From Perkinsela sp. CCAP 1560/9 (taxonomy: Eukaryota > Protista > Euglenozoa: Kinetoplastea), in NCBI GenBank assembly GCA_965644495.1, contig CBFFSA010000014.1:1-64000 (forward strand): a stretch of DNA of 64,000 nucleotides, given 5' to 3'. Position 1 is the first letter of the stretch, and each line of letters opens with the position of its first letter. Shown one piece after another: positions 1 through 64,000 of this stretch. The position numbers and the translations under genes were made by a program. The notes beneath the pieces were generated by a model that worked only from the letters and a program-made list of their open reading frames with translations, did no database searches and was not told the origin of the DNA.

Positions 1-3000
1 TTTTTTCCGAAAAAATCCGAACTTGGCGGACCCGTCCTGCGGATACGCGGGGGGGTCACCCCCGGGTAGGGGGGTGGAAAATGCGCGCCAAGACCCCGGC
101 TACCCTTTCTGCGGTTTTTTTTCGAAAACTAATTTTTTCGAAAAAATTTGATCGACCATGCCCCCCCCCCCCTGGACCCCCCCCTGGACCCCCCCCCTGG
201 ACCCCCCCCATGGACCCCCCATTTTTTTCAAAATTTTTTTTCAGTTTTGGACCACCGGAGCCCCCTTTTATATTTTTTTCTTCTATTATATTACTGTGTT
301 CCCCTTTATATTTTCACTGTTTTTGTTCACTTTTTTTTCAATAATCGAGTGTAGAGCGGTAGTTTTACAACCACCGCAATGCTTTCAACTTAGAAGTCAC
401 TCATGCTGCGCGCTTCGCGTTGAAAACTACCGCCGCGTTTAACGAAGAGCCTAAAAAAGAAAATTTAGCCTGGAAAACGGAAAGATTATAGCCAAAAATC
501 GCCAAATTTCGGGTACAAATGGGGTCATTTTCGCATATTTTTGCTCTCAGAGCACTAAATCCGACATTTGCGCGTGGGAAATCACTCGCAGGCATGAATG
601 AAAGCCTACCGAACGTATTGGGTAGAGAATGCGACTCCAACCATACCATTTTTTCGACACAAAAATGCCCCTTTAGGTCCGAAAAATACTTTTTCACCTT
701 TTTTAGTCAAAAATGGGTCATTTTGGGGGGCGCACCACGGTTAGAAGAAGGGATACCTTGCGAAAACAACTGCGGAGAAAGCTAGTGTAGGTCCCAAACT
801 ATCAAAATACAATAGGGGAAACCATTTTGGAAAAATATTTTTTTTGTCATTTTTTTCGCCAAGTTGAATTTATTTTCAAAAAATTTTTTCCGAAAAAATC
901 CGAACTTGGCGGACCCGTCCTGCGGATACGCGGGGGGGTCACCCCCGGGTAGGGGGGTGGAAAATGCGCGCCAAGACCCCGGCTACCCTTTCTGCAGTTT
1001 TTTTTCGAAAACTAATTTTTTCGAAAAAATTTGATCGACCATGCCCCCCCCCCCCTGGACCCCCCCCATGGACCCCCCATTTTTTTCAAATTTTTTTTTC
1101 AGTTTTGTACCACCGGAGCCCCCTTTTATATTTTTTTCTTCTATTATATTACTGTGTTCCTCTTTATATTTTCACTGTTTTTGTTCACTTTTTTTTCAAT
1201 AATCGAGTGTAGAGCGGTAGTTTTACAACCACCGCAATTTTCTTTTCTAGGCTCTTCGTTAAACGCGGTGGTTGCTTTCAACTTAGAAGTCACTCATGCT
1301 GCGCGCTTCGCGTTGAAAACTACCGCCGCGTTTAACGAAGAGCCTAAAAAAGAAAATTTAGCCTGGAAAACGGAAAGATTATAGCCAAAAATAGCCGAAT
1401 TTCGGGTACAAATGGGGTCATTTTCGCATATTTTTGCTCTCAGAGCACTAAATCCGACATTTGCGCGTGGGAAATCACTCGCAGGCATGAATGAAAGCCT
1501 ACCGAACGTATTGGGTAGAGAATGCGACTCCAACCATACCATTCTTTCGACACAAAAATGCCCCTTTAGGTCCGAAAAATACTTTTTCACCTTTTTTAGT
1601 CAAAAATGGGTCATTTTGGGGGGCGCACCACGGTTCGAAGAAGTGATACCTTGCGAAACAACTGCGTAGAAAGCTAGTGTAGGTCCCAAACTATCAAAAT
1701 ACAATAGGGGAAACCATTTTGGAAAAATATTTTTTTTTGTCATTTTTTTCGCCAAGTTGAATTTTTTTTCAAAAAATTTTTTCCGAAAAATCCGAACTTG
1801 GCGGACCCGTCCTGCGGATACGCGGGGGGGTCACCCCCGGGTAGGGGGGTGGAAAATGCGCGCCAAGACCCCGGCTACCCTTTCTGCAGTTTTTTTTCGA
1901 AAACTAATTTTTTCTAAAAAATTTGATCGACCATGCCCCCCCCCCCCTGGACCCCCCCCCTGGACCCCCCCCCTGGACCCCCCCCCTGGACCCCCCCCAT
2001 GGACCCCCCATTTTTTTCAATTTTTTTTTTCAGTTTTGGACCACCGGAGCCCCCTTTTATATTTTTTTCTTCTATTATATTACTGTGTTCCTCTTTATAT
2101 TTTCACTGTTTTTGTTCACTTTTTTTTCAATAATCGAGTGTAGAGCGGTAGTTTTACAACCACCGCAATATAATTATTTTCTTTTTTAGGCTCTTCGTTA
2201 AACGCGGTGGTTGCTTTCAACTTAGAAGTCACTCATGCTGCGCGCTTCGCGTTGAAAACTACCGCCGCGTTTAACGAAGAGCCTAAAAAAGAAAATTTAG
2301 CCTGGAAAACGGAAAGATTATAGCCAAAAATAGCCGATTTTCGGGTACAAATGGGGTCATTTTCGCATATTTTTGCTCTCAGAGCACTAAATCCGACATT
2401 TGCGCGTGGGAAATCACTCGCAGGCATGAATGAAAGCCTACCGAACGTATTGGGTAGAGAATACGACTCCAACCATACCATTCTTTCGACACAAAAATGC
2501 CCCTTTAGGTCCGAAAAATACTTTTTCACCTTTTTTAGTCAAAAGTGGGTCATTTTGAGGGGCGCACCACAGTTCGAAGAAGTGATACCTTGCGAAAACA
2601 ACTGCGTAGAAAGCTAGTGTAGGTCCCAAACTATCAAAATACAATAGGGGAAACGATTTTGGAAAAATATTTTTTTTGTCATTTTTTTCGCCAAGTTGAA
2701 TTTTTATTCGAAAAAATTTTTCCGAAAAAATCCGAACTTGGCGGACCCGTCCTGCGGATACGCGGGGGGGTCACCCCCGGGTAGGGGGGTGGAAAATGCG
2801 CGCCAAGACCCCGGCTACCCTTTCTGCGGTTTTTTTTCGAAAACTAATTTTTTCGAAAAAATTTGATCGACCATGCCCCCCCCCCCCTGGACCCCCCCCC
2901 TGGACCCCCCCCCCTGGACCCCCCCCATGGACCCCCCATTTTTTTCAAAAAATTTTTTCAGTTTTGGACCACCGGAGCCCCCTTTTATATTTTTTTCTTC

Positions 3001-3098
3001 TATTATATTACTGTGTTCCTCTTTATATTTTCACTGTTTTTGTTCACTTTTTTTTCAATAATCGAGTGTAGAGCGGTAGTTTTACAACCACCGCAATA
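1..3098 (+). repeat. Tandem array of ~0.9-kb non-coding units (about 3.4 copies; putative non-autonomous Helentron/DINE-like element)
   Basis: The same sequence recurs at 81, 964, 1856, 2796. Full units start with a 99-bp palindrome (e.g. 1248-1346, TAGGCTCTTCGTTAAACGCGG...CCGCGTTTAACGAAGAGCCTA), contain a variable (C7-10TGGA)n minisatellite and end with hairpin GCGGTAGTT-TTAC-AACCACCGC. Confidence 0.85.
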
Positions 3099-3900
3099 AG
3101 TGTCCCTAGGTATAATAACTTTGCTTTGCAAAAAGGATAAAAAAAATTTCGCGCCGCTTCGCGGCGCGTTCTTCTTCACATTGCCCACAACAAGTTATGA
3201 TCCATTTGTAAGTTTCCCTCTCGCGCCTGGGGAAACGTGTGCGAGTGGGGGGTAAGATTGTTTTCTGGGGGGTCAGGGGTAAAAGAATATGAAATGCCAC
3301 GAATACATGTATTTTCGTGGTTACTATACCCCAACTGATCAAAATTCTTGACAAGGGATGTAATGCAAACAGATAGTGGCAGACGGTGACAGATGGTGGC
3401 AGACAAAACCATACACTTCTGCAGTACATCCAATGTCAATCTGATTTCTTGGTAAGTTTCCCTCATCAAACGCAACATTGAAATTTACGCGCAGTGAGTG
3501 GAAAAGATTGCTGCGACAACAAAGAGCATGCACCAGCATGCTTTTACGTGTCCAGGAGATGAATTAACCCTTTCGGAGTGTTTATGTTTGGGCGATCGTC
3601 CGTAATCCCGTCTTTGTGGCATAAATCAGGGGGGGGGATCAGAAAAATTGTAAAAAATGCAAGATTTTGTCTACCAAAAAACAATGTGATCTATGTGCAT
3701 TCGAAAATCCAAACGCAGATTACGTGCCTGCACGTTCATGAGCCCTGTTCGAGTGCTCTCGAATGCGCTATAACTTTCCAAAATGGGCCAAGTTTTACAA
3801 ATTTTAGTCCCCTCCCACATCAAAGTTTACTGTCCTGTAAGTTCTGCACCCGCCTCTGAAGGTAGGGGGGGGGAGGTATAATAAGGACCCTAGGGACACT

Positions 3901-4825
3901 TATTGCGGTGGTTGTAAAACTACCGCTCTACACTCGATTATTGAAAAAAAAGTGAACAAAAACAGTGAAAATATAAAGAGGAACACAGTAATATAATAGA
4001 AGAAAAAAATATAAAAGGGGGCTCCGGTGGTCCAAAACTGAAAAAATTTTTTGAAAAAAATGGGGGGTCCATGGGGGGGGTCCAGGGGGGGGTCCAGGGG
4101 GGGGGTCCAGGGGGGGGGTCCAGGGGGGGGGGGCATGGTCGATCAAATTTTTTCGAAAAAATTAGTTTTCGAAAAAAAACCGCAGAAAGGGTAGCCGGGG
4201 TCTTGGCGCGCATTTTCCACCCCCCTACCCGGGGGTGACCCCCCCGCGTATCCGCAGGACGGGTCCGCCAAGTTCGGATTTTTTCGGAAAAATTTTTTCG
4301 AAAAAAAATTCAACTTGGCGAAAAAAATGACAAAAAAAATATTTTTCCAAAATCGTTTCCCCTATTGTATTTTGATAGTTTGGGACCTACACTAGCTTTC
4401 TACGCAGTTGTTTTCGCAAGGTATCACTTCTTCGAACTGTGGTGCGCCCCTCAAAATGACCCACTTTTGACTAAAAAAGGTGAAAAAGTATTTTTCGGAC
4501 CTAAAGGGGCATTTTTGTGTCGAAAGAATGGTATGGTTGGAGTCGTATTCTCTACCCAATACGTTCGGTAGGCTTTCATTCATGCCTGCGAGTGATTTCC
4601 CACGCGCAAATGTCGGATTTAGTGCTCTGAGAGCAAAAATATGCGAAAATGACCCCATTTGTACCCGAAAATCGGCTATTTTTGGCTATAATCTTTCCGT
4701 TTTCCAGGCTAAATTTTCTTTTTTAGGCTCTTCGTTAAACGCGGCGGTAGTTTTCAACGCGAAGCGCGCAGCATGAGTGACTTCTAAGTTGAAAGCAACC
4801 ACCGCGTTTAACGAAGAGCCTAAAA
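3901..4825 (-). repeat. Inverted copy of the 0.9-kb unit
   Basis: Reverse complement of unit 2184-3098, sharing its diagnostic variants (ATACGACTCC, TTGAGG, AAACGATTTT). Confidence 0.9.
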
Positions 4826-4881
4826 ATTATACCTAGGAGGTACAATAGGTGTCCCTAGGTATAATAACCCGGACGGTGGTT
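4824..4881. repeat. Dispersed palindrome TATACCTAGG...CCTAGGTATA (transposon end-like)
   Basis: Near-identical copy at ~39268-39327; partial copies at 3099-3119 and 3875-3900. Confidence 0.65.
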
Positions 4882-5308
4882 TAATTAAAAATTCACTAAT
4901 TTTTGTTTTACTAATTTGTGCACTGCCCCAAAAAATTTGCCAACTTGATAAAATCAATTTTTACAGAAACGGTATTTCTGTCGTTTGAGTAGGTTGTCTC
5001 CTCTAAGGTCTGCGTTAGTACCATCTGCAAAATGGTAATGCTAGGGAAGGCCGCGAGGAGGTCCCGACCGTACCCCGAATCGGCACTTTTTTACACTGCT
5101 GTTACAGTGGAGTTTGCGCAGTCTGCGCGTGAAGCTTAGTGACGTTTCGTGATAGCCAGGCGTTGCACAGAAATCCAGTGTGAAACAACCTACTCATGGT
5201 ACTGACAGGTACACTAGAAAAAACATGTTACACATGGAAGTACGAAGCCAGAAACTGTTTTTATTCCCTCACACTTTGATGTAATGATGCGTCAAAAATA
5301 TTCATTTC

Positions 5309-6919
5309 TCATTTCTGTCGTCGTCCCCTTTTTGCCGTAAATGACGGTACCCCCTCCCCCTCCTCCTTTCCCCCCACCCCATGCACCTGAACCCTTCCGT
5401 GTGTTCCTTCCGACCCCTCTCCCCCTCTTCCTTTATTTTTTTCTTTCCGGGCCAGGGCCAGGGCTACCTCTCGGCGTGCGCTCTCCTGCTGGGCTCGCCG
5501 TGTCATCCGCTCCCTCTCCTCCCTGCTGTACCGCACTTTATGGTAATCATACAACGAGCCCTGTGGTTTGTAGCTTACGGCTCGTAAAACACTATGGGAG
5601 GATACGCGATTTTGTGGTTCATTTGTTTGTAAATCCCCAATGCTTTGCTCTCCTGCTGCTAATAATTCCCGCCCTGTGGTATTTCCCTCTGAAAGCCCCC
5701 AACTTGCGATTGTTTGCTCTCTGCCCTCCAACAATGCCGCTTTCACTTGTTGTAATTTTTGTTCTCCAGATCCCGTAATGGCATGGCTTCTATTTCGATT
5801 TGGATCGCTGTTATCCGCATTCCACTCCTCCATGCGTCGACACAAATAACTTCGCATTTCATACCCTTTCGAGCCATCCGGAGCGTAGCGATAGGCATCG
5901 ACTCGAGCCGCGAGTACAACTTTATGGGAAACCATTCGAACAATTTTATGTCGCACTTCCGCAGGCTGGGATTGCACAAGATCGCTGTTTAATAAGTAGC
6001 CCCCGATGGAGAGCAGGTGCGAAGGGGCTGAAGCATCCGAAGACTGCCCTGAGCTTTTCCCCAAACTCGCAACGGTCTCCGGGGACATCTCACACAGCGA
6101 CACCAGGGAACCGGAAAGCCCAAAAAGTTGAGCCGCAATCCCGGGACCGATTAAATTACAAAGATTGGGAGCGAGCAGCATAATCCGCGAGGAGAGATAA
6201 TCCAACAGAATTTGTTTCACACTCTCCAGGGAGGTAAACTCCTCGGTGGCATCCAACAGCGTTGACGCGGTTGCCGTAGCTAACACCGTCCCACGCGAAA
6301 CGGAAGCCACCACGAGAAGCGCCGCGCAAAGCTGGGAAGGGAGATGATCTCTTAACATCTCTATTTTCTCCCCCATTTCGGAAAGGTTTACAAAATTGCC
6401 CATCGCGTGGACAATGGCGCAGTACGCGCCTCGATCCACCACGAGCGCGGCTAACTCGGGGAGGCGCTGAGCGTAGAGCGAACGGATCGCGTCGTAGAGT
6501 GCAATTTTCGTCCGTTCAATGTGGCCAATCATATCGGCTGTGGTGCGAAGCAGGGCGTGCTCGGGGTCCTCCGGGAGGATGGTTGTCTTTTCCATATCCA
6601 TATGCTGGATGGAGTCCAGGATTTGATGGAGCGTGAGATTTTGGGTAAGGCGCTGGACCCCACAGAGTAAGGGGGGTGGGGGAGGAGAAGCAGAAGCAGA
6701 AGCAGCCGCTGCCTCGGGTGGGTGTAATTTTTGTGGAGAAAAATCATCGGGCGCAGATTTTGTGGTGAGGGGGAGGAAAGGGGGGATAGGGGGAAAGGTT
6801 GCCTCTTCCTCAGTGCTGGAGTCGAGGCTGCTGAGGGTGTCTTCGTCACTGTATTCGTCGGTGGGATCGTCGTGAGAGGGATGGTGTGCTTTGTGAGAAG
6901 TGTCATCTGAGTCTGACAT
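5309..6919 (-). CDS. PRP31: U4/U6 snRNP protein Prp31 (Nop domain)
   Basis: LYAQRLPELAALV, YLSSRIMLLAPNLCNLIGPGIAAQLFGLSGSL and KVVLAARVDA match NOSIC/Nop motifs of Prp31. Confidence 0.85.
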   Translation of the reverse strand: MSDSDDTSHKAHHPSHDDPTDEYSDEDTLSSLDSSTEEEATFPPIPPFLPLTTKSAPDDFSPQKLHPPEAAAASASASPPPPPLLCGVQRLTQNLTLHQILDSIQHMDMEKTTILPEDPEHALLRTTADMIGHIERTKIALYDAIRSLYAQRLPELAALVVDRGAYCAIVHAMGNFVNLSEMGEKIEMLRDHLPSQLCAALLVVASVSRGTVLATATASTLLDATEEFTSLESVKQILLDYLSSRIMLLAPNLCNLIGPGIAAQLFGLSGSLVSLCEMSPETVASLGKSSGQSSDASAPSHLLSIGGYLLNSDLVQSQPAEVRHKIVRMVSHKVVLAARVDAYRYAPDGSKGYEMRSYLCRRMEEWNADNSDPNRNRSHAITGSGEQKLQQVKAALLEGREQTIASWGLSEGNTTGRELLAAGEQSIGDLQTNEPQNRVSSHSVLRAVSYKPQGSLYDYHKVRYSREERERMTRRAQQESARREVALALARKEKNKGRGGEGSEGTHGRVQVHGVGGKEEGEGVPSFTAKRGRRQK

Positions 6920-7293
6920 TGTGCAAGGCGTGAGGAAAAGGAGTTAGAAAAGAAGATACGGGCTTAAATAAGAATAGAAAAGATATTCGAGTTAATCCTT
7001 GAGAGTTTCCAGTGTTTTGTTCCATTTTTTAAATATTTTTTTGAGTGTAAACGAACGTAGCCTGATAAGAGTTGTGAGCAGTACAATATTATAAAATGAA
7101 GTGAACTTTATGTTGGAGTAAGCGTGTTTGTTTGAGTTTACACAAAAAACCCAAAAAGGCACAACGAACACAAATTTTTCGAACACAAGCGCATCATCTC
7201 TCTCAAGTCACAACAACAAAATGCACACGTAACTATTGCACCATATTCTTTTTACAAAACACTGAATTCCTTGCCCTCACAACCCCACCCCCT

Positions 7294-10200
7294 TCACTCC
7301 CCCCACTCACGACTTCTTGCCGATTTCGACCCCTCTCGGGATATCGACGATTCCACCACTTTTACCCTTGTATATTTTTTCTTTCCCTTCCCCCCTGCAT
7401 GATTAGAGTTCTTCGTTTCCTTCTCCTCTGCGCCCCTCCCCTCATATGCCTCTACTACCCTATTTGCCTCATAGGGCTCATAGGGGGCATAGGAGGAGGT
7501 GGCTCGAGTAGAGGACAGACCCAGCGAAGGGGACCGCTCGGTCTCCCCCTCCTCTACGCGTTCCACTACGGAAGGCGTGAGCTCGGTGTCACTCGGGAGA
7601 TGAGAAAACGAGGTAGAGGGCTGAGTCCCCGTTTCTCTTGTTGCCTTTTGCTGTAGGCTCTGAAAAGGATCATAGAGCGGGGAGAGCCCATGGGAGGAGC
7701 TAGGCAGCCCCGTAGTCTCCCCTTCGGTGGTTGTGGGGGTATACAACATGGAGAGAACCCCCTCGACCCCATCCGTAATGGATTGAAGATTTGAAAGAGA
7801 GGTACCTTTTTTGTTATCCCCGGTTTCGTCGCCCTCCTCGGTACGAGAAAACGACAGAAACGAGGGTTCTGGGTTTTTCGAATCTCCGTGAGATCGAGGA
7901 GAGTCTGGGGCTCCAAAGAAAGGAGCGGTTTCTGAAAAACGATCCGTACTTGGGGAGTTGCGTGAGCTATCGGAGATTCCAGAGGAGGGTTGGTAGGTTC
8001 GAAGTTCCATCCCCGCAGCCGCTCGAGGCGCACTGGAGGAGGAGGAGTCGGTGGCATGGGAAGAGGATCGAAGATTGGAAACCGACGAACGTAGACCGGA
8101 GGCATCACGGAACGCGGAGGAGTGGGTGGAGAGCGTGGTGAACCCGGTACTGCCCTCGAGGCTTTCCTCCCGTTCGGAGGAGATTTTGGAGGAGCTGGGA
8201 GAGGGTACTGGCCCGGTTGGGGTAGCCCACACCGAGGGAACAGGTGCCGTGCGTTTATCTCCCTTTTCTGCTCTTTGAAACACCCCAGGGATGGGCATCA
8301 CACCACGTGCGGTTGCGGTAGGCATCGGAGAGGAGGCCACGGAGGAGTTCGCCCCGGTGCTGGACAACATGGGAGGGACGTAACTGCTTGAGGGGACGGA
8401 GGACACCGAGCGTGTGTCGCCTTCCCCGGAGGAAACCCCCGAGGGGGGTGGTGGGAAGTTCTCGACCCCGGTCTCACTCATTAATCCCACCGACCCCGCA
8501 CGAGAGCCGGCTGCCCCATAGCCTAGATTCAATCCATAGGCGGAGGTTTGTGCCATTGGGGTGGCAGAACTCCCGGTAGAAGAAACCAAACCACTGCTCA
8601 AAGCGGGACTTACTAAACCAAACCCCCCTGCGCTAAGAGCGGGAGAGACCAGCCCAGGCACAGGCAGAGACAACACCGAAGAATGTCCGTGACCCATTGC
8701 GCTTTGACTGGATCCCGAGCGCAAACTTTGTGACGCTTGGCGGGTATTTCCCGCGGCGTCCCCCATACCCCATTCCGAGGCTGACCCCGGTGGCATTCCC
8801 CGCGCAATCGGCTGATCAAGAAAGGGCGTCGGATGGGAGACACCTCCACTCGCCGAGGAGCCCTCCCGTGCGGTTGAGGTGAACCCAGAATAGGCCCCAG
8901 GACTGTGATACACCCCCTCGACCCCACGTGCTCGCACCGCCTGCTCCTGCGTCGTACCGCTTTGAATGACCCCCTCATGGAGCAACACATCAAATGCCCC
9001 GGTGCCTCCTTTAATCGGCTGTCCGAGCATAATATTGGAACTCACCCCGGCGATCTCATCCACCTCCCCGTGTGCTGCGCCCTCCATTAAAACCTCAAGC
9101 TGCTGCTCATAGGTCGCACGCATGAGAGGACCGGAATCTGTCTTGGCCATCCCCTGACGAGTGAGTGGCGTGAGATGTCCTCGTCCGGTCATAATCTCAG
9201 CGAGCATAAGAAAATGTCGATGGTTCACATCGACACCGTATTTTTCATACACCGCAAGCATTTCTTTACACAAAACTTGCATCACGGCCTCGATGCCAAG
9301 GACTTGAAAGACTTCGGTGATGTGATTGGTGAGCGTTCGGGTGGCATCCACAATCGGGAGCCCGAGGACTTGAAGGAGATTCGACCCCTCGGTTTCGACA
9401 AAAAACTCTTTTTTCTCGACATATTCCCCGGAATGGGGATCGAGGACGAAATATTTCTCACGCTCCGTGATAAACGATTTGGTGACGCCAGGGACCCCGG
9501 AGAGACGAACACGACGGAGTAACTCGGGGAAGGTTTTACGGTACAACTCGACGGTGTCTTGGACATGAAACGGTTCCCCGGCTTCATAGGCTTGCTCCGC
9601 TTGTTTATGCAGGTCGCTTTCGTCCTCTAATCGGATGCGAAGGACCGGGACGGCAGCATTGGGATCTGAGGCCTCATAGTGCCATTTGTCCTCGACCGCA
9701 CGGAGAGCTTCTCCCATTTCTTCTGGACTTAGTCGCATCAGATGCATGGTGGTGGGATCTAAGAGAAGTCGCATGACAAAACGAGAGGCGTGTTCCCGGA
9801 TGCGTACCATCTCCGCTTGCCGTTCTGGGGGATGGAATTCAAGATCCCACCAGCGGGCGACAAAGTCATGGTCGGCCTCCACTACGGTCTCTGCGGGATC
9901 TGGGTCGTAGTGAATCTCCACAGTCTGCACGAGGTCGTAAAGTGTCTTGTGCTCGATTTGGGATAACGCATGCAGAGCACCCTCTTTTGTCCCGGCGAAT
10001 TCGGGGGTAAGAAAAATACTCATGTTGCTGACCTTTGGGTTACGGGTGCAGTTGATCAGCTCCTTGAGACGAGGAACCCCGAGAGTGACGTTCTTACTCG
10101 CGACCCCAGCGAAGTGAAACGTGTTCAGGGTCATCTGGGTCGCAGGTTCGCCACAGCTCTGAGCGGCAATCGCCCCCACCATCTCTCCTGGGTGAACTAA

Positions 10201-13200
10201 GGCTTGTTGGTACCGGGAGCAGATCTCCCCGCAGAGCCAGTCAAAGGCTTTTTGGTCCAGACGATATTCTTTAATGACTCGACGGGAGTTTAAGTAGCCG
10301 TACAGTGCCATACGGAAGGTACACAGCGCGGTATCCAGCCGTAGTCGGGTCCATTTGTTGTGTCGGCCTCGGTTTCGGGTCGGAAGAAACCTTTCTACGG
10401 TATTCAGCACCTCCCCGATGGCTTGAATCACGTGCAGCGGATTCAGCGCGCTTCGCTGGCTGGGACGTTTTCCAACATCAAATCGTTCCTGCGCGAGCTG
10501 GATGAGTCGAGGAAAGTGTACCGCGAGACCAAAGTTCTCTTTTCGAGTGTTACGAAAGAGTGCGCGGAAGGATTCGCGTTGCTGCTTCACGGAGTCGTAC
10601 TCGGTCATCAGGGTGCGGTACTCCGCTGGGTTGTCTCGGAAATACTTGCGTACCCCGGGGGAGAGGTACTCGCCACCAAACCGTGGCAGCACAGTTCCGT
10701 CGTCTGCAATTTCGTAACGGTACACCTCCGCAAAACGAGCGTTTCCCCAGGTTAAAAACGGAAGATCCTGTTTCACCTCTACCTTGGGCCCATCCAAGCC
10801 ATCCTCCCCGTAGGTAAACTGCAGCACGCGGTTTGCGGCGTTTCGTACGGTGCCATCATACCCGACGGTAAGATCCTCACACATTTTTATAATCCGTCTC
10901 TGAATGTAGCCCGTGTCGGCGGTCTTACATGCGGTATCAATCAACCCCTCCCGTCCTGCCATAGCGTGGAAGAAGAAATCTGGGGCTGTAAGACCTCGGA
11001 TGTAGCTGTTTTTAATGTACCCTTTACTCTGGGGTCCGTAGTCATCACGTACAAAGTGGGGAAGCGTTCGACGACGAAACCCAAACTGGATGCGTTTGCC
11101 CTCACAATTTTGTTGCCCGACAATGGCGCCGATTTGGGAAATGTTCATTTCGTTTCCTTTACTGCCGGCCTTGTACATGCACTTGAAGCCGTTGTTGTCG
11201 CGATAGCCGTCGACAATCTTCTTACCCGCCTCGGTGCGACATTGACTTAGTACCGTGTTCACTTCCGTTTCAAACGCCTCAAGAAGCGTTTTGCCTCGCT
11301 TATCCGAAAAAGTATTATCCAGGGCGTTCTGGCAAATCTTTCTCACTTTTCCCTCCGTTTCGCGGAGTAAGTGGTCCACGTCACGCACACTTGCCTCCGT
11401 TGGGACGGAATCTTTAATCCCGACGCTAAAACTGTGATGAATGAGAAAATATGCCGTGATACGTTGTACAGCATTCATAAAGTCCTTACACGCGTCCGTG
11501 CCCTCGAGATTGACAATCACGTGAATCAGCGAGTTGAGCAGATTTCCCACAATCTTTTTTACCACAACCCCATGCAAAAGCTCCCCATGACGAATCAACA
11601 CCGAGAGATCACGAGGGGCCATCAGCGCTCCGTGTGCCGTTGTATCGGGGACATCATTTCCATCCTTCTCATGGGTTTCCAGCGACACCTTCGGCAAGGC
11701 CATTGTGAACGCCTGCTTGCCTGTCCACAACGGTTTAGGCTTTACAATCGCGGGACACACCAGCGAGCTCCACCCCTCCACCCACATACACATACTTTGG
11801 AACGTAAATTTATCCAGAAACGTGTTTCGTCGGGTTAACAAATACACCCCCGCGAGACTATCCTGCACGATCCCCATCACCGGGTACGCCTTCCCTGGAC
11901 TAATAAAATTCCGCGGCACCATCATAAACTCCATCAACTCCCCTTTCGTCAGCAAACTCTGCGGGAGATGCAAATTCATCTCATCCCCATCAAAATCCGC
12001 ATTATACGGCGTCGTGGTGGACAAATTCAACCGAAACGTGTTAAACGGCAACACCCGGGCCCTATGCCCCATCATCGACATCCGATGCAGCGTGGGCTGC
12101 CGATTAAACAACACCACATCCCCATCCCGCATATGCCGCTCCACAATCGACCCCACCGTCAGCACCACCTTGTTCAACCTCTCCGGGTTCATCTCCTTCA
12201 ACCCCAGCCGCTCCCCATTCGCTTGCAACACAAAATTCGCCCCGGGGTAGCGATGAGGGCCTCTTCGTACCAGCTCCGTAAGCCCCTCCCGGTTGTACCC
12301 CGTCACCCTCTCCGGGAAGCTCACGGTCATGGCCACACTCCGGGGGACCCCCACCTCATCGACCTCCACGTTCGGGTCTCCCGTAATCACCGTTCGCGCA
12401 CAGAACTCCACACGCTTTCCCATTAGGTGTTGCCGCACTCTGCCGTACTTCCCTTTGAGTCGCTCTGCTACGGACTTCAGCGCTCGGCCCTGGCGACTGG
12501 TGACTTTTTGTTTACGAAAGAGTGTCGTTGTGTTGTTGACATAACAGGAGAGATTCAACTGGAGAGCGGCTCGTGTGGCCGCGATCTCGTGCTGCAGCCC
12601 GGACTCGAGTTTGTGAGATAAGTCTTTGTTGAGTCGGATAATGGCTAAGAGGATATGGGTGAGATCATCCTCGGAGGGGAGAGCGGCGGTTGCGCTGTTG
12701 AAGGCGACGGAGGGACGGAGGTGGAGAGGGGGGACGGGGAAGATTTCGAGGAGGAGGTCACAGGGGTGGGAGGTTGAGGTTGGGGCATGTTGTGGGTTTG
12801 GTTTTTGTGGTTTCGTGTTTTGTGTTTTCGTATGGCTCTGTTCCTCCCGGAGATTACGGAAACGGGAGGGGGAGAAACCGAGAAAGGCCCAATGGGCGGG
12901 GTTGACTTTTTCGAAGAGACGAAGGACGTCATGGGCGGTCCATTGGGTGATCTCGGTGGAGGTGCCGTGTTCGGTGAGGAGATCAAACAGGAGAGTGCCT
13001 TCGGTACGACGAAGACGGGGTTGTTTCATGTTACAGCCCAGGGGGTGGTCGTTGTCTTCGTTGTCGTCGTTTTCGTTTTCGTGGTGGGGGTCTGTGGTGT
13101 AAGGGCGCGTAGATTTTGTGGTTTGACATGTGGTGCGACAAATTTGGGATAACGCTCGAAGACGGAAACGGGTGATGGAGATGGCATTGGCGCTGGGGTA

Positions 13201-13593
13201 GTCGGGATGGGTGGTGTCGATTAAACTTTGTCCACAACTTTTGCATATGGTTTTTAAGAGTAAAGTAACGACACGGAAGTAGCACAGGTTGAACATGGGC
13301 TCCGCAAGTTCAATGTGACCGAAATGGCCGGGGCACATGGGGTATTTCTGCGTGCACGTCTCACAAATGACAAAAGGGCTAAAACTCCCAAGCCGAGGGT
13401 CACTGGTGCCATTTAACAGCGGAATACCGTTTTTTACGGGAATCGTCTCACACACACCTCTGCGAATCGCGTCTTTGTTTTGCGTAACACTGAAAGTTTG
13501 CATCGTGGCCTTGTCCATGGCACATAACTCGATCGAGCGTACCTTTTTGAGCTCACGGTCCAGCGGAGGAAGATAATAATTCGCGCCCGCCAT
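7294..13593 (-). CDS. RPB1: RNA polymerase II largest subunit with non-heptad Ser-rich C-terminal extension
   Basis: CPGHFGHIEL zinc motif, catalytic YNADFDGDEMNLH, GEPATQMTLNTFH...KNVTLGVPRLKE; 2099 aa with a long C-terminal tail. Confidence 0.95.
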   Translation of the reverse strand: MAGANYYLPPLDRELKKVRSIELCAMDKATMQTFSVTQNKDAIRRGVCETIPVKNGIPLLNGTSDPRLGSFSPFVICETCTQKYPMCPGHFGHIELAEPMFNLCYFRVVTLLLKTICKSCGQSLIDTTHPDYPSANAISITRFRLRALSQICRTTCQTTKSTRPYTTDPHHENENDDNEDNDHPLGCNMKQPRLRRTEGTLLFDLLTEHGTSTEITQWTAHDVLRLFEKVNPAHWAFLGFSPSRFRNLREEQSHTKTQNTKPQKPNPQHAPTSTSHPCDLLLEIFPVPPLHLRPSVAFNSATAALPSEDDLTHILLAIIRLNKDLSHKLESGLQHEIAATRAALQLNLSCYVNNTTTLFRKQKVTSRQGRALKSVAERLKGKYGRVRQHLMGKRVEFCARTVITGDPNVEVDEVGVPRSVAMTVSFPERVTGYNREGLTELVRRGPHRYPGANFVLQANGERLGLKEMNPERLNKVVLTVGSIVERHMRDGDVVLFNRQPTLHRMSMMGHRARVLPFNTFRLNLSTTTPYNADFDGDEMNLHLPQSLLTKGELMEFMMVPRNFISPGKAYPVMGIVQDSLAGVYLLTRRNTFLDKFTFQSMCMWVEGWSSLVCPAIVKPKPLWTGKQAFTMALPKVSLETHEKDGNDVPDTTAHGALMAPRDLSVLIRHGELLHGVVVKKIVGNLLNSLIHVIVNLEGTDACKDFMNAVQRITAYFLIHHSFSVGIKDSVPTEASVRDVDHLLRETEGKVRKICQNALDNTFSDKRGKTLLEAFETEVNTVLSQCRTEAGKKIVDGYRDNNGFKCMYKAGSKGNEMNISQIGAIVGQQNCEGKRIQFGFRRRTLPHFVRDDYGPQSKGYIKNSYIRGLTAPDFFFHAMAGREGLIDTACKTADTGYIQRRIIKMCEDLTVGYDGTVRNAANRVLQFTYGEDGLDGPKVEVKQDLPFLTWGNARFAEVYRYEIADDGTVLPRFGGEYLSPGVRKYFRDNPAEYRTLMTEYDSVKQQRESFRALFRNTRKENFGLAVHFPRLIQLAQERFDVGKRPSQRSALNPLHVIQAIGEVLNTVERFLPTRNRGRHNKWTRLRLDTALCTFRMALYGYLNSRRVIKEYRLDQKAFDWLCGEICSRYQQALVHPGEMVGAIAAQSCGEPATQMTLNTFHFAGVASKNVTLGVPRLKELINCTRNPKVSNMSIFLTPEFAGTKEGALHALSQIEHKTLYDLVQTVEIHYDPDPAETVVEADHDFVARWWDLEFHPPERQAEMVRIREHASRFVMRLLLDPTTMHLMRLSPEEMGEALRAVEDKWHYEASDPNAAVPVLRIRLEDESDLHKQAEQAYEAGEPFHVQDTVELYRKTFPELLRRVRLSGVPGVTKSFITEREKYFVLDPHSGEYVEKKEFFVETEGSNLLQVLGLPIVDATRTLTNHITEVFQVLGIEAVMQVLCKEMLAVYEKYGVDVNHRHFLMLAEIMTGRGHLTPLTRQGMAKTDSGPLMRATYEQQLEVLMEGAAHGEVDEIAGVSSNIMLGQPIKGGTGAFDVLLHEGVIQSGTTQEQAVRARGVEGVYHSPGAYSGFTSTAREGSSASGGVSHPTPFLDQPIARGMPPGSASEWGMGDAAGNTRQASQSLRSGSSQSAMGHGHSSVLSLPVPGLVSPALSAGGFGLVSPALSSGLVSSTGSSATPMAQTSAYGLNLGYGAAGSRAGSVGLMSETGVENFPPPPSGVSSGEGDTRSVSSVPSSSYVPPMLSSTGANSSVASSPMPTATARGVMPIPGVFQRAEKGDKRTAPVPSVWATPTGPVPSPSSSKISSEREESLEGSTGFTTLSTHSSAFRDASGLRSSVSNLRSSSHATDSSSSSAPRAAAGMELRTYQPSSGISDSSRNSPSTDRFSETAPFFGAPDSPRSHGDSKNPEPSFLSFSRTEEGDETGDNKKGTSLSNLQSITDGVEGVLSMLYTPTTTEGETTGLPSSSHGLSPLYDPFQSLQQKATRETGTQPSTSFSHLPSDTELTPSVVERVEEGETERSPSLGLSSTRATSSYAPYEPYEANRVVEAYEGRGAEEKETKNSNHAGGKGKKKYTRVKVVESSISREGSKSARSREWGE

Positions 13594-13863
13594 TGGGAAA
13601 GGTGAAACGTTTTAAAAGAAAGATATTTAAAAAAAAGAGACGTGTATTTTGGTTTTTGGGAAAAAAATTACCGTCTTTCACAACGCGGCTCATTCTTCTG
13701 TAGTTTTGGTTCTAAATTCTACACTGTATTTCACTGACGTATGTTTTAGGTTCTAAATTCTACACTGTATTTCACAGATATTAGTTCTAAGTACAATGGA
13801 CATGAGAAACGAGCTCTACTGTAAGTCTACTCTCCCATACCGATACTTCGAATTTTACTCAGC

Positions 13864-14316
13864 TTAATATCCTAGTATTTGCTCGCGCATACGCTTTCCC
13901 TTTTCTTCATATACCTTCTTTCTATGTAGAGGAAGCTCACGCCACATCAATCCCGCCTTCTTACCCATCTGTTTAGTACTCATGCTTCGTTTCTGAAGCT
14001 CTGGTCGTACCTCCTTAAAAAACATCAAATAGGGGTTACACTTGGCAAATTGAGAAAGACGTTTCTTTTGTACCTTTGGATCGACGTGTACCTTTAGTTT
14101 ATCCACTTTAGGAAGATGAGCTGCGTTGTACTCAGCGGCTTTTTTCACATACTCCTCACGACATGCCTTTGGCAAGCCTCTGTACATGACTCCCAGTGCT
14201 TTGGCTATTTCGGCTACAGTATAATTTGGGTTTTCCTTCCGTACAATGGCCCGATTATCCTTCAGAAACGCGAAGAAAGCAGAAAGTCTTTGAAGGGTTA
14301 CGCTGCGACACAACAT
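13864..14316 (-). CDS. Basic double HMG-box protein with short mitochondrial presequence (kinetoplast-associated protein KAP-like)
   Basis: First ATG gives MLCRSVTLQRLSAFFAFLKDNR; two HMG boxes (SAFFAF...EIAKALGVMYRGL; NPYLMFFKE...GKKAGLMWREL); the N-terminus resembles kinetoplastid ~9-aa presequences. Confidence 0.75.
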   Translation of the reverse strand: MLCRSVTLQRLSAFFAFLKDNRAIVRKENPNYTVAEIAKALGVMYRGLPKACREEYVKKAAEYNAAHLPKVDKLKVHVDPKVQKKRLSQFAKCNPYLMFFKEVRPELQKRSMSTKQMGKKAGLMWRELPLHRKKVYEEKGKRMREQILGY

Positions 14317-14634
14317 AAACAGGACGAAAAGAGAAAAAAGGTTTCGAATTACTAAACCCAACTTGAAGAAAAAAGACCCAGAATAAGATCCATGATATCA
14401 TCCTAAGAAGCTTTATGATATCACCATAAGAAAGATCTCAGATCAAGAGGTAGACTCTTATCTCGCATTTCACATTTTTGTTTAAAATCGAAATGGTTAT
14501 TGCTTCTTTCGAAGCCTACCCATACCCTCCTTCGTCCTATGGCGCAAACCATTCACAAAAAAATTACGTTTCTTCCCTCGAGAAGGCGATACTCTAAAAA
14601 AAGGGAACCTCTCAGATAACACCCCCCCCCTCAA

Positions 14635-17631
14635 TCATTTTTGATCCAAGACTTGCACCGTCCCCAGCGGAGGGGCCACCTGGAGTACGGGGATGTACTG
14701 CAACACGGTCTGTCCCTCCTCTACGAACGGGAGGAGTCGAAGACAGCCCGCGACCAGAACCGTGCTCCCCTCTGTGAGCCCGGAGTGACTCAGGTACTCG
14801 GAGGCAAACCCCAGGGAGCCGTCCAGGCACAACACGTATAACACCTCATCGGCCTCCTCAAGTGCATCCGAAGAGGGAGAGAGGCAGGGAGAGGAAGGAG
14901 AAGTAAAAGTAGGCAAAGAAGAAGAAAAAGAAGAAGAAGCGTTCCGCAGGCGAATCGAGAAAAACCCTACACGGCTCTCGAAATAGTATCCCATGCCCAG
15001 TGGGGCGACACAGGACGCAATAAACACCGAAAAACTTCCACTCGCGGCGGTAAGATGAATGATGGCACTTTCCGGCACCGAGGGGTGTCGGGGTATCGGG
15101 TAGGGTAACAAGGGACGACAAAACGGGTGGGGTAACACCTCCACCTCAGGCTTGCTCTGTTTTGGTGTCTCCCCGGAGGCGACCTGGCTACGTATCGTAT
15201 CTTCCCCTCCCGTACTTGAGGAAGGGGATGCCCGTAACAGCTCCTCAAAGCTTTTCGGGGCTACGACTACATCTTTGCGTCGTTGCGTCGTGCGGGAGGG
15301 GGAACCCGAAACCTCCCCCTCCATGGGTACATCTCGTTTTTCTGACCCATGTGCCACCCCCCTATGCACGTTCAGCGCATCCTGAAACCGAAAGGATTTC
15401 CCACACACCTCACACGTGTACCGCAGCTCCGAGGCCGGAACCGTCTCTTTTACCCCCTGTCCCTGAGAGGTAAAGATATTAAACGGAACCCCTTGAACGG
15501 TTTTCTCAGAGCTAACCTCGGATAAAAAACCTTCTCCCGGTTTTATCCCCTCCTCAAGAGAAGAAGAAGAAGAAGAAGAAGACGAAGAAAAAGGAGAAGA
15601 ACTCGTAAACAAGTTTGAACTCGAATACGAGGGTGTACTTCCCCCTATCCCACCCCCTTGTGGTACGGTCGTGGACATGGTGGTATGACCACTACTCGGA
15701 CCACCCCCGGGCTGTCCGCTGCCCCCTCCCGCCCCCACGGCCCCCATCTTCGCGAGCTCCCCGGTCGCGGTGACCACGAGCCCGTGCTTCGTGTTCGCGT
15801 GGTGCTGGAGCTGCACGATGGAGCGGAAGGAGCGGCGGCAGAGCGCGCAGACGTGGGCGCGCTCCCCGGTGGTGGGGACGACCGCGAGGGGGTCGGACCC
15901 GAGGGGGTACTCCCGGCTGCCGAGCATCCCGGGCAGCGCGGGGGAGGGGGGAGGGGGGAGGGTGTCGGAGGAGAGGGCGCGCAGGGCGTGGGAGAGGAGG
16001 GAGGGGGAGGGCGGAGAATACGAAGAAGAAGAAAAAGAACCCCCTGCTCCCCTTATTCCTCCATGGTGTTTCGCGGTGTTGGGGGAAGAGGGAGAAAGGA
16101 TAGAGGGAGAAGAAAAAAAAGAAAAGGATCCTCTTGTTCTCCTTGTTCCTCTACCTCTATGTTGTTTCGCGGTGTTGGAGGAAGAGGGAGAAAGGGTAGA
16201 GGGAGAAGAAAAAAAAGAAAAAGATCCTCTTGTTCTCCTTGTTCCTCTACCTCTATGTTGTTTTGTGGTGTTGGGGGAAGAGGGAGAAAGGGTAGAGGGA
16301 GAAGAAAAAAAGGAAAAAGATCCTCTTGTTCTCCTTATTCCTCTACCTCTATGTTGTTTCGCGGTGTTGGAGGAAGAGGGAGAAAGGGTAGAGGGAGAAG
16401 AAAAAAAAGAAAAGGATCCTCTTGTTCTCCTTGTTCCTCTACTTCTATGTTGTTTCGTGGTGTTGGGGGAAGAGGGAGAAAGGGTAGAGGGAGAAGAAAG
16501 AAAAGAAAAAGATCCTCTTGTTCTCCTTATTCCTCTACCTCTATGTTGTTTCGTGGTGTTGGGGGAAGAGGGAGAAAGGGTAGAGGGAGAAGAAAAAAAA
16601 GAAAAGGATCCTCTTGTTCTCCTTGTTCCTCTACCTCTATGTTGTTTTGTGGTGTTGGAGGAAGAGGAAGAAAGGGTAGAGGGAGAAGAAAGAAAAGAAA
16701 AAGATCCTCTTGTTCTCCTTATTCCTCTACCTCTATGTTGTTTCGTGGTGCTGGAGGAATAGGGAGAAAGGGTAGAGGAAGGAGAAAAAGGAGAGGAAAA
16801 GGGAGAAGAAGAGGAGTAGTCGGTTGTTTTCCCTTTTCCTCTACCTCTATGTTGTTTCGTGGTGTTGAGGGAAGGGGTAGAAACGGTAGAGGAAGGAGAA
16901 AAAGGAGAGGAAAAAGGGGAAGAAGGAGAAGAAGGGGAGTAGTGTGTCGTTGTGCTTTTTTCTCTATGTTGTTGTTTCGTCGTGTTGGAGGAAGAGGAAG
17001 AAAATGTACTGTAAAAAACAGTAGAGTATGAAAAAATAGAGGAAGAAGAAAAAATAGAGTACGAAGAAGAAAAAGGAGAGTAGGAAAAGGTGAAAGGAAG
17101 GAGAGCGTGTGGGGGACGTACACGTTGCTGTTGTTGCTGTCGTCCATAGGGACGAGTGTAAGAGGCTTTCGTACAGCCCGTAGGGAGATACCCAAGCCCG
17201 ATCCTCACAAGTTCAAGCCTGGGCGAGGTGGAGGGCAGCAGAGCGTGTAGGGGACGTACACGTTGCTGTTGTTCATAAGGACGAGTGAGAGTTCCTCTGT
17301 ACAGACGACTAGGAGTCTTAATATGGGAGTCGTCCAAAAGGGGAATTCCCCTATGAGGAGAGTCCATACTTTGGCGCGCCCCGTTAAGATCGGGGAGTAC
17401 GCGTTGTTGTCTTTCATAGGGACGAGTGTACGAGGTAGGGGGAAGGAGAGTGTGTAGGGGGAGCACCTGTTGTCGTTGTTGTCCATAATAACGAAGGGGA
17501 TCGTGTGAGAGTCGTCCACAGGTGTGGGGAGAGAGGAGGACAGAGGGGGTGGAAAGAGGGGGGAGAGCAGAGGGGAGAGGGAAGGAGAGGTGGGGGAAGG
17601 GGGGAGGCATCGGCTGGGGGTGGGTGGGCAA
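14635..17631 (-). CDS. KREPA-like RNA-editing complex protein (two C2H2 zinc fingers plus C-terminal OB fold) with repeat-expanded N-terminus
   Basis: CALCRRSF...HHANTKH and CEVCGKSF...HRGVAH fingers; the C-terminus GSTVLVAGCLRLLP...IPVLQVAPPLGTVQVL resembles KREPA OB folds. True start uncertain. Confidence 0.7.
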   Translation of the reverse strand: MPTHPQPMPPPFPHLSFPLPSALPPLSTPSVLLSPHTCGRLSHDPLRYYGQQRQQVLPLHTLLPPTSYTRPYERQQRVLPDLNGARQSMDSPHRGIPLLDDSHIKTPSRLYRGTLTRPYEQQQRVRPLHALLPSTSPRLELVRIGLGYLPTGCTKASYTRPYGRQQQQQRVRPPHALLPFTFSYSPFSSSYSIFSSSSIFSYSTVFYSTFSSSSSNTTKQQHREKSTTTHYSPSSPSSPFSSPFSPSSTVSTPSLNTTKQHRGRGKGKTTDYSSSSPFSSPFSPSSTLSPYSSSTTKQHRGRGIRRTRGSFSFLSSPSTLSSSSSNTTKQHRGRGTRRTRGSFSFFSSPSTLSPSSPNTTKQHRGRGIRRTRGSFSFLSSPSTLSPSSPNTTKQHRSRGTRRTRGSFSFFSSPSTLSPSSSNTAKQHRGRGIRRTRGSFSFFSSPSTLSPSSPNTTKQHRGRGTRRTRGSFSFFSSPSTLSPSSSNTAKQHRGRGTRRTRGSFSFFSSPSILSPSSPNTAKHHGGIRGAGGSFSSSSYSPPSPSLLSHALRALSSDTLPPPPSPALPGMLGSREYPLGSDPLAVVPTTGERAHVCALCRRSFRSIVQLQHHANTKHGLVVTATGELAKMGAVGAGGGSGQPGGGPSSGHTTMSTTVPQGGGIGGSTPSYSSSNLFTSSSPFSSSSSSSSSSLEEGIKPGEGFLSEVSSEKTVQGVPFNIFTSQGQGVKETVPASELRYTCEVCGKSFRFQDALNVHRGVAHGSEKRDVPMEGEVSGSPSRTTQRRKDVVVAPKSFEELLRASPSSSTGGEDTIRSQVASGETPKQSKPEVEVLPHPFCRPLLPYPIPRHPSVPESAIIHLTAASGSFSVFIASCVAPLGMGYYFESRVGFFSIRLRNASSSFSSSLPTFTSPSSPCLSPSSDALEEADEVLYVLCLDGSLGFASEYLSHSGLTEGSTVLVAGCLRLLPFVEEGQTVLQYIPVLQVAPPLGTVQVLDQK
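16065..16790 (-). repeat. Coding 96-bp tandem repeat (~7 copies, 32 aa)
   Basis: Unit TTKQHRGRGIRRTRGSFSFLSSPSTLSPSSPN; DNA period 96 (16201 to 16297). Confidence 0.9.
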
Positions 17632-17878
17632 AAAAGGGGGGGGGATGAAGTGGGTGAAGAGGAGAGGAGGAAAGGAGGGTGCTGCGAAGTTCTTAGTTTG
17701 GAGAGGAAAGGGAGGGACAGATGGGTGGGAAGGTTAAAAAGAGGGGCATGTGGGCCTTTTGGGGCATGAGTGTAGAGGTTGAAAATAAAGAATAAGTGAG
17801 GTAATGTGCAATGGGAATTGAAAAGGAACGTAATGAAATGTGATGTGGCATGAGAATCAATCACGCAAAGAATGTAAA

Positions 17879-18491
17879 CCGGGGGACGGAATAATATTAA
17901 GTTGTTGAAACTTAATAATAACTTGACAACTTAATAGTAACCTGTCAAACTTAATAATAACTTGTCAACGTTTTGAAACTTAATATTAACTTGTCGGAGG
18001 GTTATTATTAAGTTTTTGATGACTTTTAAGGTGACGCGTATCACTTGATAGTGTGTAGGCAGTCGCTGGAGTTTGCTAGCTGTAGCTTGCAGTAAGTGGC
18101 AATCGATGAGAGCCTCTGGCTGTCACTGGGGGTCAGAACTATTAGAAACCGATGTCGCTTCTTTCGCTCTACCGTATCTAGCATAGCATTAGCAAAATTG
18201 CTTACGCATGAACGGTTAACCGTTTTGCTTCATAGCACTACATGCGCACCGTTTTTCCTTTTGGCCAAAATCTGCCCTATACATTCAATAAAACTACAAA
18301 TTCTGGGCCAGAACATCTCATTGCTCCGTGGAAAAACACAAACTTAATAATAACTTGACAACTTAATAATAACTTGTCCAGCTTAATGATAAGCTGTCTA
18401 GCTTAATAATAACTTGTCTAACTTAATAATAAACCGCAACTTAAAAATAAACCGCAACTTAATAATAAACCGCATCTTAATAATCCCCCGG
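17879..18491. mobile_element. MITE-like element with CCGGGGG termini and iterated AACTTAATAATAAC motifs
   Basis: CCGGGGG...CCCCCGG ends; more than 10 copies of the motif clustered near both ends. Confidence 0.6.
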
Positions 18492-19054
18492 TATACTGAA
18501 ACCCCTCGGGCACAAAAAACGTCCGATGCAGTAGACAAAAAACTTGTTCACACAGGCTGTGTGAACACAGAAGTGCAAAGTCGGATATTAGGGATTACAA
18601 AAATTCAGGGGCTGCGGATAAAGCCTCGATGAATTGAACCTCTCGAAACCTCGAAACCACGATATACCCCTTGGTGAAACCTCGAGAAACCTCGTCACCC
18701 GCAGCCCTTCATTTGTATTTTCTCTATACAAAAATTAGTTTCGTCCAAAATTTTGAAATACACCCTTTGTTGAAATACAGTGCGCCCAGATAGCAAAGGT
18801 TTTTTTAGTAGTTACCACCGATTTTGGGTACCTACAAAAAAAAAATTTCCCATTTGGGAAAACCGTTTTTTGGGACTTTACCAACTGGGCGCATTACATA
18901 CTCCCCTCATATCCTAGCGTTGCTCGGTTTTGGCAAAAACCGAAAAAGTAAGAAAAAGGAAGAAAATAAGCGTGCAGTGCTTTTTCCTATTCTTTGAAAA
19001 TCTATTTACACTCGCATTGCTGAACACAAAATCAATGCACTCATGAGTGAAAGA

Positions 19055-19637
19055 GGTTAAACTGAATCAAATTTAGCATTTTTCATATTTTTTGATATTT
19101 CCGATGAATCCTGGCTCTACTTCGAAGTTACTCTCTTCCAATACAATGAATTTGCATTTTCAGCATGACATCCCCGCCGTTCCTCTTCAAACTTCCGTTA
19201 CACTTTTCATCAATTGCTCGAACTAGGTCTGATCTTTTCCCTGGATTGCTCCCCAAAATATTTCCTTCACGCTTCAAACGCTTCTTAGCCGTAGAGTTAG
19301 CACATTCAACAGTGTTAGTATGTTCTATGAGCTCTGCCGGGAACAAGCGGCCCCAAAGCACCATACTTATATTTCTCTGCACCATACTTATATATTTCTG
19401 GGCTACCAGCTTGTGGCTTTTCATCCATTAGGCACATTCCTGCTCGGTCCAAAAGTGCAACTTTGCTTAATGTAAGGTCACCCCGACAAGAAAACCCAGC
19501 ACACCTTTGACAAGGCATAACAAAATCACGAAAAATCCAAAAATCAACCTAGTAGAATAAAAAGAAGATTTTTTGGGGGGTAAAAAATAGGAAAAGAAAT
19601 TAATCAAGAAAAAAGCTAAATTTGCTTCAGTTTCACC
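19055..19637 (-). mobile_element. Internally deleted Merlin (IS1595-like) element
   Basis: TIRs GGTTAAACTGAATCAAATTTAGC / GCTAAATTTGCTTCAGTTTCACC, 8-bp TSD GTGAAAGA; retains HTNTVECANSTAKKRL...EKCNGSL homologous to the 25469 transposase. Confidence 0.9.
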
Positions 19638-19741
19638 GTGAAAGACGTCTTTTCCTGCCAAAAAAAGCATTACCCCAAGTAGGAGAGATTCGGCTACTTT
19701 GGCCCGAGACCGATTCTATTACTGGGGGGTATAAAGTAATA

Positions 19742-20560
19742 TTACGTAGAATCAGTAATCATTGTTCCGTAGCGAACAAAGTGAAAAGGATTTAGCTGCT
19801 TCGGTATAAGTTCACGATTGACTGTACCAGTTAGTTTTTCGTTGTCATGCAACCAAAGTGTATGCATGTTGTGGGGGAGAAAATCAAGATTCACCCGTCC
19901 CGAAAACTTGTTATCATACAAAAACAATTTCCCTAAAGTGGAAGGCAAATTCCTCAGATCAGGGATCCCAGTAAAATTATTCTCGCCCATGGAAAGATAT
20001 GTCATGCAAGATGGTAAGTTGCGTAGCTGTACATGACCAGAAAGGTTATTATTAAAAATCGATAATTTCGTCAATGTTTTTGGGAGAACAGAAAGGTCAA
20101 TTGTTCCTTCAAACTTGTTATCACCCAGGAAAAGTTGTTCCATTTGTACAGGTAGGTGCTGAAAAAGTAGCTCACCAGTAAGCGCGTTAAGTGTAACTTC
20201 AAAATCGATTATGCTGTCAGGCAACTTATCAAAAGGAATGTTGCCCGAAATCTTGTTTTCATAACTAGCAAAATTAACTATCGTTTGAGGGATAAATTCC
20301 CACAGGAAAAAACCACTTAAATGATGTTCTCCCCAACCGATTTCAACAATTTCTTGTCGATCGTTGCATACAACACCAGGCCACGCACACGCAGGAGTAG
20401 AAGTATTCCACCCTTGAAATAAAGACCGTTCGGACTCATTTGTAGAGTCAAAGGCAATGTTTTGAGTAAATCTTGCAAGCTCATATTCCTGAGGGAGAGT
20501 CACCCATGTAACTTTAGAAGCACGTGCACGCTGCAATGGATACGACAAAGTCGTATTCAT
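19742..20560 (-). CDS. Short LRR family protein
   Basis: LPQEYELARF...WNTSTPACAWPGVVC cap, then ~23-aa LxxLxLxxNxFxGxxDLxxLP repeats. Confidence 0.9.
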   Translation of the reverse strand: MNTTLSYPLQRARASKVTWVTLPQEYELARFTQNIAFDSTNESERSLFQGWNTSTPACAWPGVVCNDRQEIVEIGWGEHHLSGFFLWEFIPQTIVNFASYENKISGNIPFDKLPDSIIDFEVTLNALTGELLFQHLPVQMEQLFLGDNKFEGTIDLSVLPKTLTKLSIFNNNLSGHVQLRNLPSCMTYLSMGENNFTGIPDLRNLPSTLGKLFLYDNKFSGRVNLDFLPHNMHTLWLHDNEKLTGTVNRELIPKQLNPFHFVRYGTMITDST

Positions 20561-21955
20561 AATTGTGTTAAAAAAATGGTGATATGCTAAATATAAGTAC
20601 GAAATCTAAAGTTTTTTGGGGAAAATAGCCATTTAGACTCAAAATCGACTCTCCTAGTAAGATGACTCTCTGTACACAGAAAACATTTTCATCTCCGGTG
20701 ACTCTGAAGCATACGATGGTATGTGTTCGTAGATCAGACGTTCTTAGAAGGAGACAATGCACAAGCCTTTGAGTCGTGTTAAAAAGGGGTACGACTTTGT
20801 GTCTTTGCCTGGAGCAGAGCGAAATGCGAGGAAATTCGTCCTTGATCGTTTACCGGACGCTGGTCTTCTCGAGCGCACGGAGGAAAACGTCATTAGTTTG
20901 TGTGTCAACTGGATAAACAATCCAAAAAAAATCCAAATCATTCCGGATTGCTCCGGATGGCCACTGACAAGCCAGACCCTTCACAGACAGATTTGGAAGT
21001 TCCGAGGCCGTCGTCCTCTACAAGTTTCCGCTTGTCCAAGGCGGCACCAACGTGCTGTTGCCAACACGCTGCGTCGACGAACTGTACGCCAACACGGCTT
21101 ACCCAAGAGGTGTAATCCGGGTAAGGGAGCTGGTTCCCTGAGGGGAGGGTCCGGGACGGTCCTCCGAGCACTGGGCCTAGTCGGTTATCAGCCCAGCCTC
21201 TTAGAGCGAGGCCGCCGAGAATATTGCGATGAGCGGGTTTGAACTCGCCGTCTGAGCACCATAAACAATCGAAGGGAGCAGTTAAAAGATTTTCCGTGCA
21301 GTAAAGTGGTAGAGCTTTAACGTTCCGATCGATGAGATGAGTGTCCTCCACCATTTGTAGTACCTTTCTGGGTCTGTTTGGAACTGAATAATTGAGTTTA
21401 CAACTTTAATTATGGCATGCGGGCTAGATCATCTCAGGGGCTGTTATAGAAGATAGCTAATGTTTCTACTTTAACTGTTATGCGTTATACACTTTTATGT
21501 TACGGCTCCTTCATTGTATAAATGCTGTATAGTACTTACAATAATCTGAATCTACAAAATATCTAATGTATATCGGTTATTTTCTTACTTACCTATGATA
21601 CTGATTATAGCAAGCAATAATCGCAATTTTCGCCAAGAAATCGAGCTTTCTTACCCGAAAAAATTGATTATTCATGATAATTTGGCAATCAACGCGAAGC
21701 GTGCAGCATGAGTGACTTCTAAGTTGAAAACAAGCACCGCATTTAACGAAGCCACTAAAAAATTATCAATATGGGGGTGGGGTCATCCCATTAGTATGGG
21801 GCAAAAGAAGTACAAGTGTGGCGCCCAAGAGGTGCGCGCAAGTTCTCAGAGACACATAAAAATGTATTCCTAAGATAAATGAATGAAAGGCATGTCTCTG
21901 CGTGGCACACTTGCCAAGCCGATGAAAAAATAACGATGTGTTTGCTATATATCAA

Positions 21956-22722
21956 TTGCGGTGGTTGTATAACTACCGCTCTACCCTCGATTATTGAAAA
22001 AAAAGTGAACAAAAACAGTGAAAATATAAAGAGAAACACAGTAATATAATAGAAGAAAAAAATATAAAAGGGGGCCCCGGTGGTCCAAAACTGAAAAAAA
22101 ACTTCAAAAAAATGGGGGGTCCTTTCGGGGGGGTCTAGGGGGGCGGTTCATGGGGGGGGGTCCATGGGGGGGGTCCGTGGGGGGGTTCCATGGGGGGGGC
22201 ATACGTCGCGATTTTTTTTTTCGATTTTTTTGCTTTTCAAAATCGAGCGCAGGGAAGTGGTAGAGTAGGCCGCGGCGATAATTCCTCCCCCCCCCCATGG
22301 CGGTACCCCACCTGGTACCCGCAGGAGGGGTCCGACAAGATCCAAATTTCCGAAATTTTTGGGGTGACAATTTTTTTTTTTGACCCAAAAAAAGGTAAAA
22401 ATATTATTTTTCCAAAATCGACTCCTAAATCGTATTTGGAGAGTTTGGAACCTCAGCTACCATTCTACGACGTTTTTTTCGCCAGATTCGACTCCTGCCC
22501 CTACTGGTAAGGCATCAAAAACGGCCCAAATTCCGGTTAAAATTTCGCAATTTTTGTCGAAAAATCGAGCAGTTTCCCCCAAAAAAGTAGATTATTCAAG
22601 ATCTTTTCGCGATTTTTCTTTATTAGGCTCTTCGTTAAACGCGGAGGTGGTTTTCAACGCGAAGTGCGGATCATGAGTGGCTTCTAAGTAGAAAACGACC
22701 ACCGCGTTTAACGAAGAGCCTA
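21956..22722 (-). repeat. Diverged solo copy of the 0.9-kb unit
   Basis: Both ends conserved (TTGCGGTGGTTGTA...CTACCGC hairpin; palindrome 22623-22722) with a diverged interior. Partial palindrome at 21690-21760 and another fragment at ~53600-53720. Confidence 0.8.
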
Positions 22723-23025
22723 AATATTTCTTGTGTTCGATACCAAAAACAGGAAAATTAAGGGACGGTTAATTACGGGACACTTTGACCTTGATGAGGG
22801 GCGTCTCTTAAATTAAGGGTTAATTAAGTTAATTAACCTGTCCCGTAATAAAGCCCCACACTGTAGGTCGAAAGCTCCTAAGGTAACTGTTTTACAGAAA
22901 AGAAGAAGAAAGCTCATAGAAACAGCGGATGTGGTTGCCCATTTTGACAACTTTTGAGTTTTTCAATCAGTTTAATGAAAATGTTACGATGCAATTCCGA
23001 CGGCATTGATCAGATTGTGAATTAC

Positions 23026-23811
23026 TCACTGAAATTCTGTAAGCAGAGTATTAAACACGTCGAAACGTTTCACCTTTCTCTGGTAAGAAAAGCTAAACAG
23101 CCCTAAGCTCTTCGTATACAATTTGGGAGGTAAAGATTTGACACTGTAGCTCCCCTTTAACTTTGGGTTCGACGCTAATGTGAGCTGCGATAACCCCATG
23201 GGAAGGTTGTCAAAGCAAACTGAACCATCTAGTTCGTTGTGATAGAAGTCGATAAATTTCATTGTGTTCGGAAGGCGAGAAAGATTGAGATCCCCTGAAA
23301 ACTTGTTTTGATGCAAATCAAGGTATTCAAAACCATGCGGAAGATGGAGTAGATCAAGTCTACCTTCGCATTCATTCATATACGCACTCATTTTCTTCAG
23401 CGACCTCGGTAGGTCCGTCAAATTTAGATTTCCAGTAAAACTATTAGCATTGGCAACAGACTCTGCTAAGTTACGAGGTAAATATTCCATTTCAATGGAT
23501 CCCGAGAAATGATTATTGTGCAAATTCAATCGAGAAAGCGTCGTGGGGGCGTATTTCCACCGTAGAATTCCGAGATACCCACTATTCCACCAGGTAAGCG
23601 ATTCTACGAATCCATCTTCTCCACATCGTGTACCCCACCAGTGGCAGGCGGTGTTGCTTTCGTTCCACGAGGGATCCGGATTTCTCACCTCTTTCATAAA
23701 TTCCGCAAGTTCGTATTCTTGTGGCACCGCAGCTCTTGCCTTACCCAATCGCGTGGAAGTGTGATCGGTGTCTGCAGAATGTAGGAACACTGTACCTATG
23801 GATAATGCCAT
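23026..23811 (-). CDS. Short LRR family protein
   Basis: VPQEYELAEF...WNESNTACHWWGTRC cap plus LRRs. Confidence 0.9.
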   Translation of the reverse strand: MALSIGTVFLHSADTDHTSTRLGKARAAVPQEYELAEFMKEVRNPDPSWNESNTACHWWGTRCGEDGFVESLTWWNSGYLGILRWKYAPTTLSRLNLHNNHFSGSIEMEYLPRNLAESVANANSFTGNLNLTDLPRSLKKMSAYMNECEGRLDLLHLPHGFEYLDLHQNKFSGDLNLSRLPNTMKFIDFYHNELDGSVCFDNLPMGLSQLTLASNPKLKGSYSVKSLPPKLYTKSLGLFSFSYQRKVKRFDVFNTLLTEFQ

Positions 23812-23902
23812 TGCGCAAAATATGACCCAGTTGTAAAAGATTGCGACGGGTCTAGGGAAGGGGTGTTTGCGAATTGGAAAAAAAATTATAAAAAATTAGA
23901 TA

Positions 23903-24231
23903 CTCCTCCTCTCACTAATTTCTATAAATATAAATTATAGCGAAAAAGAAAATTTATATTTATATTTATATAAATTAATGAGAATGATTAGGCAAAAAGT
24001 CCTGATTAGTGATCCTGCCTGATGGAAAAACGCTGTTTTTCTGCGATAAGCTATCGCGGAACGTGAGATCCAAGGCCCTTGTCGGAAGTGAGGGTCAAAT
24101 GTTTCTGCGGTGTTCTCCCCTCTATCCTAGATTTTCCTGTTTTTTCTTCAAAAACATAATTTTTTGAAAATCTAAAATTCTTTTTCTGAAAAATTAGGAA
24201 TGGCATTTATAGAAATTAATGAGAAGAGGAG
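23903..24231. mobile_element. MITE, TA TSD
   Basis: TIRs CTCCTCCTCTCACTAATTTCTATAAAT / ATTTATAGAAATTAATGAGAAGAGGAG flanked by TA. Confidence 0.8.
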
Positions 24232-25311
24232 TATACCCTCCATGATCATAAAAAAGGGTTGTATGAAAAAAACACGGTAGGTTTAGAAAAGCAAAAACAA
24301 AGAAAAGATTTTAAAAATATTGTTTTTACTTATTCCAGTTTTCTCTTAAAAAGTGCATAAGAAAGCAAGGTAACTTGAATTGTCCTTGCTTGTTAAAATT
24401 GTTTGAACCTGCTTGAAAAACAGATTTTACCGGTGAAACGTTTATTAAGGATAAAAGTAATTAAGGCAGAACAGATTTAAAAATTAATTATTGCCTTAAT
24501 TAAAGTTGCCTTAATTAAAGTGGCGCTGATAAAAGCCCAAAACAGTTCTTGTTTAAATATTGTCGTTCGCAGCATAAATATCACATTTCTGCTAAAAGTG
24601 CTCAATTTCTGATCATTTGTCATGTTTTTCGTGCTTTTCTAGGCGAACTTCGCCTGTTTCGCTTACCTTTGCGGTCTTCAACCAGTTTAACGTGTGAGAG
24701 AAAAGCTAAAACGATCATTGAAAGGAGAAGTCTGAGACGGAATCATGAAATTAATTTTTCCCATTTTTTTCCCCAAAATGACAAAGAATTATTGCCTTAC
24801 CGGGCGTTACTTAATTACGGAATTTCTTAATTACGGTTAACGGTTAAACTGAACCAACATTCGCAATTTTGCAAATTTTCAAAAAAAAATCTTTTTTTTC
24901 TCGTATTTTAAACTTTTCTCAACTTGTACATGCTTACTTCTTACAAATGAACGCATGCACGGCATTGCTTCAAATTTACTAAAACTTGAAACAATGCATC
25001 ACCCCCGTTACACTTTAAGCTTCCGGTGCATACCTCTGCTTATGCTTGTATTCGGTACCCTTCTTTTCCAGCTTCCTACCTGTCCCGCTTCAGACACTTT
25101 TTGGCCATAGAGTTAGCGCACTCCATAGTGCTCGTGTACACACCTTCAGTTGTAATCCACTATCTTTCGTGGCGAACACTTTCGCGTAGAGATAAATCGT
25201 GACGGGTGTCAGATAGAATTTTTATGCGATTTCCTGAAGCAAGATTCTCGATGTTTGGAGAAAAGGATTCTGGAACGTTCTATTCGGAACAGAGTCCATA
25301 TATATAATTTG

Positions 25312-26524
25312 GGTGGGATTGAACGAATAATGTACACTTTTTTTAAATAATTTTAAATTTTTATGAAATCCTTTTTTGTGTTTCCTAGGGTGATATGTAT
25401 GAATTTTTTGGATTATTAGTCAATTTTTATCTTAAAATTACGGCTAGTATTGCTTCTCTAAGGTTTCAATGAACTGCACAGGTTGCCCTCGTTTTGATTG
25501 CGCTGCTCAAATTCGCTTGACTTCAGTCGGCTCTGCCACAGAGGAAACGTGTATGTTGTGGATGCGAAACCACAAACTCACTGTACAAAGCGTTTCCTGC
25601 GAGCGTGGGCATGAGCGGGTATTGTGTAATCTGAAGGGAGGCAAGTTCCACTGCCCAGTACGCTCCTGCCGCAATTTGATGTCACAGGACGGTCCTCTCA
25701 AGCACTCAAAGACAAAGGTGTCCGCAAAGCAGATTCTAATTGGGATCGTTTCCTTTTCTTATAGCATGCTGGGAACAGAAGTTGCAAAGGAAGAAGAAGT
25801 CTCTCAAAGAACTGTAGTTTTGCAACGCCAAATTATCGAAAAATCATTGTCTGAGGTTCATAAAATCCGTCAGCGGAACGCCGAGGGAACAGTATCCTTT
25901 ATGCAAGTCGATGAGACGTGGTTCTCAAAGATCAAGCGAGGGGGAAACAACCGAAACCAGCGGGTACGCGCTGGTGGTAGCCAGATAGTTCAGACTCTGG
26001 CCGAATGTACTCGTGACAGCAAGCTGACAGAGATACATGTCACGCCTGTGCCTCAAAAAAGCGCAGAACACTTAATTCCCCCCATCGAGGCTATGTGTGC
26101 CTCCTCGCGTACGCTGATCCATACCGACGGGGCCAGGCACAACAATTTTCTTGAAGGAAAGTATCAATGGGATTCGGTTATCCACAGAAATGAGTGGACC
26201 AGTGATTCCGGTGTGCACACTAACACCGTAGAAGGAGCAAACAGCATGTTGAAGAGAACTTTGACGCGTTGTGGCGGCCAACTTGGTAGAAGCAATGAAA
26301 ACCGGCATGAGCGTGTGCGCGCCCTGGCAGAAAAATGTAACGGATCTCTGCGGGTGAATGGAGCAAGTGTTTTGAAGCGAGTTTTGGAGGATCTTCGCGT
26401 GTATTGTGCGCATTATGTTCTGCAGTAAGAAGCATTTTTTTTGTTAGATAATGATCGAAGGGAAAATATCGTCTTTTTAAAAATTCTGAACTGAAATTTT
26501 GTACATTATTCGTTCAATCCGACC
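25312..26524 (+). mobile_element. Intact Merlin DNA transposon (nest level 4)
   Basis: 25-bp TIR GGT(G/C)GGATTGAACGAATAATGTACA with one mismatch; 8-bp TSD ATAATTTG. Confidence 0.93.
25469..26428 (+). CDS. Merlin/IS1595 (ISXO2-like) DDE transposase
   Basis: QVDETWF, IHTDG, GVHTNTVEGANSMLKR motifs; Cys-rich N-terminus. Confidence 0.92.
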   Translation: MNCTGCPRFDCAAQIRLTSVGSATEETCMLWMRNHKLTVQSVSCERGHERVLCNLKGGKFHCPVRSCRNLMSQDGPLKHSKTKVSAKQILIGIVSFSYSMLGTEVAKEEEVSQRTVVLQRQIIEKSLSEVHKIRQRNAEGTVSFMQVDETWFSKIKRGGNNRNQRVRAGGSQIVQTLAECTRDSKLTEIHVTPVPQKSAEHLIPPIEAMCASSRTLIHTDGARHNNFLEGKYQWDSVIHRNEWTSDSGVHTNTVEGANSMLKRTLTRCGGQLGRSNENRHERVRALAEKCNGSLRVNGASVLKRVLEDLRVYCAHYVLQ

Positions 26525-28253
26525 ATAATTTGCGGTTCTTCTATTCTCTCGATGGTTCTTGTTACAAATCACTTTCTGCGCCACTGGAGAGTGCTTTCGC
26601 ATCCATTTAAGACATTGATTCTCACTCCTGGAGAACTTGTTTCTAATGATACTTCTTGAACGACACGAGAATCTTAACGCATCCAGTGCGCGTCATTAAA
26701 AGGTGTGAAGGTTGATAAGGAAGTATAAACGAATTCAAAAAACACACCGTTTATATAAAATTAATGTACAAAAACAAAATTCATCATAAAAAAGGGGCGG
26801 AAAAATGTTCAAGTAAACTTTTTTTTACCAGAAATGAGAAAAGTGCGAATATTGGTTCAGTTTCACCCGGTTAACGGTTAAAATTTCGTCGATTTTAACC
26901 TTAAATCGGTTAACCGTAATTAGGGAGTAACCGTAATTAAGAAATTCCGTAAATAGGGAAAATCGGTTATGCGTTGCCCACAACGAATTTAAACATCAAT
27001 GAAACGATAACTATCAACCATCAATATCGTGCATCTTATACCCACTAGATTCGAAAGTGCGCTGTCGCTTTCTTCTAGTGGTATCCGCATCATCGTTGCG
27101 TTCCCCGTAGTCAAATCCAAGCTAGAATGTTTCCAAGCCCCTCGTAATGCAATTATCTGATACTGTGTAGCAACGTGGTGGCGCATTCCACACGAGGAAT
27201 GCCAGTCGCTCTATTCCTCGCCCAGGAGACTTTCTGCTTCCTGATATTCCAGTCACAGGGCGCATAAAAATATTTTGCTCGGAAAATAAAAATGTCAGTT
27301 TTAATCTTAAATAGATTAACCGTAATTAGGTAAAAACCGTAATTAAGGACAACCGTAATTAAGTAACGCCCGGTAATTAAAGCTGCCTTAATTAAAGTTG
27401 CCTTAATTTTAATTACCCTTAATTGGAGTTTCTACGGTATATCATGTTTTAATTGAATTAGTCTTCCATGCAATTCTTTATGCAAAAGAAATTTCTACAC
27501 GAGCTTAACTTAGAACACGAATTTTCGTGTATTCAAAGGCCTTGCATTTCAGCGTTTCCGGTAGTAAATCGACATGAACTTCTCCCGTAAGCTCGGAGTT
27601 GCCACGAAGTTTGTTTTTTCATGCACTTATAGTGCAGAGATTTGCCTCACTACATGTCCTTACCCGCATACGACGGGTGGATCAAGTGAGGGTTCGCCCT
27701 CGCCGGAGGTGTGCGGGTGCAGAGAGCTGGGGCCCCAGGTGCAGAGAGCTCGGTTGTCATGTGCAGGTGCAGAGAGCCAGATGCGTAATCCCCATATTAC
27801 AGTTTCGGGGGCAATCCGGGTGCAGAGAGCTGCGACAGAGCCGAGTGCAGAGAGCGACCCCCAGGTGCAGAGAGCCGGGAGTCTCGTCGGCGGAGGACAC
27901 GCCTAGTGGCCCTCAAGGGAGGCCACCGTAACGCATGGCCTCTTCGGAAAGGTAACTGCGAGAGAAGGGGAAGCCGAGAGAGGGAAACACACTCACTCCA
28001 GGGGAGTGATTCGGGAAGGGGTGGAAGCACGTCCCCTTCTTCAACAATGGAGGGGGTGGAGACAGTACCTGTAGGTCGCTGTCGAACGGTGACGACCAAT
28101 GGCGACCGGTGGCGAACGCTGTAGGTATTTTTTGAGGTTCGAAGGATCGACCATTAACCATACAAGTCTTCATAAACCACCCTTCATCAATAAGGAACCC
28201 CACCTTATTTTTGGCACAACAACGAAGGCCCCACACAAGCCGCGCTCGTCGAT

Positions 28254-28490
28254 TTATGCAACAAGCTCCGGCGTTAGGGTTTCCACGTCTTGCGCTTTAT
28301 GGCATTCGGGGAAGAGGTTTTTCCCCATTCGGACGCAAGTCGCGGAACAGTGAACGCAACGTTCCACAAAGTACCCTTCTTCGCCGGAGGGCTGGCGGCA
28401 ATCGAGGCAGACGGATGGCGTTTTCGGAGTGAACAGCTTATCTTCCCCACAAGTATCACAAAATTTCTTAGCACAGCGAGAAGTTTGCAT
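28254..28490 (-). CDS. Small Cys-rich (multi-CxxC) ORF between ~60-bp direct repeats, possibly frameshifted
   Basis: CDTC, CLDC, CVHC motifs; direct repeats at 28087-28145 and 28634-28693. Confidence 0.35.
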   Translation of the reverse strand: MQTSRCAKKFCDTCGEDKLFTPKTPSVCLDCRQPSGEEGYFVERCVHCSATCVRMGKNLFPECHKAQDVETLTPELVA

Positions 28491-28808
28491 TAATGGAACT
28501 AACAAAAATAGTTGGGAATGTATAAATTGGTGGTGTATAAAATGCTAAATTGTTTTTGCTGATGTATAATTATATTGATCAGTCGGTCATAAAGTTGAGC
28601 ATTTTGGCCTTCAAAGTGTCGTTTTCTGGAAGTCGGTGACGATCGGTGACGACCGGTGGCGAACGCTGTAGGTATTTTTTGAGACCGTCGAAGGGCCACT
28701 TGCACTCCCTCCAATAGAGAGGGACAGTTTCGGCCTTAGTGCCGGCCGAAAACGGGCATAAAAATATAGTAAGAGTATGTCCGTTGCCGGGGAAAGAAAG
28801 GATAAACT

Positions 28809-28839
28809 CAACAAGGTACATAAACTGTATCTTTATCGA
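28809..28839 (-). ncRNA. Spliced-leader exon remnant (5'-truncated)
   Basis: GATACAGTTTATGTACCTTGTTG resembles the conserved euglenozoan SL 3' half ACAGTTTCTGTACT(A/T)TATTG. Confidence 0.65.
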
Positions 28840-29570
28840 TGAAAGACTTACAAGTGCAGAAGGAAGGAGAGTAAGTGTTACATGACCACTTAGCTCATTC
28901 GCCGACAGAATTAATGAAACTAGCTTGGACGGAAAGTGACAAAGATCAATGCTTCCCGAGAACTTATTGTACGAGGCTTCAAACCAAGGTAAATGGGGTG
29001 GAAGGTTTACGAGATCAATCTCACCTCTAAGTTTGTTGTTGGATACGGAGAATCGGATGAGTGATCTCGGCAGCACGTCCCACTTAATCGTGCCTCGTAA
29101 TTTACGACTCTCTGGATCAAACGCGGTGATTTTGTTTTCATAAACCTGAACCTCTTCCCATATATCGGCTGTCATGGATGTGTTCCAAGAGGGGAGGTGA
29201 TTCTCAATGGTACGTACCATACGCTCGAGACCGTACTCCAGGGGTAGGAGCACACTTCTGACTCTCCCCGCTTTTGCATCCCCACTACTCGTATCGGAAC
29301 AAATAAGAACGTTTGAAGAAGCTTGGCCACATGGCAACTGCAAAAAGCACATGTTGAACTATTTTGACGAATTATGAAAAAAGAGTTCGAAGGAGCGCCT
29401 GAAATAAAGCGCCTGAATAAAGATAGATCTTAGAAAGTATAGGCGTATGAATATTCAGTTTCTTCAACATGGTTCATTAGAATGTAAACATCGGATTATC
29501 TATTTCTAACCGCGATCCTTTCGCATTAGAAAAATGTAAGTCACTAGAAGAACGTACATCACTTCATGAC

Positions 29571-32500
29571 TTACTGTGACAAGACCCTTCTGGCTTCCTT
29601 CATTTCAGATAAAACAGTAGGAGAAAAGATATTTTCTGTGTTTCCTGGCATGGAGGAACGCTCCAAGTAACTGGCACGTCGCGTGGGCTTCAGAGTCTTG
29701 TCCAATATATTTACTGTTTGTTTTTTCTCTGCCGGACGAAGCTCGGGATTCGATAGTGCGAGAGAGGAACTTATTGTGTTCGACAGCGCGCAAAGCCGTT
29801 TGCTTTCATCCGACGTGAGTTCAGCTTGAATGACCCAATACTCTTTTCGATCCAGCCCTTGTGCGACAGCATCCTGTGATACAAATTTCGAATCTTGTTT
29901 TATCTTTTCTTCACTCCTTATCTGAAGTTTGCATGAGAGATAGACTCCATGAAAAGTACCACCGGTTGTGGTCACGAGAAGTGGACCACTTAATTCAGTT
30001 TCCAAAGACGAGGAAGAGGAAGATGAAGTAGACGAAGGTAGAGAAGAATCAAGCCCACTGGGAGCTTTACTTCTCACCGGTTCCAGCGACTGAGCCCATT
30101 CTAACTCTGTAAGGGGGGGCAATGGAAGATGCGCCCCATGGCCTGCGTTTTCCATCGAAGCATCATACGAATTTCGCATCTCGCCGTAGTAATCACAGAA
30201 GAAGCGCGCGTCAATATACGAATTTCGAATAAGGTAATCCATCGCCTCTGGGGGTAGCTGTATTACTCGGGAAGAGCCAAGGTAGGGAGCCAGGAGCTGA
30301 GCTCCAATGATGTTGAGCGTTCGCCCATCTTTTTGAGTGACTACACACACGGCTGCGGGCCTCTGTGCTCGTTTAATTGCAACAGACATCGACTGAGCCT
30401 CGCGAGATTTTCTGTGCCCTCCGTTTTCGATGTTTTGCTGAAACCACGAAGCTTCTTTTGTCATGGCACTCCACGACCCGTCGTTGTTTTTACAAAACGT
30501 GTAATAGTGAAACAGATTCGGCAGCACTGTGAAGGGATAGAGGACTTGATTGGAAAAAGCTTCGTCGAACGTAGAAGCGGGGCACTTGTCTGGGAAAGGG
30601 CGTTCCAAGACTTGCTCTTCTGGCGCTGTGGAAGGCGCTACTTTCTGAAACAGTGCAAAAAAGAATCCCGTTTTAAAGGAACGGTTCTCATGGGGAAGAA
30701 GCCGTGCGCACTGCTCGAGATTATCGCTCGCTGAGCAAAATAATTCTGTAAAATTCGAAATCGTACGCAATGGGGAATCCCACGCAACCTCTTCAATTGC
30801 GGACACAAACCGTTTAAGATGACCCCTGTGTTTATCCGATTCGGTTCGGTTTTCAGCGTAATGTGGCACACACCAGCGACGCAGCCCCGGACGAAGGCAA
30901 ACCCCCGAGAAAGAGCTCGGAAGATTTACGTGCCTTAGCTCTACAGAGCCAGCATACTCCCGCAACACAGAGGCCACCACAGCCTCATTCTCCACAGGGT
31001 TGAGACTGCAAGTGGAGTACAGGACACTCCCCCCTACATGGACCAGTCGTAGTGCGCGAGATAAGATTGCGCGCTGGGTGTTAAAAAGGGTTACCCCCTC
31101 GAACGGTCGCCACGTGGCGTTAAGATGAACATCATGACCCATGCGCCCGTCTCCGGAACAAGGGACATCGGCGAGAACGAAATCAAAAAACGAACCGCTC
31201 GGTTCTACGGTTTGTGAGAACGTGAGGGGGTTAGAACTCCACCGGTCGTGTTGTGGGACAACATTGTTGCCTAACACTGTAATGTCTTTTGATGCCGTTT
31301 TCTCCTCCCCTCTCTCCTCCTCTGGCTGCACACGAACCAGTGGAAAATGCTGCGCGTCATACTGCGTAAGCAGCACTTGAGGAAACGGAGCTAACGATAA
31401 CCGTTTCTCCAGATCCCCCCTGCGTGGGCTGTTTTTATCATTCACCACCAGCACCCCTCGCCTTCCGAGGCACTCCGCGAGACGCAGTGCTTTATTCCCC
31501 GGAGCCGCACATAAGTCCAACACGAAACTCCCGGGTCGGATTCGCGCCCCCAAAAGTGCCGTAGCCAACACCGAACTTAAGGATTGAATCCCTAAAAGGT
31601 GATGGGTGTGAAGTCGATAGAGCCAACTTTTCATCAAAGGCTCATAGGCAACAAAAACCTCACGTGAAAGATGCGCAAGAAAGGCCTTTTTATTATTTCC
31701 CAAGTTTGTTGAATGGATGGAACCCTTCGCATCCCCTACACTCTCAGAGGGTTGTGGCCATCTCCCCATCCTTTGTAGTTTTCCCTCTAATCCATTCATT
31801 GGAGCCTTCCCCTCCTTGGCCTCAAAGGAAGACGCGTAATATTTATTGCGCTGCTGCAACTGCAGAAGTGCGGTGCGTAGCCTTTTCCAATACGGCCACG
31901 CGGTGTGGAGCCGTGCCGTTAGGGGGGCATTGAGGTCAATGGGATTTTCAGTACTTCTGTTCTGAACAAAAGAAGAAGTTGTTGTTGCTGTTGTTGTTTC
32001 AGATAGGTAAGCTTGATAGGCAGCTACATCCGCAGCGCTGTGGAGTACGCCTTGCCGGTGGTAGTAGGCGAGGAGCGTATGGCTGCGATGGGAGGGGAGA
32101 GGGAAGGAGAGAGACACGAGATGGGGGGGATAGGGGTGGGAGATTTGAAATTCATGGGAAAGTGTTTTTAGCATGTCGGCGGCCGTGGTCGTGTCGGGGC
32201 TTTGGGGGGAGATCGTAGGGGATTCGGGAAGCAGAGGGGGGAGTTCGGTGGAGGTGGTTCGGTTCGTTTTGGAGCGCAGCTCGGCGGGGAGGACGGGAAA
32301 AAGGGTGCGGGCGAGGAGAAAGGGGTGAATCCCACAACGAAGGGCGAGTTGGTAGTGCTCCACCCCAAGAGGGAATGCAGCTTCGTTTTTGCAGTAGTGC
32401 ATAATGCGAAGAGCGTTGTGCCACTGCCGGGTTCGACGTGCGGCAAGAAGAACTGTACTTAGCGTTGCGGGAGTAAGGCGACCTTTCGCGTCGTACGTTC

Positions 32501-32582
32501 GAATTTGCCGATGAAGCGACAGAGGGGAGGGGGTGCCGAGGAGGTCGTGCGCCATTTGCTGAATTCGACCGTAAACGTTCAT
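29571..32582 (-). CDS. NOL1/NOP2/Sun family RNA m5C methyltransferase
   Basis: LDLCAAPGNK, DFVLADVPCSGDG and LYSTCSLNPVENEAVV motifs. Confidence 0.9.
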   Translation of the reverse strand: MNVYGRIQQMAHDLLGTPSPLSLHRQIRTYDAKGRLTPATLSTVLLAARRTRQWHNALRIMHYCKNEAAFPLGVEHYQLALRCGIHPFLLARTLFPVLPAELRSKTNRTTSTELPPLLPESPTISPQSPDTTTAADMLKTLSHEFQISHPYPPHLVSLSFPLPSHRSHTLLAYYHRQGVLHSAADVAAYQAYLSETTTATTTSSFVQNRSTENPIDLNAPLTARLHTAWPYWKRLRTALLQLQQRNKYYASSFEAKEGKAPMNGLEGKLQRMGRWPQPSESVGDAKGSIHSTNLGNNKKAFLAHLSREVFVAYEPLMKSWLYRLHTHHLLGIQSLSSVLATALLGARIRPGSFVLDLCAAPGNKALRLAECLGRRGVLVVNDKNSPRRGDLEKRLSLAPFPQVLLTQYDAQHFPLVRVQPEEERGEEKTASKDITVLGNNVVPQHDRWSSNPLTFSQTVEPSGSFFDFVLADVPCSGDGRMGHDVHLNATWRPFEGVTLFNTQRAILSRALRLVHVGGSVLYSTCSLNPVENEAVVASVLREYAGSVELRHVNLPSSFSGVCLRPGLRRWCVPHYAENRTESDKHRGHLKRFVSAIEEVAWDSPLRTISNFTELFCSASDNLEQCARLLPHENRSFKTGFFFALFQKVAPSTAPEEQVLERPFPDKCPASTFDEAFSNQVLYPFTVLPNLFHYYTFCKNNDGSWSAMTKEASWFQQNIENGGHRKSREAQSMSVAIKRAQRPAAVCVVTQKDGRTLNIIGAQLLAPYLGSSRVIQLPPEAMDYLIRNSYIDARFFCDYYGEMRNSYDASMENAGHGAHLPLPPLTELEWAQSLEPVRSKAPSGLDSSLPSSTSSSSSSSLETELSGPLLVTTTGGTFHGVYLSCKLQIRSEEKIKQDSKFVSQDAVAQGLDRKEYWVIQAELTSDESKRLCALSNTISSSLALSNPELRPAEKKQTVNILDKTLKPTRRASYLERSSMPGNTENIFSPTVLSEMKEARRVLSQ

Positions 32583-32917
32583 TTTAGTCTATCTTGGTTG
32601 AGAAAAACTGGAAAAGGGAAAAACACTATTCTTAACGATCATGCATAATTGTGGCGCTAGGCCTGTATGTCAAGGCTTCATCGAGTTACAAAAATTAAGA
32701 AGAGTGCGCTTCGCATCAAACTGCATTATGAATACTTTACATGTTGTTTTAATCGAAGAAAAAAATATGCGATATTCAATAGTGATAACCGAAAACATAT
32801 GAGCGGAGCCGATAAAAAAGTAGCTCCGCGTCAAAAAGTGCGCTGAGCGCCGAGACGTCCATACATGTACCTACGGGTCAAGGTCCTTTGCTCAAGTTCG
32901 GTGTAAGCCGTTTTAAC

Positions 32918-33754
32918 TTACTCTCTTTCTGAAATCTGTGGACGTAGCTTTGCACAAGGTGGACCAGTACCAATAAATTCTTCGAAGAAATTACCAGTGA
33001 GATCAAAATATACAAGAGTAGGGGAAACCAATCTTAAGTCCACAATACCAGAAAACCGATTGTTTTCGATCCAAAAGTGTTCTAGCGCATCCGGCAAAGA
33101 TCCAAGATCGATAGAACCTTCAAAAATGTTATCGGAAAGCACAAGATGGCGCAACTTAGGAGGAAGCTTGGTAAGCTCCACGGTCCCTGAAAATGCATTC
33201 TCATGGAGAGACAAAACTTCGAGTGTTAGGGGTAGTTGTGTTAAATCGATTTCCTCCGATAGCTTGTTTTGATATAAATGGCATTTTTTCAGATGCGACG
33301 GAAGTCGAGTCAAATCGATGGGCCCGGAAAATAGATTCATGGCGAGTGCTATCAGCTCCATACTCTCCGGAAAATTTTCTAAAGGAATGTTCCCTGAAAG
33401 AGAAGTAGATTTAATAACTATTTCCTCGAAATAAAGAAATGATGATAACGTTGCAAAGTTCAGCTCACCACCAATGTTAAGCTTGTGCCAGGTCAAACCC
33501 TGTATTTCTTTGTTCTTGCATCGCACGCCGTTCCATTCGCAAGCAAGGTTAGATAAATTCCATGATGGGAGAGGATTTTCAACCTTTGCTACGAGTCGCT
33601 CAAGATAGTATTCAAGAGGAAGTAGGGCTCCACTTACTTTTGAAGGTCTGGTGGATTTCGCATATTCATCTGCACAACGGATGCGCTTTTGCGTAGATAG
33701 AAGTGGGTTTAAGAAAGTCATACGAAAAAATACCCTAGGAAGTCTGTAGCACAT
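32918..33754 (-). CDS. Short LRR family protein
   Basis: LPLEYYLERL...WNLSNLACEWNGVRC cap plus LRRs. Confidence 0.9.
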   Translation of the reverse strand: MCYRLPRVFFRMTFLNPLLSTQKRIRCADEYAKSTRPSKVSGALLPLEYYLERLVAKVENPLPSWNLSNLACEWNGVRCKNKEIQGLTWHKLNIGGELNFATLSSFLYFEEIVIKSTSLSGNIPLENFPESMELIALAMNLFSGPIDLTRLPSHLKKCHLYQNKLSEEIDLTQLPLTLEVLSLHENAFSGTVELTKLPPKLRHLVLSDNIFEGSIDLGSLPDALEHFWIENNRFSGIVDLRLVSPTLVYFDLTGNFFEEFIGTGPPCAKLRPQISERE

Positions 33755-34034
33755 ACATACCTGTACAACTACATTGTATTCGACGAAATATTAAGAAAAA
33801 TGTACAATGAAGTACATTGAAGGTATAGTGCGGATAAGGTATCTATGAAAAAGCGAAACCTAAGATAATCAATACCTATCATGACTATATACTCTTTTCG
33901 TATCATCAAAGCTCTGTTGAGAATAATAAAGAAAAGAGGAATAATACTGACATTTGGTCCTTTGTGAGGAAAAGCATTTTGCGAGGTTGTACAAACGTCG
34001 GACACTCCAAGAATGTCTCCGCAGACTCATACCC

Positions 34035-35147
34035 TCATCTATTCGAGGACACACCCTCTTTTTTCTGTGATGCCATCTTACTCACTAATTCTGCCCTCTT
34101 CGCGCTACGTATCGAGGATTCTGCCACCTGCAGCGTGCGCCTCAGACAAAGTAGCGAAAGTGCGCATGCAGAGAACCAAAAAATCGAATAGAACAAGTGA
34201 CCATTGGGCGTGACATAGTACTCCGGTAGTTGTGTCTCGGACGCACGCTTCGGAAAGATTTCCCCGTTCACCAACACCCGCGCAATATCCTCCTCCTCCG
34301 GAATACGAATATAATACCTTCGTAAGGGGTGCGGAAACACAGACGTCTTTCCTCCTCTCTCCATTTTTATTTCCCCACCATCCTTTCCCCCCCTCTCCCC
34401 ACCACTCTTTTCCCCCCCCTCCTCTTCCTCCCTTACCCCTCCTGTGGTGGAGCGCTGTTGTCGGCTCCACGTTTGGAACTTCCTACAGTACCCCGCGGCC
34501 ATCTCATACGGCCGAAACAACGACCAGGCCCGTCCCATCGGAGCTCGATGGGCCGGGGGGTTGCGCCCGCCCCACCACGAGGAGGCGTCCTCCTCATACC
34601 GCACACTCCCACGCAGCCGGGTGGACCGGTTTGTGGTGGTGCGGAGGTATTTTTGGAGGAACACCCCCCCCTTGAAGGCGTCGATCGGGACCCACCCGAG
34701 ATCGACCATCACCAGCGAGCCGTCAGGGTCGCAGTGAAACGGACACAGCGCGTGGAACCCCCCGCGGTCCTCTCCCCAGGAGGGGGAACCGACTCGGGGA
34801 GTCGTATTGTTAGGATTCGAAGGCGTAGGACTACTGCTACTCGTACTACTGCCTTTGTGTAAACCCGTAGAGGCGTTCCCGACACGGATGGCATCCGCTG
34901 GGGCACCACGGGGTCCCACCAGGACGGTTTCGTTAAAGTCGAAACAGCCGTGGAGGGCGACGGGCTGGAATAAGGAGGGGACGGCGGACCCGGGGGGTGG
35001 GAGGGTGTCCAGGGGGGTGGAATGGACGTTGTCCTGGAGGGAGAGGATGTGCTGCTTCCATTGACGACGGAACAGCTGCCACACCCCCGCGTTGAAACAC
35101 AGTACCCCGGAGCCAGCGAAGGCAAAGACGGTGCCGCGAAGGCCCAT
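34035..35147 (-). CDS. SURF1: SURF1/Shy1 cytochrome c oxidase assembly protein
   Basis: N-terminal TM plus GVWQLFRRQWK, VMVDLGWVP, C-terminal HLFYSIFWFS TM. Confidence 0.88.
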   Translation of the reverse strand: MGLRGTVFAFAGSGVLCFNAGVWQLFRRQWKQHILSLQDNVHSTPLDTLPPPGSAVPSLFQPVALHGCFDFNETVLVGPRGAPADAIRVGNASTGLHKGSSTSSSSPTPSNPNNTTPRVGSPSWGEDRGGFHALCPFHCDPDGSLVMVDLGWVPIDAFKGGVFLQKYLRTTTNRSTRLRGSVRYEEDASSWWGGRNPPAHRAPMGRAWSLFRPYEMAAGYCRKFQTWSRQQRSTTGGVREEEEGGEKSGGERGGKDGGEIKMERGGKTSVFPHPLRRYYIRIPEEEDIARVLVNGEIFPKRASETQLPEYYVTPNGHLFYSIFWFSACALSLLCLRRTLQVAESSIRSAKRAELVSKMASQKKEGVSSNR

Positions 35148-35453
35148 GGTGGGGGGAAAGAGGGAGAGAGGGGAGAAAAAAAGGGGTTCCTAGGGAGGGG
35201 ATTTAGAAAAGAGTGGTGGTGGAGAGGAGTGGCTTGGGGTGAGTGGAAGGGGGCTGATCCACTTCCTTGATTTATCGTCCAAGAATACTCTCCCTTTCAC
35301 AATTCTTTATAAATATAAATTACCGTGCGCGTAAAAATTAAGGGTAATTATAATCATTGCAGCAAAAATTAGTACAATATTAATTGGTGCAGAAAATTGT
35401 TCTTAAAAACGCTCTGCACTAATTAGAGGGTTGAAACTAGAGAAACAATCAAG

Positions 35454-36232
35454 TTGACGATGATGCCGTATCTGACGATAGCTGTTTGCAGATGGCATAA
35501 GCACTACAAGGATCATGGTCAATACTATGATCCTCGAAAGCGTGGTAAAACTACTGTACTAGATCAGAATATTTTGAAAGAAATACTTGAAAAATTTCAA
35601 AAACTACGTCACTTAAGAGTCCAAATGCCCAAAATCGGCGGACTCTTAAGTAGGGGGGGTACAGTACGATAGTATTTATAATTAAGATTATAAATTATAA
35701 TTAAGATATCGTTCAAATAAGGATTTTTTCGACGAAAAAATCCTTAAATTCGTAAGTAAATACTATCGTAATTGAATTCAGCACTGTATTGTTTTGGTTT
35801 TTTTCATTGTTCATGCCTTAAAGAGTGCACTCGCGTTCTTTCGGAGGAAAATTTTCGGAAGCCTCTGGTTCACCGCCCGGACAGACCAAAGTCACGCATA
35901 GAATGCTTCTTGGGGCGGTCTATAGTGAGACAGGGTCTTTTTCAGAGACTGACCATACTTTTCTTGTACATGAAGACGCGGTTAACCTACAGGTAGAACG
36001 TCACGAGAAGACAGGTGACGTACAGGATCCAGAAAGGAAGAAAACACGCAATTTGTGCTCTCCTAGCTTAGTGGAAGCAGACTTAAAGGTTGTTGATGAA
36101 CCGGACCGAGATGGCCCACGTCCTTCCTGGAACTTTATTCTGCACGAGGTCCGTAAGGCGGGGTTCCAGTGTTCGAAATGGTCTTTGAAGCGTCTGTACC
36201 AAAAGAAATTGAAACTACATTTCTATTTTTAA
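35454..36232 (+). pseudogene. Tc1/mariner-type N-terminal DNA-binding domain remnants
   Basis: RWHKHYKDHG..PRKRGK and ERHEKTGDVQDPERK...SKWSLKRL resemble paired-HTH regions; no DDE domain. Confidence 0.4.
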
Positions 36233-36442
36233 TTGTTATTTAATTGGTTAATGTATATAATTGGTTAATTGGGTTATTTTTAATTGGTGTCGGTCGAGAA
36301 AAGGACACTAATTTAAAGTACACCAATTTTTACGACACTAATTTATCTTTCAAACAACTACTTCATGAATACAAGAAAAAATCGCACGGAAAAATAATAA
36401 ATTGATACTTATACTGTACCCCTCCCGTTTATAATAGCCTCT

Positions 36443-36937
36443 TCAATGTTTCAGTTAAAATGGTAAGAAAATATTTGAAAGAAAAAAAACCCACCCCACA
36501 GTACACAAGTTTGGGGGGCTATAGGTGTAGGTTGGAGACACTTAGTTGTTCTCGATAAGGACTCGTCCATCACGAGCATATCTTATGTAAAGACGTTGAA
36601 GAAAGCACAATTTCCACAGAATTGTATCTTTCAACAAGATGGGGATACAGCACACACTGCCCGTGCCTCTATGGAGTACATTACGGGTAGAATGAGTGAT
36701 GTACTTAAAAATTGGCCCCCCAATTCACCTGACCTTTCCCCCATAGAAAACGTTTGGTCGATGGTCCAGGACGCGGTGGACGGAAAGACTCCATCGGATA
36801 AACCTTCACTTATCCGATGCATACGCAAAGCGTGGTCTCGTTTGCCACAAAAGGTGATCGATAAAACTGTTTTGAGTTTTGATGCTCGCCTTAAGAAGTG
36901 TATAGAACTCAAAGGCGAAAAAGTGACAAAATGGTAA
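36443..36937 (+). pseudogene. Internally deleted Tc1-like transposase
   Basis: FNVSVKMVRKYLK followed almost directly by VWGAIGVGWR...QQDG...WPPNSPDLSPIENVW; paralogous to 37330. Confidence 0.85.
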
Positions 36938-37329
36938 TTGTAATCTAGAAACGCTAGTTGTTCTTTGTTTCAGCCCACTCTTAGGTGCGCAAAGTTCCTA
37001 TGGTGAGATCTGCAAAATGCAACAAAAATGAGCTCAAACGGCCACTTGGCCGAAAAAAAAGTGGGGGGTGACTTTTCGTTGGGCGGGGTTTATTTAAGAC
37101 GGTGGAAGAAAATTAAAAAAAATCTTCCTCGGTTTGCCAAAAAAAGAACCTATAAACCCCTCGACACGAATAAAGCACCCCCCTTTATTTTTTGCGTGCG
37201 GGGACCCATGGGGGTTGCAGCACCACTTTATCGTCCAGAATTTTGAGATCTGCACGTTCCCGTGGTTTTTAGCTTCATTTAAAACTTTTAAAAAAATCAG
37301 TTTCAGAAATATTTTCTTTCTAAAATTTC

Positions 37330-38328
37330 ATGGTAAAATCCAAGTACCGTCCCCCAAAGGGGGGGATGACCCCTATAGGTAAGACATTATTGCGCCTGAG
37401 GTTCGAGGACGGTGTCCCAAAGAAGCAACTTGCACGAGAATTTAATATTTCTGTAAAATATGTGAGGCAATATCTGAAAGCAAAAGAAACCAATAAAACC
37501 AAAATATTTACACCGAAAAAAAATATCTTACGTCGCAGAAAAAAAATAGTAACCATTATTTCACCAAAAGACCTTGCTGGAGTGCCGAAACACAGCAGCG
37601 CTAGATGCATTGCGGGGAGATTGAGTAAAAAGGGGGTACATGTCACAAAACGCACTGTTCAACGTGACTTAAAAGCAATGAAATATACTTATTCCCCACG
37701 CCCGGTTACTATGGCGTTGACCGAACGTCAGAAGGCTAAAAGGGTTGAGTTTGCCTTAGCATGGAATGGGGATTCACGCATAATTGTATTTTCTGATGAA
37801 AAAATCTTTGATACTAATGATATGCGTAAAAAAATGTGGGTTGCCCCGGGCGAAAAGGCTACTCCAAGGCAGAAAATGCGTTGGGCCCCAAAATGCCATG
37901 TGTGGGGTGCCATTGGAGTTGGGTGGCGTTATCTAGCTATTCTTCCCAATGACAGCTCAATTACGAGCGAAACGTATATTAAAACCCTGCGTAAGACTCC
38001 TTTCCCCCGTAATTTTATTTTTCAACAAGATGGAGCAGGCGCACACACTGCAAAAATGACAAAGTCTTATCTTTTTGAATCAGAAATTCAGTATATCAAA
38101 AATTGGCCTGCCAACTCACCTGACCTCAATCCTATAGAAAATGTATGGGAAATGATACAGCAACGAGTATGTGGAATGAACCCCTCGAGTACTACTTCGC
38201 TTATTAGGTGTGTAAAAAAAGCATTTAAAGAAATCCCCCGAAGGGAAATAAATAAAACTGTTTTAAGCTTCGATCGTCGACTAGAAGCCTGCGTAAAGTG
38301 CAAGGGAGAAAAAGTGAAAAAGTGGTAA
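37330..38328 (+). CDS. IS630-Tc1-mariner transposase, DD35E
   Basis: HTH N-terminus, VFSDEKIF, FQQDGAGAH-WPANSPDLNPIENVW with 35 residues between D2 and E. Confidence 0.93.
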   Translation: MVKSKYRPPKGGMTPIGKTLLRLRFEDGVPKKQLAREFNISVKYVRQYLKAKETNKTKIFTPKKNILRRRKKIVTIISPKDLAGVPKHSSARCIAGRLSKKGVHVTKRTVQRDLKAMKYTYSPRPVTMALTERQKAKRVEFALAWNGDSRIIVFSDEKIFDTNDMRKKMWVAPGEKATPRQKMRWAPKCHVWGAIGVGWRYLAILPNDSSITSETYIKTLRKTPFPRNFIFQQDGAGAHTAKMTKSYLFESEIQYIKNWPANSPDLNPIENVWEMIQQRVCGMNPSSTTSLIRCVKKAFKEIPRREINKTVLSFDRRLEACVKCKGEKVKKW

Positions 38329-39748
38329 TCGTCTACTTATATTTTACCTTATTCACCCCAGGACAATTTTACAAGGTGCGCAAAGTCTATTCACTGAGAT
38401 CTGCAAAATGCCACAAGAATTAGCTCAAACGGACTTACCATACAAATTTTAGAGGGGGGTGCTTTATTGTGTCGAGGGGTTTATAGGGGGGGAGGGGTCG
38501 AGGCTATTATAAACAGGGAGGGGGTACGGTAGTTTTGAAAAAACCATTTTCGTTGTTCAAGAGATAATTGGGTGAAAGGGGACTTTTTTTGCCCCCGAAA
38601 AAAACTTGAAATTTTTTCATGGTGGTTTCTCAAACAAAATTTCAGTATTATCCAAGCGAGTGAATAAGCAGCATATTTTTGCTACTTACACGACTCCGCT
38701 CTATCTTTTTTTTTTGCACAGGCTGTAAAATGTATGACAGTATCACTTTTTGTAGTTGGGAACCTTGGATGACGTGCTGATAGAAGCCTGTACTGTACGA
38801 TGTGAATTAAGGAGTTCTTGTAATCCGCTGTTTAAGGAAGGTTTTTTCCAGGCTCAGAACCAGAACCAAGATAGAGCTCATACATTTTCTTGTTTGGTAT
38901 ATTTTATTAAGGGAAGTACGAAGTTAAAAGTTTTTGGGGGAAAAAAGTCCCTTTTGACCGATAATTGTTTTCCACTGAGGATTTTCCGTCGTCTATGCCA
39001 CTGCCTCTACCCCTAGTGGTATTCTTATGCCTTCGGGCATATTCAATTATTAGAAAAGTGGCACTACACCAAGTTTTTAATTATTGGCGAAGCTATGCAA
39101 CTTTTAATTAAAAGATCAATAATGTTTGTAGAAATTTGTACATATCGACAAACAATAGAAGTTGTTAGTAGAGGGGCGGAAAAACCCAAAATTAGGTCAA
39201 AAGTTTTTTTTGCTCCGAAAAAGATTCAAGAATTTTTACGGGGACGAAAGTTGTTTTTCACCAAAAAATTATTATACCTAGGAGGTACAATAGGTGTACC
39301 TAGGTATAATAACCCGGACGATGGTTTGCATCTCTCTAACCTTGTCAGATTCGTTGCGAAGGGCAGGTTATTAAGTGGTCATTAAGTGAGGGGATGCGGG
39401 TGTGATCTCGCATGACCTCACGACCGGGTGTTGACATAAAGCCAATCTCGCTCCTCCTGCGTCAAATCTTCTCATAAAATTTGAGTTTTTGTGTAAAATC
39501 TATGGCACTCTTCTCTAAAAAGTGGTTGCCAAGATCAGACCTCATGAGAAATTCAAAAATTGACCAAAAAGATAAAAAAAATGTTTCTCGCCAAAAATTG
39601 ACAACTTTTAAATAAAAGAACAATAATTTTTGTACCATGAATTTTAGCGATAATAATTTTTGGCTTGGGTATAATTAAAAATACACCAATTTTTACGACT
39701 CGATATTTTACGACACAAATTTTTACGAGCATGATTTCCGCAGCCTGT

Positions 39749-40504
39749 TCAATGATGATCCACAGAATGATTGCACTCGAGCAGTCGAATATTCGTTCTC
39801 TTAAAGTCGATTCGTTGTCTTAGTTGCTTTGGGAAATCGCATCTCTGCACCTCACCGCAAAGTGCTTCATTTTCGTATATCATAAGGAGTTGAAGCTTTA
39901 AGGGGAGATTAGATAAGTTAACAACCCCGGAAAAATTATTGCCACTAATATTGAGCTCGAATAAATTCTTTGGAAGAGAAGTCAGATCTGGTGTCCCAGT
40001 AAGATCATTCTGATGGACGTTAATAATTTCTAATCGTGCAGGAAGCATATTCAGACACACCTCGCCGCTAAATCTATTCCAGCACAAATAGACCCACTTC
40101 ATGGTCTCTGGGAGTGCACTTAAGTCCAACGATCCAGTAAAATAATTTTTATGAAGACTTAGCGCAATTAGCTCGAACGGTAAATTATCTAAGAGTATCT
40201 CACCGGACAACTGGCTTTCTTCTACTTCAAATGTTGACAGAGTTTGTGGAAGGTAAGCTAGGTGCAGCGTTCCAAACAGATTCATTTCATTCCAACAAAT
40301 ATGAGATACCTGACCTTTTTTATTACATTTTACGTCACTCCAGCTGCACGCTGCCGTAGAAGTACACCAGGATGAATGTGGGGTCTTTACATCACTAATG
40401 AGTCGCGCAAGTTCGTATTCTTGAGGTAGATTCGCGAAGCCAACCTTTGCAGGACTAATCAGAGGTGCTCTTGGAACGTCTTTAGATCGAACGTATAAGT
40501 CCAT
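39749..40504 (-). CDS. Short LRR family protein
   Basis: LPQEYELARL...WCTSTAACSWSDVKC cap plus LRRs; first ATG at 40504. Confidence 0.9.
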   Translation of the reverse strand: MDLYVRSKDVPRAPLISPAKVGFANLPQEYELARLISDVKTPHSSWCTSTAACSWSDVKCNKKGQVSHICWNEMNLFGTLHLAYLPQTLSTFEVEESQLSGEILLDNLPFELIALSLHKNYFTGSLDLSALPETMKWVYLCWNRFSGEVCLNMLPARLEIINVHQNDLTGTPDLTSLPKNLFELNISGNNFSGVVNLSNLPLKLQLLMIYENEALCGEVQRCDFPKQLRQRIDFKRTNIRLLECNHSVDHH

Positions 40505-40544
40505 TTGACTAAAATACACAAGCTCGTACCTGAATATTCAGCAT

Positions 40545-40974
40545 AACCCGGGGAACGGTATATTATTTAAATCGCTATTTAAATAATATAGTGTTATTTA
40601 AATAATATAGCGTTAAAGTTTCTATTTAAATAATATAGCGTTAGCGCCAGAATATTTAAATAGGGGAAAAACGCAAGTAAAAATGTGGTCTTTAGAAGTA
40701 CGTACGGTAGTTTAAGGGGCTTCTAAGTTGGTATAGAGCACTTAAAAAGTTGTAAAAAATGATTTTAGCCTACAATTCTAGCTATTACCAAAGAATTCTA
40801 GGTATTTCCAAAGGAATTCCTCGACAAGTAGGCCCGCCATAGTGGGAAAATAAGCCGAATTTTACCATTTAAATAATATAGTGTTAATTTAAATAATATA
40901 GTGTTATTTGAATAATAGTGTCATTTAAATGTTATAGCGTTATTAATATATTAATAATATACCGTTCCCCGGGT
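40545..40974. mobile_element. MITE/foldback with iterated ATTTAAATAATATAG motifs
   Basis: Perfect inverted repeat ATAACCCGGGGAACGGTATATTATT at both ends. Confidence 0.75.
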
Positions 40975-41327
40975 TATACCAAGCTCTCATAGCTTGTACA
41001 CTATGCAGTGGCGTATACTGAAAATTTAAGCATATTTTCGATAAAAATAACTTTCACAAGGAACGAAAGGCTTTCAAAAATTATATACTATGTCACAAGA
41101 ACAACGCTTGTGTCCTCCGTGCTTAATAGAAATCCTTTTGGTAAAGAGTTCCTTAGAATTTCGCCGAAAATCTCCCAATTAAAGGACAAATTGGCCACTT
41201 GTAATGTTAGTGGTAATCGATCAAGAAAAACCTGACCAGAAAATTCATTGTCGGAGATGTTAAGATACTTCAGACCCACAGGAAGATTAGATAAGTCAGG
41301 TGACCCCGAAAATTTATTCCCGGCTAG

Positions 41328-43131
41328 TTTGTTCGTTCATGCACTTATAGTGCAGAGATTATGCTCACAAAGTCCGTGCCCGCATACGACGGGTGGATCA
41401 AGTGAGGGTTCGCCCTCGCCGGAGGTGTGCGGGTGCAGAGAGCTGGGGTCCCAGGTGCAGAGAGCTCGGTTGTCATGTGCAGGTGCAGAGAGCCGGATGC
41501 GTAATCCCCATATTACAGTTTCGGGGGCAATCCGGGTGCAGAGAGCTGCGACAGAGCCGAGGTGCAGAGAGCTGGGCGACCCCCAGATGCGGAGAGCCGG
41601 GAGTCTCGTCGGCGGAGGACACGCCTAGTGGTCCTCAAGGGAGGCCACCGTAACGCATGGCCTCTTCGGAAAGGTAACTGCGAGAGAAGGGGAAGCCGAG
41701 AGAGGGAAACACACTCACTCCAGGGGAGTGATTCTGGAAGGGGTGAAGGGGTGGAAGCGCGTCCACTGCTTCAACAATAGAGAGGGACAGTTTCGGCCTT
41801 AGTGCCGGCCGGCAACGGGCATGAAAATACAGTAAGAGTATGCCCTTTGCCGGGGAAAGAAAGGATGAACTAAGGAAAATTTTGATGTTCATGCGCTCGT
41901 TGGCGCAGAGATACAGCCCTTGATGCGACAGCCGATATCATCGGCACAATCCGTATTGACGGATGTCGCACCAAGGGGGTTTAGCTCGGACTCTGTCGGT
42001 AGAGGGGGTCCAGGCAACTCGCCCTCTCTTTACGCAGCCGGAGGGGCGCACTGCAACCGACTCGGTCCCAGAGGTTATGATCATACGCTCGTGGCGCAGA
42101 GATACGTCTCTCTGTGTGACGGCCGATACCATCGGCGCATGACCCGCATACGACGGGTGTCACACAGAGAGTGGAGTGCGAGGTAGGAGACGAGACGCCC
42201 ATCGGTCATGCTACAGCACGTATAGCCATGGTTCATGCTGCAACACGGTCAAGCCGTGGGTTCATGCTGTCAGATGGTCTATCGTGGATCATGATGCATC
42301 ATGGGGAGGTCCGTTACCGCCGCACTCGCTACAGCATGTAGGGAGAGAGGGGTGCAAGTTCGCATCCCCTATACACGCATACAACGTGTCCTCCCGCTGT
42401 AGCACGCCCAGTGGTCCTCAAGGGAGGCCACCATGGCGCATAGCTCCCGGGAGAAGAAAGCACGAGAAGGAGAGAGCCGGGGAGGGAAGAAAGCTCACTC
42501 GAAGAGAGCGAGCCGGGGAGGGGTGAAGAGTGCGAAGTGCGTCCCCTAGTTTTATCATGCACTTATAGTGCAGAGATTTACTCACCATGTCCTTATCCCG
42601 CATACGACGGGTGGATCATGTGAGGTTTCGTCCTCGCCGGAGGTGTGCGGGTGCGGAGAGCTGGCGTCCCAGGTGCAGAGAGCTCGGTTGTCATGTGCAG
42701 GTGCAGAGAGCCGGATGCGTAATCCCCATATTACAGTTTCGGGGGCAATCCGGGTGCAGAGAGCTGCGACAGAGCCGAGGTGCGGAGAGCTGGGCGACCG
42801 CCAGGTGCAGAGAGCCGAGCCTCGTCGGCGGAGGACACGTCTAGTGGTCCTCAAGGGAGGCCACCGTGACGCATGGCCCTCTCGGAGAGGAAAAAGACAA
42901 GTCGAAAAAAAGCCGAGAGGGGGAAGCACACTCACTCCAGGGGAGTGAGTCGGGGAGGGGTGAAGTGGTGAAAGCGCGTCCCCTGCTTCAGCGACAAGAG
43001 GGACAGTTCCGACCTTAGTGCCGGCCGGCAACGGGCATAAAAATACAGTAAGAGTATGCCCGTTGCCGGGGAAAGAAAGGATTAACTAAGGAAAAAGTAC
43101 CAACAAGGTACAGAAACTGTATCTTTATCAA
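41328..43131 (-). mobile_element. SL-headed element concatemer: A (43131-42550) + related B (42549-41880) + A without SL (41879-41328)
   Basis: Two ~0.55-kb A units homologous to 27610-28839; B shares hairpins and terminal architecture. Confidence 0.88.
43101..43129 (-). ncRNA. Spliced-leader exon remnant (nt ~11-39) followed by GTA
   Basis: GATAAAGATACAGTTTCTGTACCTTGTTG|GTAC versus T. brucei SL AACTAACGCTATTATTAGAACAGTTTCTGTACTATATTG|GTA; 13-nt core ACAGTTTCTGTAC identical, with the same spacing to TTG|GT. Confidence 0.78.
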
Positions 43132-43838
43132 TCCTTCCAACTGATTAGGTAAAATAGTAAGATCTACACGCCCATAAAACCAGACTTTCGAAACTCGCTT
43201 ATTAAGACGTAGAGTACGCATCGTAGCTGGGAGAAATGAAAAAAGAAACTCACCATGAACAGGCAACTCATGCCAATTAATTTCTACGACCGTCAGCTCC
43301 TTATCACAAAGAATGTTTTTCCATTCGCATACTGAAATATTTGCTTGCCACGAGCTGTCTGTATTTTCCAGTTTGATTACTAACTGATTTAGCAGGATTT
43401 CTTGCGGAAAATTGGCTCCACGAATCCGACCAACTGGTACTTTTTTGTAATCGGATTCAATAGCAGTTACTGCAAAAAGGGGCTTCGAATAATTGTACAT
43501 TACTTAATAGGGAGTACGAGAGACGCAAGACACAAGAATAATTATAAGTGTGTAACAACTTATAGTTGTTACAGAATATAGTTTTTATAGTTTTCATAGT
43601 TTATGGAGATTGCACGTGCGAACTAACAAGCAGTTTAAACCATTTTCTTTGATTCATTTGTTTGAGCAGTGATCATTTCTTTTGTCTAACAATGGATTTT
43701 TCTTGTTTCGTTTTTTTCCTGTATCTCGACGCCTTGCCGGGGGTGTGTGAGATTTTCTTATCGCCGAGAACCTACTCTAAGTAAGTTTCTATTTGAACAG
43801 AAGAGGTATGCATAGATTGCCTGAAAAGCCACGAACTA

Positions 43839-44269
43839 CCGTATAGCGCCCCCCCCCCCCAGTAATAGAATGGGTTTTGGTCCAAAATGGCCAAATCTCT
43901 GTTACTGGGGGGTGCTTTTTTGGTAGGCAGAGACCTTTTTTTCATGGGTGCGTTGATTTTCTGCCCAGACAACCCCGCAACTATACCATTCGCTCCCGCG
44001 CAACTACCCTCACCCAGCCCAGCGACCCCCACCCGCCCAAACACCCCCTCCTACCTCCAACCACCCTCCCGAGCCAAATTTCTGCTACTGGGGGTCAGCC
44101 CAAAAATAGCCAAATCTCTGTTACTGGGGGGGGTCTATTACTGGTCGTCTATTATGTTAAGAGAGAAGCAAGATGTACCATATACCCCTTCTCAGTAAGA
44201 GACCCCCTTAGTAAGAGAGATTTGGCCATTTTGACCCAAAACCCATTCTCTCACTGGGGGGCTATACGG
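43839..44269. mobile_element. MITE, TA TSD, ~60-bp TIRs
   Basis: CCGTATAGC..CCCCAGT..AGAATGGGTTTTGG..AAAATGGCCAAATCTCT and its inverse; a related end lies at ~19680-19732. Confidence 0.85.
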
Positions 44270-44407
44270 TATGATAACGACAGATAAACGCTCCACATTG
44301 GTGCACTTAAATGAATAAAAATATCAAAAATAAGGAAACGGATAAATTGTCTTTACTTTAACGGAAATGGCGTCTTGCTGTGTATTTTTGATTTGACACG
44401 ATTACAT

Positions 44408-45223
44408 TTAAGGACCTTTGCAAGTAAAATCATTGCCCGTGTAGTCCAACACCGTGAAACTGTGCGCTATCCCATATTTTCCACAGACATCGTAGAATTT
44501 GTTGTTGCTTAAGTCCACATAAGTCAGTGTCTCGGGGAGCAGCGATAAATCGATACGCCCACAGAGGCGATTCGCTCGAAGATCGACCGTGTCCAACCCG
44601 TTGGGTAAGTCACCTAATTCCACCTCGCCATCAAAAGCATTCTCATACGCTTGAAAAATATGAAGAGATCGGGGTAACTCCGAGAGCTCGCACCGGCCAA
44701 TAAACCTATTTCGTGACAGCGCGAGGGTGACCAACTCACGAGGAAGTTCCTCCCATGAGATGGGACCACTGAAAAAGTTGTTATACAAAACAAGAGAGTG
44801 TAACTGCCGTGGGAGAAACCCAGCGTTGAGTTCTCCCCCTAACTTTGTGTTGGCAAATTCGATGGTACGAAGTGAGGAGGGAAAGTTTTCCCACTCCGGG
44901 GTCCCGATGAGCTGGGTTTGACGCAGCGACAGCGTGTGGAGCGTCTCTGGAAGGTAACGCCAGGCTGGGCGCCCGGTAAGATACGAACTTTCGAGCGCAA
45001 TTTTACCCACAGCCTCGAGATCGGGTTCGTACCCGCAGTGGATGCCGTACCAGTGAGCGACGGGGTTATCTTCCCGCCACGAGCTGTGCTGTGGGGTCAT
45101 GTTACGCACAAAGAGGCTGAGCTGAAGCTCCGTAGACAAGGCAGCGTGGGTAGGCTTCCCACGACGAGATACCGGAATGTCCGCAGTGGAGAGGAATGGT
45201 GGGAAGGAAGAAGTGTTGTCCAT
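44408..45223 (-). CDS. Short LRR family protein
   Basis: LSTELQLSLF...WREDNPVAHWYGIHC cap plus LRRs; start placed at MDNTSS by family length (open frame extends to 45403). Confidence 0.85.
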   Translation of the reverse strand: MDNTSSFPPFLSTADIPVSRRGKPTHAALSTELQLSLFVRNMTPQHSSWREDNPVAHWYGIHCGYEPDLEAVGKIALESSYLTGRPAWRYLPETLHTLSLRQTQLIGTPEWENFPSSLRTIEFANTKLGGELNAGFLPRQLHSLVLYNNFFSGPISWEELPRELVTLALSRNRFIGRCELSELPRSLHIFQAYENAFDGEVELGDLPNGLDTVDLRANRLCGRIDLSLLPETLTYVDLSNNKFYDVCGKYGIAHSFTVLDYTGNDFTCKGP

Positions 45224-45669
45224 GAGATGTGGCAAAAATAAGAAGATTTTTTGAATTTGAAAATATAGAAGCAAATGGGGATTGATTTGCGTAGAAAATA
45301 TTGTGGTCGCACATCGCTGGATGTTATGCCCTGTTTGATATTTTTCTGTAAAGGGTTTGTTTACACGTTTAGCAGCATTATACACATCACATGCATTCGA
45401 CATTGAAGCTATTGCCTTATTATTTTACTATTTTCACTGGATTGAAAACTTGTAAACTATCCTACGTAACTGAGTTAACAACGTTTTACAGAGTGCGTAA
45501 TTCTTTTTCCGACTGTTAACTCGCACTATGCGGCTGTTTAAATACCGATAAAGCTTGCAGCCAAAGCCGCAGTTGTGCTACGAACAAGTTAATAAAAATC
45601 CTAAAGATTATTAGTCATACTCTCCACTACACATTACACTACAAAGAAAAAGAAAGGGCATGACGTACC

Positions 45670-48600
45670 TTATATAGGAAGGGGCGGAACGTAGATAGGC
45701 AGAATACCGACGTGAAAAAGTCCTGCACAGGTAACTAGTGTCATACCCAAAACTAATACGAGAGTGCGTAAGAGTGTCCATACCCAACCAGGAAGCTGAG
45801 AGAGACGCTGACGAATTCCTTCAGCATTACTCCTTTTTTCCTCCTCCGGGTCGTCATCTTCGCGCCCTCGAAAGTAATCGTCTACGTCATCGCTTCCTTT
45901 TTTCGAAAAGAACCGATCGGCCTCATCCCGGAGGTCAAAGTACAACAGCGTAGGAGGAAGCTGAACATGTTCCATATCCCCGACCACCTTTTGGTTTTCC
46001 CCCAGACGTAAATCCTCAATGCCAGGGGGGAAGTGAAATGCCTCAAGGTCACCCTGCAGGTCGTTCTCCGCTAAGTCACACTTTAACGTGTCCTCTGGGA
46101 GCCACACGTCATCCAGCGTCCCTTGTAGACGATTTGCACGAAGACTGACATCCGTCAGAGAAGGGGGAAGGGCCACAGAGGCCAAATTCCCTTCCAGTTT
46201 GTTCCGTGCTAAATCCAGACACTGTAACTCGGAGAAAAATCCAAGCAACAGTCCCTGCGCCATCTCCTCCGGAGCGGCTTTCTTGTTCCCCCCACTTTCT
46301 TCCTCTTGCACCCCTTCCCGAGGAAACCTACCCCCCTCGTGTGGTTCCACACCCTCGGGGCTCCCCGGGGACGGTCCAGAACCCTTCCCCTCCCGAACCC
46401 GACCCCAGACCGCCCCCAAGTCCCCCGAGAGCCCACAATGCCGCAACCCCAGCGAGCGTAACCCCGAGGGCAACTTTGGCTGTCGTACCCGCCCCCCTTT
46501 TTCTTCCTTTTCCCCCAGGGCTTCCTCCCCCGCAGCCCTCTCCCCCCCGAGCACCTCCCCCAGGTCCGAGCCCTCCAACGGGTTCTCGCTGAGGTCCAGC
46601 ACCCTCAACGAGGCCGGGAGCAGCCCGGGGTCCATCCGGTGCAGCGCCCCGGTGAGCTGGTTGTTCGTTAACTCCAGCCGAATCAACCCCGGGGGGAACC
46701 ACCCGGGGCTTAGCCTTTCTATCCTCCCCGTGATCTCGTTGTGGGCGAGATCGAGCCGGGTGAGGGCCCGGGGGAGCGGGGGGGCGGCCTCCAGGCTACC
46801 GTAGAGATTGGTGTGGCGTAGCCCCAGGACGTCCAGCCCGGGGGGGAGGGCGAGCTGCTCCATGGCCCCGTTGAGCCCGAGGTTGCCACTGAGGTCGAGA
46901 TAGGAGAGGGCGGGGGGGAGGGGGAGGGCGTGGGTCTCCCCGGTGAGGCGGTTGGCCCGGAGGCTGAGGTAGTGAAGCCCGGGGGGGAGACGCAGGGCGT
47001 CGAGGTTACCCACGAGGTCGTTGCCGTTGAGGTCGAGTCGTTTTAACGGGGGGGGGAGGGAGAGACGGGGGAGTTCCCCGATGAGGTTGGTGTTGGCCAA
47101 GTAGAGAAACTCCAGGAGGGGGGGGAGGGTGAGACGAGCGACGTCCCCGTGGCAAGGGTTGTCGTGGAGGTCGAGGGTGGTGAGAGCGGGGAGGGGGGTG
47201 AGGTGTTGGATCGCCCCGGTGAGGTGGTTGTTACCCAACGCGAGGTGTTTGAGGGGGGGAGGGAGAACAAGGGAGGGGAGGTCCCCCACCAGTTCGTTCC
47301 CGTTTAAATCGAGATGGGTGAGTTTTGCAGGGAACGAGACGGTGGTAAGGTTGCCGGTGAGGTGGTTGTGGGCGAGGGAGAGGTATTCCAGCGGTGGGGG
47401 CAGTTCTTCGTCTTCTAAATTTCCGAGCAACCCGCACCCTTTGAGCCCAAGATGGGTCAGACCCGAGGGAAGGTACCCAGCGTGGAATTCACCGGAGATG
47501 TCACGGTTCTCGCTCAGGTCAAGGTGGGTAAGGGTCTCGGGTAGGTAGAGCTCATGGAAGTTCCCCTCCAGACGGTTGTGCCCTAGGCGTAGCAACGTCA
47601 GGCCCGGGGGAAGGGGTTGCAGTGCGCTGATCTCTCCCTCAAGCAGGTTCTCGCTCAAATCCAGATGGTCGACATCCGGAGGGATGAAATCCAGGGTGAG
47701 CTCTCCCTGGAGCCGGTTGAAACTTAAATCAATGAAAGTCAACGTCAGGGGCAGCTCCAGATGTTGCACGTCACCGTAGAAGTCGTTGTTCGCCAGGCTA
47801 AGGTAGGTAAGAGTCTGAGGAAGGTTCAGTAGGGCGACATCCGCCGTCAGCTGGTTGTTCGAGAGGTCGAGGTAGCGCAGCTCCGACGGGAGGTCCAGCT
47901 CGCTCAACTCACCGGTAAGAAAGTTCCCATTGAGCTCCAGACGGCTTACCCCAGTGGGAAGCACCAGGTCGTTGATATTCCCCCGCAGTCCCATGTCCAT
48001 TAACCCGACATGTGTGATGCTTTCCGGCAGTCGCAGCTCTCGGGCCTCGCATCCGATTCGTAGCGCGCTGAAGTCCACCCGCTGCAACCCCTCTGGCAGA
48101 CGCAGCCGCGTGAGATCCCCTGTGACCTCACAGTGGGACATGCCAAACCGAGTCAGACTCTTGGGCAACCGCAAAGTCTCAATTCGCCCGTGTAGGCGGT
48201 TGTGGCTGAGGTCCAAGAAACTCAGCCCCTGGGGAAGCACAAGCTCAGATACATCCCCTGTCAATGCGTTCTCGCACAGTATCAAGCTCCGCAGTGTAGC
48301 AGGCAGCTGTACACGCGTGAGATCCCCCGTGAGCTGGTTGTGCCGTAACCCGAGCTCACGCAACGTAGGGGGCAGCGGAAGGTCCTCCAAGGACCCGCTA
48401 AGCTGGTTAAAACTCAGCCCCAGCAACGTAAGTCCAGGAGGAAGATTTGTGAGATCCGATATGGATTCAAACTCATTATGACTTAAGTCCAACACCTGCA
48501 ATGTCGGGGGAAGCCCTTTATGAGAAATATCCAAGCGCCCACGTAACCCGCGGGTACTCCACTTAATCCCCACCACATAGGGTTCTGGAGTATCGGATGA

Positions 48601-49665
48601 GGATGACGAGGGCCCACTCTTTCCGGGCCCTCCCGCACACGTCACCCCATCCCACCCACACGCGGGGGTGTGTTCCTCCCATGACGCGTGTCGGTTCTCC
48701 ATCCCCGCCACGAACTGTACCAGCTGCTCCAGGTCACTTCTCGGGGGGTAGTACCCCCCAGCAACCATCCGGGGCAGCGAGACACTGTGCGCGAGAGCGG
48801 GAGGGGGGGCGGGACCCCGTCCTAAATTTTGTGTGCTCCTCCCTCCCCGGCTCATCTCCACACGTACGGGACCGTACGGGGCAGGTGAGGCCGAAGAAGA
48901 AGAAGGGGACGCCGAAAAAGCCGGTGAGTCTTTTACCCTCTTCGGCGGGATAAACTTCCCCCCGGGGGTGAGGGCGTGGGGCCCGGCCTTCACGGGGGTC
49001 GGGAGCGTGATGGCCGCAGAGGAGGCGGAGGAGGAACGAGGGGGGGTTTTGGTTTGCCGCAGCGGCACTCTCCCCGCTCCATCTCGCCCCACGGAGCTAC
49101 TCGTGGAGGAAGAAGAGGCGGAGTAGGGAGAGAGTTTGGGGTGGAGACCGGACGTGGGGGTTCGTGTGGGGTCGTTGGCGGGGACGGCGGGACCGGAGGG
49201 GAGGGTGAAGGCGGGGGTGTCGGAGAGGGGGCGAGTGGAGGAGAAGGAGGAGGGGGAGCGCGGAGGGGAGCGTCCGGTGTAGACCGCGGACCCGTGGGAG
49301 CGTCGTGAGGAGGTGTGGGAGGGGCTACGGGTCGTGGGGGAGGAGGAGGAGGGGGAGATGGGTGACCGTGTCGTGGAAAGGGGTGGGGTGGAGGGAGGCT
49401 CTTGAGGAGGATCGTCTTGGGGAGAGGAGGACGGGGGAACCGAGGGTGGAGGGGAGTTGGGCGGGGTGTGAAGGGGGCTCGAGGCTTCGCCAGGAGAAGG
49501 TGGATACGCGTGACGAGTAATCAAGCGGCTTGTTTCTGAAGAATCTTCGGATGGCACAGAGGGAGTGACCAAAGTGAGATCATCCGATGCGTAGAGCCGT
49601 GGAGTAGAACAGGGAGAGAGCGTTACCCCAAAAGTGTAAGAGACAAGCAGAAAAAAGAGTGTCAT
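45670..49665 (-). CDS. Large LRR protein with Pro/Ser-rich N-region, about 30 LRRs and a C-terminal transmembrane helix
   Basis: WEEHTPACGWDGVTC cap, many 23-aa LRRs, hydrophobic LVLVLGMTLVTCAGLFHVGIL near the C-terminus; first ATG MTLFFLLVSYTFG. Confidence 0.88.
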   Translation of the reverse strand: MTLFFLLVSYTFGVTLSPCSTPRLYASDDLTLVTPSVPSEDSSETSRLITRHAYPPSPGEASSPLHTPPNSPPPSVPPSSSPQDDPPQEPPSTPPLSTTRSPISPSSSSPTTRSPSHTSSRRSHGSAVYTGRSPPRSPSSFSSTRPLSDTPAFTLPSGPAVPANDPTRTPTSGLHPKLSPYSASSSSTSSSVGRDGAGRVPLRQTKTPPRSSSASSAAITLPTPVKAGPHALTPGGKFIPPKRVKDSPAFSASPSSSSASPAPYGPVRVEMSRGGRSTQNLGRGPAPPPALAHSVSLPRMVAGGYYPPRSDLEQLVQFVAGMENRHASWEEHTPACGWDGVTCAGGPGKSGPSSSSSDTPEPYVVGIKWSTRGLRGRLDISHKGLPPTLQVLDLSHNEFESISDLTNLPPGLTLLGLSFNQLSGSLEDLPLPPTLRELGLRHNQLTGDLTRVQLPATLRSLILCENALTGDVSELVLPQGLSFLDLSHNRLHGRIETLRLPKSLTRFGMSHCEVTGDLTRLRLPEGLQRVDFSALRIGCEARELRLPESITHVGLMDMGLRGNINDLVLPTGVSRLELNGNFLTGELSELDLPSELRYLDLSNNQLTADVALLNLPQTLTYLSLANNDFYGDVQHLELPLTLTFIDLSFNRLQGELTLDFIPPDVDHLDLSENLLEGEISALQPLPPGLTLLRLGHNRLEGNFHELYLPETLTHLDLSENRDISGEFHAGYLPSGLTHLGLKGCGLLGNLEDEELPPPLEYLSLAHNHLTGNLTTVSFPAKLTHLDLNGNELVGDLPSLVLPPPLKHLALGNNHLTGAIQHLTPLPALTTLDLHDNPCHGDVARLTLPPLLEFLYLANTNLIGELPRLSLPPPLKRLDLNGNDLVGNLDALRLPPGLHYLSLRANRLTGETHALPLPPALSYLDLSGNLGLNGAMEQLALPPGLDVLGLRHTNLYGSLEAAPPLPRALTRLDLAHNEITGRIERLSPGWFPPGLIRLELTNNQLTGALHRMDPGLLPASLRVLDLSENPLEGSDLGEVLGGERAAGEEALGEKEEKGGRVRQPKLPSGLRSLGLRHCGLSGDLGAVWGRVREGKGSGPSPGSPEGVEPHEGGRFPREGVQEEESGGNKKAAPEEMAQGLLLGFFSELQCLDLARNKLEGNLASVALPPSLTDVSLRANRLQGTLDDVWLPEDTLKCDLAENDLQGDLEAFHFPPGIEDLRLGENQKVVGDMEHVQLPPTLLYFDLRDEADRFFSKKGSDDVDDYFRGREDDDPEEEKRSNAEGIRQRLSQLPGWVWTLLRTLVLVLGMTLVTCAGLFHVGILPIYVPPLPI

Positions 49666-50145
49666 GGGCGGCACTTTGAGAACGTCCAAAGAAGTAACAA
49701 TGATCTCCAGTTGTTGGTAATAGAGATGTGAAAAAGACTATTTCGAAACAAAAAATCAAGATTCTTAGAGTGGTGAACCGGGCTACCCCCACACGCGCTC
49801 ACACACGGGTGTGAGCGGGTGCGGTCGGGTGCGCACTAGAACTTCGTGATGCGAAAAAATTTATCCCTTGGATTTTTAGTTTAGTGTAGGAGCTGAATGC
49901 GTATAAACACTACATTATTATTCATAATTGAGATCTACACGTTTTGGGTAAGATTCATTCGAATAAAAAAAAATAAAAAAAATAAGGCAAATACAGCGAC
50001 AAACGCCTTCCTGCGCAAGCCATTATGGAGCGCATAGAAGAGAGCATCATGGAAATCCCGAAAAGTATCAATGCGTAAACTCCTTCTTGAGATAAACTGC
50101 AAACCTGTTGTAACAATTTGTTACAAAAAAGCAAAAAAAATAAAG

Positions 50146-50721
50146 TTAATAATGTGAAGTGAGTGGCTTGTGCCGCTCAATGACGCGGGTAATATTTCCC
50201 AACTCAGGAAATCGCCTCCACTGAGGTTTTGGAATTAAATGGCCTTGAGAGGGGTGTTGCCAGAAATTCGGCCAATGATTTCCCGCAAATTTTGTGGGAT
50301 CAAAATACGCCTCCGCATCGGGAGTACGCAGACGCTCAATTGGAGTGGGCCCCGGGCCCCGGGACTTTGCTGTATTCTTTGTCTGCTCTTCACGGAGAAC
50401 TCGGTCGTTAATCTCCTCTTGTTGAGCAATTCTCCGTCGCGTAATCTCCCTACGTCGGAGACTCGCCATGACACGGTTGTAGTGCCACTGCATACGAGCC
50501 CCGGGGACGAGGCGAAAGTGGCCGTTAACCATCGCGGCATCCGGCATCTTGTTGTCAAACATCGCGTCGCGCACCAGAAAGTTGTACCGGGCTTGGGACT
50601 CGTACCTCATTAAGGCAAGGCGCTCCGTGGCGGCGGGGTAGAACTGGGGGGCGACGGGGAGGGTGTGGGTGCCGGCCAGCACACTCTGGTAAGAGCCACG
50701 ACCCAGGGCACCTCGGCTCAT
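50146..50721 (-). CDS. Probable kinetoplastid-specific mitoribosomal protein
   Basis: MSRGALGRGS...NFLVRDAMFDNK...RTPDAEAYF...WPNFWQHP...WRRFPELGNITRV resembles from memory a conserved trypanosomatid mitoribosome subunit; identity not verified. Confidence 0.55.
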   Translation of the reverse strand: MSRGALGRGSYQSVLAGTHTLPVAPQFYPAATERLALMRYESQARYNFLVRDAMFDNKMPDAAMVNGHFRLVPGARMQWHYNRVMASLRRREITRRRIAQQEEINDRVLREEQTKNTAKSRGPGPTPIERLRTPDAEAYFDPTKFAGNHWPNFWQHPSQGHLIPKPQWRRFPELGNITRVIERHKPLTSHY

Positions 50722-51559
50722 GCGAGAGGCAAGGGGGGAGGTAAAAAAAAGAAAAGATAAGAAAGAAGGAAAATGAAATGAAATGAAATGAAAGGTGCCG
50801 AATTGGTAGGGATATTTTGGAGGAGAAATGTTTACCGACCTTTTCAAAGGTAAGAACGAACTCTGTGACTTGTTACTTCCGACCATAGGCCTACAAGGAG
50901 TTTGAGTAAAAAAAATGGAAATAGACTGTACACTGATACAATCCAGTAGAAATTTACTTGACGTGTGTTGTGGATCAAGTATTTAGTACATTCGTCATCC
51001 TATTACGAAAATGTAGGAGTTCTTTCTTCGACTTTAGGAAACAGGTTTTCAGATTTGAATCTTCTTGCTTAATGCTTGTTTAAAGAAATTTTATATTAAC
51101 TTTAAAAACAGTTCAAAAATTTGTTTTTTGCAAATATTTCTTCCTCTTTCTATCAATGGATTGCGGTACAAACGAAAGTCGCAAATTAATATTACTGTGA
51201 CCCCCCCACTTATAGTGACGCGGTTTTCGACCAAACGGCACTATAAGTGGGGGGGGTAGTATGTTTCAGGTCGAGGATGAAAATTTTTCCACCCTGAAAA
51301 AAAACAGCGCGCCGCTTCGCGGCGCAATTCTTTCTATCATGTAGTTTTGAGTGCCTAAGCGCTGTAAAAGGAGTTACTATACTTCACTGCTGTGTATGGG
51401 GTACAGTGGCCGTAAACATTTGTGAAATAAAGATACCCTAAAAGAAAATTGTGAAATATTAATTCGTGAACAAATTTCGAAATGACGATCTGTATTCCGT
51501 ATGTTTCTATAACGAAAAAGACAAATACCTTCGTCACTGCATGCTTACCATTTATTTCT

Positions 51560-51760
51560 TGGAGCAATTTAAGGTGCACTTTCCTCAAAAATGCCTTTCG
51601 CTCTTTGTTTTCGCTTCTCGGGCGCTTTCTTCCTTCGAGACTGCGATTGATGCGTGATTGATAAAAAGAGGCACCGTTGCTTTTAATGCTTCGGACAGTT
51701 CCTAAACTGATCCGATACATTTCGCTTAGCTTTTTTGTTTCCAATTCGCTACGACAACTT
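51560..51760 (-). pseudogene. pogo/CENP-B-like HTH remnant
   Basis: KKLSEMYRISLGTVRSIK...GRKRPR resembles an HTH plus basic linker of transposases. Confidence 0.4.
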
Positions 51761-52682
51761 CGTTGAAACCTACGAAAGGCAAAAACTGGCAAAACCTGGA
51801 AAAACCCGCGAAGTCCACTCTGACGTAGTGAAGAAAAGTACTTAGTCAAAAATAGTGAAGAATAGTTGACCTCCGTCGTGCCCTTACTGAAATTATTCTG
51901 ATATTCTTTTTTCTCAGTAAAAATCACCCTATCTAATAATTAGCGGGCACCCACCTTCCTCCACTCTTTTACCGCTGAGGATAGTATCACGGATTCTGAT
52001 AACATTATAATAATGAATGAATAAATTATTCGTTCTGATTAAACATTTTCTTGTCCATCCGATTGGAATATTTGAACGTAATTTTTTTTAAATGTAAAGT
52101 TCTCGCTTTATACTGTCGCGGTAATCTTTTATTGCTTCTTTGTCTCTAGCATCACCCTTAAAAAATGTACCCAAACAATCTGGCCTAGATTTCCACTCGT
52201 TTACAAACTTCGACTCAGCATCTAACATAACCACCGTGTCGCGGTACAATTCTCGCTTGCAAAATAAAATGCACTAAAAACTTGAACATTAGTGCAATTA
52301 AGCCGAGACGCAAGTTGCGAAATAACTTCCGTGAAATATCCATTAAATCCATGTGCAACGTTAGACCAAGGAAGAAGGCAAATCTGTGACATCGTGAAGA
52401 TATAAAGCTAATAAATGCCATAAATTATAGGAAGAAATAGAAAAATAGAGTATACAAACATAGGATGATAGAAATATAGTAGGAAAGATAGAAATACATT
52501 GAGACAGAAGTATGAGCTTACATTACGTTCTTCATTTCCCGCTTTCTTTACTGTACTATGCGTTCAAATTTATTGCAATCCCGTAGGATCGTAAGACTTT
52601 CGCTTCTTCACCTTCATTCCTTCCCCATGAACTTCACCCATGCTTTCAGTCGTCTGCTTGATACTCAGAATTTCAAGATGGA

Positions 52683-53455
52683 TCACTTTTTTCCGTAGAG
52701 CAAGTACGGAATCTCATCCGTGCGGCTACAAGTTTCTTGCACCTTCTCCTTAAGATTTTTACTGCGATCGCGGTGCACTCTGCCGTATTCAATAGTCCCA
52801 CCTCGTAGAACACGCCACATCGTCTTGAACCATTGAATCACAACCTCCCGATCCCGCTTGCTATCTTCATATACCCCACCATAACACTTCTTCAAAAATT
52901 CCATCATATGATTTGTGATGGCATCAAAAGGAACCTCACTGACACCTAAGTTCCAGGTCTGTTTCGTCTGATTCCAGCGCCAGTGTCCGGGCATTTCCGC
53001 TTCCTTCACGCCATGTATTTCCGACTTTTCGGCGTCTTTAAAAAAAAGAAGTCTTGCTTCTTGCGCCTTCGTCAAAAGGAGGAGTCCCTGTAACGAAATT
53101 TCAATGTCGATTGGGACATTGCATAATGACTTGAGAACATGCTCTCCGGATCAGAGAATTGGCGAATGCGCGTAGTTATCCACTGTGCGCACATCTCAAT
53201 GATGTTATCCTCCATTCGCTGGGTAAGGTCAGGGGGAGGAAGACGGTCCGGGGCGCATTTGATGGCATTCTTCTCGACACTACTCATGCGTAGCCATTCG
53301 AGAGAAGTTTCTGACCTCTTCAAGGGTATTCGAAAGGTATGCCGTATCGCATACGACACCCATTTCCGCAGGGGTGCATACTTTTCAGAGTCAGGGGAGT
53401 CGATTCCTTCCTCAATGTACTCATCGTCCCCCGGAGGAAAGTCATACTCCAACAT
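52683..53455 (-). pseudogene. Frameshifted unknown gene (two abutting ORFs)
   Basis: ORFs 53072-53461 and 52683-53075 overlap by 4 nt and both have globular-protein-like composition. Confidence 0.5.
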
Positions 53456-53885
53456 GTTCACTTAGTTTGAAAGAAATGAATACGAACTATCAGTCATATA
53501 ACGCCATTTCATATATTCCGCTAAGTTCGGATACTTTCTGAAAAGAAAAACAAATCAACTTCGCAAAAACCATGACATAAAAAAGAGTTTTTCAAAATCG
53601 TTTCACATATTGTGTTTTGAGAGTTTGGGACCTTTACTAGCTTTCTACGCCGTTGTTTTCACAAAATACTCCTTCTTGAAGCCGTGGCACGCCTCCCAAA
53701 GTGACCCCCCCAAAATGGGTGTCCAGGCAAAACCTGGCAAAACCAGACAGGTTTCAACCTTCTAAGTGGGGGGGGGGGTACCCCGCGGCACTATATGTGG
53801 GGGGAGCACAGTATACACGAAAAACAAAAGAGATCGACAGTCAATCGCTATGCTTGTATAGCCACCGCTCTGTACATGAGTCACT

Positions 53886-54689
53886 TTATTCAGTAACGAC
53901 AATTTGGGTGTAATCAACATAAGTAAACATAGGAAGTTCTGATCTTTTCCCCATGCCGCGCAGTTCACTATTGCTTGTTAAACTGAGATCTTTCAATGAT
54001 GCTGGAAGGTGAGTCAAATTAACGACACCAGAAAACGTATTGAACTTTAGACGCAATGTTTTCAAAGAATTTGGCAGCGAAGTCAAGTCAAGTGTTCCAG
54101 TAAATAAATTACTGTCAAGATAAAGATCTACTAGTCCTGCGGGAAGTGTACTGAGAGATACGTCACCATTAAACTTGTTGCGGGATATACCCAATCTTCG
54201 CATTTTTGGAGGGAGTGAAGTCAAGTCCACGGACCCAGAAAATTTATTACTATTCAAAGAGAATATTTCCAGATTTGATGGTAAATAGTTCCATGGAACT
54301 TCACCTGTTAGGCCTTTTACTTGGTAAGATACATCTAGAAGTTGAAGAGTACGAGGCAAATAAGCGAGATGTAGCGCACCTTCGATCTTTCCAAGGCCCA
54401 AGAAAGCGTTTTCAGCTTTGGGTTCCATCCCATCAATAAATATTCTCTTATACGTGTAAATGGAGGGATTCGAATCCAATTTGAATGATTTCTTCCAGAT
54501 TAGTTCCGATACTTCGCCTCTTTCATTGCACTTTAAGTAAGCCCACTCACAGGCTGGGGTACTACTCTTCCATGACGGATGCGGATTCGTTATATCTTGC
54601 ACAAGATGTGCAAGTTCTAATTCTTGTGGGAGATTGCAGGAACTTACCTTAGCGACACGAGACTTTCGTGTGACTTCAGGAACATCCAT
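53886..54689 (-). CDS. Short LRR family protein (close paralogue of 57927)
   Basis: MDVPEVTRKSRVAKVSSCNLPQELELA...; LRRs. Confidence 0.9.
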   Translation of the reverse strand: MDVPEVTRKSRVAKVSSCNLPQELELAHLVQDITNPHPSWKSSTPACEWAYLKCNERGEVSELIWKKSFKLDSNPSIYTYKRIFIDGMEPKAENAFLGLGKIEGALHLAYLPRTLQLLDVSYQVKGLTGEVPWNYLPSNLEIFSLNSNKFSGSVDLTSLPPKMRRLGISRNKFNGDVSLSTLPAGLVDLYLDSNLFTGTLDLTSLPNSLKTLRLKFNTFSGVVNLTHLPASLKDLSLTSNSELRGMGKRSELPMFTYVDYTQIVVTE

Positions 54690-55170
54690 GAGATAGAATA
54701 AATACAAAAGGCACTATGTAGAAAAATATTTTACGTAAGCGAACCATTTATCATTATAAACCGGGGTGTATATTACCCTATCACTATGATACTATCGCAC
54801 CGCTAAAAACTACAGTGGTTTCAGCATGTAATAGCCCTCAAAAAGATGCTGATTATCAAAGAAGATATAGTATCTTCTCCCCATCTTGGAAATTAAACTT
54901 TTTTCGAGGATTCGGATTTTCCAAAAATCTTGTCTTAGCTGCTTTTCGAGGATCGAGATCTCTTGTTCGTAACAAGAATGAGCAAAATCAGATAAGAATC
55001 TTAAATTCGCCAGGGGACGATTTACTGGAACCACTCTATGTTCTTTTGATAACGATTCGAAAACTGATGTCCTGTCACAGGTTAATAAACGAACCTTACA
55101 TTTTTTTAAAAGCTCGCAACAACATAGATTTCCACACCCATCCGTTCCTTCACCTCACCTTTTCCCCTTT

Positions 55171-57141
55171 TCAACTCTCCCGAAACAACGGATTCTCCGG
55201 AACCCCCTCCGCGACCTTCGCCCAGGTACTCAAAATCTCCCGCTCCACCTCCTCCGTCGCCGGCCACCGCACCGCCCCCGCCTCATTCTGCATCACCACC
55301 ACCAACGTATTATGCACGGGCTTAAAGTAACTCCGTTCCAAACAATGCTGGGCCCCGTCCACAAACACGTGCCTGGCCTGGGGCACCACCACCACTCTCC
55401 GCACGAACCCCTCTCTGTCTTCCTCCATCCCCACGATACACGCCGTCGGGGGATTCCTCCACTCCGGGATCACCACCGTAAACGACAGCGGCCGGCTCGA
55501 CCCGCTCAGCACGCCCACGACGTGCTCCCGGGCGCGCTCCATCACCTCCTCGACGTACGGGGGGCCGACCTCGAAGGACCCCTCAAGGGGGCGGAACCGG
55601 AAGAAGGACCCGAGGCTGCCGAAGCAGGCGTCGGTGTCGGGGAAGGCGGAGCAGCAGCGGCGGAAGTGGGCGTTGATCGGGGAGGCGAAGCCCTCGAGGG
55701 AGACGCCGAGGGTGCGGTGGAGGGCGTGGAGGACGGGCGGGGGGGTGGCGGCGTGGTGGCCGTGGCCCTCGGAGGGGTGGGAGGAGAAGGCGAGGGAGCG
55801 GTAGCGGTGGAGCAGGGTGAGGAGGCGGAGGGGGAAGGGGGAGGGAGGGGTAGGGGTAGTGGCAGGGGTAGGGGGAGGGGTAGTGGCGGTGGAAGTGGTG
55901 GGGGTAGTGGTAGGGGTAGTGGTGGGGGTAGTGGCAGGGGTAGGGGGAGGGGTAGTGGTGGTAGAAGATGGCTTGTTGAGGTTAGTAGGGGTAGTGGTAG
56001 GGGTAGTGATGGGGGTAGTGGTGGTAGGAGATGGCTTGTTGAGGTTGGTGGTGGTGGTTGTGGTGGTAGGGGATGGAGGGTTATGATGGGTAGTAGGGGT
56101 AGTGGTGGTGGTAGGAGAGGATGACTTGTTGAGGTTAATCGTAGAAGATGGATCGTGCTGGTGAGGTGTCCTGGTAAGTGAAGTAGGGGAGGATGGATTC
56201 TGGAGGTTTGTAGGGGTAGGGGTAATAGAAGGTAGGTTGTCTTTTGAGGAGAAACACTCTGAGGGGTTTGCGTCTTCGTAGAGTTGACGAAATTTGGAGA
56301 AATGAGCGGGGAGGATTTCATGAGAGATACCAAGGGAGGGGAGGGTAAGGGTGACGCGGTCAGGGGCATGGGTGATGTGGATGTTGGAGTAGTCACGGGA
56401 AAGGGTTTTATCGGAGACGGTGAGGGATTGATGATGGAGAGTGGCGACCTCCTCACAGGCCAAAGCGAGGAGGCTTTGTTGGATTTTTTTGGCAACTTGG
56501 ATAGCGTGGGCTTCATCTTTGTAGGCGTCCACAGCGGAGCGCTGCATGCACTGTTTCACTAATTCTCGTTCGAGTAGGATACTGTAGTGGTTCGGGTTGC
56601 ATGGAATAAGGGGATCGTACAGCTTCGTGGCCTTACCTTCAGCTTCAGCAAGATCTTGGGCGGAGCGACATTCGAACAACCACCGGTTGAATGCCTCTCG
56701 AGGACGGGTAATGCTCGCCGCCCGTAGTAGACTATCAAAATGTTTTCGCAACTTTACAAGTGCGAAATAACGGCCCGTTTCGTACCAAGCGTCGCGAAGT
56801 GCACATGATTGAGAAAGAAAACGTTTCTGTATGGAGGTAAGATACTGGTTCACGGACAGGGTGTCTTCGTTGTCCACACCGTTTACGTCTGAAGATTTAT
56901 CGAGTGAGGCTGAACTTTTATGTTCCTGTGAACACGGCTTGGAGCTGGCTTTGTTACCACAAGTCACAAAAATTTTGTCATATGATGCAACGTCCGGAAG
57001 TTTCTCAGGCATAGATGATAAGTAAGGCACGAGTGTGCAGGCATCCGCTCGTTCGTTGGACTCACTAAATTCTAGATGCCGTTTTCTGCGAATATCTGTC
57101 TTTCTATCACGGTGAGTTTTATAGATTTTCCAACCTTCCAT
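55171..57141 (-). CDS. PCIF1: PCIF1/CAPAM-like cap adenosine N6-methyltransferase
   Basis: PREAFNRWLFE...DPLIP helical-domain motif; EGFASPIN...SAFPDTDACFGSLGSF...GSFEVGPPY MTase motifs; Thr/Pro-rich insert. Confidence 0.85.
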   Translation of the reverse strand: MEGWKIYKTHRDRKTDIRRKRHLEFSESNERADACTLVPYLSSMPEKLPDVASYDKIFVTCGNKASSKPCSQEHKSSASLDKSSDVNGVDNEDTLSVNQYLTSIQKRFLSQSCALRDAWYETGRYFALVKLRKHFDSLLRAASITRPREAFNRWLFECRSAQDLAEAEGKATKLYDPLIPCNPNHYSILLERELVKQCMQRSAVDAYKDEAHAIQVAKKIQQSLLALACEEVATLHHQSLTVSDKTLSRDYSNIHITHAPDRVTLTLPSLGISHEILPAHFSKFRQLYEDANPSECFSSKDNLPSITPTPTNLQNPSSPTSLTRTPHQHDPSSTINLNKSSSPTTTTTPTTHHNPPSPTTTTTTTNLNKPSPTTTTPITTPTTTPTNLNKPSSTTTTPPPTPATTPTTTPTTTPTTSTATTPPPTPATTPTPPSPFPLRLLTLLHRYRSLAFSSHPSEGHGHHAATPPPVLHALHRTLGVSLEGFASPINAHFRRCCSAFPDTDACFGSLGSFFRFRPLEGSFEVGPPYVEEVMERAREHVVGVLSGSSRPLSFTVVIPEWRNPPTACIVGMEEDREGFVRRVVVVPQARHVFVDGAQHCLERSYFKPVHNTLVVVMQNEAGAVRWPATEEVEREILSTWAKVAEGVPENPLFRES

Positions 57142-57276
57142 GATGCTATTACGTACCACGAAGGGTGTAAACGATTAAAAGAGAGAATATACGATGGCGT
57201 CTAAATTAAAATGGAGATAAAATAGAAATAATAAAACATCTAATAAAATAGATAAAATAGAAATATTAAGAGCCTA

Positions 57277-57396
57277 CACCCCCACCAAAAAGTATTGTAA
57301 TTTATTAGTATCGACGACGAATTTTTGGTCGATACTAATAAATACAATACTTTTTGTGCCGGCCATTTTTGTGAACAGTACTTTTTAGCGGGGGTG
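57277..57396. mobile_element. 120-bp hairpin MITE, TA TSD
   Basis: CACCCCCACCAAAAAGTA...TACTTTTTAGCGGGGGTG with internal palindrome ATTTATTAGTATCGAC/GTCGATACTAATAAAT. Confidence 0.7.
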
Positions 57397-57926
57397 TAAA
57401 TAACTTTAAAAACTTAATTTTTCACCGTTTCAAAAAAGAACCAATCAATGACAAATATTCTACCAGATGACAAATACAATGTTTGTTATCTGTTTTTGTT
57501 GCAAACGAGAGATCTTGTTCCCCTAGCGAAGAGCTGCGGCGCCATTTTCATATTTCCCCCCTTCTCCCCTCTGGCCGCGGAACGTATGTTTTTTCGAGTA
57601 ATATTGGCATGATTGTGTAAGAAAAGATTAAGAAAATATGTTTCTATTTTTTATTTTTGAAGAGGCGTAAAAACAGCGGGAGCGTGCAGATCTCAAAATT
57701 TCGAAAAAAAGTGATGCTGTCACCCCTCTACGCCCTGTGAAAAAAAGGGTGGGTCACTTATTCGTTGGGGGGTTTATTGAGTAAATGCAATGTAAGTAGG
57801 TAGTAATTCTACGCTAAAAAGGAGGAAGAACGAGTAGTACACGTGTACTTCGCTTGCTTCAAGTTAACAGCAATTTGATTCGAATTATAACAATTTTGTC
57901 TTTCTCTCAACCACACAGGAACAAAA

Positions 57927-58874
57927 CTACATAGTAACGACGATTTGCGTGTTATCAACGTAAGTAAACATGGGAAGTTCAGATCTTTTCCCCGTGCCGC
58001 GCAGCTCACTGTTGTTCCCTAACTGGAGGTTCTTCAATGATGCTGGGAAGTGAGACAAGTCAACGACACCAGAAAACATATTGAACCGTAGGTGCAGGTG
58101 AGTCAAAGAATTAGGAAGTGAAGTCAAGTCGGGTGTTCCAGTAAGAGAGTTACGGTCAAGATGAAGTTCTTCCAGTCCCTCAGGAAGTGTACTGAGAGAC
58201 ACAACACCAGTAAACTTATTGTGAGCAAGACCCAATCTTCGCATTTTTGGAGGAAGTAAAGTCAAGTCCAGCGACCCAGTAAGGGAATTCCAGTCAAGAT
58301 AAAGGTCCTCCAATCCTGCAGGGAGTGTACTGAGAGATACATGACCGGTAAATTTATTCTGGTTTAGTCCTACTCTTCGCAGGGAAGGAGGGAGTGAAGT
58401 TAAGTCCACGGAACCAGAAAAATGATTACCACTTAAAAGAAAAACGTTCAGATTTGATGGTAAATAGTTCCATGGAACTACGCCCGAATATCCGAGTGAT
58501 TGTGGAAAGGATACATCTAGTATTTGAAGAGTACGAGGCAAATGAACGAGATGCAATGTACCTTCAAGCTTTTCAATGCCCAAGAAAGTGCTTTCGGACT
58601 TGGAAAAAAATTCCATTCCTTCAACGTACTTTCCTAACTGCGTAAGAAGTGTGGGCTGCTCAAAATTGAGAGATTTTTTCCAGTCTAGCTCAGATACTTC
58701 GCCTCTTTCATTGCACTTTACGTAAGCCCACTCACAGGCTGGGGTAGTACTCTTCCAGGACGGATGGGGATTTTTCACGTCCTGTACAAATTTTGCAAGT
58801 GCTAGCTCTTGCGGGAGATTCGCAGAACTTACTTTAGCGACGCGAGACTTTCGTGTAACTTCTGGAACATCCAT
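57927..58874 (-). CDS. Short LRR family protein (close paralogue of 53886, two extra LRRs)
   Basis: Near-identical N- and C-termini to 53886; internal 138-bp duplication. Confidence 0.9.
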   Translation of the reverse strand: MDVPEVTRKSRVAKVSSANLPQELALAKFVQDVKNPHPSWKSTTPACEWAYVKCNERGEVSELDWKKSLNFEQPTLLTQLGKYVEGMEFFSKSESTFLGIEKLEGTLHLVHLPRTLQILDVSFPQSLGYSGVVPWNYLPSNLNVFLLSGNHFSGSVDLTSLPPSLRRVGLNQNKFTGHVSLSTLPAGLEDLYLDWNSLTGSLDLTLLPPKMRRLGLAHNKFTGVVSLSTLPEGLEELHLDRNSLTGTPDLTSLPNSLTHLHLRFNMFSGVVDLSHFPASLKNLQLGNNSELRGTGKRSELPMFTYVDNTQIVVTM

Positions 58875-59136
58875 GAAATAAGGTAGAGAGTAAACGGATT
58901 TTTTTGTGAGAACAAACTGTTTATCATTTTATGAGTATTACCCACTACGTAATAATTTTATTGGTCCATTCGCGGCGCCCTCTTTTACGCCGGGGGATAC
59001 AATAAAACCAAGCGCTCCCACTTATTGTACCCCCTTGTAAATAGCGAGCTACAGGTACATTAAAACGGAACGGGGTTCATTATAAATTTACTCTTCAATT
59101 CCATGATAAGACAAAGCAACTCGCATTCCGTTCCTT

Positions 59137-60015
59137 TTATTTTAACTGTACCTGTGTCCCCCAAAACAGAAATCCGGTTTTCCGAGGAAAGACAGACACC
59201 TCAACTTCACCGTGGATCTCAGCATTGTTTTGTAAATGTAACACATACAGCCTTTCAGGAAGATATCGGATGTGTATCAAACCACTGAATTGGTTATTTT
59301 CCATATAGAGACTTTCCATTAATGGAGGTAAATGCTGTAGATCAGGTGTTCCAGAAAATCTGTTTGAAGCAACGTTCAAGTGTTTCAGGCTTAGAGGTAA
59401 TTTGTTGAGATGTATTCCACCAGAAAACTTATTATCGCTTAAATCAAGCTCTAGAAGCGTAGGGGGCAGAGCGCAGAGTTCTACATTCCCTTCAAACCGG
59501 TTTGATCTTAAGTAGAGATATTCAATATTTACTGGAAGATGCTCTAAATGTGCAATGTCTGTAAAGAAGTTTTGTATAAGATTTAGGTATGAGAGTTGCG
59601 GCGGCAAAGCATTAAAGTTGACTGCCCCCGTAAGCATGTTCTCCCAAACTCTGAACTGCTGAAGCGATTGGGGAATCCAGTTCCAATGTAACGATCCCGA
59701 AAGCTTATATCTGTTCCAAATAATCTTCCAGACGTGTATTCCTTCGCATGTCACACCTTTCCAAGCACAAGCTGGAGTAGATGTGTTCCACGAAGGGTCT
59801 GGGTTTTCAATATCCTCAATGAATCTTGCAAGATCATATTCTTGAGGTAAGTTGACACGTTGCACCTTGCTGGGACGAACATGCGTGTATAAAGACCTAT
59901 CTTCCGGAGTGCTATCTTTTAATACGGATACGGTTTTAGCATGTTTGCGTCGTTTGGTAGGTATTTGCTGGTTGTCCGACAACCGAGCATGACGTACTAA
60001 GATACTTGTATGCAT
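59137..60015 (-). CDS. Short LRR family protein
   Basis: LPQEYDLARF...WNTSTPACAWKGVTC cap plus LRRs. Confidence 0.9.
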   Translation of the reverse strand: MHTSILVRHARLSDNQQIPTKRRKHAKTVSVLKDSTPEDRSLYTHVRPSKVQRVNLPQEYDLARFIEDIENPDPSWNTSTPACAWKGVTCEGIHVWKIIWNRYKLSGSLHWNWIPQSLQQFRVWENMLTGAVNFNALPPQLSYLNLIQNFFTDIAHLEHLPVNIEYLYLRSNRFEGNVELCALPPTLLELDLSDNKFSGGIHLNKLPLSLKHLNVASNRFSGTPDLQHLPPLMESLYMENNQFSGLIHIRYLPERLYVLHLQNNAEIHGEVEVSVFPRKTGFLFWGTQVQLK

Positions 60016-61668
60016 GAATAGGATTTCTTCTAACGCTGTTTAATGCATAATTGGGTTTGAAAAATTAACAAACATATTTAGTGTAAACTCTTCTGTAAAT
60101 CCTACTAGGCTCTAAGATTATTGAGAGAGATGCGTGTCAAATTGGCTTACTAGGATGAATTCGACACAAGTAAAATAATCATAAAAAGAGCTTAAAAACA
60201 TTCGGGTAACCGACGCTATAAATGTAGGTTAAAAGTATGTTTTTTTTCTGATTTTGTTTTTCCGTTCAAAAAAACTTTTTTATAGCTTTTTATAGCGTTC
60301 CCACTTACTGTATACTCAAGATGTTTCAGCTTACAGGGGGGGGGATCACGAAAAGGGTGGGGGGTCAAATTTGTGCCTTGCGAGCTTTTGATCTAATTCT
60401 TTCGACATTCAACAGATCTTGAAATTTTGAGACTACATGCGTTACAACTACTTAGGCACATAGTGGTCGCCACCAATCTGAAAGTCACGAAAATGAGAAT
60501 GACCCTCTGAAAAATGACAAATTATCGTGTCAACGTTCAACTCAAAAAAGTTCCGTGTTGGCGTAATAAGCCCTTCGTACGCGCCAAAGAAGCATGCAAG
60601 AGACATGAAAAACTGAAGAAAACACTAAGCCAACTAAACTTTTTTATTTTTGCTAAGACATTGCTAAGACAGAAGCTATTTAAGTCCCACCTTTAACCCC
60701 CTATTTTCCCGCATAATTCGGTCTCGTAATCAATAGGTTCGTACCTCAACAATAATATTTTTGTTCTTGTCGGGCTTCTTAGGGTAAAAAGAAAACACGG
60801 AGCTGAGACATCAGGATCGGATCCTCCGCGGGGCGGTGATATACCATGTTGCTTCCGTAACGTCTCTTCATCAGCTCGTCAAAGGGTGGACACGAGCGAG
60901 ATAGATCAAGCTCATCTTGTCCGGAGAAACCGCGTGGCCGTGCGAAGGGTGTGGGGTCATACCTAACGTCCTCTAAGCCCCATGATGAGTTCGCCTTGAT
61001 GAAATTCTGGTGCTTATACTCTCCGGAAAAGGAGAGACTTCTAAGAGGTTGTGCAACACACCCGTGAGGATCGTTGATAGAAGAGCAACCTGTGCAATCG
61101 ACGCTCATCAGGGTGGTCAGCTTGAGTCTACGGTGACAGCTTGTGCACCACGCTGGAGACCGTCTGGGAGAAAAGTTATACTCAGTACGTGACGGCGGCG
61201 AGGGAGATAAAAAAGAATCGATGAAATGTCGCAGACTGTCATTTCAAGAAGACTTGCCTTCGCGAACATTGAGAACCCTTACCCGGAGCCATCATTTCTG
61301 TTCAAATGGAAATATGCAAGTCATGCTGCATTTATCTCCTTTGGTCCTTTCAGTCTGGTTTCACAAATTTATGCTGGCAGTACTTTTGTACAGAAAAAGG
61401 ACAAAGGTTCGGGTACAGTACTTGTCCTCGTGGATAAGCAAGTTTTGATAATTTGAGACAAGTAGCGTACTTGGATAAGTAAGAGAGGGTAACGGTAATA
61501 CAACCACCCAAGTTTGAGCCGATCACGGTACTTGTAACAAGGTACCGACCCTCTTACCATATATCAAACACCCAAAGCCTTCTTCTACAACGACCACCGT
61601 CACCCCTGTCACCTTCCTTTTCTATTCCCCCGCACTCGCCCCTTTCTCTCTCTCTTCACTTTCCCCCC

Positions 61669-63267
61669 TTACTTCCCCTCCCTCCCCCTCACCAACCACT
61701 GTGTCAACTTCCCCACCCCCCCCACCCTCTCCCCCTCCTCCTCCCTCTCCCTCAACCCCGCATGCAACCTCCGCAACCCCTCCCCCCCATCCTCCCCCCC
61801 CAACACCTCCTCCACCCCCCGATTCCCCATCCCCCCCACCCCCCCTTTCTCCCCCCCCCCTCTGTGGTCCGTCACCCTCCCCTGCGCCACGTTATACGTG
61901 CGTATCTTCTCCGCCCGCTCCCCACCCACCCACTGCTCCCCCAGCAGCGCCGCCACCCCCCCCTCCCGCGCCCCCACCGCCCGCCCCCACAGCCGCTCCC
62001 GCAGCTGCTCCAGCGCCAGCCGCCGGTTCTCCCCCCCGCTCCGCGACGCGTGGCACCGGATCGTGATCCCCGTGGGCCGGTGCCGCAGCCGCACGCAGTT
62101 GTGCGCGACGTTCACCCCCTGCCCCCCCGGCCCCCCTCCGTGGGACATGGCCATCTCAATGTCCCTATCCGGGATGGAGATTTGGATCGGGGAGGGCTGG
62201 GGGAGCAGCGTGACGGCCGCGGTGGAGGTCTGGAGCTTGGGGGAAGTGGAGGGGGAGGGGGAGGGGATGCGCTGGATGCGGTGGACACCGATCTCGTAGC
62301 GGAGGGAGGACCCGGCGACGGGGGAGGCGATGCGGAGACGGTAGGGGGGGCGGGTGTGACGGGAGGCTGCGGTAGTGGCCGGTGAAGAAGAGGAAGAGGA
62401 GGAGGAAGAACCACTTGAGGATGAAGGTAGAGGGTTGGAAGGTTCAGGGGTTGGGGTGGTGTCGAGGATGGGCCAGTGTTGGGCGGTGCAGTAGGTTTTG
62501 TACATTTCAAAGAGTTCAGCGGCGAAACGCCAGCTTTCCTCCCCCCCGGCCATGCCTTTGACCTCGAGGTTCCAGATCTCGGTGGAGTGGAGGGTTTGTT
62601 GGAGAAGGGAGGGGGGGAGGGTTTTGTGGCCTACGGTGAAGGGGCGTGAGGTAAGGTAGTGGGAGATGGAGGGGGTTTCGAGAGAGCGGTGGACGGCGGT
62701 GACGAAGGTGTGTTCGAGGTCGGAGAGCTCGGGGAGGAGGCGGGTTTGGATTTCCTCCTCAATGAGGGTTGCCATAGAGGTACTTGAGGTGTCGGTAGAG
62801 GAGGCGGCTTCTTGGGCATCGGGGGTAGTATTCGTCGAGGCTTCGAGATCACGTTTTTCTTTTATGGCTTCCGCATGTAGAGAAAGAATCTCGCTGCATT
62901 TGTTTAGCATGTCCGCGGCCCCCGGCAGGAGTATGTCTTTTAGTCTCTCTTTGGCTTCGTATGGCCATGGCTCAAACGTGTCACTTTTCGTGGAAGTTTT
63001 TGAGGGATTGACGTGTGATTGGGACTTTGTAGGAAACTCGAATCGAAGTCGATGACCGTCCTCTGCATTTTGTCCCAGCGACGGAGTTCCCAAGAACATG
63101 TAGGTCGCCTGTGCACATGACCAATAAACTTCGTGTATGGTAGGAGATATAACGGAAGGAAAACATGGAAGAGGAATCCCTGTGTTGTTCCGTAGATGGG
63201 TCCAGTCGTGCTTTGTATTTTGCAAGTGAGAGGGAAGGGCATATCGTGCGAGGGAACGAAAGAGCAT
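61669..63267 (-). CDS. Mitochondrial class I peptide chain release factor (RF1-like)
   Basis: LRYEIGVHRIQRIP, GGPGGQGVN, RAEKIRTYN..QGRVTDHR; first ATG MLFRSLARY resembles a short presequence. Confidence 0.88.
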   Translation of the reverse strand: MLFRSLARYALPSHLQNTKHDWTHLRNNTGIPLPCFPSVISPTIHEVYWSCAQATYMFLGTPSLGQNAEDGHRLRFEFPTKSQSHVNPSKTSTKSDTFEPWPYEAKERLKDILLPGAADMLNKCSEILSLHAEAIKEKRDLEASTNTTPDAQEAASSTDTSSTSMATLIEEEIQTRLLPELSDLEHTFVTAVHRSLETPSISHYLTSRPFTVGHKTLPPSLLQQTLHSTEIWNLEVKGMAGGEESWRFAAELFEMYKTYCTAQHWPILDTTPTPEPSNPLPSSSSGSSSSSSSSSPATTAASRHTRPPYRLRIASPVAGSSLRYEIGVHRIQRIPSPSPSTSPKLQTSTAAVTLLPQPSPIQISIPDRDIEMAMSHGGGPGGQGVNVAHNCVRLRHRPTGITIRCHASRSGGENRRLALEQLRERLWGRAVGAREGGVAALLGEQWVGGERAEKIRTYNVAQGRVTDHRGGGEKGGVGGMGNRGVEEVLGGEDGGEGLRRLHAGLREREEEGERVGGVGKLTQWLVRGREGK

Positions 63268-64000
63268 CACGTGAGGTGTACGTCTCAAGAAGCTGGAAGG
63301 AGTAGGATCATAAAGCTATACATACGGTTGATGAGCCGTGCGTGTGCGACAATGTCGTGGAAGGGGATCATGTTGCGTTCGTGCAGGTAGCAACAGGCAT
63401 AGAAGCAACCTTTGATTTAGAAAGAAAGCAGGTCTTATATACCCTTATATACCCTGTATACAATGTACACGTAGTGATCTCAAGTGACAAATAGATGGCG
63501 ATTTTTGTTTTTTGTCTTCATGCCAATTAATTCAAAAACAAGATATCCGGGTGAGATTAGTGAAGCTACAACTGCAGTCCACATTGTAACCATCTCTGTA
63601 AAAAGCTGTTTATCTAAAGTACACAAAAGAACCTTTTCTACTCGATATACACATCAATTACTCAGATTTTTGAACCTGCAATTCAACCTCTTCCTAATTT
63701 TGAAGCTCTCGATAAAGCAACCAACAAAATAGCTGTACATTTCTATGCTGCACAACGTGAGTAACTTCACAGCACAATAAGACCTAAGAACACAAAAAAA
63801 GGAATTTAAAAATCTACAACTCTTACTAAAATATTGAAATATATCACTAATCTACTAGTGCAAGGCTGATACCTAAAAATATCACCCCACATTACTTCTT
63901 TCTTCCGGTAGGCTTTTGTTTTTGAGTATTCGTCTTTGGCTTACGAACGCCTCTCCCTTTTGCGTTCGATGTGGATGACTTTTTGACAGGGCTGCTCTTG

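What the first reader, a model, noticed from the sequence alone, without database searches (positions are those of the whole stretch)
41328..43131. Mobile element headed by a spliced-leader exon
Seen: two independent insertions (27610-28839, 41328-43131) begin on the minus strand with T(C/T)GATAAAGATACAGTTT(C/A)TGTACCTTGTTG. This is followed by a ~0.55-kb non-coding body (15-bp perfect stem 43025-43069, iterated GGTGCAGAGAGC motifs) and an A-rich end. Established: ACAGTTTCTGTAC..TTG|GT is the conserved 3' half and donor site of the kinetoplastid SL exon; CRE/SLACS/CZAR retroelements target SL genes. Inference: a dispersed SL-derived element. It could be (a) a SINE-like RNA from an SL gene or an SL-trans-spliced RNA, with the missing first ~8-13 nt reflecting incomplete reverse transcription near the cap, (b) a non-autonomous CRE-clade derivative, or (c) a rolling-circle element that captured SL. 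I know of no such described family.
Basis: partly seen in the sequence, partly recalled or inferred. Interest (0 to 1): 0.92.

Follow-up and report, generated by a model that had tools for sequence, protein, structure and literature searches.

The report
Spliced-leader-headed SINEs in LRR genes
Short non-coding jumping elements of a kinetoplastid protist, stacked head to tail inside leucine-rich-repeat genes, begin with a DNA copy of the cell's own spliced leader, which indicates that they (and the R2-like LINEs that move them) are copied back from leader-carrying RNA, a habit described for dinoflagellate genes but, as far as I could find, not for kinetoplastid mobile elements.

Summary
Both intervals begin, on the minus strand, with the 3' 28-29 nt of the organism's real spliced leader (SL). 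I found the SL RNA gene elsewhere in the genome, and its intron differs from the sequence that follows the head here.

The 1.8-kb interval is not one element. It is four SINE-like pieces stacked head to tail: a full 581-nt unit with the SL head, two 5'-truncated units, and one 190-nt 3' fragment. The other interval is one unit carrying a nested 621-bp insert.

- The unit is a young, non-coding family, with at least 40 copies at 87-100% identity.
- 5' ends vary; 3' ends are fixed.
- Its 3' stem-loop is shared, with compensatory changes, with RT plus restriction-like-endonuclease (R2-type) LINEs.
- Those LINEs also start with the SL from about nt 11, and one lands at the same LRR-codon register, in sense and without target duplication.

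New here:
- The SINE 5' domain holds two segments antisense to the SL.
- Some copies have the SL joined after an internal polypyrimidine-AG.
- None of 85 copies has an AG before GTAC.

How the head is renewed stays open. No RNA data were available. The scan has already noted SL-headed retroelements on other DNA of this genome.

The parts
43101..43129 (-). SL head of the full unit: DNA copy of SL nt 10/11-38. The G at 43129 may come from the target.
43086..43100 (-). GTAC followed by a polypyrimidine tract and AG (GTACTTTTTCCTTAG). GGTAC pairs with SL GTACC in the fold. The AG is used as the SL junction in other copies.
43025..43069 (-). 15-bp perfect hairpin, conserved in all subfamilies, with one compensatory pair (C-G to A-U) and variable loops. 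In this copy the loop (43037-43049) is 12/13 antisense to SL nt 11-23.
42996..43010 (-). Second anti-SL segment (GGAACTGT..TCTT), complementary to SL nt 19-26 and 13-17. It sits at the same place in all subfamilies.
42578..42995 (-). Non-coding body of the full unit. It includes a core shared by all subfamilies (about 42836-42984; motif GGCCTCCCTTGAGGACC at 42846-42862) and six GCTCTCYGCACC iterations (42650-42815).
42549..42577 (-). 3' end: ATCTC, then a 5-bp stem (TGCAC/GTGCA) with loop, then TGA and the TAAAAC tail. This architecture is shared with the LINEs.
42070..42548 (-). Second stacked piece: SINE subfamily B, 5'-truncated (no head, no hairpin module). 95% identical to the body of the SL-headed copy in L004.
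41880..42069 (-). Third stacked piece: last ~190 nt of SINE subfamily C. 100% identical to L021/L022 and 99.5% to L029/L030.
41328..41879 (-). Fourth stacked piece: SINE subfamily A' (90% identical to the first unit), 5'-truncated. It starts at TTTTCCTTAG and has its own hairpin and 3' stem-loop.
41250..41327 (-). Downstream target flank: LRR coding sequence (..GNKFSGSPDLSNLP..) in the same orientation as the elements.
27610..28839 (-). Second insertion: one SINE unit (subfamily A''), with the head at 28809-28837 (1 mismatch) and the junction variant SL|AGTT. It sits in another LRR gene at the same register.
28080..28700 (-). Nested 621-bp insert inside the second SINE. It has ~50-nt direct repeats at both ends (92% identical) and an 83-codon Cys-rich ORF. 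It is not part of the SINE.

Best explanation
The interval holds members of a family of ~0.58-kb non-coding, non-autonomous retroposons (SINE-like). They are most likely moved in trans by the genome's LINEs that encode a reverse transcriptase plus a restriction-like endonuclease (RLE, R2-type).

Shown:
- The unit is discrete and young, with variable 5' truncation and a constant 3' end.
- Its 3' terminal stem-loop (flanked by invariant ATCTC and TGA) is shared with the LINEs, and the stem co-varies.
- LINEs and SINEs both begin with a copy of the host SL, starting mostly around nt 11.
- SINE copies repeatedly sit in sense orientation at one register of the LRR coding repeat, just before x-L-x-x-N-x-F/L-x-G, without target duplication. 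One LINE copy (L034) sits at the same register.
- New copies often land directly behind the tail of an earlier element, which produces stacks such as 41328-43129.

Inferred:
- The LINE protein recognises the 3' stem-loop, nicks the target, and copies the RNA by target-primed reverse transcription.
- The template RNA carries the mature SL at its 5' end, acquired by trans-splicing of element transcripts made by read-through of the polycistronic unit. All large ORFs in the window are on the same strand as the elements.
- The head plus two internal anti-SL segments and the long hairpin fold into a 5' domain that buries the AG dinucleotides of the relic and the internal acceptor.

Open: how the exact SL|GTAC junction is reproduced in each round, because the relic ends in TTG, not AG.
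For: Family and age:
- At least 40 copies at 87-100% identity; 356 first-look candidates.
- 85 copies carry SL|GTAC plus the hairpin module.

Ends:
- 5' heads start at SL nt 3 to 29, and other copies are truncated further. 3' ends are constant.

Link to the LINEs:
- 3' stem: 45/45 cells paired across 5 SINE and 4 LINE tails; 3 of 5 pairs have compensatory changes; 0/500 shuffles reach the score.
- LINE in L084: head from nt 11, 39-nt 5'UTR, first ORF beginning 39 nt after the head, 1417-aa RT ORF, same tail type.
- REL motif C-x2-C-x8-H-x4-C..RHN..RPD-x13-E in L072.
- Best solved relatives are R2 proteins.

Target:
- 13 of 34 genomic 3' flanks encode N-x-[FLI]-x-G at a fixed short distance. 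One of them is a LINE flank.

Head comes from SL on RNA:
- The SL intron differs from the sequence after the head.
- In other families, unrelated sequences follow TTG.
- Four copies have the SL joined right after the internal CTTTTTCCTTAG, in both the TTAATCC and TTCATCC sub-variants.
- The stacked relict cut at the SL's own ACAG occurs 11 times against 0 in the control, once in this SINE family.
- One SINE-B copy has a head reaching nt 3 with the same T at nt 2 as most long heads.
- Heads are identical to the SL in subfamilies whose adjacent sequence differs by ~20%.

5' domain:
- The same fold appears in 9 subfamily representatives.
- 95.5% of cells are paired, against 35-42% when slid.
- SL:downstream duplex z = -1.8 to -5.7 in SINEs; it is not significant in other elements.
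Against: - No RNA evidence. Every run was available only as contigs, and none is on record as RNA.
- The relic ends in TTG, so a transcript of an SL-headed copy cannot regain SL|GTAC through a canonical AG acceptor.
- 0 of 85 copies have AG before GTAC, so no SL-less source copy was seen in the 21 Mb searched. The assembly I could reach is partial.
- The first 3 nt after the head (GTA) equal the first 3 nt of the SL intron.
- LINE and SINE share only the head, the short 3' motif and the target. Body similarity is marginal: a 17-27-nt match, score 32 against a shuffle maximum of 27.
- The 5' hairpin module was not found in the LINE 5'UTRs I could read.
- No LINE with a tail identical to SINE-A was found.
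Confidence: 0.7

Rival explanations
1. The head is inherited, not renewed. One ancestral SL-carrying RNA was retroposed, and since then the relic has been part of the element. SINE RNA is made from the DNA copy (read-through, or a start or cleavage near relic nt 11). The relic stays SL-identical through selection (it pairs with the anti-SL segments) or through copy-choice switching of the RT onto SL-bearing RNAs.
For: - No AG at the junction, and no SL-less source among 85 copies.
- Start positions cluster at nt 11: 41 of 85 copies reach nt 11, 19 reach nt 10, and 1 reaches nt 3.
- Copies lacking the 15 nt after the head still start at nt 11, 11, 15 and 20, so the SL position sets the start, not the distance to the body.
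- Relic nt 11-26 is the part paired with the anti-SL segments.
- A relict-as-promoter idea exists for dinoflagellates (PMC5585692).
Against: - Zero fixed differences in 28 nt across subfamilies that differ by ~20% next door.
- Fresh SL addition is documented by the internal-AG junctions and by the stacked relict.
- One head reaches nt 3.
- No shared parental flank lies upstream of the long heads.
Confidence: 0.18
2. The family derives from an SL RNA gene or from unspliced SL RNA, in the way tRNA-derived SINEs do. On this reading, GTAC.. plus the hairpin is a diverged SL intron.
For: - GTA after the head equals the start of the SL intron.
- GTACC..GGTAC forms the stem that the true gene forms as GTACC..GGTAT.
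- The head is followed by a structured RNA domain.
Against: - Beyond 3 nt there is no similarity to the real intron.
- With ~15 different junction sequences in the genome, one starting GTA by chance is unremarkable.
- No copy has a gene-like full exon or upstream gene context.
- The junction variants SL|TTAATCC fall exactly after a PPT-AG.
Confidence: 0.05
3. The SL piece is target DNA of an SL-gene-specific CRE/SLACS/CZAR-type element, carried along or duplicated at insertion.
For: - The partner LINE has an RLE.
- The modal head start (between nt 10 and 11 of this 38-nt SL, 8 nt upstream of the ACAGTTTCTGTAC core) is the position homologous to the CZAR/SLACS insertion point between nt 11 and 12 (PMC5814959). 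The alignment to the trypanosome SL is from my own knowledge.
Against: - Flanks are LRR genes, other elements' tails or AT-rich DNA, never SL nt 1-10 or the SL intron.
- The SL piece lies at the 5' end, whereas a CRE-type insertion leaves nt 12-39 at the 3' end.
- No SLACS/CZAR relatives were returned.
Confidence: 0.04
4. A rolling-circle (Helitron-like) element that captured an SL.
For: A subterminal hairpin near one end.
Against: - 5'-truncation series with a constant 3' end.
- The hairpin end is shared, with covariation, with RT-encoding LINEs.
- The genome holds over 1000 RT candidates.
- No Rep/helicase partner was seen.
Confidence: 0.01

Closest known systems
RIME/ingi and NARTc/L1Tc (trypanosomatid non-autonomous/autonomous retroposon pairs)
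   Same: Short non-coding partners of LINEs in kinetoplastids. They are dispersed and depend on the LINE machinery.
   Different: Those carry the Pr77 hallmark, which gives unspliced transcripts and includes an HDV-like ribozyme (PMC1874656, PMC3185411, PMC8190864). From my own knowledge, they also have poly(A) tails, APE-type partners and target duplications. Here there is an SL head, no Rfam ribozyme hit, a 3' stem-loop tail, an RLE partner and no target duplication.
CRE1/CRE2, SLACS, CZAR (SL-gene-specific RLE LINEs)
   Same: RLE-bearing LINEs of kinetoplastids tied to the SL. The REL motif is largely matched (motif from PMC12857005). The head start coincides with their cleavage position in the SL.
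   Different: They sit inside SL genes between nt 11 and 12 (PMC5814959), so the SL there is flanking target. Here the SL is the element's own 5' end, and the insertions are in LRR genes and elsewhere.
Dinoflagellate retrogenes with relict DinoSL
   Same: Genomic copies of trans-spliced RNAs that keep the leader. Stacked relicts cut at an AG inside the leader show repeated recycling (PMC5585692; here).
   Different: Those are cellular genes, and DinoSL ends in AG, so it can be re-spliced at the same junction. Here whole transposon families carry the leader, and this SL ends in TTG.
R2 with its non-autonomous parasites (SIDEs), and stringent LINE/SINE pairs recognised through a 3' stem-loop (own knowledge)
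   Same: A site-specific RLE LINE with short parasites that share its 3' end. The RT recognises a 3' structure rather than poly(A).
   Different: R2 RNA is cut out of the rRNA co-transcript by a 5' ribozyme. Here the 5' end is the host SL, and the target is a protein-coding repeat.

Membership tests
SINE-like non-autonomous non-LTR retroposon | Short unit, many dispersed near-identical copies, no conserved ORF | tested here: met
   At least 40 copies at 87-100% identity and 85 heads with the module. Stop-free stretches are not conserved between subfamilies: 167, 110 and 128 codons. Pfam was not run on them.
SINE-like non-autonomous non-LTR retroposon | 5'-truncation series with a constant 3' end | tested here: met
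SINE-like non-autonomous non-LTR retroposon | 3' end shared with an autonomous LINE | tested here: met
   Shared ATCTC, 5-bp stem, TGA motif with covariation. Only the motif is shared, not a longer 3' region.
SINE-like non-autonomous non-LTR retroposon | Head derived from tRNA/7SL/5S with an internal pol III promoter (classical SINE) | tested here: not met
   No tRNA and no Rfam family. The head is the SL.
CRE clade (CRE1/2, SLACS, CZAR): partner LINE | REL domain CCHC..RHD/N..E..R/KPD..D/E | tested here: met
   L072 ORF has C-x2-C-x8-H-x4-C, RHN, RPD-x13-E. The spacing of the middle E motif does not fit (consensus from PMC12857005).
CRE clade (CRE1/2, SLACS, CZAR): partner LINE | Insertion in SL RNA genes between exon nt 11 and 12 | tested here: not met
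   Flanks are LRR genes, a (TG)n repeat, AT-rich DNA or other elements.
CRE clade (CRE1/2, SLACS, CZAR): partner LINE | Phylogenetic placement of RT/REL within the clade | tested here: inconclusive
   Best solved relatives are R2 proteins. No tree was built.
Retro-copies with relict spliced leader | Leader sequence at the 5' end of genomic copies outside SL genes | tested here: met
   508 core motifs against 1 in the control; the two insertions in this window.
Retro-copies with relict spliced leader | Stacked relicts truncated at an AG inside the leader | tested here: met
   11 against 0 in the control; one is a SINE-A copy.
SL RNA gene or SL-RNA-derived element | Exon followed by the SL intron, with a full exon and gene context | tested here: not met
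   The intron GTATGAGAAG.. agrees for 3 nt only. The only copy reaching nt 3 has the retro-copy signature.
5' self-cleaving ribozyme elements (R2, L1Tc type) | HDV-like or other known ribozyme at the 5' end | tested here: not met
   No ribozyme family reached E <= 10 in Rfam. A new ribozyme cannot be excluded.

The most novel reading that the evidence does not exclude
The SL is a working part of these elements, not a passive scar. The SINE displays two anti-SL segments, one in the loop of its long hairpin. Several RT-encoding elements carry anti-SL words in their short 5'UTRs, including one exact 14-mer. These would capture or clamp the SL. The RLE machinery would then treat the SL as CRE/SLACS/CZAR elements do, with a boundary at the same phosphodiester (nt 10/11 here, 11/12 in trypanosomes). 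Dispersed SL-headed elements and SL-gene-specific elements would then be two outcomes of one SL-recognition mechanism, and the head could be regained without a canonical AG acceptor.
Probability: 0.15. Interest if true: 0.88.

Novelty: new variant of a known kind. Interest (0 to 1): 0.7.

Why it matters
Kinetoplastids make mRNAs by cutting polycistronic transcripts and adding a capped SL. A mobile element that lands anywhere must therefore solve the problem of getting a usable 5' end.

Trypanosomatid ingi/L1Tc elements solve it with an internal promoter and ribozyme (Pr77). The elements here seem to use the host SL itself and carry it back into DNA. This gives a built-in tag for retroposition events, as DinoSL relicts do in dinoflagellates.

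It also shows a site-specific RLE LINE/SINE system aimed at a protein-coding repeat (LRR genes). That may drive turnover of this gene family.

Finally, it poses a sharp, testable puzzle: how is an SL|element junction without an AG reproduced over generations?

Tried and rejected
- Rfam on the element at E <= 10: only chance-level hits, no ribozyme or SL family.
- tRNA scan: nothing.
Later loci from the genome search could not be cut out either. As a result, the LINE at C15:189782-193836 and other candidate sources could not be read.
- LINE 5' ends were obtained instead through the look-up of encoding contigs on proteins returned by the homology search.
- RNA evidence: the runs found are contigs of unknown kind. 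One possible RNA run holds almost none of the stretch. No empty-site allele, no read starts and no strand information were available. Summed contig depth is about 50x the flank depth over the SINE-A 5' part, 150-200x over the SINE-C fragment, and about 1000x over the SL. The tool warns that this is not a copy number.
- Search for an SL-less source copy with AG before GTAC: 0 of 85.
- Search for an SL-gene-like chimeric source: only one near-full head, and it is retro-type.
- SINE body against LINE: only a 17-27-nt match to the start of the LINE's first ORF, which is marginal.
- Anti-SL pairing in LINE 5'UTRs by duplex energy: not significant for L028/L084. Exact-word test: one 14-mer and several 8-mers against at most 7 for the sense control. 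This is suggestive only.
- The outer helix CCTTAG/CTAAGG (GCTAGCC/GGCTAGC in subfamily B) could not be tested formally, because the alignment register differs between subfamilies.
- Organism identification via a Nop protein: only the genome's own entry was returned.
- Literature: the SL 3' sequence is in no held paper. No paper found describes SL-headed transposons in kinetoplastids. Aksoy 1990 is not held.

Full report
**What is there**

Read on the minus strand, 43129-43101 and 28837-28809 are copies of one 28-29-nt word. The first is exact and the second has 1 mismatch; none is expected by chance.

The 13-nt core ACAGTTTCTGTAC occurs 508 times in the 21-Mb assembly of this genome, against 1 for the reversed control.

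One locus (L005) holds two tandem units of 297 bp. In these the word is the 3' part of a 38-nt exon that ends ..CCTTGTTG and is followed by GTATGAGAAG... A 5S rRNA gene lies beside them (99 bits). I take this to be the SL RNA gene. SL-5S linkage is known from bodonids (my own knowledge).

So the head of the finding is the organism's real SL from nt 10/11 onward. The sequence after it (GTACTTTTTCC..) is not the SL intron.

**Anatomy**

A search with the first 577 nt gave at least 40 near-full copies at 87-100% identity and 356 first-look candidates. The unit ends at a constant 3' end and begins at variable points of the SL.

The 1.8-kb interval is a head-to-tail stack:
- a full unit (43129-42549);
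- a 5'-truncated member of a second subfamily (42548-42070, 95% identical to the body of the SL-headed copy in L004);
- the last ~190 nt of a third subfamily (42069-41880, 100% identical to L021/L022);
- a 5'-truncated member of a fourth subfamily (41879-41328).

Each piece ends in its own 3' stem-loop and tail.

The other interval (27610-28839) is one unit whose SL is joined to AGTT... It is interrupted by an unrelated 621-bp insert.

Similar stacks occur elsewhere (L033, L037, L040, L029). Repeated use of one target site explains them most simply, because the downstream half of the site survives each insertion. Template jumping of the RT is an alternative that I could not exclude.

**Link to LINEs**

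The genome holds over 1000 RT candidates.

The LINE family seen in L066/L072 encodes an RT and a C-terminal C-x2-C-x8-H-x4-C..RHN..RPD-x13-E motif. This fits the REL consensus quoted in PMC12857005, except for the spacing of the middle E. Its best solved relatives are R2 proteins. No SLACS/CZAR hit was returned, so I call it RLE/R2-type and leave the clade open.

LINE 5' ends were read in three loci:
- An intact 5-kb relative (L084) begins with the SL from nt 11, then a 39-nt 5'UTR, a first ORF beginning 39 nt after the head, and a 1417-aa RT ORF.
- L085 and L086 show further RT elements with heads starting at nt 10/11, 12 and 15.

LINE and SINE tails share ATCTC, a 5-bp stem, a loop, and TGA plus a short tail. 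On 5 SINE and 4 LINE tails, all 45 cells pair, 3 of 5 pairs show compensatory changes, and no shuffle reaches the covariation score.

Thirteen of 34 genomic 3' flanks encode N-x-[FLI]-x-G a few codons after the element end, in the element's orientation. One of these is a LINE flank (L034). The upstream flanks end in L-P-x-x-L-x-x-L. I saw no target duplication.

Taken together, the SINEs and at least one of these LINEs use one integration machinery. This agrees with earlier notes of the scan.

**Where the head comes from**

Evidence for the mature SL on RNA:
- In other SL-headed families, unrelated sequences follow TTG directly.
- Four young SINE copies have the SL joined exactly after the internal CTTTTTCCTTAG. 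This occurs in two sequence sub-variants, so at least twice independently.
- The relict predicted from re-splicing at the SL's own ACAG occurs 11 times against 0 in the control, once in this family.
- One SINE-B copy carries the SL from nt 3, preceded by T.
- Most long heads in the genome read T at nt 2 where the gene has A: 52 of the 73 listed heads that reach nt 2.
- The head shows no fixed difference among subfamilies whose neighbouring 30 nt differ by about a fifth.

Evidence against simple renewal:
- The relic ends in TTG, so a transcript of such a copy cannot regain the same junction at a canonical AG.
- All 85 copies with GTAC plus the module are preceded by T, and none by A. No SL-less source copy is in the 21 Mb.
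- Either the sources lie in DNA I could not reach, or the junction is inherited and only refreshed (for example by copy-choice onto SL-bearing RNAs), or an unknown step is involved.
- There was no RNA evidence.

**The start at nt 11**

Of the 85 SL|GTAC copies, 41 reach nt 11, 19 reach nt 10, and 1 reaches nt 3. By contrast, at least 295 of 508 heads genome-wide reach nt 8.

Copies that lack the 15 nt after the head still start at nt 11, 11, 15 and 20. The SL position sets the boundary, not the distance to the body.

The boundary lies 8 nt upstream of the conserved core. That is the position homologous to the CZAR/SLACS insertion point between nt 11 and 12 (PMC5814959; the alignment to the trypanosome SL is from my own knowledge). 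It is also the 5' limit of the SL part that can pair with the SINE's anti-SL segments. I report both as leads.

**A 5' domain built around the SL**

The 15-bp hairpin is conserved, with variable loops and one compensatory pair.

In this copy its loop is 12/13 antisense to SL nt 11-23.

About 85 nt after the head, every subfamily has GRRACTGT..TCTT(T). This is complementary to SL nt 19-26 and 13-17, and its A/G changes lie only opposite U.

GGTAC at the junction pairs with SL GTACC.

With the head included, nine subfamily representatives fold alike. In that fold 95.5% of cells pair, against 35-42% when slid. This control is biased, because the structure came from these sequences.

The SL:body duplex is stronger than shuffles in the SINEs only.

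In the predicted fold, both AGs of the relic and the internal acceptor are paired.

Among other elements, one RT element has an exact 14-nt antisense of SL nt 6-19 in its 5'UTR, and several have 8-mers. This is suggestive only.

**Comparison and novelty**

Non-autonomous partners of LINEs, RLE LINEs tied to the SL, and leader relicts in retro-copies are each known. The combination is not in the papers I could search. That combination is whole LINE/SINE families headed by the host SL, aimed at an LRR coding register, with anti-SL segments.

The scan itself has reported SL-headed elements on other pieces of this genome.

Noticed in passing
window 28080-28700 (-): A 621-bp insert nested in the second SINE. 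It has ~50-nt direct repeats at both ends (92% identical), a possible ~17-nt duplication of the SINE target (ACTGTC..ATTG), and an 83-codon Cys-rich ORF at 28254-28505. No other copy appears in the loci held.
   Followed up: partly
genome-wide, listed: Among the first 100 long SL heads, 73 reach nt 2. Of these, 52 read T, 15 A, 3 G and 3 C, whereas the SL gene has A. This may reflect RT misreading of a modified cap-proximal base, descent from one founder, or a second SL gene variant.
   Followed up: partly
L005 (G000:C1:659826-662838): Only two SL RNA genes (297-bp period) are at this locus, with a 5S rRNA gene (L005 2218-2336, +) on the opposite strand. Contig depth over the SL is about 1000x flank depth, so larger SL arrays may be collapsed or unassembled.
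   Followed up: partly
L011-L020, L023, L024, L074-L081: Other SL-headed retroelement classes. They have heads reaching nt 2-3 and are preceded by poly(A) of the upstream unit (tandem poly(A)-SL arrays). Their ORFs carry RNase H or LsmAD-like domains. Several 5'UTRs start AATTATTT.
   Followed up: partly
L085 minus strand, about 12-25 nt after the head (rc position 1688): The 5'UTR of an RT element contains an exact 14-nt reverse complement of SL nt 6-19. L086 has T15 followed by an 8-nt antisense of SL nt 24-31 and sits in a (TG)n repeat.
   Followed up: partly
L001, L003, L030, L036: Irregular heads with several partial SL pieces in a row (for example three ATAAAG-type repeats in L030). These may come from RT stuttering or repeated template switching near the SL 5' part.
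   Followed up: no
L008 about 2530-2830 (+): An ORF with a Tc1/mariner-like transposase signature (..GGGSIMIWGC..) lies downstream of a SINE-B copy.
   Followed up: no
G000 C1:1778608, C1:3069710, C9:576630, C10:472495, C12:205889: SINE heads lie 1.4-2.1 kb downstream of an RT domain on the same strand, that is, just behind LINE 3' ends. Direct abutment was seen in L029.
   Followed up: partly
window 5309-63288 (-): Every ORF that gave a Pfam hit is on the minus strand: Nop, RPB1, a C2H2 protein, an RsmB-like methyltransferase, SURF1, LRR proteins, PCIF1-like, RF-1. This fits one polycistronic unit, and both SINE insertions are in sense to it.
   Followed up: partly
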